Shown: positions 1 through 64,000 of the stretch, in pieces
Layout of the letters: every line of letters begins with the position of its first letter
How positions within the stretch are numbered: the first letter of the stretch is position 1
From: the human T2T-CHM13v2.0 reference genome, Homo sapiens
Direction: 5' to 3' (one strand)
DNA: 64,000 bases
Assembly: GCF_009914755.1 (NCBI RefSeq)
Contig: NC_060928.1
Made by a program: the position numbers and the translations under genes
Notes under the pieces: model-generated
Told to the model about the DNA's origin: nothing
Seen by the model: the letters and a program-made list of their open reading frames with translations, nothing else
Databases searched by the model: none

Positions 1-1124
1 TGAATTTGTACTATGGTAAGCCACTAATATCTTAAGGTCCGTCTGTTACAACAGCTAAAGTTATTCTAAAACAGATGGTATCCAGAAATAGACCGTAGGA
101 AAAAAATAATGTTGCAAAAAAATTGTCAATATTTTTGTATGTCTATTTCTTCTTCCTTGTTCCTTTTTAAAATTTTAATTTTTTTACTTTAACAGCCTTA
201 TTTAAGCTCAATTTGCAGCTCTTTGCCCCTTACTGTAGCCACTTCCAGAATTCCAAACTTCTGCTTAACCTGGCACTACATCTACAGAAACTATAGCAGA
301 GGAAGCATTAAAACAGATTGCCACTGAACACAGTGCTCTCTACAAACATGGAAGCCCAAACCACTCAATACAGAAGACATGAAAAGACACTAGAGAATCT
401 ATTCTATGTACACATTCATAGTCATATTCTTTTTCTTTTTCTGCTTTCTGTCCTAGAAGACAAATCAGCGTGCAGGGGCTCAAAATGAACAACCTGAGTT
501 GTTCATTTGACAAGTGACAGCCTGAGATCATTCTATTAAAACTCTACCCCCAAACAGCCTTTCAGTGCAAATTAATTCTCTGGGCTTTTGCTTCTATGGT
601 TTGTTATGGTGACTGTTATAATGACTGAATTGATCTAGCTATGCTGGTATTTTACACTCATACTGCCTCCTACAAGATAAATGGTTTGTTCCCTCCATCA
701 ATAATGATAATACCCTGCTATTATAGAAAAAATACAGTTACTACACATTTAAAAGCACATTCTTTGAGTCCAAATATAAATTTTTAAATATTATAATAAG
801 TAGGAATATAAAAAGGAGTAATTAAAGGAATATTTGCTGAAAAACTTCAAGAAAATTTTATACCTAGTTTTCTTAACTCAAGAGGCAAAGCTCATACTTC
901 CACACGATTTGCTTCTGTTAAATGATAATTAGATGATTTGCGAGTTTGTTTTGAGTAACTGGCAGTTTAAAAGAGCAGTCATAAGATGTAAGATCTACAA
1001 ATAACTAACAGCTTAATATGAACCATACACGATGAGGATAGGATAAGATACAACAAAGATGTTTACAAAGAGGGTGGTATCACTTAAAACTTACTTGCCT
1101 GAAAAACATCTTATAGAAATATGG

Positions 1125-1330
1125 GGGACTTTGAAGAGGGACAGACCTGGGTTTATATTTCAGTTCTGTCTCCTGCTAGATGTGCACCCTTGGGCAAATT
1201 ATTTGACTGGTCCAATGCTCACCCTTCTCCTCTGTAAAATAGGTATAGTAACTCTCTAGGTCACGGGGTGGTCTGAGAACTGGTATGTTAAGTGACACAT
1301 GGTAGGTAGCTGCTATAAATTGTAGTTATT
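1125..1330 (+). mobile_element. MIR SINE
   Basis: MIR core: agacctgggtt...ttgggcaaattatttg...ctctgtaaaatagg. Confidence 0.7.
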
Positions 1331-2198
1331 AGTATATCAGGAAAAGACATAATTTGACTTAAAAATCTTATCATTTTTTTCATTATGAAGTAAAGGTATC
1401 AGAGGTTTTCATCTAAAAGTTCTACTGAGATTTCTTTCCTAATTCATCTACCACATTGGCAGAAATAGCATTGCAAGCTTAACTTGGCCAAGTCTGCTTC
1501 ATTCATCTGTCAACAAGATTCTAGGGTTCAAACCGAGCTGACAATTGTTAAAGGTGGACAGGACAGAGCAGGCTGCACAACAGAGTCGTATTTCACACCT
1601 CAGAGAGTTCTCCACGACCAACAATAACATCATATCTCTGTCAGTCAAGCATAATTATAGGGCTTGATAGACTGATACAAATAAAACAGCCAGTTAAAAA
1701 AAAAGGTCTCCTGGCTCTTTTCTGGCTATAGTTACAGGACTTGCTTGATGCTGTGACCTGTGAATATTAGAATAACACTTCTTTTTGGGACAAAGAGACA
1801 GAGAGACTGCACCCACTATTGACTCTGAAAAGGATCAAAACTATGTGTAAAATTTGCTCCATTTAAAAACCCTAAAGTCATTTTGTAAATTTTGATCAAA
1901 CTCTCTCTGCTTCCTATTAAAGTGCAAACTTATTTTTAAGTGATCCAAAATAGAAGGTACCATTTGATAGTCACATAATACAATGGACTGACAAATCATT
2001 CTAGCAAATACAGTTGTGATATCTGAGCTTGATGCTCAAAGCACATGCACAGAGTCCATTAGAACAATATTCTAATATGTGTTACCTTTATGAGAAAGAA
2101 AATAGAAAAAAGTATGTGATATTCACTTAAAAACAAATTATATACATTATCACAAAATTGCTCTGTTGCAGCCATTTTTAGCAGAGACTCCTCTGATA

Positions 2199-2230
<32 letters not shown>

Positions 2231-2232
2231 AT
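2199..2232. repeat. (TG)n microsatellite
   Basis: About 11 GT units followed by (ATGT)-like units. Confidence 0.9.
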
Positions 2233-3022
2233 AAATATATGTATCTCAAAATACATAAGGCTGAGTAATAAGCTGAAAGCTTCCTGGAGAATAAATTGAT
2301 ACACGGGATCTAATTCAAGTTGTATTTCAAGTTTAAATTATAAATGATCTCAATATGCAAGACTATAAAAACTGACAAAAGAAACACATAGTTATATATC
2401 CACACATAATTCTAGTGGAATATATCCAAGTTTTCCAAAACATTCTAAGTAAAGTTGCAAATATATGGTTGCTAAATTAAATTTTATCATTAATACTTTT
2501 CTTTTTTGTTTCTTTTAATCTTACAGTGAGATCTGCCATTATCCCCTGGGCCATCTAATTTTTTATTAGTTAGTTTGTTTGTTTTACTGAGTGTCCAAAT
2601 GTCTCTTGCACTATTGGAGCACATTTTATAATGAAGTGAAAGTGAATGACAGCAAAATATACATCAAGATCCCAGGTTACACTTTCTAATCTGTCTGTAC
2701 ACATGAAGCCACAGCACCATGGGAACTGCGGGCCAGAAGGAAGTTTGAGAAATTTACTCGATGTAGGTTCTGTGCCAAGGATTGCTCACCAGAAGCAAGA
2801 CTAACTTCTCAGACCAATTTTGTGCTTTATATTTAGAGTGCAGAATGGAGGCAAGGGCAACTGTGATTAAGATGACAATATATGCCTCGATAGCACACTT
2901 GAGGAGATAGTTGAATAATGTTTTAAAAGATACAAAGTAGGACAATACATTTCTCTAAAAATTAAAATTACAGAAACTGTCAGATTTTAGTTCAGGAAAA
3001 AGAAGTGAAAGGAAAATATATA

Positions 3023-3449
3023 CAGTTGACCTTAAACAGCATGGGTTTGAACCACATTGGTCCACTTATATGCCAGTTTTCCTCCTCCTCTGCCGATAAC
3101 AAGACCAACGCCTTTTCGTCCTTCTCCTCCTCAGATTATTCAATGTGAACATGGTGAGGATGAAGACTTTTGTGATGATCCACTTCTACTTAATGAATAG
3201 TAAATGTATTTTCTCTTCACTGTGATTTTCTAAATAATATCTTTTCTCTAGCTTATTGTAAGAATGCAGTATGTAATACATACAACATATAAAATGTATA
3301 TTAATTAACCATTTGTGTTATCAGTAAGGTTTTCTGTCAATAGTAGGTTATTGGTAGTAAAGTTTTTGGGGAGTCAAAAGTTATCTGTGGATTTCTCACT
3401 GAGCAGAGGGTTGGTGCCTCTCACCCCCACATTGTTCAAGGGTTAACTG
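3023..3449 (+). mobile_element. Tigger2a-like Tc1/mariner non-autonomous DNA transposon
   Basis: Terminal inverted repeats cagttgaccttaaaca / tgttcaagggttaactg, flanked by TA on both sides. Confidence 0.85.
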
Positions 3450-4144
3450 TACATAAAATTAAGGTGATGTAAAAATAGGAATAGTCCCTAGAAATTAAAA
3501 TTGTCAGTAATTGGGTATTGCCTCTAAATAAACATACTGATGATAAACTTATTTAACTGTAATAATCCCATTGTTCATTAATATTTACTCAGATATAAAA
3601 AATATGCCAGAAATTTGTTATAAAGCCACCTACTCTAAAGCAAAATTTGATGGAAGGCAGATACTTTTTAGACATTATACATGGAGATTTAGGAATTGGA
3701 GGCTCAAGAAGATTTCATCATAATGTATTTTACCCACAAGGAAGCCCATGATATTGGGTCCTAAGTACTATGGTAGGGTTGTATTGTATTAGTAAAGATA
3801 GCATAATCAATGTTTTTTTTCTCTTTTGTACAATCAATGTTTTTTCATCTTATCAAATATAAGCAACTTGAATTATCTTCCAGTCAGTATGGAAACTCAT
3901 GATTATACTTTATTTCTTGGATTTGATGCTGTTTGCCAAACATATTATAACTTCTTTAAAATGTAGTCAAGGTGGGACAGTATCAATACTTGTTTTATAG
4001 ATTAGCCATTTTGCAGTTTCGGCCATAATTTTATATTATATGTGATTATTTTAATCAAGGAATATGATTTGACCCATGGCCTGACAAACCCATGTAACAA
4101 TGATCCACGTTATAACACAACTATAATTCATAAGGAATGGAATA

Positions 4145-4370
4145 AAGTGGTAAACTGAATCGATTTGAAATCAGACATATCTAATTGAATTTCAACTTTG
4201 CAAATCCTCTAGCTGTGCAACCTTTGGTAATTAACCTCTATGAGCCTCAGTTTCCTCACTGAACAATAGGAATGGTAACATCAGAGGGTTGGTGTGAGAA
4301 CAAAATGAAATTATACATGTAAAGTACCTAGAATATTGCTTGCCTTACACTAGGGGCTTAATGCTAATTC
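4145..4370 (+). mobile_element. MIR SINE
   Basis: MIR core: tgagcctcagtttcctcact...ggttggtgtgagaa...catgtaaagtacctagaa. Confidence 0.7.
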
Positions 4371-5494
4371 TCTCTTATTTCTATATAATAAGAAAAGGAG
4401 GAACAATTGACATCTTTAGGTAGAAAATTTGGACTAACAGATGGCCTCAAGAAAGCGAGAGCTATATGGTTGCGTGATTTTTCGAGGAATCAAAGAGGAA
4501 GTACTAGAATCCTGAAGAATTCATAAGGCAGAAATGAGATTTAACTACCTCTTGCCATAGCTAATGTGGATTCCAAAAAAAGAAGCCTTGAACACTCTAC
4601 TCCAGCCGTAACCTCAGGAGTTTCCTCTGGGTAGTAGTGGTTTGTTACTTACTTAACATGAAGAGACTTAAGTATGAAGCCAAAAAGTAAAGACTCCTAG
4701 ACCTAAGGCATGCCATCTGCCTAGCATTAAGCAAGAGCTGAAAGTCAGTTACAGAAGCAAAGTCATTTCTAACATGATTAATGTTCCATCCTTGAACGTG
4801 GCAGGAAGACTGCAAAAGATATTTGGAGGCCAACGTTTCCTCTGAATAAAGTAAATAAGTACACGCTAAGCCCCTGTCCCTGGACCATGCTGGCCTGTTA
4901 GATAAGTTGCCAACGTGGAGTCTGCGAACCTTGGAGCAAACTGACTATCCAGGATGAGAAAATATCTCAAGGCCAATGATCATTGCTACCGTAAATGCAC
5001 ACTGCACAGTATAAACACTGGGGTCAGATACAGATATCCAGGATATTACTCAAAAACACATCTAGCTCAGAGCTGACAAGATAATCTGTTCCTGTGAGTG
5101 CAAAACAGACTGGAATGCTGCAGCTATGACCTACTCAAGGAAAGAAAAAAGAAAGTGAAACTCTCCAAGGGCTCCATCTCATGTTCTTTATGCAGGCAAA
5201 ACTCCAACAGACTTCAAAGGGAGTGTTGCCTAAGGAGGGAGGACTGGTCCAAGCTCACTGGGGGTATCATTTCCATGATCATGTTGCCATCTACATTTGG
5301 CAGACTGGCAAATGCAAATATTTCAGATACAAGTTTAAACAGATGAAAAAAGAAGTGTGAAATAGCTTGGAGATTTGCTTGCAAAAGAAACCTCAGAATT
5401 CCAGGAAAAGGATTTAAAATCAGAATCTTCATAAGTTATCCAAAAATCCCACGAGGGTATTGGTGTGTGATCATATCAAAAATAAACGTTTTTC

Positions 5495-5735
5495 ATCATA
5501 TGTTCTCACTCATAAGTGGGAGCTAAGCTATGAGGATGCAAAGGCATAAGAATGACACAATGGACTTTGGGGACTCGGGGGAAAAGGTGTGAAGGGGGTG
5601 AGGGATAAACGACCACAAATAGGGTGAAGTGTATACTGCTCAGGTGATGGGTACACCAAAATCTCACAAATCACTGCTAAAGAACATGTAACCAAATACC
5701 ACCTGTTCCCCAATAACCTATGGAAATAAAAAAAT
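5495..5735 (+). mobile_element. L1 3' end (older L1PA/L1PB type)
   Basis: atgttctcactcataagtgggagctaagc...G-rich tract...cctatggaaataaaaaaa. Confidence 0.85.
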
Positions 5736-5824
5736 TTAAAACAAATTTAAATGGACATATATTGCATTCTAACATCACATGATCACAAAATTGTGTATCT
5801 AAAAAATAATTTTCCAAACTTTAA

Positions 5825-6131
<307 letters not shown>

Positions 6132-6267
6132 ACTTTAAGTATACTCTTAAAAGGTCAGTAACATTTTTCTAATAGACATAGAGACTATATTTTGGTGTTT
6201 TAACAAAGTTTTAACATACACAATCCTGATAAATGCAAACAAGCCAAAGTGCAGCAAACATACTTAC

Positions 6268-6275
6268 AGGAGGAC
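6268..6275 (-). CDS. COL25A1: COL25A1 8-nt coding microexon (GTCCTCCT, completes Gly-Pro-Pro; phase 1 to phase 0)
   Basis: The minus strand reads cactaac, then ctctctctctcttctctctccacctgctccccacatag|GTCCTCCT|gtaagta. Joined to the 45-nt exon it gives ...GES-GPP, continuing the collagen XXV sequence. Confidence 0.9.
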
Positions 6276-6322
6276 CTATGTGGGGAGCAGGTGGAGAGAG
6301 AAGAGAGAGAGAGGAGTTAGTG
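6276..6322 (-). promoter_or_regulatory. 3' splice-site module of the microexon: branch point, polypyrimidine tract, UGC motif
   Basis: CACTAAC branch-point match at 6322-6316 (branch A at 6317, about -42), an AG-free pyrimidine tract, and TGC at -14 to -12. Confidence 0.7.
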
Positions 6323-8234
6323 AATATGCAAAATATTAAAATCAAACAAAAGATATGAGCATAATCATCAGCATGACATAATAGACATGGAAGTTTTTTA
6401 AAATTCACTGATTCTTAATCATTTTTAGACCATGGAGCCTTTGAGACCATTTCAAAAAAATTTATAATTGCACACAAAATTTTACATAAAATTTCAAGTA
6501 ATTTTTAGATTCCCTGAAGCCTGTCTATGAATTACTGAGATGTTCATGTATCTTAAGTAAAGACTAATTTATAAAAGTTTAGAGAAGTATGAATTATGAG
6601 AATATTTGGTAATTTATGATAGACCAGTTATAGAGAATTGATATATAACTTCTTGAGTTTGATAAAACAGCCAAATGAGAAATGTACCAATTATTTGTCC
6701 TTAGAATTTTTTATTCATCATTATTGTAAATATGCAAAAGACTAGGTCCTCACGTTTATGTAAGTTTCTTTAAAACCATCAAAACAGGCAAAGTCTAAGA
6801 CAATTTTAAATATTTCACACACCATTATGCTCAATTAAAATACTAGTTCTAAGTAGCTAGGAAGTTGGAAATTGGCTTTTATTTTCTATGAAACTTTGTA
6901 TAAGCATAAATTTTTCACTTTTTCCCCAAAATCCTCTTTCTTTTGACAAAGATCAAAGATCATTTCTATGATTATCTGATTCCACTAATGTTTTATCATT
7001 TCTTTTTCCTCAAAACAAATTTATAAAGTGTCCTCTATTAGAAAACTTTGCACTTTGTGAAGGAATACCTATACAAGTTTCCAATTATTTAGATTCAATG
7101 AGCTTTAAAGGTAGCTTTTGACAATACTCTTTAAAAAAAATAAGCAACTACACTGCTCAAATTAATAAATTTTCACAAATGCTTTTTACTTTTACATCTT
7201 TCTTAAAATGGAAGAGAAAATGAGGCAAGAAAAAAAACCACACATTAATCTGCTATCAGCTCTTGATAGGTTAATGTTTCTGTTTCAATACTTAGTAGTT
7301 GATTATTTTTAATATTGAAAAATACTTAGAGAAAATACTGAAAAATAACAATTTACAGCATGCTAGAGTCAAACCTTAAATTACTTTATCTTGCATGTAA
7401 GAATTAATTGCCTGATAAGACTTTATGTGGTCATTTCCAAAAAAAGAAAAACAGTAAGTGAACTCATTTATACAGATCACCTCAGTTTCAAAAGAAATTT
7501 TACTTGACTTTTCTGTTTTACATTGGGGATTTGTTTTACATATAGGGATTTGGCCTGAAAGCAAGAATGTCCTGAAGTAGGAATCAGGACAATTGGTTCT
7601 GTTTCAAGTTTTGCCTTGGCCAAATCACCTGACTGCTATGGGCCTCCATTTCCTCAACTACAAAATGAAAATTCTAGATTGATTACTAAGGCTCTTGTCA
7701 TCACTAAAATTCCATGGTTGTACAAGAAGGATAAAACATTCCCAAATTTTGAAAACGGTAAGAGTAAAAGCATGACAGAATTGTGCCAATTGGATAAAAT
7801 AACAACACAGCTTTCTAAGACATGTGCCCTAGTGTCCCAAGGCAGATGTTTTTGCAAAGGACCTCCATTGACTGACCACCTATATAGATGGAAACGTGGG
7901 TGATGCTATCACACCGTGTGCAGCTGAGAAACACGCCATTGTACATAGAAAGGACAGACTTAACTTGACCCAGTAAATAAGCCCCAAATGGGTACCAATT
8001 GTTACTAAACTGCAATTAACAATACTTTGCAAACTTCTCCTTTTTACAGTTTAATAGAAATAAGGAGAAGATTAAAAAATAATAAATAAACAAATACAAC
8101 TAGGTCTAGCAGAGAAAGATTTAAACACACACATATAACCTCCAACAAGACAATATTATCATTAATTAGGAAGAACAGATGCCGGAACTTAACCAGAACA
8201 TGAGTGACACAGAGCAGCTGAAAGAGAGACTTAC

Positions 8235-8279
8235 CAGATTCTCCTCTTCGGCCTCTCTTACCTCGTTTCCCTGGAGGGC
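8235..8279 (-). CDS. COL25A1: COL25A1 internal coding exon (45 nt, phase 1-1), start of the first collagenous domain
   Basis: The minus strand reads ttgtatttcag|GCCCTCCAGGGAAACGAGGTAAGAGAGGCCGAAGAGGAGAATCTG|gtaagt, which translates as (G)PPGKRGKRGRRGES(G). The Gly-X-Y pattern is perfect and the splice sites are canonical. The peptide matches collagen XXV (CLAC-P) after EAPSECNCPA as I recall it. Confidence 0.95.
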
Positions 8280-9708
8280 CTGAAATACAAAGGATAATTT
8301 TTTTAGTGTAGTTTAATTCTTTTTCCTGGTTCCAAAATAGCTAGTAAATAATTTATATATATTTTCTCATTGTTTTTAACTACCAACTTCAAGAAAGGGA
8401 TCAGATATTTGTAAAGGTCAGTATTGTCTTTAGTGTTTCAGCAAAACTCTTAAGGTTCATTTAATTATAAAAGCTACTCTAGATACATGATCATCTAGTG
8501 TTACTTAAGAAAACTAACGATTGGGAATTTTTGTTCATCCTGCTTTAATATCATCAATAAAGAAAGGGTTTGCTAAGAAAATTGGTAGTTGAGTTTTATA
8601 TTTCTAAGAAATATTTCTTTTCAGTATATGAATAATTAAAGTACTAATTAATAATTTAAAAGTACTAAGTCCAAATGATTTACAGTTTCTTTTCAGTCAG
8701 GTCCATCATAATTTTCTGAAAATGTTTAGTTAGCAGTTAGTTAAATGTATATATTAGTAATGGAAAATAATCCTTACAAATATTTATATTTCATTAAATG
8801 TGAATATATTGGAATTTCACCGATCAACAACCACCTGAATAAAATCACAACCTTTTTAATAAGACAGTGTTTAGGTAGTAATTATAGGCCTGATTTTTCT
8901 ACAAGGGCAAGTTCATTATTGTCATTCAATAAATAGTTAGCCTTTATGATGATCCCATTTTAAAAGCAGAGAAAAAAACTTGTTTTTTTTTTTTTGGTAA
9001 GTTACCGGTAAAGACCACCAAGCTAGCATGTATCAGACTTCGCACAAGATTCTAGACGTTCATGGCTTTCAAGCCATTATTCTCAATTATATAATTTCTG
9101 TCCTCATTTCCTTGGGCAGGAGTAGCCTTGCATTGAATTATGGTTCAGGCAAATAGAAGAGAATAATTAGCCCACAATGAGAATTGAGGTCTTACAATAT
9201 TTGCCAGGAGAAGAAGGCCAAGGAAAATACAGAACTGCCTGATTTTAAAGAATGAGCTGCTAAGTAGGACTGATGACTTCCAAACTTTAGAAAGTTCAAG
9301 ACACAGGCAGCACAGGCCTTAGTATCCAAGCGACTTTCAATGTGATCCTGAGCTACTGGCTCCCACATGGAAACACTATCATGAGAAACAAAAACATCAG
9401 TGGGGCAGTTAGTTTCCTTCCAGTCCCTTACACAGAATAAGTCTGACCGTCTGTATTTTGTAAGAGGTTAAGAAACAATTGAGCAATAAAACCAATCGAA
9501 AATATTAGGAGAATAAGCTTTGTAGCAAAGTCCAAAACTGCCAATAGAAATTTCAGATTTCTTTCTATATTCTAGAATAAAGGGATGTTTTCATCATATT
9601 CAAGGTATCTTGGCCAGATTGGGAACAGGAGAAGAATCATATAAATGAGTAAATGAGCCCAGAGAACCCTAAAAGGTACGAAAATATAAAGTTAATACAT
9701 CTGTTCAA

Positions 9709-9709
9709 A

Positions 9710-9759
<50 letters not shown>
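9709..9759. repeat. (CA)n microsatellite
   Basis: About 25 AC units with one interruption. Confidence 0.95.
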
Positions 9760-9763
<4 letters not shown>

Positions 9764-9884
9764 TAATCTGATATATAAAACTTCCTTAAGACTAAGAATT
9801 ATATTTTTTCTAGTATAACATCACTTAAACTAAGAACTCTCTAGCAACTACTATATACTTATAATGTCTGTGGTTCACATGGTA

Positions 9885-10129
9885 GGACCATTAGAAGCCA
9901 TTGTGGAAGAGATGACAGACGAGAATTTTCCAAAACTGAATATAGCAGTCCTATGATTGAACTTATATTTCAAGTGGCATGTAAAAATAATTCACCCTAA
10001 CCATGTGGAAGGAGAAACTTAGGAATATTCAAAGATTAAAAAAAAATGTTAGGAAATACCAGAGGGAAATTATAATGGAAAGTACTTTGACTGACCGTTG
10101 TCTCACCTACAACAATGGTGCCAGAAAGG
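9885..10129 (+). mobile_element. Old L1M-type ORF1 fragment
   Basis: EAIVEEMTDENFPKL resembles the L1 ORF1 motif EEIMAENFP. It is followed by decayed PRHII-VKL..KDKEKILKAAREK and RLTADFS..TMEARR-like sequence. Confidence 0.6.
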
Positions 10130-11750
10130 CCCAGCCCTGATTTGTACATGTCTTAGAGGCCTCTAATTATTACTTATTTATTGGGAAGTAGCTTATTTGC
10201 CATTTTCTCCCTGAAGAATGTGTCTTTCAACAGTGGATTTCATCAAATAAAAACAATAGATTGCACAAATGTTTAAGAAATAACTTGAATAAATTTTTAC
10301 TTAACAGACAGAAGATTATGAAAAAAATGATTAAAGAAGCACTCACATCTTTTGAAGAAATCAAAAACCAAAATATGAATATTTCTGAACATATCTGGAT
10401 TAAATATTCAATCAGAAGGTTTAAAGAAATGAATCAAATGCTGTGGAAAATCTGCTTGTCATACTGAGAATTGAAGAACAGGATGCAAGCAAACTCAAAC
10501 AGCACTTGGCAAGACAGACATCTATTGAATATGGTAGGGTTTTACAAAGCATGTCATAATATTTGACAGAGAAGATGAATTTAAACTAAGTTATGAGAAG
10601 ATGGAATCTAAACTCTAATGAATTTACAAAGAAAATATTGGATTTAAGAAAAGCAGGTTATAATTATTATTGGAATCAGAAAACTGCAGGGAGCATTATA
10701 CTGACCTTGCTGAACTAATAAATTATACAAAACTCTCAGAAAAGCCTAGGTAAAGATCTTGCTTCTAAGAGAATAATTTGATGTTTGAAGAAGTCTACTG
10801 TGCAGATAAGATAATTTGATCTTGCTTCTGAATTTAAAGACAAAAAGAATAATAAAAATGAAATGGATGAGATGAATTTGGCAATGGATAGCTGGCAGAA
10901 CAGAGTGAGAAGATAGAAAATCAGAAAAGAAAAATCAGACAAAACTGATGTTAACAATTGTCACAAAAGATAGTGGCCATTTTCATTCCAAAGTGAGTGA
11001 TGAATTGTCAGCCAGGCATGAGCTGTATGAACACATACAGAAGCTGGAACATGGCTCTCATTCACTAAACTTGGTCAGATCTTTACAACAGAAATTCTCA
11101 GTAAATTCTATCAGCAGAAAAACATGACTCTGCAAAAGAAACTGGTTCAAGAACATGAATGGGAAGAGAAAAAACAGAAGCTATCAGCAACAGAGGAAGT
11201 GAAAACTTACAAGCAGAAAATTCATTCAATGAAGAATGAATTACAGAAAACAGAGAGAGACGACAAAACCAGATTGCTCTTCAGGATTAGAAAATTCAGG
11301 ACAATTGGTACTATTCATGCTTCAGAAAGAGTTCTTGCTAACTTTCAAAAATAGATGCAAGCTGTCAGCCTGAGATAGAATTAGTAAAAATTTGCCATCA
11401 TGGTAATTATTTAAAAACCAGTGACTATAAACCCAACTCCAGACAGACCCCGTTCATCAAATAACAAAGGCAAGCCTCCTAAACCATGCCAGTTCTTTTG
11501 GCCCATGACTAATATTGTTTGAACGCTCTATTCCTCACTAATGATGTATCCACTTGAAAAGGCTCTTCTCTAAATTTAGAAATGTACCTAGAAGGAAACA
11601 TATGCCACTCCATGGGCCCTCACATGATCGTGAGGGTGGGTGGTTATTGGAAGTAGCTGGAATACCCTTCCCTGGCTCATCAGGTGAATTACCAAAACCC
11701 GTCAATTCTACCCCTAGTACTTAGATCTGTTCACTCTTCTCCACTCCTAA
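10130..11750 (+). pseudogene. Ancient processed pseudogene fragment of MIA3/TANGO1 (TM segment, coiled coils, start of proline-rich region)
   Basis: Colinear translated blocks against recalled TANGO1 sequence: PSPDLYMS*RPLIITYLLGSSLFAIF vs [47 protein letters not shown] vs [37 protein letters not shown] vs ILNELYQQKEMALQKKL; EEVKTYK..ELQKTER; NQIALQD*KIQDNW vs NQIATHEKKAHENW; SFGP; WLLEVAGIPFP vs WSAEASGKPSP. It has no introns and many stops and frameshifts. Confidence 0.85.
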
Positions 11751-13705
11751 GAGTATAATATTTCAAGGTTGAGTTTAAACGTAATCTTTCTTGATACTCC
11801 AAGAAGAGATTTTTTTCACAAGGATGTTATTTGTCTTTGAAAATATTTTTACCTTTTATAAACGTTTGCAATAAACACACAGGAAGCATTTAGAGAAAAG
11901 TTTCAGAATTCATCATTGGCTGGGTGTTTTGTTTTGACCTCTTGTTTTCTATTTCAACACAAATTTCTGGCTGGGTCTGCTTTTGGAGAGCAGGTATCAT
12001 GTGGATAAAAAGCAAAGGGATGGCTCACGCCCTGGGTGATTGTGCTTAGGTGCGTTGTCATAAATACCCGAGAATAGGGAGAAGGTGGCTATCTCATTAC
12101 GAGAATGGCTTAATGGTCACCACTGACACAGGTCATTAGATAATAAATTCCTGACTGAATGGAGGAGGTAATTAATGAATATACAGACACACACTAGGTG
12201 TTCAATAAACATTAGCTCCCACTTTTACTTTCTTTATATTTTCTTTTTAGTCCATTGTGATTCTATTTGAGAATTTGATAAAAGTTGACTATATGTGAAC
12301 AAGATTGCAAGAGATTAATATCACCTTATAATTACACTATTCAAGGAGGCAATTTAATATACTAAAGACAACATGGAACACAGAGTTAAAAACCTATGGA
12401 TTTTTCACTACTGTGTGAATTGAGCTGACTTTCAACTAATCTCTTTGATTTTAATCTGCTATCTGGTAAATAATACTCACTCCGCCCCATTTGTATGATT
12501 ATTGTGAGGATGAAACTGTAAAGTGCTATTACATTATACTAAACAAGTGTTTCCTTCATTTTTCATTCATGTGTTGAAGCTTATAAGCCATTTCCGTGCT
12601 ATATTACTGTCATATTCATCAATAAGAATAGTAAGCTTTTTAAACATAGTAAGAATTCTAAAATAGTAAGATTTTGACACATTCTAATAAAAAGCTGAAA
12701 CTTAGAAGTTTCATCCCCAGAAGCATAGGGAACTTTAAGTACATTAGATAAGAAAAATCATAAAATACCTCAAACAGTAGAAAATATTCCAAAAAATACT
12801 CTTATTCAGAGTTTTGGAGGCAGAAAATGGAGACGTCACAGCAAAGTAAAGGGCAGAAAACCGAACTTGTGGTCTGGGAGGGACAGAGTGAGGACGAAGC
12901 TGTTTGCAGATGGAGCAGCCCTCTTGATGGACGCACACTGGGGTAGGGAAGTCTGGAGGACAAATGTGTGCAAACCCAAGACGCTCCTCCACCCCAAACG
13001 ATCCCTGAACAGGTCGCCAACAGCTGCAGCTGGCTCTTGGGAGGGAGGAACCTGTCTGGGCACAGGGAGACAGCGGATCATCCTTTCTGAACCAACCTCC
13101 CCCATCCTCCAGCTACATTCAGAGACTAAACCAGGTTTACCTTCAGGTCTTCTGGATTAACCTTACAAGCAGGCACAGATTAATTTCAGAGCTCTCCCCA
13201 AAGTCCTCCCACCTGTTTGCTTGCTTAATGCCTGAAATTCCTTCAAGATGGACCAAAGCGTTTCATTCCACAATTAGAAGTAAAAGGCTTAAATGGCAAT
13301 GCCTGGTAGAAGTAGAACACTAAATAAAATTTATTCTCTCCATACTCATAAAATGTCTGTACTACAACAGACCCATGAGGTCATAAGAGCCAAAGGTTTT
13401 CATGCTCTGCTCAGAACCTGGACCATCAGAGCAGCTCCAGATTGCCATACTGAATTGCAACCATTTTAAGTAAAACCTCCATGACTAAAACAAGTTTATA
13501 AATGATTCACGTTTCTGCAAATGTAAAACTGAGCCCAACAGAGGCGAAACAACCTGCCCACAGTCCCACACAGCAGATCCCAGCTTCCTGATTCCAAACC
13601 GAGAGTTCTGTGGCTCAATGCACTGCCTGTCAGTTTTGAATTCACATTCCACAGACACAACCAGCCACAACCAGTGCGAACTTTCCAAAGTACTTTATTT
13701 TATCA

Positions 13706-13743
13706 ATGACCCACCTTGTATTTTTCGAACATCGCTACTTAGA
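13706..13743. repeat. Cassette copy 1: ATGAC-ccaccttgtatttt-TCGAACATCGCTACTTAGA
   Basis: 13725-13743 is 18/19 identical to 15005-15023. Both copies are preceded by ATGAC 13-14 nt upstream. Confidence 0.75.
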
Positions 13744-13870
13744 CAGATGTATTATTAATCTTTGTGACAGCCTTCCACTAGACTGTAAGCTCATGAAGGG
13801 AGAAATTCTCTTGTTCATCCTTGTATCTCCAGCAGCAGGCATGAGGCTGACCACTCGGAAAACTTTAAAG
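13744..13870. mobile_element. L2 3'-end fragment
   Basis: ccactagactgtaagctcatgaaggg...ttgttcatccttgtatctccagca. Confidence 0.6.
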
Positions 13871-13914
13871 GGGCACTGTCTATGAGCTATTTGATGCACA
13901 CCAACATTATTTCA

Positions 13915-13957
13915 TACTATTATGGCAAAAATCACAATTACTTTTGCTCCAACCTAA
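13915..13957. mobile_element. Half of a MADE1 (Hsmar1-derived MITE)
   Basis: atggcaaaaatcacaattacttttgctccaacctaa followed by TA matches the Hsmar1 terminal inverted repeat. Confidence 0.8.
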
Positions 13958-14947
13958 TACATTAATTTTTTAGAAGAAATGACTTTTTTTATTCAGATTT
14001 ATTTCTCAAGATTTTCTCAATCAGCATGTACTCCACTATACATAACACAGGGTTGTTTGTTTTAAATATCTTTTATGTGTTTATTTTTGTTTCAAATTTC
14101 CTCAAGTTTTAATCTCTGTGGAATGTCAGTTTATAAACGAAAGTTAATCATAATAAATAATAGGAAATAATTTCAGCTTACAATAGCCAAGTTCCATAAC
14201 TCTCACTACAGAGTATTATTCAGATATACAGTAATCATTTTAAAGATAATGAGTTCAACTGAAATTTGGAAAAGTCTTTCTCCCTTATTTTTAACAATAG
14301 AAAAGATATACTAACAAATGTGTGAGGGACTATTTTCTTACACATTATTTAACTAATACATGTATTTAAATTGTTTGCTAGTAAGATTTTTACTGTATTT
14401 TAGTTACAAACAACAAAAATTAAGTTGCCAAATTTTTATTTTTATAACCTAATCAGAGCAACATAATTTTAATAAAGTTATGAATATTTACAATATACTG
14501 TTCCCCTAAAGTCAGTAATTAGATTTGTTTTGTGAAATTCCTAGAGGATATTTTTTAGATCAAATAAAAATATGAAATATTTAATTTTATGAATAGTCCT
14601 TTCACAAATATGCTTATTTTCAAGCTTTTATACCAAGGGATTTATGCTAATTCCACACAAAATTTATAAAACATAAAGAATATGCAGAAACTATGTTCAC
14701 TGAATGAACATAAAACACAATAAAGCCCATGGAAGGTACAAAAAGATTAAAAAAAAAAAACTGTCTTCAAGTGGCTAATAAACGTGGGTGCATTATCAGT
14801 ATATACATTAGACCACCTAAAGCCAACTGAGAGGATATGTATGTGTGTACTGGTTTAAATGCAAAATGTAATGTTCCTTGGTGTAGTAGCCAGTGCTTTA
14901 GAAGAAAATGGGCTGGTTATTCCAGAATATACTTCTCATTAGGATAG

Positions 14948-15270
14948 TTTTTTGTCTGACACAGTCTTACTATGTCACCGAGGCTGATGACAGTGTAAGT
15001 GGTGTCGAACATCGCTATTTAGAGTGCAGTGGTGATAATAGCTCACTGTAACCTCAAACTTCTGGGCTCAAGCGATCCTCCCATCTCAATCTCCTGAACA
15101 GCTTGGGCTACAGGCACATACCACCACAACCAGCTAAGTTTTTTATTTTTTGTAGAGACAAGGTCTCACTGTGTTGCCCAGGCTGGTCTCAAACTCCTGG
15201 CCTCAAGCAATCCTCCTGCCTTGGACTCCCAAAGAGTCAGAATTAAAGGTGTGAGCCATCGTCCCTGGCC
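14948..15270 (-). mobile_element. AluJ-like SINE carrying a ~35-nt non-Alu insertion
   Basis: The Alu consensus aggctg|gagtgcagt is split by 14987-15021. TSD-like flanks taggatagtt / taggagagtt. Confidence 0.9.
14987..15023. repeat. Cassette copy 2: ATGAC-agtgtaagtggtg-TCGAACATCGCTATTTAGA
   Basis: A clean insertion relative to the Alu consensus. It shares both ends with 13706-13743. Confidence 0.8.
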
Positions 15271-15285
15271 TAGGAGAGTTATTAA

Positions 15286-15699
<414 letters not shown>

Positions 15700-17261
15700 T
15701 CAATTTGAAATAAAGTGAAAATTTTAACAATTGCCATTAAGATGTTTTAAGTAAATACAAATTAATTACATCAGAACTGTGGTAAACCTAATTCTCAACA
15801 TTATGTGATCATTAGAGTTATTTTTAAACTGGTTGAGTTTCTACTCCTGTGGAGAGAGGTCAATAAACCAAAATTACCTTCTAAAACTTCTTCCCAGTTA
15901 TCGCAGTGTAAGTTTAGTTCTTTCTGGTGCCAGGTTTAAATGAAGCATGTCAAGTTTAACTGATAATTAGTTGCTATTTATTAATTTTATAAGTAGAAAA
16001 AAACTGATCACATTCATGAGATAACTGGAGACTCTCACAAGGACATACTGGAAAATACTACTGCACTTGAACAATAAAAGAAATGGATTTCCAAACTGAG
16101 TGCAACGTTTTCTGGGCTTTATATAGATGCTTTGTTTCCAGAAATGGAATTCCAGAAAATGAGGGGTTATCTTTGTTGCTGTTTTTAATATCTAGATAAT
16201 AAATATAGTAGAATATTCCATAGAAACTGTTCAAGACTACAAATAGCCTGATGTTGCAGTTCATTGACTTTAATGAGGTCTGATGTGGCACAGTTGTTAT
16301 TTCTATCATTCTTTTCCCACACATAAAGTGTTTCATTATTATGGTACTAGAATGTTTTACCCCAGGATCCTACAGGGGATTTATCATGACAGCTTTTTTT
16401 ATTTCTACTTGTGGGGAAGGGGGCTGCAAGATGTCAGAGAGTAGGGGTTGGGAAATAGGAAAGATATGATTCTTTGTGAGATTACATGCTATGTAACAAG
16501 AGTGGCCATTATCTATACAACGTAATATATTAACATGAAAAACAGTTTCCAAGCTTGCAGAAAAATATTTTAAATTAGCTTTGCAGATTATATGTTTCTA
16601 ATGGAACTGAGAGTGGTAGACACCTCTTTTAAAGATAAAAATGTTAAACTAACAGAAAAAAAATAAGATCAAAAGTTGAATATAGTTTTTCAAATATTCA
16701 ATAAATAAAATTATGTTAATTCTTATTTATCAGAGATTGAAATAATCTTCATGGAAAATTTAAAAAGTGGGCTAATAGAAACTAGGATTTGTTTTTATTA
16801 ATGGCTTTGTGACACCACAAGCTTTTGCCAAATTGCCGATGGATGAATTAAACACAGCAGCACCACATACACCATTACACATATGCAAATGGCCCAGATA
16901 TTTAAGCGGGTGCTAAATTAATCATTTAGCATGATGCCAAAATTTCCACCCAGTAGTAAAAATACTCATAGAATAATAATACAGAACTGGTTTAACACTG
17001 AAAATGAGTGATGGAAAATGAATAAACAGAAAGGCAAGACGAAGTCATTCGAGTAAGAGTAGGAGTAGTTCAGAGAGAGAGGGTAACGCAGAAGTCTGGA
17101 CCCAGTGAAATAAGCACGAAGGCACAGGCATACTAAAACAATTAGTGCAGGAATGATAGAGTAAGATCTGTTTGTGGAAGCCAGAGAACCTAATGAGCCC
17201 CTGTATCATGTGGGGGAAAAGCACAAAATACTAGGAAATAATACAAGGGACAATGATGATG

Positions 17262-17460
17262 ACTAATATTTATGAGTGCCATCACGCACCTTGCACTGGG
17301 CTAAGCACTGTACATGCTTGGTCTCACTTATTTTTCCTAGTTGTGTGATCTCAATACAATTTTGGAAAGTGATGATATAGACAGGTTAAAAGATTTGCTC
17401 AACAGCACATAGGTAGTAAATGGTGGGTTAGGGATGTATATCCAGACAGCCTGACTCTTG
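17262..17460 (-). mobile_element. MIR SINE
   Basis: ctaatatttatgagtgcc...ctgggctaagcac...aggttaaaagatttgctcaa...gtagtaaatggtggg. Confidence 0.65.
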
Positions 17461-18064
17461 GATTACAAATGCTGAAACTAACAATTTGGTCACTTATTAA
17501 ACACACTATAGGTCAGTGTATTTTCTGACACAAAAACACACAACTGCCTGAAGGAAAATAGGAGATTTAAGTCAACTTAGAAAAAACATGTTCATGAGTA
17601 TTTCTGAAGCCCTTTATTTAAAATCTTTGTTTATAGGCTTATTTTTAGCTTTTCATTTTAAAGGAAAAATAATCATAAGAAATCACTGGCCAACAGCTAA
17701 TAAAGTTCTATTTTACAAAGTTAAAAAGACACTGTTCTCTCTTCATACACTGAGAACACTCATGGCTCGTCTAAGGGGATGTGATTAACACATATTTATG
17801 TTTAAGCTCAGTTAATATGCTCTTATACCATGCACAGCAGTTTTTACCCATGCTGTTATATATAAGTATTTGAAGTGACAGAAATAAGAAAAATATTGAT
17901 CTTTTAGAAAGGAGGGATATTGCCTGTCTTCTTCATTATTGTATTCGCAGTACTTGGCACATAGTTAAATGTTAAATGGATGACCTTTTTTTTTAAAGGC
18001 TGAAATAACAGTAACACTTCTGTAGTATTTCTGCCAGTTAAAAACAAAACAAAACAAAACAAAT

Positions 18065-18330
18065 GGCAGAGTACAACTTTTGAAATCAGCCATAAGGACC
18101 TATGTTTGAACCTGTCTCTTCAACAAATTAGCTACATGACTTTGGACAAATTAACCTCTTAGAACCCTTGTCTTCATCTACAAACTAACCTCTCAGAAAC
18201 CCTTGTTTTCATCTTCAAATAAAGGGCTTCAGAACGTTTATAATGTAGATAATATCCATCTCAGACTTGTTCTAAGTGTCAAGTGAGATATTTTACCTGT
18301 GAGGTACTGAGCACGTGGCAGCTGTGAAGA
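18065..18330 (+). mobile_element. MIR SINE with internal ~34-bp tandem duplication (18152-18219)
   Basis: taacctcttagaacccttgtcttcatctacaaa / taacctctcagaaacccttgttttcatcttcaaa. Confidence 0.65.
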
Positions 18331-21300
18331 CACAGCATCTGTGCCAGTAAAGGCAAGTGCTACTTAGGAGATATTTAGTTAGGGGACTTTGATGAATTAG
18401 ATAATCTGGGAAGAAAGAGCAACCTCTAATCCTTTTCAGCCTACAGTCCAGCCCTCACAAGCTTCCCAAAGCGACCTGTCTCTTCCTACAATTCTTCCAT
18501 GGCCCCCTTGACCCCCACCTCATTGCCCTCTTGCTATGTCAGACCCTAACAGTATCACATAGCGTAATGATAATGGACATGGACCCTGGCAGATGAGGTA
18601 AATCATAGCATCTGTTTCATTTTTGTGAACATGTTAGCAGTTGGTCTATTTACATACATGTCTGGCACAGAGTAAACATTCTTTAGATGTTACCAATTGT
18701 AGTGACTTTTCACATCTCTGAATGTCTCTCATTTGTCTAGGAAGTCCTTCGCAGATGGTACCTTCCACACGTTGGGTGCTCAGTACCAACTCAGACTCAA
18801 TTTTCAAAAAAAAAAAAACAAAAAAACATTACCTTCTTGGCAAAATGAGTTCATGGCTTTCAGAATTTGGGCTGTCATGACACAATTTTTCATTCGCCCG
18901 AGCTTAAAATATCAAGGCAATTTTTTAGTCCTTCCCTCACATTCTTGTGAAATTTAGTGTTTCATCAGTATTTTTTCTTGAAACAACTCTTGACTGTCCC
19001 TTTGTTTTCAATCCCAATGCTGATGCTATAGTTTGGGTCCATACTTTTCAACTCTAAATGCTTACTGGTCTCTCTCAAATCCATCTGCATAAACTACTAG
19101 GTTAATCATTTTAACCTATTTTCATCATGCAATTCTCCAGATCAATAAGCTTTCATGCTACATAAGTGAGGAAGTACTTACACATTGGTCCAACACACAA
19201 GGTTTTCTCCTATCTAACAAATCCAACCCTAAGTCTCCATACTACCTAAAAGAGTCACTTTTGCCTAATCCTTGGTCTTTCATCACTCTTGTGCTCTCCT
19301 TACTTAAATCTAATTTCTAGAAGACATAATAGAGGAGTGACAATCCTTTCTCCTTTGCCATGTATTTGGCTCATTTTTCTCCTCTAGTATTTTTTCCAAC
19401 ATACCCATGAATTGATTCTTGTTGTGATAGAAATTCTGCCTTCTTCACTATCACTACCAGGTTAACACAGTTCAATTTTAATAGAGTTGTTAAGTAAAAG
19501 TACAAAATTCTTAAAACTTTACTCCAGTTGCCTAAATAGGAATAGGAATAGATTTCATACTTCAAACTATAGTTTAAGGAGGAGCTGCTATTTTGTCTAT
19601 TTAAGGAATTAATTTGCTCAGTGCTATGATGTATTTGGAAATGTCATGCATATAAAAAGTGCTCTACAAAATGCCAAATTATCTTGCTAAACTAACTGAG
19701 AACACAATGCAGTGTAGGTTAGGATTACAGTTGGCCTCCCATAGAAAATGCTAACATAGGTGATCTTCACCAGAAAATCAAATCCCATTTGGCCATTTAA
19801 AAAGACACTTGCAATCGCCTAGCCTCCCCAACTGAGTTTCATTGCCTCCTTCAGAATAAACACAGTTATTTCCTTACAGTTAAATCTCAGATTCATACTG
19901 ACAGGCAAATTCCCTAGAATACAAAAACATCATGAGTAGATTTCTATGAATAAAATGTTTCCCCATATGATTTCATAATAATTCTAGCACTTTACTGCTG
20001 CTATATCTATCACACAGCAAGTAAGCATTTTCCAATGAAACTACAGACGGGCCAATCCAAGACATGATTTTAACTTCTGAGGTTGAGTTTCTTTTCTATG
20101 TTGCATAGGAACTAACACAGAATTTTTAAAATTATCAAAAGCCTTGATATACACACACTCTTTTGCCCTTAAGTAATAAAGAAAACATACACCAAAATTT
20201 TATTGGCTTTCCATCTGGCATCTTTCGTACTAATGAAGATGGGAAGCTTCAAAGCATGCTGAAGTTTGGACGAGTGTCAGAGGCCTAACTACAAGTGCCA
20301 ATCAACTTAAAGGACTTATGAAAGGTCCTTGATCAAGTAGACCAAGAGCTCTGGAGCTAACTATCAGAGGTGAAAGTTCAAGGGTTACATCTTTAAGTTA
20401 TGAGGGAGAAGGTAATTTCAAAGTAGAATTTGAGTTATTTTATTTTGCAACTTAACTATCATAAGGGCTTTTCATAAAATAGGATGGTTTTAAAATATGG
20501 CATTTTATTATGATATCAAGTAACAACAGAGGGAAAACCTTCAAGGAAAAAATTAACTGTAGTAAATATAGAAGAATTGTAATAATCAGAAATAGAATGG
20601 ATTCTATGAAGTCTATTTTATGCTCCTTAGTAAAATGACACAAAAGATGTATTGAATAAGACAGTTGTATAAGTAAAATAAATTCTGTACACAAAGCTTT
20701 GTGTAAAATATATTCAATAGAATACATTTTCATTAATAGTGATTCTCATATCCATATTTAAGAACAAAAATGAGGAAATTAGGATCTTAATCCACTTTGG
20801 TACAACCTATATTCCATCCACATGCATATTTATGAATATGACTTAATCAGGTTTAATCATTCCTCATATTCAGCCTCCTCATTAGACAATCATTATTAAG
20901 AAATTCTTAAATTCTACTGGTAAGCTTTGAAGTTAGTTGTTAATACAGAACATGAAAATGGATTACTATAAATAACATAAATCCCCAAGACACCTGATTG
21001 AATTTGATTGTTCTCTGAATATTTTATGCTGAGATAAAAATGGACATAACTAAAACAGTTCTTGACTATTAAAATATTTTAAGTCAAAGAATAGCCATGA
21101 GTGCCTATGCCATCAACACTTTATGTGTATGTTTGGTTTCCTTCTGAAAAGGCCTCATGAATTTGTGAGAGATGCAAGGCCTAAAACAAAAACAAAATAA
21201 AAATAAAGAACAATGTTAGCCAATACATAATACAGTGTTACACTGCAAATGGCACTGATTATGCCACAGTTGCTCAGAGAAAAGTGTTGAGAAAAGGTTG

Positions 21301-21344
21301 TCAGAAAAGTGAAATTTTAACTTAACTTTAAAAAGTCAATAAAA

Positions 21345-21635
21345 GGCTGGGTGCTCATGCCTATAATCCCAGCACTTTGGGAGGCCAAGGCATGTGGATC
21401 ACCTGAGGTCAGGAGTTTGAGACCAGCCTGACCAACATGATAAAACCCCGTCTCTACTAAAAATACAAAAATTAGCTGGGCTTGGTAGCACGTGCCTGTA
21501 ATCTCAGCTACTCAGGAGGCTGAGGCAGGAGAATCGCTTGAACCCGGAAGGCAGAAGTTGCAGTAAGCCAAGATCACACCACTGCACTCCAGCCTGGGCA
21601 ACAGAGCAAGACTCCAACTCAAAAAAAAAAAAAAA
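21345..21635 (+). mobile_element. AluS-like SINE
   Basis: Full dimer with A tail. Confidence 0.95.
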
Positions 21636-21676
21636 GTGGATAAAAGAGGGTAAGGAAGGATAAAAAAATGAGGTAC

Positions 21677-21803
21677 AGCCCCAGTGCAGTGGTTCACATC
21701 TGCAATCCCAGCACCTTGGGAAGCAGAGGCAGGAGGATCACTGCAACCCAGTTCAAGACCAGCCTGGGCAAAACAGTGGGACCTTGTCTCTAATAATAAT
21801 AAT
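21677..21803 (+). mobile_element. Alu left monomer (FLAM-like)
   Basis: Single Alu arm ending in (TAA)n. Confidence 0.8.
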
Positions 21804-23650
21804 ACAGCATAAACACAGCTAGCCACATGCACTGCAGCTTACCATGAGACTACATTCACCGGAATTTTTGTTTGAAATAAGACTGGATAAGTAAGCCCCG
21901 TCCAGATTATTAAAGTCCTCAAATGGCAGGAGAAAAAGTTAAGAAATTCTCCAATAAGTAACAGGAATCAAATATAGATAGAGTAGTAAGATAATGGCAT
22001 GAAGAAAGTGGTGTTTTGTGAGGACTAACCTGGCAGGAATTAGGGAAGCCAATTATGAGTCTCTTACGGAACCTAAGGCACAGTGATAAAGGGACTAGTG
22101 ACAAATGGGGACAAAAAATAGATACCGAAAGTAATACTTGACAAACAGAGTCAAAGTTGGAGGCTTAATTGGATTTAGGAGGTGAATACAACAGGTTGAA
22201 AGTCAAAGACGGTCACCAAGGATTTGAGCCTTATAGAATAGAAAATCGGTGGTACTATTTACATATATTGGATAGATTAAACAAAAGATCCCTCTGCCAT
22301 TAACGTGATAGTCAGATGTCAACCTTGGACCTTGGAAACAGTTTCAGAATATTGGCATATTTATATGAATTAGATCCTCTGTGGAGTCTGCCTTTCTTCT
22401 TTTAACACGATATGCACAGACCTTTACAATTGAAGATTTGTCCCAAAACTTGGAAAACATTTGTTCTTGTATTTGGGCATCCATAGTATGCAAGTTTAGT
22501 TTTGTAGACATAATTACAAAGTTCTACAAGTAAATGGATAATAAGTTGATGTTAATATTACAGAATCCTTACCAACAAATCATCAAATGGAGGCCAAACC
22601 TACTAAGGTTGTTTGTATCTTTCTATCGATTCCCTTAAAATCTGTGAAATCCATTCCAATATTTTCACTCAAATACAGTGATTTAATTCAGAATTTTCAT
22701 CAGTTGAATATTGATTTGAATCATTCCTGAACTAAGAAGACAGCAGGAACAGTGACTAGAGAGCCAGAGACCTCCCATGCATTGTCATTAAGTTCTACAG
22801 AATATTAGACTTCTTATCTATAACATGAAAGGACTGTACTGGAGCTCCATGTTTCCTTCCAACAATATGATTCCATGAGAAGCAAAAGAAAATCATTTTT
22901 TCTTTCTAACTAAATGACCACATCTGGTCTCTAGTACCTACAAAAGCCCTAACCCTAGGTCCATCAAAGTAAATACAAGAAAGCCAGCCAAGTCAATTGA
23001 TTTCACATCCAACAGACATGCAGATCATTATGTGAGGATCACAGGAAGCACCTCCTTGAGGAGGTACAGGGTAGAAGTAGAACATGGTGTATCCAATGCA
23101 CCAGTAAGGAGGGCAGTCAGCCCACAGAATTCTTATTGGCTTTCCAGAACTGTGACAAGAACTCGGGAGTCATAATGAATGAGAGCAATGTGCTCTGCTC
23201 CTTTTGGGCTCATCTAGCCCCTCGGACTGGACTGATGGCTACAGCTGAGAAATTCCAAAGGGATTGAGGAGGGGAAGTGCTCAGGGCATGATGCAGGCAC
23301 ACAAATCCCTCTGGAGTCCTAATCATTCTGCCCAAGTACACGCAATCATGAAGCACAGTTGTTTGATCTGGCTACACACTCCGTCTTTCTTGTGAGGGAG
23401 AGGGAGGACTGTTTAGAAGTAGGAACACTCCCATTCAGTTGCATCACAAGTTGTGATAAATCAATAGCCAGTCCTTGTCCAGCCATGTCAATTATAATCT
23501 GGCCAGATCAGTTCTACATTCCAGAAGAATGTAGGGAACTGTTTTCTATAGTTACCTGACAGAAACATGTTGTATTTATTGCACTAGAAAATGTTGATGT
23601 AGTAATCCAAGCAACACCAAATGGCTTGCAAATACCTTTTTGGTGCAGCA

Positions 23651-23661
23651 CGCGCGCGCGC

Positions 23662-23700
<39 letters not shown>
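23651..23700. repeat. (CG)7(TG)18 compound microsatellite
   Basis: Read directly from the sequence. Confidence 0.95.
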
Positions 23701-23703
<3 letters not shown>

Positions 23704-24766
23704 GTGCATGCACGTGTGTTTAAGAAATAAATTTTTTCTCCCTTAATACTATCCCTTACTTTTATTCCATTGGATGAAACAACCAAAAATATCTAATATT
23801 AATTTAGAGGAAGTCTTGCAAAGAGAACCTATTGAACAACTCTATTTTTATTTAAAGACTATGCCAGTCTAATGACTATCTCTGGTCATTAGTCCTAGAT
23901 TTTGAGCCACAATTGACAAGACCTTCCTTGTGATGACAGATTAAAGTATTCACTGTATGGCAAGGTTTTTTATTTCACTGCAGCAACCAATGATGAAATG
24001 CAATATGGTCAGATTAAAGGTAGCACATAACTACCCTTTTGTAGTAGTAATGCCTTTGGTGAACCCACACATGCTATCGGTCATTTAAATCCATAACCTG
24101 GAGCTGAGCAGAGCCCCATCAAAGTCTTCTTTACATGCCCCACCTGCCCTGGGGTGGTGCATACATCATTTGAAGCAAAGCTTAGTGACAGCTGCAGAAA
24201 TGTACTCAGTGAAGCTAAAATAGACTGCAATCTAGAATAATAGTGATGGAAATATCTGGACATTCATATTTAAATGAATGAAATGATTACCCTAAATCCA
24301 GAGCTGATTTGCAGCTGGTACACATCAGCACTACCACACTGGTTGTTGGTCAGTTTTAGAAGCACCACTCACCCCAAGTGCCTCTTTTCCTAATACCTGA
24401 CCATCTTAGTCCCTTCCCCAGAGCCCCTGAAATGCCACACAAAATGGGTACTCAAGGAAGAAAACACCTGGCCCATCAGGAGGTCTCCCAAACTCTGTTC
24501 CAGCATTGAGACTGGCATCCACTATGATTTGCTGAAAGGCAATTTGATTAATACTTTGAATACTACCCTGCCTATCTCCATCATCATTACAGCACATATC
24601 ATGTTGTATTGCAGTTATTTCTTTGTAAGTCAGCATTCATCTACTATTCTCAAGCACTTAAAAACAGAGAACCAATCTAATTCATCTTTGAACTCTAGTG
24701 CCTAGGAGAATGGTAGATTATAAATAGATACTTGGTGAACCTATGGATGAACGAACTCCAAAATAA

Positions 24767-25088
<322 letters not shown>

Positions 25089-26497
25089 CCAAAATCAAAT
25101 TTCACCATGTCACTTTGATAATATAATATTTTCAGATAAAATTATTCTCATTCTTACACAATATTTGCAACTTCTTATAAGGATTTTCATATAGACACAT
25201 GTGGCCTTCAAGGTTTTTTTTGGCTTTCACATAGGAAGATAGCAATGGTGAACTAACGGTCCCAAGAGGGAACTCTTTTGAGTTAGTTGTGCTTCGTGTC
25301 TTACACCTGCCACTGTCCTCTGGAAGCATAATAAGCTTTATAAGAGAACATCCTATGGATATAAAAATATCAACATTAAGAAAAAACCCTTTCATCTGAC
25401 TCACTATAGAAATAATCTCAATAACTTATATTCTTCAAATACCCATACTTTTTGAATGTATATAATGGCTGAGACTCCATTGAGCACCGGGGTCCCCTAC
25501 CCCAGCACTTTTAATCTAAACACAGTGAAACTCTTTGATGTCTAAGGAAAAAAAAAATTGAAAATATTTTTGTCTTCACTGCATTTAAAAATTACAGTCA
25601 CAGAGTGTTTTTAAAAATATTTCCATTGGACAATATTTTGGTGCCAGACAGGAACCTAAATTTTGTTTCATCGTGTTGGGGAACATTTAGGATATCAGGA
25701 AGCACAGTGGAAAAATTTCTTTACAGAAGAATATATTCTCCATCTCCTGGTGAACAGTTTTTGTTTTCTTTTCCAGGGAGTAGTTTATGTACTAAGTTTA
25801 GGCCACACATGAAAGTAATATCTCCCTCAAGAGACTGCCTTTGGCTTATGCTGATTTTTTTGAGGCCAAGACTATGGTAATGATTTAAGGAGGAAAAGAA
25901 GCAAAATGGAACAGGAGGAAAAGATGGAAGAAAAGGGATTAGAGAAATGAACAGTTTTCCCAATAGAATTCAACACAGTTAAAGTATGTGTTGGGAAATC
26001 ATGAGGGTCAGATCTCAGAACCAAAGTCAATGAGATAGTGACTTCATTGGGTAATCCATACTGGGTATCATGTGGCCTGATTCACCAAAGGAATGTCAAA
26101 GATGCAACAATAATCGAAAATCAAGTTCAGTTCTCATTACACAATAACCAGAAGTCTACTGGGGTGCGTGCCATTGCTTTCGGTGGCTCCTCCAAGGCCA
26201 GCTGTGCATATCTTCAGTAGCTTGGAAGCTGGCCAGTGCAGTAAGCACCATGCTGGACTTGGGAAACTAATCTCCTGTATTATTGCTTTTTCACAGGTGG
26301 GACATCTGCCCTTTTCTTTTATCAAAGTCTTCCTAATGACATATTAAAGGCTCCCCAAACTCAACACAACATTGGATTATTACAGTTGAATGAAAAGATA
26401 AAAGCAAAAAAGAAACATGAGTAATGAGTAAGCAGGATATTTAGTCTAAGGACCTGGTGCACATGCAACAGATTTACCATTTTTGACAGCCAGACTG

Positions 26498-26612
26498 AAA
26501 GGGAGGGAGAGAGGAAGGAAGGAAAGAGGAAAGGAAGGGAGGGAGGGAAGCAGGGAAGAGGAGGGAGGTAGGGAAAAGGAGAGAAGAGAGAGAGCAAAAT
26601 CGGAGGGAAAGC
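26498..26612. repeat. GA-rich low-complexity polypurine tract
   Basis: Mosaic of (GGAA), (GGGA) and (GA) units. Confidence 0.85.
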
Positions 26613-27326
26613 AAACAAACTCAGGATTTTAAAAATTGTCAGTTTGTCAAAGGAAGTTTACTTCTAAATCTCCTATAATGAATCTGATAATCCTATATAG
26701 TAGTTTAAAACATAAAACCAGCAGCATGGCCAAATGAAAAGATAATATGTTCTGGTGCTTATAAGCCTGGATTATAATTCTATCACCACTAAATATGTGA
26801 TTTTCTAAATGTGGCAACTGTGTGACTCTCAGTTTCCTCATGTATAAAATGGAAATACTAAATATGACCTCACGAAGTATTTACTTATTCAAAAATAATT
26901 AGAGACCTTACTATGGCCTGGCTCTGGGTTCGGTGGTACAGTTAAAACAGAGAAAAGATGCACAGAGCCTTTACAATGGAGCTTACATACAAACAGAGGA
27001 GACAGGAGACAAGGAAAACAAGAAATATGTCACATATTTACATACTGAGATTAGTCCTATGAAAGACATAGTCAGGTCCTATAAGAGGAAATAATTATGA
27101 TGAAGAATGAGGTGAGATATGAATAGCACAGGCTATGACACATATTAAGCCCTCAAGAAATATGAATTTCTTCACTTTATAATTTAACCACTCTATAAAA
27201 TTCAAATATTTTTAAAATATTTAATATTTAAATATTTTAAACTTTAAAAATTTTTTTTTGGCTGAGCAGAAAACTCTTGCAGACTTGCCAAAAAAAAGGC
27301 AATTTAAAATTAACAATACCTAATTA

Positions 27327-27668
<342 letters not shown>

Positions 27669-28110
27669 TAGAACATCAGGGACCATGATCATTTAAGCCA
27701 GTCCCAGCAGTGTAAGTATGCTGAAGTCAAAAGCTGAATGGCAAACATTTGTGACTACATCTAAAAGGAAGGTGGAACAATAAAGAATTGGGACGTGCAG
27801 TGCAAGCCAAGACAAGAACACTTTCTGGGCTCTCTGTAAATGAAATCTTCATATCCCTCTATGGCGCTATTTTCTTTTCCTGGAGAAAATCATGAGAACT
27901 GGAATTGTCCAGGAAATGTGGAAGCTGCTGGCTTCTAAACATTTGAAAACTCACTTTCTTTATTCATATATGAAATAAGCATATGCTACTTACCTTAAAT
28001 AGCTAAATATTAAAATATACAATTTTTGAAAATAAAAGCAAGATAACTATATAATAGGAAATTTCAAAAATTAAGAAGAGCAATAATATTTTTTTTTTTT
28101 TTAAAACCCT

Positions 28111-28383
28111 CTCACCTGTAATCCCAGCACTTTGGGAGGCCAAGGTGGGCAGATCACAAGGTCAGGAGATGGGAACCAGCCTGGCCAACAAGGTGAAACC
28201 CCGTCTCTACTAAAAATATAAAAAAAAACTAGCCGGGCATGGGGTGTATGCCTCTAGTCCCGGCTACTCGGGAGGCTGAGGCAGGAGAATGGCATGAACC
28301 CGAGAGGTGGAGGCTGCAGAGAGTCGAGATCATTCCAGCCTGGGAGACAGAGCGAGACTCTGTCTCAAAAAACAAAAAAAAAA
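28111..28383 (+). mobile_element. 5'-truncated Alu
   Basis: Begins at ctcacctgtaatccc. TSD aaaaccctctcac at 28103-28115 and 28380-28392. Confidence 0.9.
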
Positions 28384-28658
28384 CCCTCTCACTTTGCTGA
28401 CACAACTATTGTTTGGCACCAGTGTACTTTTATGAGCATGTATTTGATAAGTTTATTTCATGTGCATAACATTTTTTAATCTTTTTTTTTTTACTTAATC
28501 CCACATCATAAGCCCTTTCCATGTTATGTCAATCTTCATATTCATGATCTTTAATCATATTTGGTTAAGTAGATGTTTCATTTTAGAATAATTACAAAAT
28601 CCATGATCCTGATTTTACTGTTGAACATTTTGGTTGCCCACACATTTTGGCTACTATT

Positions 28659-30111
<1,453 letters not shown>

Positions 30112-32088
30112 CACACATTTTGGCTACTATTAACATGAGGAACATTTTCGTGCAGATAGGGTTTTTGTTTTCTTTTTTCATAATAGGGATTGTTTCCTTG
30201 GGATGAAGTTTCAGAAATACAACTCCTGGGCTAAGAGGAGTCGAAAATCCATTTTGTGGAAATTGACATATACTGCCTAATTGCTTTCCAAAATATATAT
30301 ACTAATTCATAATGACTATTATGTATTGAAATATATAATACTTTGAGTCTCCATACCTATGTCACCACTGGATAATTTCATTAATTTTCAAATTTCTGTT
30401 AACAGATGAACGATGTTACCTTAATTTAACTCACGTTTTCTTCCTTCCTAATTAGGTTGAACATTTTTTATTTAATAGTTACATTTCCTCTTTCATAAGC
30501 TCAGTTTATGTATTTTGTATGGATGAGTTTTGAGAGAGTCAAACAATGAGAAATCTGTTATTTTGAAATTTGGTCTTGTGGTTACTATTATCATTGATGT
30601 TTTCTTTCTCATGTAAAATGTAACTCAGTCATATCACAGGGATCCCAGATTTTAGAACTCTGTTCTCCCTGTAATTATAGAATCAATATGGGTCCCCCAA
30701 ATCTGGTGGCTAACAGTGATTTCACCACTTCTGTCCTTTCTAAGGTCTGTAACACAGACTCACCCACATTCTTAGCTTGCAGAACCTTCTGCAAGTTTTC
30801 TGTTTTCTTTCTGAAACCTTTTGAAGGCTCTGAGATGACAACACCATGACCACTATGCATCTCCACTCTCACCAAGATGTCTTATTACTCAATCATAAAT
30901 TTCGCAATCAGCACTACAGCTGCCAAGCTATTCCTTGCCCAGATGTGTTAAATCAGTTGCATAACTCTACAGGGGGCCCACATAAAACTTTATACTGCTC
31001 CGCACCACCCCATTCCAACCTCCAACATGAGTTGCCCTGACTCTGCAGCACAGTGTGGGATTTAATGGCTTATTCCATTCCTCCACTGTGTTCTGGGCTG
31101 GTCCCTGAAATCAGGTTTTATCAGGTTGAGACTTTTCTCTGAGGACAGATTTACCATTATTCCTTCAGTTTCCAGATGGGATCACTATACTGTTATACAC
31201 ACAATCTGGCCTATTTCAGAACCTCTGATACTGATAATGTGTGTGTGCATGTGTATGTGTGTGTGGGGGAGGGGCGCATGTGCATGGGTGTTTGGTGGTT
31301 GTCAGGAGGGGAGGCATGGTGGAGGGAGAGAAACCAAGACCTTGGCCTCTTACCTCAGAATAAATGAGCACTTCAAACACCTTTCAAATCCTGAATGTAA
31401 CTTTGGCTGCTAATCTTCCTTTAAAATCACTCTAGGATTTGGAAATACCTCTAGAAATAACCTCCATGATGGGCATCATGAGAATGTACAGATCCATTAG
31501 ACCAGAGATTTCCAAAAGGACAAAACTCATGTTCATCCTTTGAGCTGGCTCCTCCACCTGGTGTGTATTTACTCAAAAATAATAACACAATCGCTGCAGA
31601 TCTTCTTTAATAAGTGCCCCCTGGGATTTTGGCTTAATAATATAACATTTCAGATTGCTAGATATTTAAGGTTTATCTCTGAAGCACAACAAAATGTATC
31701 CTTTGGGATATTGTAGCTTCATCTGTTTGTGTGGTCTACTGATAATCAATGTTCCTCTACTCATTGTAGCAATAATTTACATACTTTGAGATGCTATCAT
31801 ATCTTTCCTGGCTGCTTTCCTTAGAGGCTGAAAACACTGCATTTAATATCTACTCATAGATCATATCTTCAGGTCTCTATTATTTTGCCAAATTCTACTA
31901 ATTTCACTATTTCTGTCTACTAATTTTTTGGCATTTCACTAGTTGGATTCTACTAATTTCTCAATGTCATTTCCATGACACAAGGCCACAACTAAAAATA
32001 ACAGTTTAATAAATAGAAAAACAAAAACAATGTCCTTTTGCCCAGACTCTAATCATTCAACCCACAAAAAGATGTAGATTATTTAGGC

Positions 32089-32424
32089 CAGTGGTCCCCA
32101 ACCTTTTTGGCACCAGGGACCAGTTTCGTGGAAGACAATTTTTTGACAAGGGTGGGTGGCTGTGGTTTTCGGATCAAACTGTTCCACCTCAGATCATCAG
32201 GCATTAGATTCTCGTAAGGAGCATGCAACCTAGATCCCTCACATGTGCAGTTCCACAGTAGGATTCCCGCTCCCATAAGAATCTAATGCCACCACTGATG
32301 TGACAGGAGGTGGGGCTCAGGTAGTAATGTTCACTCACCCACTGATTGCCTTCTGCTGTGCAGCCCAGTTCCTAACAGGCCAAGGAGCAGGACTGGTCAG
32401 TGGCCCAAGGACTGGGGACCCTTG
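32089..32424 (+). mobile_element. MER1B-like hAT/Charlie DNA transposon
   Basis: Termini cagtggtcccca / tggggacccttg. 8-bp TSD atttaggc / attcaggc. Confidence 0.85.
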
Positions 32425-34000
32425 ATTCAGGCAGACTCAATGTTTGTGTTGCTGTTTGGACTAGTTGAGAAATAAATCAAAATGGCACCAGAAAAAATAA
32501 ACAATTCTAGTCCCCCCACCTGAGAGTATTATTGGCTTTCTTTGCTTTGAAGAAAGAATAAGCAACTACTCTTAAAAATTCCCATTGTCGTAGAAAATGA
32601 AATGTACAACATTCATTCATATGCCAAATTATATGAAATGTTAAACAGGGTTAGCTAATGTATATAATCCAAAGAGTTCTCCCAAGCTCCTTAAACAGTA
32701 TGAAATTTATATAGGCAGTTGGATTCCTGATGATGTGACTTAGTTTAAGTAATGAAATTAACATACTATCCGAAGGGAGTTCTGTGTATTATTCTCATTA
32801 ATTATGAGAATATGATTAAATGATTTACTCATTTATAATAGTGCCACCATTTAGGCATTCAATGGAATCATACAGCTAAGAAAATCATAGATGTTTCATT
32901 TAAGAAAACTAAGCTTGTTTTAGCAAATTTTTAGTTACTAGAGTGCCATTGATACCACTCAGACACCAGAAAAGCATAAAGTTTCTTAATAAGATTGTAA
33001 GAAGTATGCGCATGACTTAAGAATTGGTAACATAAACTCACACATTTGTACACAAAATAGGTCCCCCAAAACACAATGCTAAAGTTAGGTGAGCTCTGTA
33101 TTGCATGTATCCCTAACAAAGAAGCAAAACAACAAAGAAAAGGTAATTTCACCAAAATAGGTTATTAAGTTTCTCAGTAACACAAGTCCTCTAAAAGCAG
33201 ATAATATTCCCCAGATGACATCATCTCACAGTTTTATGATGAGAATATGACAGTTAAGTACCAATTCAAAATCCAGGAAACATCAGCATTTTCTGAGTTG
33301 CTAGAATCTATGGTGGAAGTTTTAACACCAGAACAGAATATCACTGTTAGTCTCATTATTTTGTTCTTTTAAATAATTTTCAAGTGATATGTAGGCACTT
33401 TCTTTCCTATTATAATAAAATAATTACTAAATTAGTTATCTAAATACATATACTTTAAAATTGGAAGTGTTTTATTAATAGAGCTAGATGTATATACAAA
33501 CAGAGAAGAAATTTTAAGTTATTCTATATACTTGGAATTAAAGACAAGACATGACTAGAGTCACGTTTGAAGGGGGAAATGATCATAAGAATTGCTATTA
33601 TGTGATATGAATAAAATAGAATGACAAAATAGATGAAATATCAAAGTATATTAAAACTTTATTTTTTAACCTATTAGATCTTCTCACAAAATTTTGGGAG
33701 AGTACACACTTTTAGATTATACTTTCTTTCTCAAAGACATCTATTAACATTGAAAAAATGTAGCCCCAAAGGAAAAAAGTTAACACAATATGTAATAAAA
33801 ATATATTAAGAATTTTATGCCTTTCACTTCCTGTGTATATTTTACCCACCATATAGTCCACACAGACTTAGCCAAATTAACAATCTATACGATCTTATGT
33901 ATGCACTTAAAAGCCCACATAAATACCAAAACATCGAGTGTTTCCTGAGAATTCTAACTGACAATGCATATTTCAAATGTTTAAGCATTAACAATAAATA

Positions 34001-34337
34001 CAGTCAACCCTCAGTATCCATGCATTCTGTATCGCAGATTCAACCAACCACAGATAGAAAATATTTGGGAAAAAAATTGCATCTGTAGTGAACATGTGCA
34101 GACTTTTCTTTTTTATCATTATTCCCTAAACAGTATAGTATAACAATTATTTACATAGCACTTATGTTGTATTAGGTATTATAAGTAATCTAGAGATGAT
34201 TTAATGTGTAAGGGAGAATATGCATAGCTTATATGCAAATATTACTCCATTTTGTATCAGAAACTTGAGCATCCATGGATTTTGGTATCCATGGGAGGTC
34301 CTGGAACCTGTTTCCCACTGACACCAAGGAACAACTA
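34001..34337 (+). mobile_element. Tigger3a-like DNA transposon
   Basis: TA-cagtcaaccctcagtatcc ... acaccaaggaacaacta-TA. Confidence 0.8.
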
Positions 34338-34650
34338 TATATCTACACTCATCAGAATTCTGAAGGGTCATATGAATATGATTTTTTAGGTGTTTTAAAC
34401 TATATCAGCAATATCTGCTTTGTGCTTCACAGTAAAATTAACTCTCTCTTTAAGAGGGAATTTGTTCTTTGTCCCACTTTCAACTTTTATTAACCCTAGT
34501 AGCTTATTAATGTATTAATCAATTTATCACTTATCGAGTGCTTTTTATGTGCTAACCCTGGTGTTCTGCTGATTCCTGAGACAACAATGAAGAACACTTT
34601 GCATGTGATTCCTAATAAGAATATCTGCTACACTAGTAAGTACAGTAGAG

Positions 34651-35169
34651 CAGTGGTCCCAACCTTTTTGGTACCAGAGACTGGTTTTGTAGAAGAGAAT
34701 TTTTCCATGGACCCAGTGGCCAGGGGTGGTTTGGGGATGATTCAAAAACATTACATTTATTGTGCACTTTATTATATGGTGATAGATAACAAAATAATTA
34801 TACAACTCGCCATAATGTAGAATCAGTGGGAGCCCTAAGCTTGTTTTCCTGCAACTAGATGGTCCCATCTGGGGGTGATGGGAAACAGTGACAGATCATC
34901 AGGCATTAGATTCTCATAAGGAACGCACAACCTAGATCCCTCACATGCACAGTTCACAATAGGATTCATGCTCCTATGAGAATCTAATGCCATTGCTGAT
35001 TTGACAGGAGGTGGCGCTCAGGCAGTAATGCAAGCAATGGAGAGTGGCTACAAATACAGATTAGGCTTCACTGGCTTGCCTGCCTGCTGCTCACCTCCTT
35101 TGCTGTGAGGCCCAGTTTCTAAGAGGCCATGGACCGATACCCGAACTTTGAAGGGACTGGGGACCTCTG
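34651..35169 (+). mobile_element. MER1A-like hAT/Charlie DNA transposon
   Basis: Termini cagtggtccc / ggggacctctg. 8-bp TSD cagtagag / cagtaaag. It shares internal sequence with the element at 32089. Confidence 0.85.
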
Positions 35170-38100
35170 CAGTAAAGGGTCCTGCAATGATTGCTCTTGC
35201 TGTGTTTAAAGCAAATCATCAGAAAAGCTAATTGGCACAACACCAAACAATAAGTAAAGGGTTTGATAAGTGACCACCATGGGCTAAATGAAAATGGAAA
35301 ACCAAAGCAGGACGCATTAAAGTCATACAAAGGAAAATTTTTAAAAACAATAAACTTTTAGAATGGAAACAGTAGAAAATGAGAGATTGTGGAATCCATA
35401 TCTATACAGCAATACTTAAGCACAAGACCAAGCACTGCTCTAGGGAACATGGGATAAACTATCAGCTTGTGGAATTTCTTTCAGATCTCTATTTCCATAA
35501 TGCTAATAAAAACAAAACTAGCCTTCCATCTATTGCCTCTTCCCACCACCACCCCCCCGCCCCCAACACTCCTGCTAAGGAACAAAAGCGGCAACATTAT
35601 TTTAAACATTACTTTCTTCAGCTAACACTGACAGTCACTATTCTGTCTAGCAGGTACTAGGCCTAAAGGCAGACTAAAAATTTTAAATAGCTATGAGTGT
35701 GTATTAGAAGCCCAATGAACACCAGCTTCAAACATTTTAGCCCCAGAGCAATGGGCAGCCATGGATACATGATGTCAACCGTCTGAAGGGTAAGAATGAA
35801 ACTATTTTAAAATGGAAACAGACAGAAAGGCAAACACCCTCAAGCATTTTCAAGCTATGTCATAATAGATGGTGTTGAAAGCTGTACTAAGATCAAGTGC
35901 CGAAGGATAAGACTGCAGGAGAAAGTAAAATTTCTCCACAATGTGAGGAGGTCATTTATAACTCTGACAAGGGTCATCTCCCTACTCGCTGCTTTTTGGG
36001 TGACAGAAATGTTCACATTCAGAGTAGTTTGAAATATAGGTATTCAATTCTTTGGCCATCACCCATAAAGGATAATTTTGGGGATGGAGAGAGGATAGAA
36101 GTGGTCTGTTCGTAGTAGTAGGGGTGTTTTCTTATCTTTTCTCGGCTGCTCTTACAATGTCACCCATTATCCGGGTCTGTCCAGATAGCCTCTTGACTTG
36201 TTTGTCTTTTAAGAAGATTTTTGCAGTGCCTGGGTTTCTCTATTAAACTCTAATTTTCTGCTAATTTTCCTATAACTTCCTAAACTCAAAACAACACTGG
36301 AATAACATCACCCATAACTCATTTCCTAGAATGTGTTGAAGGTTTTTGTTTTGCTTTGCTTTTTAAATAAGAGTCAGGGATCTTGGTTCTATTTAAAAGT
36401 AGCCTCCGATACTTATGATGCTCCCTCTGAGTATTTACCACAGTGTAATTAAGTTAACCATGTGAATTTCAGCAGTACTTTATATAATTTTTGAGGTTAT
36501 CTATCATAAATCGCCAGATACTCTCAAGTCTGCATTTTTCTTTAAACTAAATAAAATAAATGACATATAGCATTTGCATCACCAAAACTGTCATGCAGGC
36601 TTTTCTCAAAAAATAAAAGTTTAGAAAAGCATGTTTAAACAATATTTACCATAAAGCTGCTTTTCACAGCTCTTTCTGGCATCAGATTAAGAATACACAT
36701 TTATTAAAATGGAATATAGAAAAAAAGACACTATTTACACAAAAGCCCATCCAAATGTTTAAATAGGTCTTATAATATGCAGGAAAGTTATTTCTAGGTG
36801 AAATGTTAAAATCCATAGGGGAAAAACTAGATGAATTGCAAGGCAGAAATCTAGCATGGACTGTGTTGTGACAGAAGTAGCAACACTGTGAAGTGCCTGC
36901 AAATCCGCAGCCTGGGCAGACTTCCTACTTGCCCTTGTAATCCTGAACACCTCCCTGGTATGATTAGCAGCTACAGCACACTGGCTTCCAAAGATGCATT
37001 TCTGAATGTGAGTTCTGGGGAAAGAGTAGCCTAGAGAGCCTTTGAATCCTGATATTTGTTTCTGCTTACTACATGGAATGCCAAGTGCAAAAGGCAAGGA
37101 AAAAAAATCCATGTTTTCACTGGCAAGCCTACAGAGTCTTGTGGTCAGAAGAATCTTACAATTTCTGCTGATGCTTCTGGAAACAGATTGATGATCTAGG
37201 TTACTGTGCTTTTTCAGAAGGGGAGTGAAAGAATGGTGTTAAATAAGACAGATCATTCTGAAATACAGTTTCATAATAATCCCAAGATTCAGACTGAACT
37301 AAAGTAAAGCTTCACCAATCTTTTAGGTGAATTTTTTTTCTCCCCAAGATTTCCATTTGTTTTCAGTGTCCAGACAGATTTCCAGCTGGACAGCTGAATG
37401 CTCTCATTGTTCTATTGAAGAATATTCTACACTATTTACCATTAATCAATCCAGTTTAACTGTGTAGCATAGTGTTTAGTATTAACTGAAAATTTTTTAT
37501 AGCCATTTGAGCAATCCTTCTGAATTGAGTCATACATTCGTTTATTCAACAACAAAAAATGTTGTCATTTTATGGGCTAGGTACTGTGCTAAGTCCTGAG
37601 ATGAAAAGCTGAAAAATAACACATCGCCCTTATCCAGGTGAGGATTTCAGTATGTACACAGAGATATACAAACACCTATAATAAGAGCTAGAATAAATTC
37701 AAGCTCAGATAGCTAAAAAGTGCACACAATAAAAGGAGCTAATTCTGGCTTATAGGAGGCAGCAGCTGAGAAAATTGAATCTCTTCACTGCAAAACTTAA
37801 GAAAAAAAAATCTATCCATTTAGAGTAGTTTTCCAGCATTCTGGAGCTGATAAGCACATTTTTGTGTCACAGGCTTCCAGTCTTCCTGAAAAGTCTTATT
37901 TATTTACATTTCTAAGAGTTCAAGTGAGTTAAAACTGGTGCTGTTTTGAGAAATTCATCATATCTACTGAAATAATTAGAGACTACAGGGGCAATATGGA
38001 ATAGCAACCATTGATACGTAATTTAAACTCAGATTACAAAAGTAATGGAAACAGGAAGTGAGTCAATGGCTTTCTTTCCAGTCAGTATAGAGGTGTTTAT

Positions 38101-38219
38101 ACTAATATCAGTTGAGTGCTTTACTCAAGGAATTGGGCTGTGCCAACTTCTGTTTGCAAACTGTCATCACCAAATTGAGCTGTCGTTATCATTACCCCCA
38201 CCACACACCACCATTAACA

Positions 38220-38450
38220 ACACGTAGCATAAGCCATGTGCCAGGTACTGTGCTATTATAGATATTAATCACTCTTGTAATCCTTACCTCAATTTATATG
38301 ATAGGTACTCCTGTTATTCCCATTTTATAGATAAGAAAACTGAGGCATAGTGAAGTTAAATAATTTCTTAACTAATTATTAAGTAGTAGAGTTAGGAAGT
38401 CTGGCTCTAGAGTCTTTGGTCTTAACCGTTATACTAAACTGTTTCTCCAT
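38220..38450 (-). mobile_element. MIR SINE
   Basis: tgtgccaggtactgtgct...cccattttatagataagaaaactgaggcatag. Confidence 0.8.
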
Positions 38451-39589
38451 GGATTTTAAAAATATAATAATAATAAATACAGTAATACAATATTTACCTA
38501 AGAAGGTTAATCCTAATAGAAAAAAATATTAAATTACATAAGAAGCAAGGGATAAATCACCTGTAGGACTCCGTAAGTCTGTGATACCCTTACCCAAAGT
38601 GTTCTACTGTAAAAATTGACAAGTTCTTTTCCAACAACTCCTCTATTTTTCTCACCTAAATAACCCAACATATAGGATTAATTTTAAAATACATAATTCA
38701 CTAATTACCTTAAGAACAATGATGAGCAGTGATATTTTTTATGTAATTATCAAAAGATGTTGAACCCGGGGTTCTAATGAGTATTACATGGGAGCCCTCT
38801 GTTTTTTATGTTATTTAGATATATCAGACTTAAACGGCTTCCTATTTATTACTATTCTTTCACAATTGTACATAATTAGATTTTGCCACCTAAATTTTAT
38901 GAAAATTTTCTAGATATATTCCTTCCTTTCCACCCTCAGTGAAACTGTTCTATTTTCAGCTATCTCCCACTTCAGTTGTTGCAATCAACTCTCTTAAATT
39001 ACTGAGCTCATATGATACGCCAAGCATTGTGCTAGATGCATAATATACTTATCTAATTTGATCCTCATAAAAGTTCTGGGAAGAGTAGTAGTATCCACAT
39101 TGAACAGGTAACAAAAAGTTTCAGAGAATAAATAACCTGCGCAAGGTCACATTGCTGGCGAGTAGGGTCACTGGGAGAATTCAGAAGCATTTCATGCATG
39201 GTCAATATTTCCCCCAAGATACCATCATAATTTACTGTGCATCTCCTCTGCCTCACACGTATGAATTGATTAATGTATGTTTTATGCTTGACCGGAACAA
39301 TGTACAAGGTCTTTCCAATCTAATATACCATCATGGCTCAGCTTTCAATACTCTATCACCCACTACAGTTTTTTACCTCATATCAAAAAAAGTGCTCTAG
39401 ATCATCTATTCAGAAAAAAGGGCAAGGGATATACAAAAATTATAGAAAATATCTTTAGATTAGATAGAATATTAATTCCAGTTGCTTTCATTTTTTACAG
39501 TTGAAATATTTAATAAACATTAGTAATGAACCCAAACTGATCTAACTAAACTATACTATTTTTTCGGAAACTGATATTTTGGTGTGTTT

Positions 39590-40870
<1,281 letters not shown>

Positions 40871-40871
40871 C

Positions 40872-41010
40872 TTTTTTTCTTTTTTAAAAAACTTTTATTT
40901 TAGGTTCGTGGTTACATTTGCAGGTTTGTTATATAGGTAAACTACTGGCATGGGGGTTTGTTGTACAGATTATTTCATCACCCAGGTACTAAGCCTAATA
41001 CCCAATAGTT
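40872..41010 (-). mobile_element. Short L1PA 3'-end fragment
   Basis: acttttattttaggttc...gcaggtttgttatataggtaaac...cccaatagtt. Confidence 0.8.
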
Positions 41011-41561
41011 AATAGAAACTGATATTTTGAACAAAATAATGCTCCTTTTTCCTAAAAAGAATCTCATTAAATATTATTAGATGAGAAATATAATATGATG
41101 AGAGAAGGATATTTATGAAAACTGTAGCATATAAAGTAAGTTTGATACAGCCATTTCTAAAATAAAACTTTGTAAAGGGCACAAGCAGCTTTAAAAATCT
41201 GATATTGTAATGAAAATTTAATAGGACTTCCAAACAAAGAAGCATTCATCTATTTCAGGACCTTCTGAGAAACAAATCTAAGTATTTGCCTAAGTCTGGT
41301 TTAAAAATGTCTGATATTTTTAACTCCATAATAGTGATCAATGTGATTTACTGATGTAAATTAGTTTGTTTAGTTGTTGTTTCTAAATATCAAAAAATGA
41401 TATTGTGAAAGGCTAAAAAAGGAAAGCCTAAAAAATGAAAAAAATTTCTAAAGGGAAGCATAACAATTTTATTACTCCATACATTCCAGACTGCTTTATT
41501 TCTTCTTTAACTGCTATTTAGTATGACCAAAATACATAAACACCAATAACTTTTACACTAA

Positions 41562-41881
<320 letters not shown>

Positions 41882-43059
41882 TAAATAAAATATTTTATAC
41901 ATACAAAACTACAGAGAGTAGGCAGGTTTCTGTAATAATCTTCCACAAAGAAAGATATAAAGTAAGAGAACAAAAAAGGAATAGCTTTTATCTCCCTAGT
42001 TTTTCATGTCAGTTTGCCTTTCATATTTTCACCTCTCTCTATCCTGCATTTTTATCTATCATAAAATAGAAAAACAACTTAAATTAAAAGAAAAAGACTA
42101 CATGTAGCATTTTGTTTTGTTTTAAGAAAAAGGAATAATCCACTACACAAGACTCATTTTGTGTCACAAACTCTACAAAGCTTTTTCCTGAGGACCTTGT
42201 CCTGAAGCAGAACTTAGAGCTTCCTCATTTTAAGTCCCCTTCCAATCATGCACATCTGTCTTAGAGAATAAAACAGATGACTGTATTAATTTGTCCCATC
42301 TGTTCTGACTGTGGGACTGGAAGTTCCTTGAGGGCAAAGGACACATATTGCCTTGGATTTCTCGGTAGACCGTACAGAATTTGAAAGGGACTTCCCTAAC
42401 TAACGTGTTGAAAGACAAAAATGAATAAATTATAGGTATGCCTTGCCTTAATTAAGGCCGCAGTATTAATACTATTCTCACAGTGTTGAAGTTTAAAAAC
42501 TAAAACTGTAATGAAGGAAGCTGCTTATAAGTTAGCTCTCAAAATGAAAAAAATCAGCAACATAAAGTAGAAAGAACACACTTTTCACTGCAAATTCACA
42601 AAATAGGATCATTGCTGGTAACCCAGATGACTGAAGCACGTTTATTTTCACATCACATACTTAATCTCTCTAACACTACAGGGGAGCCTAAGCTACTTTT
42701 TATATTACATTGAATTCCCTGAGAATTTATTCTTGTATGTTATTATACAAGCAATGCTATAGCAAGAACCACACATCAGGTTTTTATGCCCTATGTTTAA
42801 GCCCATATTCCATTGTATTCTGTGGGCCCAGCATGATTCATTTAGAATGCAAAATCAATCTCTCATTTTGTATAAATCAGTAGTTTTCACATCTGAGAGC
42901 TACCTGGTTAGTTTTCAGGTTGTGGCATTTCATTTTATGTTGTTTTCTGCAATATACTGTCTAGTACTCCTTTGTTTTTGTTTTTTCAAATGGCAACCTA
43001 AGTTACATTTTAATAAATGCCTTATTCTTTCTTGCATTTTAATTTTTATCCCTACAATT

Positions 43060-43975
43060 CCAACAGAGCCCTCTCAAAAGTCACCAATAACTTTTCAAAT
43101 TCAATAACCTTTCTCTTTTTTCAGTCTCCATGTCCAGATGTCATAGCAGAATTTGGGACTTCTCCTCCTTTTGGTTTCTGTGACACCAAATGATCCTGGT
43201 TCTCATGCACTCTGTGACATTGGTGTGCCTGTTCTCCAAGGTTTTGTGCCACTGTCTTCTCTATCTACTCTCTCATCCATTGCAGCTGGGGCTCCATCAC
43301 CATTACCGGACTGAGTCCTGCATCTAAAGAGTCCGCTGAGCCCCATACAAGAGGCCAGCCTGCATTTCTAATTGTCTTCTATGTGAACAGAACCTTCAGA
43401 CTCTGCAAATTCAACATTTTGAAACAGAATGCACGTTCCCTTCAGATGAAGTACAGCATATTCCTTGTCTCTCAGGTTCTGATTTCATTTAAAAGTTTAC
43501 TCCCTTTCTCTCTTGTCTATTCTGCGATATATCTTGCACTCATTCTTCCTTCTGATTCCACTTACTCCGTCTCAATTTAGGTCAATTTCATTCACCTGGA
43601 CAACTATAAAGTTCTAAGTGAACTAGTTTCTAGTCTTTCCCCTCTCCAATGCATTAAACATACTGCTCTTATGTTAAGTAAGCTTCCTTAAGGACATATC
43701 TGGTTATTTATTTCCATTGCACAAAAAGCCATCAAGGGATAGAATGCAAAAACTTTTGTCTAGCATTCAGTGTTCCCTGCAATATCTACCATATCTACCA
43801 CCTTTCCAACCTATTTCCTTCTCCTCCCTTTGGGGATTTGGCATCTCAGCACAACTGACATACTAAATCTTTGTGCATACTCCAAGTGAAGATGTTATCT
43901 TTACACTGCTAGCACCAAGAATACTGCCTAGCCCATAAAAGTGCTCAATAAATATTTGTTAAAAGAATAAATGAT
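43060..43975. mobile_element. Degraded L2 fragments
   Basis: ttctgtgacacc..tcctggttct, tgcctagcccataaaagtgctcaataaatatttgtt. Confidence 0.55.
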
Positions 43976-46900
43976 AGCCTATACGAATCTTTTACCCTGA
44001 AAATAACATCCAGTATATTTTATAAGGATGAGGTAGAAGTTACTATAAAGTTTACTAAATCCAAAGAGTACAACCAGCCAAAGGAGGAATGGGAGTGGAG
44101 GCTACTAAGGAAGCCCCAGGAGGACACTTCCCCTGAAAGATTATTAGCTCTGTTGGAAAGCACATGACTTTTAAGACATAAAGTAAGAGGGCAAATAGCA
44201 ACTTGCCAAAGAAGCTCCCAGTACTACACATTTTTTTAGAAGAAATTCAGTTCCTGCTGTTCTTTATTTACTTAAAAATGAGTGTCACCTATCAGAGTCA
44301 TTTGTCAAGGGCTGAACAGTTGCAGCATAACAAATTTGAACCTTTCACTATGAATAATGCACAATTAACACACTGGCCAAAGGATGCTGAGTGTTTAGCT
44401 CAAAAACATTCTGGTACCAACAAAGAAAAGGAATCTTACTTGGTAAATTAAAACATATGTTGCATGTTTTACTCTCAACATCCATAAATTGAAGGAAGAG
44501 ATGCCAATTTGTCTAGTAATGATGATGAAGTTGGAAGAACAGTGGGGAAAATCCTCCCCTAAAGGATTATTTTCCAGATAATTTATCATCTTCTATTTTT
44601 GCTTTGAGATATGTTTTGTGACGAGATCTTTATAGTCGGATTTGAACCATATGACATTTAAAATATTCAAAAATAAATAGAAAAGCTCTGTAGTCTATTC
44701 TCTAATCAGCCTTCCTGATTCTGTCATTATAATAAGTAAGTAGGACTCTTAATGCATCTAAATAAGCAATCAGTGTTATGCCCTGTTTTATGCTTGACTG
44801 CTGGGAATTGCTCTTTGACTATTAATAACTATCCATCACCCACGCCTGGCTATTCAATTAAAACTCTGGCTAAGTCTTCTTGGAAGAGTCTGTTTCTACT
44901 CAGAGGGGCCTAGGAAAGCTGTTCTGCAATGCAGCGGGCTCCCCTTACACACCTTTACAGGAGTTAGTTGAATATCACATGCTAGTGCCCACAGCATTAT
45001 CAAAATACCGCAAATAAGTTCATTGATAGGACTGCTGACATGGAGTGCTGTCTCTTTCCAAAGTGGCCCAGTGGAAGTTGAGGGAGACAAGAAAAGGGTC
45101 AACAGACAGTGAACAATGGGACACTTGCTGTCACCTAGTCTGTGTGGGATCCCTCCTACTCAGAATGCAAGTATGAGTACAAAGGGATGAATACGGACCT
45201 GCCTATCAACCACCCAGTGTGTGGGCAAAATGACAAAATGTTCCAAGAAGATAGGAGAGAAGCAACATTCAAGTAATCCAAGAGCCATGGCTGGACCCCA
45301 GCCCTCAACAATGTGACTGTTAGCATCCATGCTGTGGCATTACTGTTTCTTTTAGCGTGAAAAAAAAAAAATCAAAACCAAAAAACTCTCTTTGAGGGAA
45401 GCAGCACGTACAAGAAACCTTAAGATTGCATGAAACTTTTTGACTGAACAAAGCAATAAAGGGGTCTGCACCTAAAACACAGAAATTTAACTGCACCACC
45501 CACCCCGCCTGCGCCACACCTAGATGACAGCAGACATGGAAATGCCATGGCCTAACTCATGCCTTGAAATCCAGATGCCTTCTCTGAAGTGATCCATGGA
45601 CCACTCTTGCCTGAAAATAGAAGTGCCCTTTCTAAACTTACATGCACACATCAAGAAATATATTGATGACCCTTGCTTCATATCCAGTGGTCCTCTACTC
45701 TATTGAACCACACTTCAGGTTTATTAGAAACATTTAATATACTACTGACTGATCTGTTTACTATACACTGTGAAAGTCATATTACTTTTACTTTGCTTCC
45801 TTTATTTTAATAAGCTCTGTTATTAAATATAGACATTCAAATACTTACATTAGGAAATATATTCTTCAAAAATTTATTGCTTTTTGCATACAAAATCTCA
45901 CCTGTATTTTTCCTTGAATAATTAGAATTCCCATAATAGTTAGAAATTGGGTCAAATAGCTGCAGTGGACTGAGATATACACTGTTCTGTGATTATTATT
46001 TAAACCTCATTCTATATACTATTCATATCATTATATTTTAGAAACAACACACAACTTGACTGGCATCCAAAAAGTTAATACAGGAGTTATTTAATACTCT
46101 GAAGCTTCTGTGGTAATGAATGGACTCTAAGTTTCCTTTTTTATTGAAAATAAATTTTTAAATATATATATTTTATATATATATTAAAACCTGAAATAAG
46201 ACTTCAAAATTAATCAACACACATAGAAAGGCATATTTTATGCTGCTCTTATTGACAGATGCTTTTTAAGTTTTAATTTTATCCATCTTGTCTAGCACTT
46301 GAGAAAGTTGATACAGTTTAGAGGCTGTGTTGAGTGTCAAAAACATCTTTAATTTCCTCAGCTTTATGAGTCTGAATCTGTGAAAAATTAGAGTAATTAT
46401 GTCTCCACAGTGAGGAGCAGGTATGGGGCATGGTTTAAGGTTCCGATGCCACCTGTGGCAAAACTGAACTGAGGCTAAATCAGTGGTTCTGAGATCTTTT
46501 GTTTTGTTTTCAAATAAGTAATTTTATTTTTAATTGTAAATTGACAATTTAGAATTGTATAAATTTATGGGGTGACATTATAATTTATGAGTAATACTGT
46601 ACTAAAATGGTTGATGTGTCTGCCTCCACCATGAATCTATAAATGTCTAGAAACAGGAACTTATCCCATTCAACTTGCACCCATGAAGCTTAACACAGTG
46701 CCTATGAAGCAGACATTCAAAACTGATGAATGAATGAATGATAACGATCAATTAGCAATATTTGTTAAGAACCGGGTAACGTTCCAGGCACTGAATTTAT
46801 AGTAGTAAGTGAGACAGTTTCTCTGCTTTCAGGGGATTTACATTCGAATAGAAGACATACTCTTCTCTGCGGGGCCACATGTAACCATTGAAGTTGGCAA

Positions 46901-47730
46901 CATGAGGTTACTGGTGATTTGGACAAGAGAATGAATGATGGGGATAGAACCCAACTGAGTAGGAGAATAAAGACAGTGATTATAGAGAACTCTTTCAAGC
47001 AGTTTCCTCTGGGAGAATTCCAGTTTTAATACTGTGGTACCCTCTTCTCTTAGAAATCAACCACGTACAGCAAAGAGAAAGAAGCAGAAAGATAAATGGC
47101 ATCTTTGCCTGACTTGTTCACTCTTTACTAAAAAACTTTTCAGAGATAAATGAAAAAGGGGCTTCACCTGCCCATGACCAGCACCTGAAGAGGAGGGCTG
47201 GACAAGCACAGTGGGACATTTGGAAAGAGTAGTTCAAGGAAATATTAAACAAAAGAAGACATGAAGTAGAAAAGCCATCACATTGTGGGAAAAAATGACA
47301 CAGAACAATCAAAATAGAGACATAACCTCATAACCTTACAGAGAAAGGACCATTTAATCATCCTGGCAAAATGATCAGGTTATTTCCAATGAAATTACAT
47401 TAATCCATTTTGGGCAGGTCAGTTCAATCTCTCATCTTTCATTCCTTTACTAGAATGCCCACCTCATAGGACATGAAGAAGGCATATAGCAGCTCCTGTA
47501 TTTAATAAATAATAGCTTCTCTTCTGCTAGGTGGAGAATTAAAAAGTGCTTGACAGTAATTTCTTATATAAAACCTGTACTCATTTTATTTACTCTGCTT
47601 TTTCCATAACACAAAGGTCAACATCATTTCAGTTCCTGTTTGAATGATTACAAATTATGAGATCAGATCTACTTGAGGCATATAGGACAGTTACATCTAT
47701 TATTTCACTTGAGTATATTTTTTAAAAATA

Positions 47731-48020
47731 TTTTTTTTTTGAGACAAGATCTTGCTCTGTCACCCTGGCTGGAGTACAATGGCATGATCTCGGCTCACTG
47801 AAACCTCTGCCTCCTGAACTCAAGTGATTCTCCCAGTTAAGCCTCCCAAATAGCTGGGACTATAGGTATGCAACACCATGCCTGGCTAATTTTTATATTT
47901 GTAGTTGAGATGGGGTTTTGCCATGCTGCCCAGATTTGTCTCGAACTCTGCATTCAAGCAATCTGCCTGACTCGGCTTCCAAAAGTGCTGGGATTACAGG
48001 TGTGAGCCACCACGCCCAGC
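47731..48020 (-). mobile_element. Old Alu SINE (AluJ/S)
   Basis: Reverse Alu dimer. Confidence 0.9.
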
Positions 48021-50332
48021 TATATTTTAGAAGTATAATTGCTACATAGGACTTTTTTTTTTTCAAAAATTCAATTAAAGTGACATAAATATGAAGTACT
48101 ATAAATTCTGCATGAAGTTTGAGTTTACCAAATTCAGTATATATAAATGTAAAACATTTCTAGTTAAGAATATAGTGCATATATAATATAAACATGTAAA
48201 ATGTAATAGAAATGAAATACATGTAATAGAAACATGTAAGATGTTTCTATTTCAGAATAAAGTTATTTCTTAAACAAAATTACTTTTTCTCTAGACAGAA
48301 TTTAAGTTTAAAGTAGTACATTTGACCTATAAAAACCACACGGAACTGATAGTTTTACATAATTCCTACTTTAGCAAACCTTTGCTAATTTATTCATGAA
48401 TGTTTAATCTGAATTTTTGTCCCTTATGATTTCCTTGTTAGTAGGTTTTCTTTATTTTTCTTCTACCTTTTGCCTTCACATAAAAATTTTTTCACTTTGG
48501 TAAATGACTTTTCATCTTAATTAAACATAGAGGAGAGTATCTGTCATCAGTCATTCTATTGCATTTATCAAAAAGTCAAGAGGCTGTTAGGAAACTATGA
48601 AAGTGCTTTCAGAATTTAAAATTAAAATATACAGTTTTAGAACTTACAGCAACTAGAACTAAACATACTGCTTGCAAGTGCTGAAATGTAGTTATGTTAT
48701 GTCTAAATGTCTTATTAAAGACAATATACTTGTAAATGAGTGCTATTTTTTAAAAAAGCAAAAACCTTCTTTACTACTTAGTTTCACCCACTTCCTTCTT
48801 GGTCAGAATGCCAACTGGAATATTATCAGTTTAAAATTCCATTTGAAAGTTTATTTTCTGAATTAACATCATTGAGAACTATAGTGAGCAGCATGATGTG
48901 ATGTAACTACTTGGGAAACAGTCTTTTGGACTCAGCATTAGTGATTGACATCTTCGAGGGATGAGTGTGTATCATCAAAGTCAAATCAAAGTTGCTAACA
49001 TTTATAGCCTGGGTTGAACAAAGGGAACATTTTCAAATGAAATGTTCTAAGGGAAGACCTTTCCTCAGGACAGCTTATATATTTATATACAGGAATAGAC
49101 ATTAAATGTCCTGGTTTCCTTCTTTTCTCCCCAACTGTGAAGGGCAAAACACAAATTTGGCAACATCTCCTGGAAGAAAAAGAATCATATAAGTGGCTGA
49201 AAAGGCAGTTCAAGGAAGCAGTTTTTGAAATGCTTCAGAATAAAGTCTAGTCAACAGACTGACATCCAAAGCCTTCAATACTCTGACTACAACCTTCATT
49301 TCTAACTTGTTTGCTTTGATTCTCCTTCTGTAACTCCCTAACTACAGTTAGACTGGTCTCTCCCTACACCTCCAAAAGGTGTTTGCTTTTTCTCTCTGTG
49401 TTTGTGCTCACGAATACCCTCTTCTCCCCTTTTTGTCTCTCTAAGTCCCATTACTATTTCAGATGCAACTCAAACTCATTTTACCAAGTCTTTCTCAGTC
49501 CAAAGTATTTCCTTTACGCTCAAAACCACGACAACAATTGTCTATACAATTTAATTCTCAATTATCATGCATTTCTTTCTGAGATGTCCTATGTTGTTGT
49601 TTAAACCGTTATTTTCATCCAAATCGTCTCTGTGTGTGTGTGTGTCTGTCTATCTAGCCTATACTTTTATACAAACCCACAACACCTAACACATAGTTCA
49701 CCATGCACAGCAATAGAGTTCTCAAGAGCATATATCACTTCCTGAGAGTTCTTTTAGAAGTCAGCTAAAGCATTTCCAAGACAGTTCTTCCCTTTCTGCT
49801 TACTAGTAAAATAGTGGCTCAGATATCTGACTAATAAATCTTTAGGTGGAAAAAAAAAAAAAAGCCCTGTACAATACTGTAATCCTTAACACCAGACTCA
49901 GAGGGAATCCATTTTAATCTGAAATAGGGCAGGACACATCACCACTTATTTTGAAGGGTCTGGCTGCTCTGCATAAACACACAAGCGCAGGAGTGAGTTT
50001 TCCAAGATTCATTGAGATGTGAGCCAGCGCTGTATGCCTCAGATTAGCAGCAAGACCAAAGCCGAGAGACGCAGACTCTTAAAACATTTATGACATGTTG
50101 GTCAGGAGCAATGGATGACAGCCCAAGGAAACAGTAACGTGATACTGAGCTTTTCACCTTGAGGTGACTGGTTAAAACTCAGCTTGGGATCATGAGAAAT
50201 TTGTAGCACCCTAATGCAATAAAGAAAGCTATCTGCGACCCAGGGAAAGTGACCGTAAGACAAGGGCCACTACCACAAGTCCACGGGGAGATCTGAGACA
50301 GAGGCACAAAGCCTAAAAAGAAGTTAAGTAAT

Positions 50333-50596
50333 CTGTAATCTCAGCACTTTGGGAGGCTGAGGTCAAAGGATTGCTTAAGGCCAGGAATTCAAGACCAGCC
50401 TGGGCAATATAGCAATACTCTGTCTCTACAAAAGTTCTTTTTAAAAAATTAGCTGGGTGTGGTGGTGCGCAGTCTCAGGTAGTCCCAGCTACCTGGGAGG
50501 CTGAGGTGAGAGGATTGCTTGAGCCCAGGAGTCTGAGGCTGGCTGCAGTAAGCTATGGTCATGCCACTGCATTCCCGCCTGGGTGACAGAGCGAGA
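50333..50596 (+). mobile_element. AluJ-like SINE, 5'-truncated, without A tail
   Basis: ctgtaatctcagcactttggg...gggtgacagagcgaga. Confidence 0.9.
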
Positions 50597-51441
50597 TGCA
50601 CACATGCGTGCACACACCACGCCACCCACATCACACACAGCCATCACTTTCCGCAAAGAATAAACTTCCTCTGGGGCAACGCTCAAGGTCCACTCCCTCA
50701 CCTTCTTACTCTCTTAGAAGTTATCTTGAATTCTAAGGTACTTGTACTAAATTATGGATTTGACAAAACTGCTTAAACTTGTCATTCTTACTGTCAATTT
50801 AGAAAAGTGATTTTGGTAACTGTGAAGGCAAGTGACAATGTCTACAAGACATTGTCCAGTGCTCCCTATATGCATACTTACCTTACTTTCTAAGATTTCT
50901 TAGAGTTTGCTATAATGGAGTGAAAAAGAGCATGCAACTTGGCATGAGAAGATCCAGCTTGAGTCTTGGACCTCAAGTAACTCACTCAATCTGTGTGAAC
51001 CTCAGTCTCCTTTCCTATAGAATTGGGGTAAAAATAACCTATATTCATAGGAGATTGTGAAGATTGAAGGTTAAATGTACTATTGCCAGAAAAAAAAAAT
51101 TTACCTCTGCCAACTGTTTTACAAAATCAAGTAAAATTACAGTCACTTTTTTTTTTATCCTCACTGGGAAAGGTTATACTGAACACTGGCCAGATTTCCT
51201 ACTCCAGGCCAGAACAAAACAAGAAGTCTTAAACCCGGAGATCTTCCAAGCACATGTGCAGTTCAAATGATAAAAGGGAACTATCAGACATGACTTTAAT
51301 AAGGCTTTGGAAAATACCAACTAAAACTAAAAATCACATTATCTTTGCCCCCCTATTTAGTCTAAGATGAAGTTCCTAACCCTTTTGTAGATTGCAACTA
51401 AAAATCATTTGACGTCTCAATTAATTTAATCCTTCCTCTTA

Positions 51442-51772
<331 letters not shown>

Positions 51773-54375
51773 GATACACACAGCCAAAATGTGGGTTTTA
51801 AAGTAAAATACTGTAGTTCAAGGACTCAGAAAAATTTTCAGAACTAATGGCAATCCTGTAAAATAATATATGAGGCCAAACATGAAATTAACATTTTTAA
51901 AAGCATGTTTTACACTAATTCTTAATGCAATTTGGATGACAACATTTTGTTACCTTCAAATTTATCATCAAAAGCCTTTTCCTTTTTCTAAATTTATAGC
52001 AACTTAGTATTTCTCACTGCAAAAAAAAAAAGTTTTTAACCATTTAGAACTTTAGTTGGAAAATATCCATACCAAATCAAAGACATTGTAATGTCACAGG
52101 CCCTGTTTATTAATATTATATGACTAGTCAAATACAGCACAGTATCTAAAAAACAATAGAGCTTCAATAAATATGTACTGAATGAAGGAAACAATAAATG
52201 AATGAGTGAATAAATGATAAGTTTGTCTTCCAAGATTTTGTAAAACCTTTCTACATATATGAAATATCCTTCTAGTGAAAGAGAGTTGGTTCTTCCTTTC
52301 TCCATTGTCAGTTGCATAAAAATACAAAAGGAAACCCATCCAAACCACAGGCACATGATGGATAAAAGATAGTATTTAGGCTTGACTAGTCAAACAAATA
52401 TTCATTCAGATCCTGCCAGAAGAACTAAGGTTTCACAAGGCAAACCCTTGAATTTAATTTTCCTCCTTTCCATTACATTTGCTTGGCAGACACTTAGCCC
52501 CATCAGAAGAGAATCATTAAATATATCACTGTAATCTTCTTGAACATTCAAGTTCACTGTGTACCGTAATACTTTTTAACTTTCCTTTCTTTAAAAAAAA
52601 ATTAAAAATGATTCCTCAAAGAGAATGTGTGGTTTTATATTTGCTAACTTAGGAATCGTCTACCCCCTTCTTGTAACTACAACTTTCTTTCGGACTTAGC
52701 TTAATTCACATTCATACCTAGTCCTTGACATAAGGTTCTCATGTTTGGTAGCCGACTATCAACTTAATCAAATCATTTAAATCACACAGCATTAAGATAC
52801 TACATTTTGGCAATACACTTCATTCCACATGTCTGAAAACTTTAGAATTTCAGACAATCAGTGGAAATGTAGACTGTTGATGATTAGTTTGCAAATGTTC
52901 TCCCCAAAAGTCAAAATAAGTCTATCTTTAAGTCATCTGATGAGTTACAAAGACTGTATTTGAAAACAGATTCTTCCAAAACTACAAAAAGTAAAGCAAA
53001 GCCTTCTAATGATTAGACAAGAACAAATCAGCTTAAATATATACTAATCATGCATTTGAATAATTGGTCTACATTTCTCCCTTCTCTAATTGTTACAACT
53101 TTTCAAAGAATACAATTCACTTTATTCTACTCCCATATAACCAACCACCATTAGTTGCTAATGTAGTAAAACATCATCCTAAATAAACTGTGTTCACTGT
53201 GAATAACGTTGCAATACACTGAAAAGTTCAAGCACATGTAACAAAATGAGTTACTTCAATATTCAAAGTAATGAGTTAAAGTTTCAGAAATCCCTCAAAT
53301 GCTAACACTTTCAATGAAAGTAAATTGACATATTATCTTGTTACCAACTAATAAATGATTCTAGGATGCAGTAACAATTCATTCCACTTTGTCTGTCAGA
53401 ACACCAAAGACACTCAGCTTTTAAGGACTGAGCTTTCTTTAGAACAAAGTAGATGATAAATGTAATTCTCTTATCAAAATATACTGGTGTTTTTTTAAAA
53501 CCTAGGAATAGTAAAAACTTTGGGAAACTCATTCCATTATTTTTCACTGGAAGAGGGCATAATGATGCAGAACCAAAGTGCCAGAAATGAATAGGGACTG
53601 TGGTTCTCTTTTGACTTATGTGCTTAAGTGCACACTACTGGTGTGCAGCCCACATGCAGCCAGTATGTCAGGGTCCAAAGGCTTCATACCAAGAGATCAC
53701 GCAGAGACAATGCATGCACAACTCATTTGTCCCCTGGGAAAGCTAAAGTAAACCTTCTGCAACCAGCTCTGAAAATCAGCTGCCCGTCTGAAAAGCCTTT
53801 GAAGAATTATTTTCAATAACATAGTAGTAAAATAAAGAATAATGGAGTAGCAGACACGGGTATTTGTAAAACAAGGCCTAGCTGGACTAACAAAGTGATC
53901 TTCTTACTTACTAGAGGCACTTATATGGAAAAGTGAGAGAGGGGATCAGCTGTCATATGATCCCTGGCAACCCCTAAAGGGCATGTCCACAGCACAAAAT
54001 TAATCACATAAGAGTAGCAAGAGAAATTGTTTACCAAGAGTAGAAATTTGGTCTTTGCACACTCAACGACTGGAATTTGTGCACAAGTTGAAGATGAATT
54101 CACTAACTGAGTGAAGGGTTAGGAAACTGAAGTGGAGCGAACGTGTCTGGAATTGGAATGACGGGTTAGACAGCTATAGAACAATGGGTTGGCGACATGA
54201 GAGCCAAATGAATGTTGTCATTATCACTTAACCATTTAATGCATGTTTTCTTCATGCATAGCAAAATAATGTATTGCCTGTAAACAAACTTTGCCCTATT
54301 ATCATTTTTTCAGCAGACAATAAAACTTTACTTCTACAGTTCACTACTAAGAGACTTCCTTTAGTAATATGATTA

Positions 54376-54758
54376 CTGTCATGCACCACATAATGACACT
54401 TTGGTCAATGACAGACTGCATTTATGATGTTGGTCCCATATGATTATAATGGAGCTGAAAAATTCTTATTGCTTAGTGATGTAGCCTTTGTAATGTCACA
54501 GAACAACAAATTAGCTTTTCTATGTTTAGATACACAAATACCTACCACTGTGTTACAATTGCCTAGAATATTGAGTATAGTAACATGCTGTACAGGTTGG
54601 TACCCTAGGAGCAACAGGCTATACCACATAGCCTAGGTGTACAGTAGGCTATACCACTAGGTTTGTGTAAATCCACTCTGTCATGTCCACACAATGACAA
54701 AATTGCCTAATGATGTGTTTCTCAGAACATATCCCCATCATTAAGTGACTCATAATTG
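54376..54758 (+). mobile_element. MER47A-like (Tigger family) DNA transposon
   Basis: TA-ctgtcatgcaccacataatgacac ... ttaagtgactcataattg-TA. Confidence 0.75.
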
Positions 54759-54958
54759 TATTATTATTAAAAGTTATATAGATTTAAAATGCCACTTGTC
54801 AAAGTGTTAGCTTAATAGAAACTTTTCATAAGTTCAATTTCTATTTTTAATTTTGTATAATAAATCAACCAAAAAACAGGCCTGTCATAGAACGGCACTC
54901 AGCTGCAGTTCCTGACAAATAGCTATTTCCCCTCCCTGATTATGGGACCAGTTGCTGA

Positions 54959-55400
54959 TGTCAAAAGACAATACTATGACAAATTTAGTTATAGATTTAA
55001 TTGGCTTTAATTCATGATTCATTAATCGGGGCATCCTCCATTATACAAAATAGAATGAGAGCTCCCACTGGGCAACCGTAATAGCAGGTTGTATAAGGTA
55101 GGAACAAGGAAACAGAACAATAGGAAAAAAGTTGACTAGTTAACCTCAAGTTACTTCAGGTTACTTTCTCTGTAAGGGTTAAAAGCAGAAGGAACTTCGT
55201 GTTATGCTGGCTCAAGTAGACTGAAATCCCCTGTTTGCAGGAAAAACTGGCCTGTTTAGTATCTATCTGCTTCTTTAATGTTTCAGTTTGATTATGTGGC
55301 ATTTAGCACGACTGACTCCGTTTTGGTTTGGTCTGGTCTGTTTGTGCCTAGTGCAAGAGCTCAGTTCAAAACAATGGCCTCTCATAATTTTTGTTTAACA
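54959..55400 (-). mobile_element. Solo ERV LTR (MER31-like)
   Basis: The minus strand starts tgttaaacaaaaattatgagaggccattgttttgaactgagctc and ends ttttgaca (TG...CA). Flanks ctga / ctta. Confidence 0.7.
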
Positions 55401-55404
55401 CTTA

Positions 55405-55753
<349 letters not shown>

Positions 55754-55771
55754 TTATGTTATCTTAGGTAA

Positions 55772-56078
<307 letters not shown>

Positions 56079-56984
56079 CAAATTTCATTTTTTAAGATGC
56101 AAATTAAAACCATTTAAAATGATGGAGCAATGACATTCTCTAGGGATAGATGGTGTATCAATTTCATAAAGGCCTCTGCTTCAGGAAACTATTGTTATTA
56201 TTCTGTAAATGCACATTACATGAATACTTTTTTGTTGCTCCAGACAACACTTTTACTACCCTTCATCAATATCATCTACTTTCTCAGTTTAGAGTATGCT
56301 ACTTTTCTTTAGGCAGACACAGAAGTGCTAAATTGCTTAAGCTGATACGCAGTTTCTAAGACCCATACTGTCTTGTGGAAGTGTCTGTGGGCCAAGGGAA
56401 GGCCCTGGATAATCGGACATGTAAGTGATGGTTACTTAGAGGTGTTCTGAAATATAGGAAACTGGGAACCCAAGAATCCTCACCTCTGGACAAGTGGCTG
56501 TTTCTCTTCATGATACCAGCACCTGCTTTAATCAAGGAGACCCATAATCCATGTAGATGTAAGACTTTGGATAAGATAAAGCAAGTGCTCATATGAGAGT
56601 AAATATCTGCCTGTGTTGTAGATGCAGTTTAAGTATATATAATTCAATTATGATCAATATTATGCATCATTTTCACTCTCTGGATGATAATTAAATCTTC
56701 TTATGCTCAGAAAGCAAAACAAAACAAAATTTTCATCTTAGATCATTGAAGCCTTCATCAATCTTCTTTATTCACATTAGTATTCTTTACTCAGTTTAAC
56801 CAGTTGTACTGTCTGGGTCAAATAATTTTACCTGATAGCAAGAATATAATTCATCAAGAAGATAAAGAACAAAATGACCCCTATTCCCCAATCTACTTTA
56901 AGCACAGGATGTTTAGTCTATAACCAATGTTAACTGCAAACTTTGAAAGATTAGACAACAGAGTGAAATAAAGTAGCAGTTACA

Positions 56985-57200
56985 TTAGGTTGTAATTAAA
57001 AGCATGGATTTTGAAATCAGACTGCCTTGGTTCACTTCTGGCTCCAGTACTTAGCAGTTCTGTGAGCTTGGATATCAATCTGTGAAAGCTCAGTCTCCTT
57101 ATCTACAAAATAGCTACTTCACAGGAGGTTATCCATGTAAAGCATTCAGGGCATGTAGGGCACACAGCAAATACACAATGAAGGTTAGCTCTACTATTAT
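56985..57200 (+). mobile_element. MIR SINE
   Basis: agcatggattttgaaatcagactgccttggttc...ctcagtctccttatct. Confidence 0.7.
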
Positions 57201-57689
57201 TTTACACTATTTTCTAATGATCTAAATATTGTTAATAAGATGCTTTCCTTTAAGAAGTTCTGTGTATGGTGGGAAAAATTAGCAAAATCAAAACCATAAA
57301 CCTGAACCTTTTGTAGAATTTTGTAAGCAGATAATCAGAAGAATGATTGCCTTGCTTGGGAAAAGGTAGATGTAACAACAAATAAGAAATGAGAAATCTA
57401 CACCAACATAAAAGTTTTGTTAAACTGACTTGGAAAAGCCAGCATTGCACAGATTTCCAACTGAAATATTTGCATATCTAGACAAGAGGCAGTATATTTT
57501 AATGATATATAACTTTTCTGATATAAAAGAAAAGGTATAGCAAACCATTCTTACCAAAGGTTCTGTTTAACTTCCATGAAAGTGATCCTTTGCCTATATT
57601 ACAAATGAAATATTTATATGTTAACATCAAAAATAAATAGAAAAAAATAGAATTATGGAACTTGTAGAACCAATAATTGAATATTAGAC

Positions 57690-58720
57690 ATAAAACAAGG
57701 TGGGAAGTCTTTTAAAAATAGGTTCTCCCAAAGTTATAAAAAAAAAAAGAAAAATAAATAATACATTTGAATACATGAAAGTCAAGTCTTTTACATATCC
57801 CAAAACACCATAAATTAGTCTGAAAGGTAAATAACTAGGAGAAAAAATAAATATATATGTATAACTAATGTATAAAAAATTCTGATGAAAACATGAGGGC
57901 AAAAATAGTTAATGTGAAAGAAAAAACCCAAAACACAGAAACACACGAAAAAGGCCAATAGACATATTTTAAAACTATTTGAACTGCTAATATTTGGACA
58001 GCCATCTTTCAATCAAATTAAAACAGCAGAGATATGATTTTTTTCACCTCCAAATTGGCAGATAAAAAATAATAGCATCATGTGTGGGGACAGCATGTGG
58101 GAAATCTCTGCCCTCCTCTCAATCCTTCTGTAAGCCCAAAATACTCTAAAAATATTAAGACTATTGAAAAGAATGATAAATTCACAAGAAATCGGGCACA
58201 TCCATACACTGCTGTAGGAGTGGAAATGGTGCAATTTTTCTGAAGGTCAGTTTAGTAACTTAAGCTTATTATTTGGTACACTACTTCTAGTAATTTAACT
58301 TAAGGAAATAATCATGGAGGCACTCAAGGGTTTGTTCACTGTAAAACATGCAGTCATTTTCAGCAACGAAGAATCATTAAGTAAATTATCAAAGGATGGT
58401 AGCCCTCATTAAAAATCATAAAAGTGGAATGTCAATTAGATATGAAAAACATTTTCAAAATACTTTTAAATAAAATCAAAACCAATGACAAAAAGTACAA
58501 AAACTAGATAAAATATAAGCCCATTTTTGTGAGAAAAAAAAAAAAAGACTGGAAACATACACCCATGAGTTAATAGTAGGTAGGTCTCACGCTGTCTGTG
58601 GGTGACTGAAATAAGGAGAATTCATTTTCATGCTGTCTGTGGGTGATTGAAATAAGGAGAATTCATTTTTTCATTTACTTGTTTGTTAATCTTATTCATA
58701 TTATCTAAATTTTTGGCCAC
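57690..58720 (+). mobile_element. Degraded L1M fragments
   Basis: aaaaggccaatagacatat, tcaaattaaaacagcagagatatgatttttttcacc, acactgctgtaggagtggaaatggtgcaa. Confidence 0.55.
58587..58668. repeat. 41-bp tandem duplication
   Basis: tca(c/t)gctgtctgtgggtga(c/t)tgaaataaggagaattcattt twice, 39/41 identical. Confidence 0.9.
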
Positions 58721-60369
58721 AAAAGTTACACATATTTTCCCTGTAGCATTTCTATACCTAAAGAATAAAAATCTCTTCTTTAACACCTTTAACACCAAGC
58801 TTATCTTCTCCTGAGAAAAATGTTAACCTCTAGTAAGTACTGTTAATTATGAATTTCCATACAAATAACCTGGAAATTTTTGTTTTACAGGGTTCATAGC
58901 TGGGAATATGACAATGGAGAAGGAGATATGCTATACACTGCAAACCCAAAGACAGTGAAATACTCCCGATTCCAATTGCTTCATAATCAGACTTCAGAAC
59001 TGAAAGGTAGACATTCAGGCAGTGATGGTTATGAAAAGGTGATCTCACCCAAACTCAGGTTGGTTTTCTCTGACCAATTTAATAAAAGTTTACTAGCTAG
59101 CTATTTCTGGTCTCAGAATTCTAAGGCCATCATTGTAGGAAAATTTTAAAGTGGCTACTTCAAAGGGGCCTTAGATAAAGATCAAAGTGGAATATAACAG
59201 GAATAGGACACAACTCAAAACTTCCCCTTTATAGTGTGATGAGAGTATTATTGTTGATGTCACGGAATTGTCTTGGCCAATTTGAAAATACTCAAAATAG
59301 AATTCAAAGGGAGTAAAAAAGAACCACAAGACTCAACGTGTTTCACCAAATACTGTGTGATTTCTCCATGACAGTAATGAGAGAGGTAGAAGCTGGGGAG
59401 GAATGCACAGGTAAGGCTGAGCCCTCGGTGACTGCAGGTGAGAAAAAAGTGAGGACAGTGGAGAAAAGCTGCAGTCAGTAGCAGCAAAGCTTGCTAAATA
59501 AGCTACAGTAAAATGCCCCTGGTGCCACAAATCTAAGCCTATCTGGCCTTGTGGAAGATAAAGTTGCAAAAGAATTGTTAAAAGATCAGGGTAATTTGGG
59601 AGAGCGGGGGATAGTTCTTAAAATGGAGATTTCAAAATATGCAAAAATGTACAAAATGTACGAAAGAAAAAATCCTCAGTATCACTACTCTGTTTGCAGA
59701 AGCTAATCCAATCCTCCTGCTTTCCCATAATATTCACCAATTCCTTTTCTCCAGAAACAAGTCTAGGTGTCTCTTGAACTCATCTATTGCTTTTCCCAGT
59801 AATTTATTCCATATGTTTATTATCTCTTTCATGAAATGCTCTCCACTCAGCATGGAAGTAGACAAAGCACACTCGTCAGGCTGACATCTGGCTGTCTCTT
59901 TCAGAAAGCAAAGACCCTTTCAATGCTTCTCTTGGGCCCCCCTTTCACACATCCTGAACTTACTGAGCTACAGATGAAATGTTCTTCCCTGTCCCCCATG
60001 AAAACTCACAACCAAGAGTTTAATGAACCCCATTCCATAAATAAATAGCCCACTACACATTATCCAGACTATCAATTTTATAAAAGCTTAACATGAAATA
60101 CATCACATGTATGTTTCTGTGATATTTTGTCTCCCTTAGGATATAAATTCTTTATAAGGAGAACTTTTTTTACATACAGAGCATAATATGATTATCATGT
60201 TCACCTTATAGAAATCAATTGTTTTCAATTATTCTAATTCCACTAACTTCACAAAAACTCAAACATGTTTGAAACTCAACTTTTTATGCATGCATGCACA
60301 TGTATTTTACATGTAAAATATAATGTATAAAACTATAAATTTTATACAGGTAGATAAATATATATTTAA

Positions 60370-61090
60370 TTACTCTTGTGATTTTTTTCCCTTAACCTTT
60401 GTGTAATTTATAGGTGCTTTTATAATTTTCAGATATCTTTTTGCTATTGATTTCTGAATTAGTTTCATTATGGTCAGATATTTCCTGTATGGTATCAATC
60501 CTCTTAAATTTATTGAGCCTTGTTTAATGGTCCAGAAATATAGTCTAGCTGTTGAATGTTCCATGTGCACTTAAACAGACTCTTCTGTTGTTAGGTGGAA
60601 TGTTCTACTAATGTCAATTAAATCAAGTTGGTTGATAATATTTTTCAGGTATTCTATTTCATTACTAATTTTCTATTTATTTGTCCTATCAATTTCTGAA
60701 AAAAGGATGTTGAGATCTCTGACTAAAATTGTGGGATTTTTCTATTTTCTCTTGTCAGTTCTGTTAATGTTTGCTTCATATACTTACAAGCTCTGTTATT
60801 AGTTACATATACATTTAGGATTGTCATGTCCCCTTGATGAAATGACCCATTTGTCACTATAAAATATCTCTATGTACCTTTCATAATCTTTCTTTTATAA
60901 AATCTATTTTGATTTTAATATAGCCACTTTAGCTTACTTTATGCTTACAGTCAGTTCCTGGCAGACAGCAAACAGTTGCTCTTTATCCAATCTGAAAAAT
61001 CTCTGCCTTTTAATTGGGGGTGTGTAGACTATTTACATTTAATGCAATTATTATTATGTTTAAATTTAAATCTTCTAACTTGCTGTGTAT
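60370..61090 (-). mobile_element. L1M ORF2 (endonuclease-region) fragment
   Basis: ttgttaggtggaatgttctactaatgtcaattaaatcaagttggttgata...agactatttacatttaatg. Confidence 0.75.
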
Positions 61091-62206
61091 TTAAGCAGAT
61101 ATTTATAAATCATGTAAATACTATAGATATCGCACTAGTTTGGTGATTGCACTTACCATTCAAGAAACAAAAGATCTCTTAACACAGAAACCTTTAATTA
61201 AGAGCCAAAGCAACACACTGATGTTCTGAAACACACATTCTTGTCCTTAGCTGGTGCTACAAAGAGATCTTATTTCATTAACTTCAAATAAACTAATACA
61301 TCACTATGCAAAACAAATAAGAAACCATAATAAAAATTCAATGTTTTCATAGAAAGTTCATTCTTCCTTTTCTTTGCACCAAATTATATTTTTAAAATAA
61401 TAATTTCACAAATCAAATCTTGCTAAATGTTAACTCTCTAGACAAATTCAGTGAGACTGCAATCAATGCTCCTTTTGGTAGCATTACTAAATACTTTTGT
61501 TTTTTGCCTCACCCCTTATTCTGCACTATCTGTGTTAGTCAATTATTCCACCATTAAAATAAAAATTTATTTCCCACTTGCTTTTAGGATCATACCTAAA
61601 GCCATGGGGTCATGCTTATAAGTCACCAATTTTTTATTTGCCCATATAACCAAGTATGTACTTTCTCTTAAATTGTCAAACAAGTTTCAAAGTAATTTTT
61701 TTCTTCAAAAAATACAAAAATACCCAGAATTGTGGTATTGAAATGCCATTTCTCACTGAAAGGAATGAAGTCTTTTGAGAAGTATCTGAACTCATGTTTA
61801 AAATGGAAAATGAACAAATTGAACCTGAAGCATCTTGTCATGGAAGCTATCACAACCACTAGCGTTCTGTCAAAGGGCTCAGAGCCAAGTTGGATAAAAG
61901 ATGGTGCAATTTGATCACTAATAAGGTTAATAACTACAAAGTATTGACATATTAAATCCATGAATTTTTAATGATTCAAAAATATACACATTGGCCATTT
62001 TTTGGAAGATGCCAGAAAATGACTTCATTATTTTGAATACTGATAAAGAAAAAGACTTAAATGGGAATCATTTCTTTTCTATAGAAATTATGGCTCAGCA
62101 CAACTCAACAGACAATGATTTCAGACATTTTAACAGAAAATTTTTTATAGAAATATTCCAACTACAAATGCAAAAGGAATACTAGAATTAGAAAATCACT
62201 CTTTTT

Positions 62207-62509
62207 AGCCAGGTTGAATAGCTCATGCTTGTAATTGCAACACTTTGGGAAGCTGAGGTGGGAGGATCACTTGAGGCCAGGAGTCTGAAACCAGCCCTAG
62301 CAAAATGTTGAGACCCTGTCTCATTAAAAAAATGAAAAATTAGCTGGGTATGTTGGCACATACCCATAGTCCTAGCTACTTGGGATGCTGAGGTGGGAGA
62401 ATCCCTTGGGCCCAGGAGTTCGAGGTTACAGTGAGCTATAACTGTGCCACTACACTCCAGCCTGGGTGACAGAGCAAGACCCTATCTCAAAAAAATAAAT
62501 AAATAAAAA
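62207..62509 (+). mobile_element. AluJ-like SINE within old L1M sequence
   Basis: Full dimer. Both flanks begin aaatcactct. Confidence 0.9.
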
Positions 62510-62517
62510 GGAAATCA

Positions 62518-62518
<1 letters not shown>

Positions 62519-62542
<24 letters not shown>
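62519..62542. repeat. (TC)12 microsatellite
   Basis: Read directly from the sequence. Confidence 0.9.
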
Positions 62543-62548
<6 letters not shown>

Positions 62549-63001
62549 GCAATCTGTAATGAATTAATGGTTCCAATCAATGTTTACTAAAGTCAGATAA
62601 AGGAGAGCAAGAGAGAGCAAAAATTAGACATGATGTATCTCCTAACACAAGGTCAAAATTCCCATTATGACATGGGTTTGCCAAAACATGAACTTAGTTT
62701 TGACTAAGCCTCTAACTCTTAACTACCAATTAGAAGGAAATACAAGGAACAGGGGAACACATTAAAAGACACCTTTAGGAATGTAACAACAAAATCTGGA
62801 ATCTGGGAAACTACAGGATAAATTAACTAATTTCTTCAACAACAGAAAAAAAAGAGAGAGAGAGGCAACCTATAAATTAAAGGAAACGTATACATCTCAA
62901 CCAGTTGTAAGACGATGTTTGAATTCTGATTCAAATAAAATAACTGCTAAATATTAAAAACACAATCAGAAAGAGGAAAACACTGGATATCTAGTGATAA
63001 G

Positions 63002-63078
63002 AAATTGCCATTTATTAGATGCAATAATGCTATTGATTTAATAAAAATTGCTATTTATTAGATGCAATAATGGTATTG
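63002..63078. repeat. Tandem duplication, period 43
   Basis: aaattgc(c/t)atttattagatgcaataatg(c/g)tattg twice. Confidence 0.85.
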
Positions 63079-63313
63079 TGGTTATGGTAAATAAAGTCCT
63101 AATTCTTACAGATAAATATTGAAATGCCTGCATATGAAATGATATTCTACCTTGGATTGTCTTCAAGATAATCCTGGTGGTAGGGGGAAGTGGGTAGGAA
63201 TAGGTGCCTTATGCTGATCACTGTGGAGGCTAGTTGGGGATAAATTATTTTGTGAAGCTACTCTAAATACTTTTGCATTTGTTTTTATAATTTTCTGTAA
63301 TAAAAAGATTCTA

Positions 63314-63630
63314 GGCTGGGCACAGTAGCTTACACACCTATAATACCAGCACTTTGGGAGGCCGAGGCAGGTGGATCACTTGAGGTCAGGAGTTCGAGAC
63401 CAGCCTGGCCAACATGGTGAAACCTCATCTCTACTAAAAATACAAAAATTAGCTGAGCATGGTGGTGCACACTTGTAATCCCAGCTACTCAGGAGGCTGA
63501 GGCAGGAGAATCACTTGAACCCAGGAGGCAGAGGTTGCAGGGAGCCAAGATCGTGCCACTGCACTCCAGCTTGGGATACAGAGTAAGGGGATACAGAGTA
63601 AGAGGCTCCATCTCAAATAAACAAACAAAA
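63314..63630 (+). mobile_element. AluS-like SINE with a 15-bp internal tandem duplication (63573-63602)
   Basis: gggatacagagtaag twice near the 3' end. Confidence 0.9.
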
Positions 63631-64000
63631 TTCTAAAATCTAAATTCTGCTCTCTCATTGTATTTAAACTAAATGAAAAAGAAATTGGAAGAAGTTCATT
63701 AAATAATCTTGTTGGTGACAATTTTATAATATGTAATGGAAAGAACAGAAAGAAAAATGAAGAGCTATGAAAAAGTGGATAAATAAGGCTTCACAACTTG
63801 GAAATATGCCATTTTCCTGGTTTTAAAGAGTGTAAAATGACCCTAGGAAGAGCTCTGGCACTTGCCCTTAAGGATGGTTCTCCCAAGGAAACAGAAGGTA
63901 AAGATATTAAATAAAACCCCACATCCTCTTCTGCAAACTTTAATGTACCAAGCAGCAGCTTTTCCTTTTAAATACACTTCTTTTATGAAACCGATCAATT

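What the first reader, a model, noticed from the sequence alone, without database searches (positions are those of the whole stretch)
13706..15023. Two constant-variable-constant ~37-nt cassettes, 1280 bp apart, apparently inserted into unrelated repeats
Seen: ATGAC-ccaccttgtatttt-TCGAACATCGCTACTTAGA (13706-13743) and ATGAC-agtgtaagtggtg-TCGAACATCGCTATTTAGA (14987-15023). The 3' blocks are 18/19 identical and the 13-14 nt cores are unrelated. Copy 2 cleanly splits the Alu consensus aggctg|gagtgcagt. Removing copy 1 leaves ttatca-cagatgtatt, which resembles an L2 3' end, although this is weaker evidence. Both copies keep two intact CpGs in a CpG-depleted region, and neither has a TSD or poly-A. 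Copy 2 can fold as agtggtgt-cga-acatcgct (8 bp, two G-U pairs). Inference: these are recent insertions with a repeat-spacer or recombination-site-like layout that fits no SINE, LINE or MITE I recognise. Possible origins are a locally templated repair insertion (polymerase-theta type), an unknown short mobile cassette or paired site, or an engineered or artefactual sequence. I found no third copy on either strand by eye.
Basis: partly seen in the sequence, partly recalled or inferred. Interest (0 to 1): 0.8.

Follow-up and report, generated by a model that had tools for sequence, protein, structure and literature searches.

The report
Copy-paste repair scar inside an Alu
One "cassette" is ordinary ancient LINE (L2) sequence, and the other is a 35-base patch inside an Alu that was partly copied from it 1.3 kb away, which is an ordinary scar of error-prone DNA repair and not a new mobile element or recombination site.

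Summary
The 19-mer, allowing one mismatch, occurs only at these two places in the 3.1-Gb assembly.

The interpretation does not hold.
- **Copy 1 (13706-13743) is not an insertion.** It lines up base for base with a consensus of the L2-type LINE 3' end that I built from 68 other genomic copies. 27 of 36 columns are identical, and 4-5 of 2000 shuffles score as well. Cutting it out makes the fit worse, 34.0 against 42.5.
- **Copy 2 is a real 35-base insertion (14987-15021).** It is absent from 3 of 3 other Alus in the window.
  - Its 3' part is an 18/19 copy of the L2 stretch 1,280 bases upstream. None of 1000 shuffles reaches that match.
  - Its "variable core" is a near copy (11 of 13 columns) of the Alu bases that directly follow the insertion.
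- **ATGAC.** The shared ATGAC at the same offset may be a second short copy from L2 or may be chance.

Best reading: a single microhomology-mediated, multi-template repair or replication insertion, which is a known kind of mutation. It has no family, no fold and no hit in Rfam, the viral collection or the plasmid collection. Whether it is fixed, polymorphic or specific to the cell line could not be tested here. Interest is low.

The parts
13704..13868 (+). Fragment of an L2-type LINE 3' end (family name recalled). It is the donor context and holds copy 1.
   Evidence: The 18-nt anchor at 13775-13792 has 153 genomic matches against 0 for the reversed control. A profile from 68 other loci hits window 13737-13851 at E 2.2e-16, with an envelope of 13704-13868.
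13706..13743 (+). Copy 1. It is native L2 sequence and the donor of the copied tract.
   Evidence: 27 of 36 columns are identical to L2 consensus positions 119-152, colinear with the rest of the element. 4 of 2000 and 5 of 2000 shuffles reach the score. The fit is 42.5 as the sequence stands and 34.0 with this stretch cut out.
13725..13743 (+). The 19-nt donor tract that was copied into the Alu.
   Evidence: 18/19 identical to 15005-15023 and unique to these two places in the genome. The C at 13738 agrees with the L2 consensus, while copy 2 has T.
14945..15270 (-). Old host Alu, with its poly-T side first on the + strand.
   Evidence: Aligned to three other Alus of the window. It differs at 25.6% of positions from their majority base and keeps 2 of 23 CpG columns. 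There are sub-threshold SRP-type Rfam hits.
14987..15021 (+). The 35-nt insertion in the Alu. This is copy 2 without its last GA.
   Evidence: These columns are gaps in 3 of 3 other Alus.
14987..14991 (+). ATGAC, of unresolved origin. It could be a second short copy from L2 13706-13710, part of an inverted copy of 14966-14977, or chance.
   Evidence: It matches L2 5/5 at an offset of 13 against 14 nt. TGACAGTGTAAG matches the reverse complement of 14966-14977 at 10 of 12 positions. The gapped alignment that includes this stretch is reached by 34 of 3000 shuffles.
14992..15004 (+). The 'variable core' of copy 2. It is an imperfect direct duplicate of the Alu bases 15022-15033.
   Evidence: 11 identical of 13 columns, starting next to the first base after the insertion. 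65 of 5000 shuffles reach the score anywhere in the 60-nt flank.
15005..15023 (+). The tract copied from L2. Its last two bases (GA) overlap the Alu, giving a 2-nt junction microhomology.

Best explanation
**What is there.** Copy 1 is ordinary, old sequence of an L2-type LINE 3' end. Copy 2 is a single 35-base insertion that arose later inside an Alu 1.28 kb downstream.

**How it most likely arose.** A broken or stalled DNA end was extended on borrowed templates by microhomology-mediated template switching. This is the class of events called templated insertions, attributed to polymerase-theta end joining or to MMBIR/FoSTeS-type replication switching.
1. One tract of 17-19 bases was copied from the L2 stretch.
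2. Synthesis then returned to the Alu 13 bases behind the point where it had left. That duplicated those bases, and they now flank the copied tract. The return junction shares GA.
3. The left 5 bases (ATGAC) are either a second short copy from the same L2 stretch or filler.

**Shown:**
- Copy 2 is an insertion.
- Its 19-mer matches copy 1 beyond chance and matches nowhere else in the genome.
- Copy 1 is L2-like and colinear with the element.
- The core of copy 2 resembles the adjoining Alu.

**Inferred:**
- The direction of copying, from copy 1 to copy 2.
- That it was a single event.
- The enzyme.

The element has no function of its own. It lies in a COL25A1 intron.
For: **Copy 2 is an insertion that copies copy 1.**
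- It fills 35 columns that are absent from 3 of 3 other Alus.
- Its best 19-nt window is 18/19 identical to copy 1. 0 of 1000 shuffles reach this, whether against 64 kb or against +-2 kb.
- The 19-mer with up to 1 mismatch occurs only at these 2 places in 3.1 Gb.
- At up to 3 mismatches there are 234 places against 476 for the reversed control, so it is not a repeat family.

**Copy 1 is L2 sequence.**
- 27 of 36 columns are identical to the consensus of 68 other copies. 4 of 2000 and 5 of 2000 shuffles score as well.
- Window 13704-13760 (57 nt) lies against 56 consensus positions with 41 identical columns of 60.
- The fit is 42.5 as the sequence stands and 34.0 with the cassette removed.

**Direction of copying.**
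- At the one position where the 19-mers differ, copy 1 has the L2 consensus base.
- L2 predates Alu (established knowledge).

**The core of copy 2 is a near copy of the adjoining Alu bases.** 11 of 13 columns are identical.

**The insertion is younger than its host.** The Alu keeps 2 of 23 CpG columns and the insertion keeps 2 of 2. By my own arithmetic, 6/300 = 0.02.

**Literature.**
- Germline multi-template insertions of 25 bp or more, about 100 per person and some drawn from up to five templates: PMC8421209, passages read.
- Templated insertions of 3-30 bp with direct or inverted repeats of flanking DNA, short microhomologies and repeated rounds of synthesis: PMC7165422, passages read.
Against: **The L2 reading of copy 1 rests on a diverged repeat.**
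- The 19-mer alone is not significantly L2-like (484 of 2000 shuffles), nor is the 19-mer plus its right flank (149 of 2000).
- The profile search scores the sequence about equally with and without the cassette, 40.1 against 40.4 bits.
- hmmalign instead treats 14 bases (13703-13716, which include ATGAC) as an insert, with low posterior probabilities.
- The left flank alone gives no L2 hit.

**The junctions and the tract do not fit the textbook picture well.**
- Only one junction (GA) has clear microhomology, and the 5' junction has none.
- A 17-19-nt tract copied from 1.28 kb away is longer and more distant than the typical polymerase-theta tract. Those are rarely over 10 bp and come from DNA flanking the break (PMC7165422).

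**The ATGAC offset is unexplained.**
- The near-equal ATGAC offset (13 against 14 nt) has about a 0.003 chance at a fixed offset, by my arithmetic. A simple template-switch model does not predict it.

**The origin of the left 18 bases is ambiguous.**
- There are two competing templates, each at p of about 0.01 before correcting for 12 tests.

**No other human assembly, primate genome or read set was available.**
Confidence: 0.8

Rival explanations
1. Both cassettes are independent insertions of one short unit taken from a source not seen here. This could be an unknown mobile cassette, a paired recombination site, or sequence captured from another molecule. The unit would have a constant 5-nt head, a variable core and a constant 19-nt tail.
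For: - The layout is shared: ATGAC, then 13-14 nt, then the 19-mer. There are 2 matches against 0.02 expected.
- The profile search does not penalise removal of copy 1, 40.4 against 40.1 bits.
- The held assembly has 24 contigs and no mitochondrial genome, so that source was not searched.
Against: - There are only 2 copies in 3.1 Gb and no enrichment of near matches, 234 against 476 for the control.
- 0 of 28 other near-match loci have ATGAC upstream.
- Copy 1 matches the L2 consensus along its whole length and in register.
- Both cores are local sequence: L2 in copy 1 and duplicated Alu in copy 2.
- There are no terminal repeats and no stable fold.
- There is no Rfam, viral or plasmid match.
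Confidence: 0.04
2. The 19-mer match is a chance resemblance between an unrelated filler insertion in the Alu and the L2 fragment.
For: - Over all position pairs of a 64-kb window, about one 18/19 pair is expected even in uniform random sequence, by my arithmetic (4.1e9 pairs times 2.1e-10).
- 34 of 200 randomly chosen real 35-mers of the window have a 17/19 or better match elsewhere, mostly through repeat families.
Against: - For this insertion, which was defined independently by the Alu alignment, 0 of 1000 shuffles reach 18/19.
- The match ends at the insertion's 3' junction.
- The partner lies only 1.28 kb away.
- The tract holds two CpGs, which are rare in this region.
Confidence: 0.03
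3. Copy 2 is not part of the normal human germline sequence. It would be a mutation of the CHM13 cell line or an assembly or polishing error. It could still be a templated insertion if it is a real mutation of the cell line.
For: The insertion is unique in the genome.
Against: - The annotation coordinates are consistent with the sequence.
- The one C/T difference from the donor, and the imperfect duplicate, would not be expected from a simple assembly artefact.
- No adapter-like or vector-like match was found.
Confidence: 0.08
4. Two-step history. First the whole 38-nt L2 stretch was copied into the Alu. Later its 14-nt middle was overwritten by a short template switch to the adjoining Alu bases. 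This would explain the preserved spacing.
For: - ATGAC and the 19-mer sit at nearly the same spacing as in L2, 13 against 14 nt.
- The core resembles the adjoining Alu.
- Short-range template switches are described in great-ape genomes (PMC7954356, seen in a search listing and abstract only).
Against: - It needs two rare events in the same 37 nt.
- A direct-orientation switch would normally add sequence, not replace an equal length.
- No intermediate form is available.
Confidence: 0.05

Closest known systems
Locally templated insertions (TINS) of polymerase-theta-mediated end joining
   Same: - It is a short insertion at one site, made of copies of nearby DNA.
- It contains a direct repeat of the sequence next to the junction, and possibly an inverted one.
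- Junction overlaps are 1-2 nt.
- More than one round or template is involved.
- The copied tract is AT-rich.

The comparison is with PMC7165422, passages read.
   Different: - The main tract is 17-19 nt and comes from 1.28 kb away. Described primary tracts are rarely over 10 bp and are drawn from DNA flanking the break.
- Dependence on the enzyme cannot be tested from sequence.
MMBIR/FoSTeS-type templated insertions (MMB-TI) seen as human germline variants
   Same: - The insertion draws on several templates.
- Microhomology at the switches is slight.
- Synthesis returned to the original locus with a small duplication.
- Such events exist as germline variants of 25 bp or more.

The comparison is with PMC8421209, passages read.
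   Different: That study's search signature was inverted copies within 100 bp. Here the clear tract is a direct copy from 1,280 bp away.
Templated sequence insertion polymorphisms (TSIPs)
   Same: Sequence templated from elsewhere in the genome is inserted at an apparently random site (PMC5110952, abstract only).
   Different: TSIPs are described as templated from distant regions and as falling into LINE-1-mediated or repair classes. This insertion is much shorter than I recall for TSIPs, its donor is on the same strand 1.3 kb away, and it has no poly-A.
SINE/MITE or other short mobile element
   Same: The insertion interrupts an Alu, and there is an imperfect 13-nt direct duplication.
   Different: - The duplication flanks only the 19-mer and not the whole insert.
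- There are two copies in 3.1 Gb, and one of them is native L2 sequence.
- There are no terminal inverted repeats, no poly-A and no family.

Membership tests
Templated insertion (TMEJ / MMBIR class of repair scars) | Extra sequence at one site relative to the ancestral or uninterrupted state | tested here: met
   35 columns are absent from 3 of 3 other Alus. The true ancestral allele was not available.
Templated insertion (TMEJ / MMBIR class of repair scars) | The inserted bases are copies of nearby sequence, direct or inverted | tested here: met
   18/19 identical to L2 1,280 nt upstream, with 0 of 1000 shuffles reaching this. 11 of 13 columns are identical to the adjoining Alu. 5 nt are unresolved.
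Templated insertion (TMEJ / MMBIR class of repair scars) | Microhomology at the template-switch junctions | tested here: inconclusive
   There is a GA overlap at the 3' junction and a possible 1-nt T at the core/19-mer junction. There is none at the 5' junction.
Templated insertion (TMEJ / MMBIR class of repair scars) | Dependence on polymerase theta or on break-induced replication | not testable with these tools
   This needs genetics or a reporter assay.
L2-type LINE 3' end (for copy 1) | Colinear similarity to the family consensus, in register with the conserved anchor | tested here: met
   The profile hit has E 2.2e-16. The cassette is identical at 27 of 36 columns, and 4-5 of 2000 shuffles score as well. 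57 window nt lie against 56 consensus positions. Caveats: hmmalign is ambiguous here, and the family name is recalled, not looked up.
Short mobile element (SINE, MITE) | Multiple dispersed copies in the genome | tested here: not met
   There are 2 places with up to 1 mismatch in 3.1 Gb. At up to 3 mismatches there are 234 places against 476 for the control.
Short mobile element (SINE, MITE) | Target-site duplication flanking the whole element, with terminal repeats or a poly-A tail | tested here: not met
   The duplication lies inside the insert and flanks only the 19-mer. No inverted termini were found and there is no poly-A.
Site-specific recombination site or signal sequence | Conserved arms around a fixed spacer that recur at many sites, often as inverted arms | tested here: not met
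   There are only two sites. The arms are not inverted repeats. The fold is no better than shuffles. One site is plain L2 sequence.
Known structured RNA | Match to an Rfam covariance model | tested here: not met
   There are 7 matches at E up to 1 in 13000-15800. All are below the gathering score and none overlaps either cassette.

The most novel reading that the evidence does not exclude
The preserved layout is not chance. It would record a two-ended event in which both ends of one break primed on the same L2 duplex 14 nt apart. The left end would have copied ATGAC and the right end the 19-mer. They then let go, and the gap was filled from the break's own flank. That would be a natural footprint of both ends of a break being bridged on one ectopic donor 1.3 kb away.
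Probability: 0.15. Interest if true: 0.3.

Novelty: already known. Interest (0 to 1): 0.12.

Why it matters
It matters little in itself. It is one neutral mutation scar in a COL25A1 intron.

It is a tidy natural example of a multi-template insertion whose donor can be named. It also shows how such scars can look like a "constant-variable-constant" element. The constant parts are copied donor sequence, and the variable parts are simply the local sequence at each site.

If comparative data showed intermediate alleles, the locus could show the order of the template switches.

Tried and rejected
**Planted or engineered sequence: rejected.**
- Downstream repeat-mask coordinates still fit the Alu borders.
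- There is no plasmid match and no viral match.

**Dispersed family: rejected.**
- The genome scan at up to 3 mismatches gave 234 places against 476 for the reversed control.
- 0 of 28 other near-match loci have ATGAC upstream.
- The left half of the insertion is unique. The 15 places found include the insertion itself, against 15 for the control.

**Paralogue of the region: none found.** The 341 nt around copy 1 match only themselves.

**Hairpin or structured RNA: rejected**.

**Other ideas tried**
- The core of copy 2 as an inverted copy of the core of copy 1, or as a copy of L2. It is no better than shuffles, 2002 and 3111 of 5000.
- Other templates for the left half within the 64 kb. None was found by ungapped search.
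- L004 (chr1). It matches 30 of 35 bases across the 3' border of copy 1. The first L2 profile gave only hits with E above 1 there, so I treat it as a possible chance match.
- Pairwise nhmmer of the window against single L2 copies. It did not reach the cassette. The first, smaller profile (28 loci) began inside the 19-mer.

**Not available**
- No human reference other than this assembly was available, nor any primate genome or reads.

Full report
**1. The observation**

- Copy 1 is ATGAC, then 14 nt, then a 19-mer, at 13706-13743.
- Copy 2 is ATGAC, then 13 nt, then a 19-mer, at 14987-15023.
- The 19-mers differ at one base, C in copy 1 and T in copy 2.

How often the pieces occur:
- In the window, the 19-mer at up to 3 mismatches has only these 2 matches, against 0.01 expected.
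- The gapped ATGAC...TCGAAC pattern also has only these 2, against 0.02 expected.
- In the whole assembly (3,117,275,501 bases in 24 contigs), the 19-mer at up to 1 mismatch occurs at these 2 places only.
- At up to 3 mismatches there are 234 places against 476 for the reversed control, so there is no family.
- None of the 28 other near-match loci that were fetched has ATGAC within 30 nt upstream.

The repeat-mask intervals in the hub's annotation downstream of the cassettes (55445-55764, 55769-56070) still coincide with Alu borders in the sequence. The cassettes are therefore part of the annotated assembly and were not added to the window.

**2. Copy 2 is an insertion in an Alu**

- I aligned the host Alu with three other Alus of the window. 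The other three have a 35-column gap exactly between GGCTG and GAGTGCAG.
- The insertion is therefore 14987-15021.
- The host Alu is old. It differs at 25.6% of positions from the majority base of the other three, and it keeps 2 of 23 CpG columns. The insertion keeps 2 of 2 CpGs.
- By my arithmetic, the chance that both retained sites fall in the insertion is 6/300 = 0.02. So the insertion is clearly younger than its host.

**3. Copy 1 is not an insertion**

The sequence just downstream of copy 1 contains an 18-nt motif with 153 genomic matches against 0 for the reversed control. From memory I recognise this family as the L2 LINE 3' end.

I fetched 70 such loci and dropped two that were exact duplicates of a third. 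From the remaining 68 I built a profile by iterated nhmmer. The window itself was not used to build it.

Evidence that copy 1 is L2 sequence:
- The profile hits window 13737-13851 at E 2.2e-16, with an envelope of 13704-13868.
- The profile's consensus aligns with copy 1 nearly end to end. 27 of 36 columns are identical, at consensus positions 119-152, in register with the anchor.
- The alignment score is 15. Shuffles average 8.9-9.3, and 4 of 2000 and 5 of 2000 of them reach 15.
- In a semi-global alignment, window 13704-13760 (57 nt) lies against 56 consensus positions, with 41 identical columns of 60 and only single-base gaps.
- The total score is 42.5 as the sequence stands. It drops to 34.0 when the cassette is cut out, because a 14-column gap then opens.
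- At the one base where the two 19-mers differ, copy 1 carries the consensus base.
- Both CpGs of the 19-mer are changes relative to the consensus. They are new CpGs, not surviving old ones.

Limits of this evidence:
- The 19-mer alone is not significantly L2-like (484 of 2000 shuffles), nor is the 19-mer plus its right flank (149 of 2000). The significant part is ATGAC plus the core (31 of 2000).
- The profile search scores the two versions equally, 40.1 bits as is and 40.4 bits with the cassette removed.
- hmmalign puts 13703-13716 in an insert state with low posterior probabilities.
- The left flank shows a weak second resemblance to the same L2 positions (1578 of 2000 shuffles, not significant). 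A small old duplication inside this L2 copy is therefore possible.

On every one of these alignments the cassette is L2-derived sequence and not foreign DNA.

**4. What the insertion is made of**

- **The 3' tract comes from L2.** Against the rest of the 64 kb, on both strands, the best 19-nt window of copy 2 is 18/19, and its partner is copy 1. 0 of 1000 dinucleotide shuffles reach 18. The maximum is 17, in 10 shuffles. Against +-2 kb the maximum is 16.
- **The same test on the strict 35 nt.** Here the observed value is 17, and 3 of 400 shuffles reach it. 34 of 200 randomly chosen real 35-mers of the window also reach 17 or more, mainly through repeat families. This is why the shuffle test, and not raw counts, is the fair control.
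- **The core comes from the adjoining Alu.** The 13-nt core is a near copy of the Alu bases that follow the insertion. 11 of 13 columns are identical, starting next to the first base after the insertion, and 65 of 5000 shuffles score as well anywhere in the 60-nt flank. The 19-mer is therefore flanked by an imperfect direct duplication. That is what results when a polymerase leaves a template, copies elsewhere, and returns 13 nt behind where it left.
- **The left 12 nt have a second possible template.** TGACAGTGTAAG also resembles the reverse complement of 14966-14977 at 10 of 12 positions. The gapped alignment that includes this stretch is reached by 34 of 3000 shuffles.
- **Multiple testing.** After allowing for the 12 comparisons I made, neither assignment of the left 18 nt is secure on shuffle statistics alone. 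What favours the direct duplicate is that it is adjacent.
- **No third template.** No other template for the left half exists in the window or in the genome (15 places including itself, against 15 for the control).

**5. The ATGAC puzzle**

- ATGAC matches L2 5/5 at an almost equal offset. By my arithmetic this has a probability of about 0.003 at a fixed offset +-1. The probability is about 0.05 for any shared 5-mer at a conserved offset anywhere in the left 18 nt.
- A simple template-switch model does not predict the equal spacing.
- It may be chance. It may be a second short copy from the same donor. It may record both ends of a break priming on the same L2 duplex.
- I cannot decide between these without other alleles.

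**6. Mechanism**

The pattern is a short insertion at one site assembled from a direct copy of sequence 1.28 kb away, a duplicate of the adjoining bases and a few unresolved bases, with a 2-nt overlap at the return junction. This is the signature of microhomology-mediated templated insertion.

- Passages I read in PMC7165422 describe polymerase-theta insertions of 3-30 bp. These copy flanking DNA directly or in inverted orientation, use short microhomologies, go through repeated rounds and are AT-rich. Primary tracts are rarely over 10 bp.
- Passages I read in PMC8421209 describe about 100 germline multi-template insertions of 25 bp or more per person, some drawn from up to five templates.
- The 17-19-nt tract and the 1.28-kb distance fit the replication-switch (MMBIR/FoSTeS) description a little better than a classic polymerase-theta tract. 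The enzyme cannot be read from the sequence.

**7. Other readings tested**

- The hairpin is -2.3 kcal/mol, and 82 of 200 shuffles fold at least as well.
- Rfam gives only sub-threshold Alu-type hits away from the cassettes.
- There is no viral-contig match and no plasmid match.
- The region around copy 1 has no paralogue.
- A mobile cassette, a recombination site or an engineered tag is therefore not supported.

**8. What remains open**

- I could not test whether the insertion is fixed, polymorphic or specific to this cell line, or how old it is. No other human or primate sequence and no reads were available.
- Four of four CpGs are intact across the two copies, in a region where the host Alu lost about nine in ten. 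This suggests a fairly recent event, but it is an inference.
- The mitochondrial genome is not in the held assembly and was not searched.

**Verdict**

It is a donor-and-copy pair left by one templated repair insertion, with old L2 sequence as the donor.

Noticed in passing
window 2830-2843: The exact 14-mer TATTTAGAGTGCAG equals the junction between the 19-mer of copy 2 and the Alu (15016-15029). The surrounding sequence at 2740-2920 shows no further likeness, so this is probably chance.
   Followed up: partly
L004 (G000:C1:8306734-8306752, minus strand): A 35-nt stretch is 30/35 identical to window 13719-13753, running across the 3' border of copy 1. The first L2 profile gave only hits with E above 1 at this locus. 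It could be a chance match or a relic of the same repeat region.
   Followed up: partly
window 13651-13674 and 15110-15133: A 24-nt direct repeat, 79% identical. One copy lies just upstream of the L2 fragment and the other is a standard part of the host Alu. They are not colinear with the cassettes, so this is probably chance.
   Followed up: no
window 15029-15035: Right after the duplicated block, the host Alu lacks 2 bases that the three other Alus have (GTGG--TGAT in alignment A1). This might belong to the same repair event or might be an unrelated deletion.
   Followed up: no
window 13681-13702: The left flank of copy 1 weakly resembles the same L2 consensus positions (112-137) that the cassette covers. 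This hints at a small old duplication inside this L2 copy. It is not significant (1578 of 2000 shuffles).
   Followed up: partly
L045, L046, L047 (G000:C1 near 120.19, 145.46 and 146.00 Mb): Three L2 3'-end loci have identical 240-nt stretches, which suggests copies of one segmental duplication on chromosome 1. Two of them were dropped before the profile was built.
   Followed up: no
window 15417-15476: There is a sub-threshold Rfam match to mir-3135 (42 bits against a gathering score of 80, E 7e-06). It lies inside the masked repeat 15356-15727, next to SRP-type (Alu-like) hits. It is likely Alu-derived.
   Followed up: no
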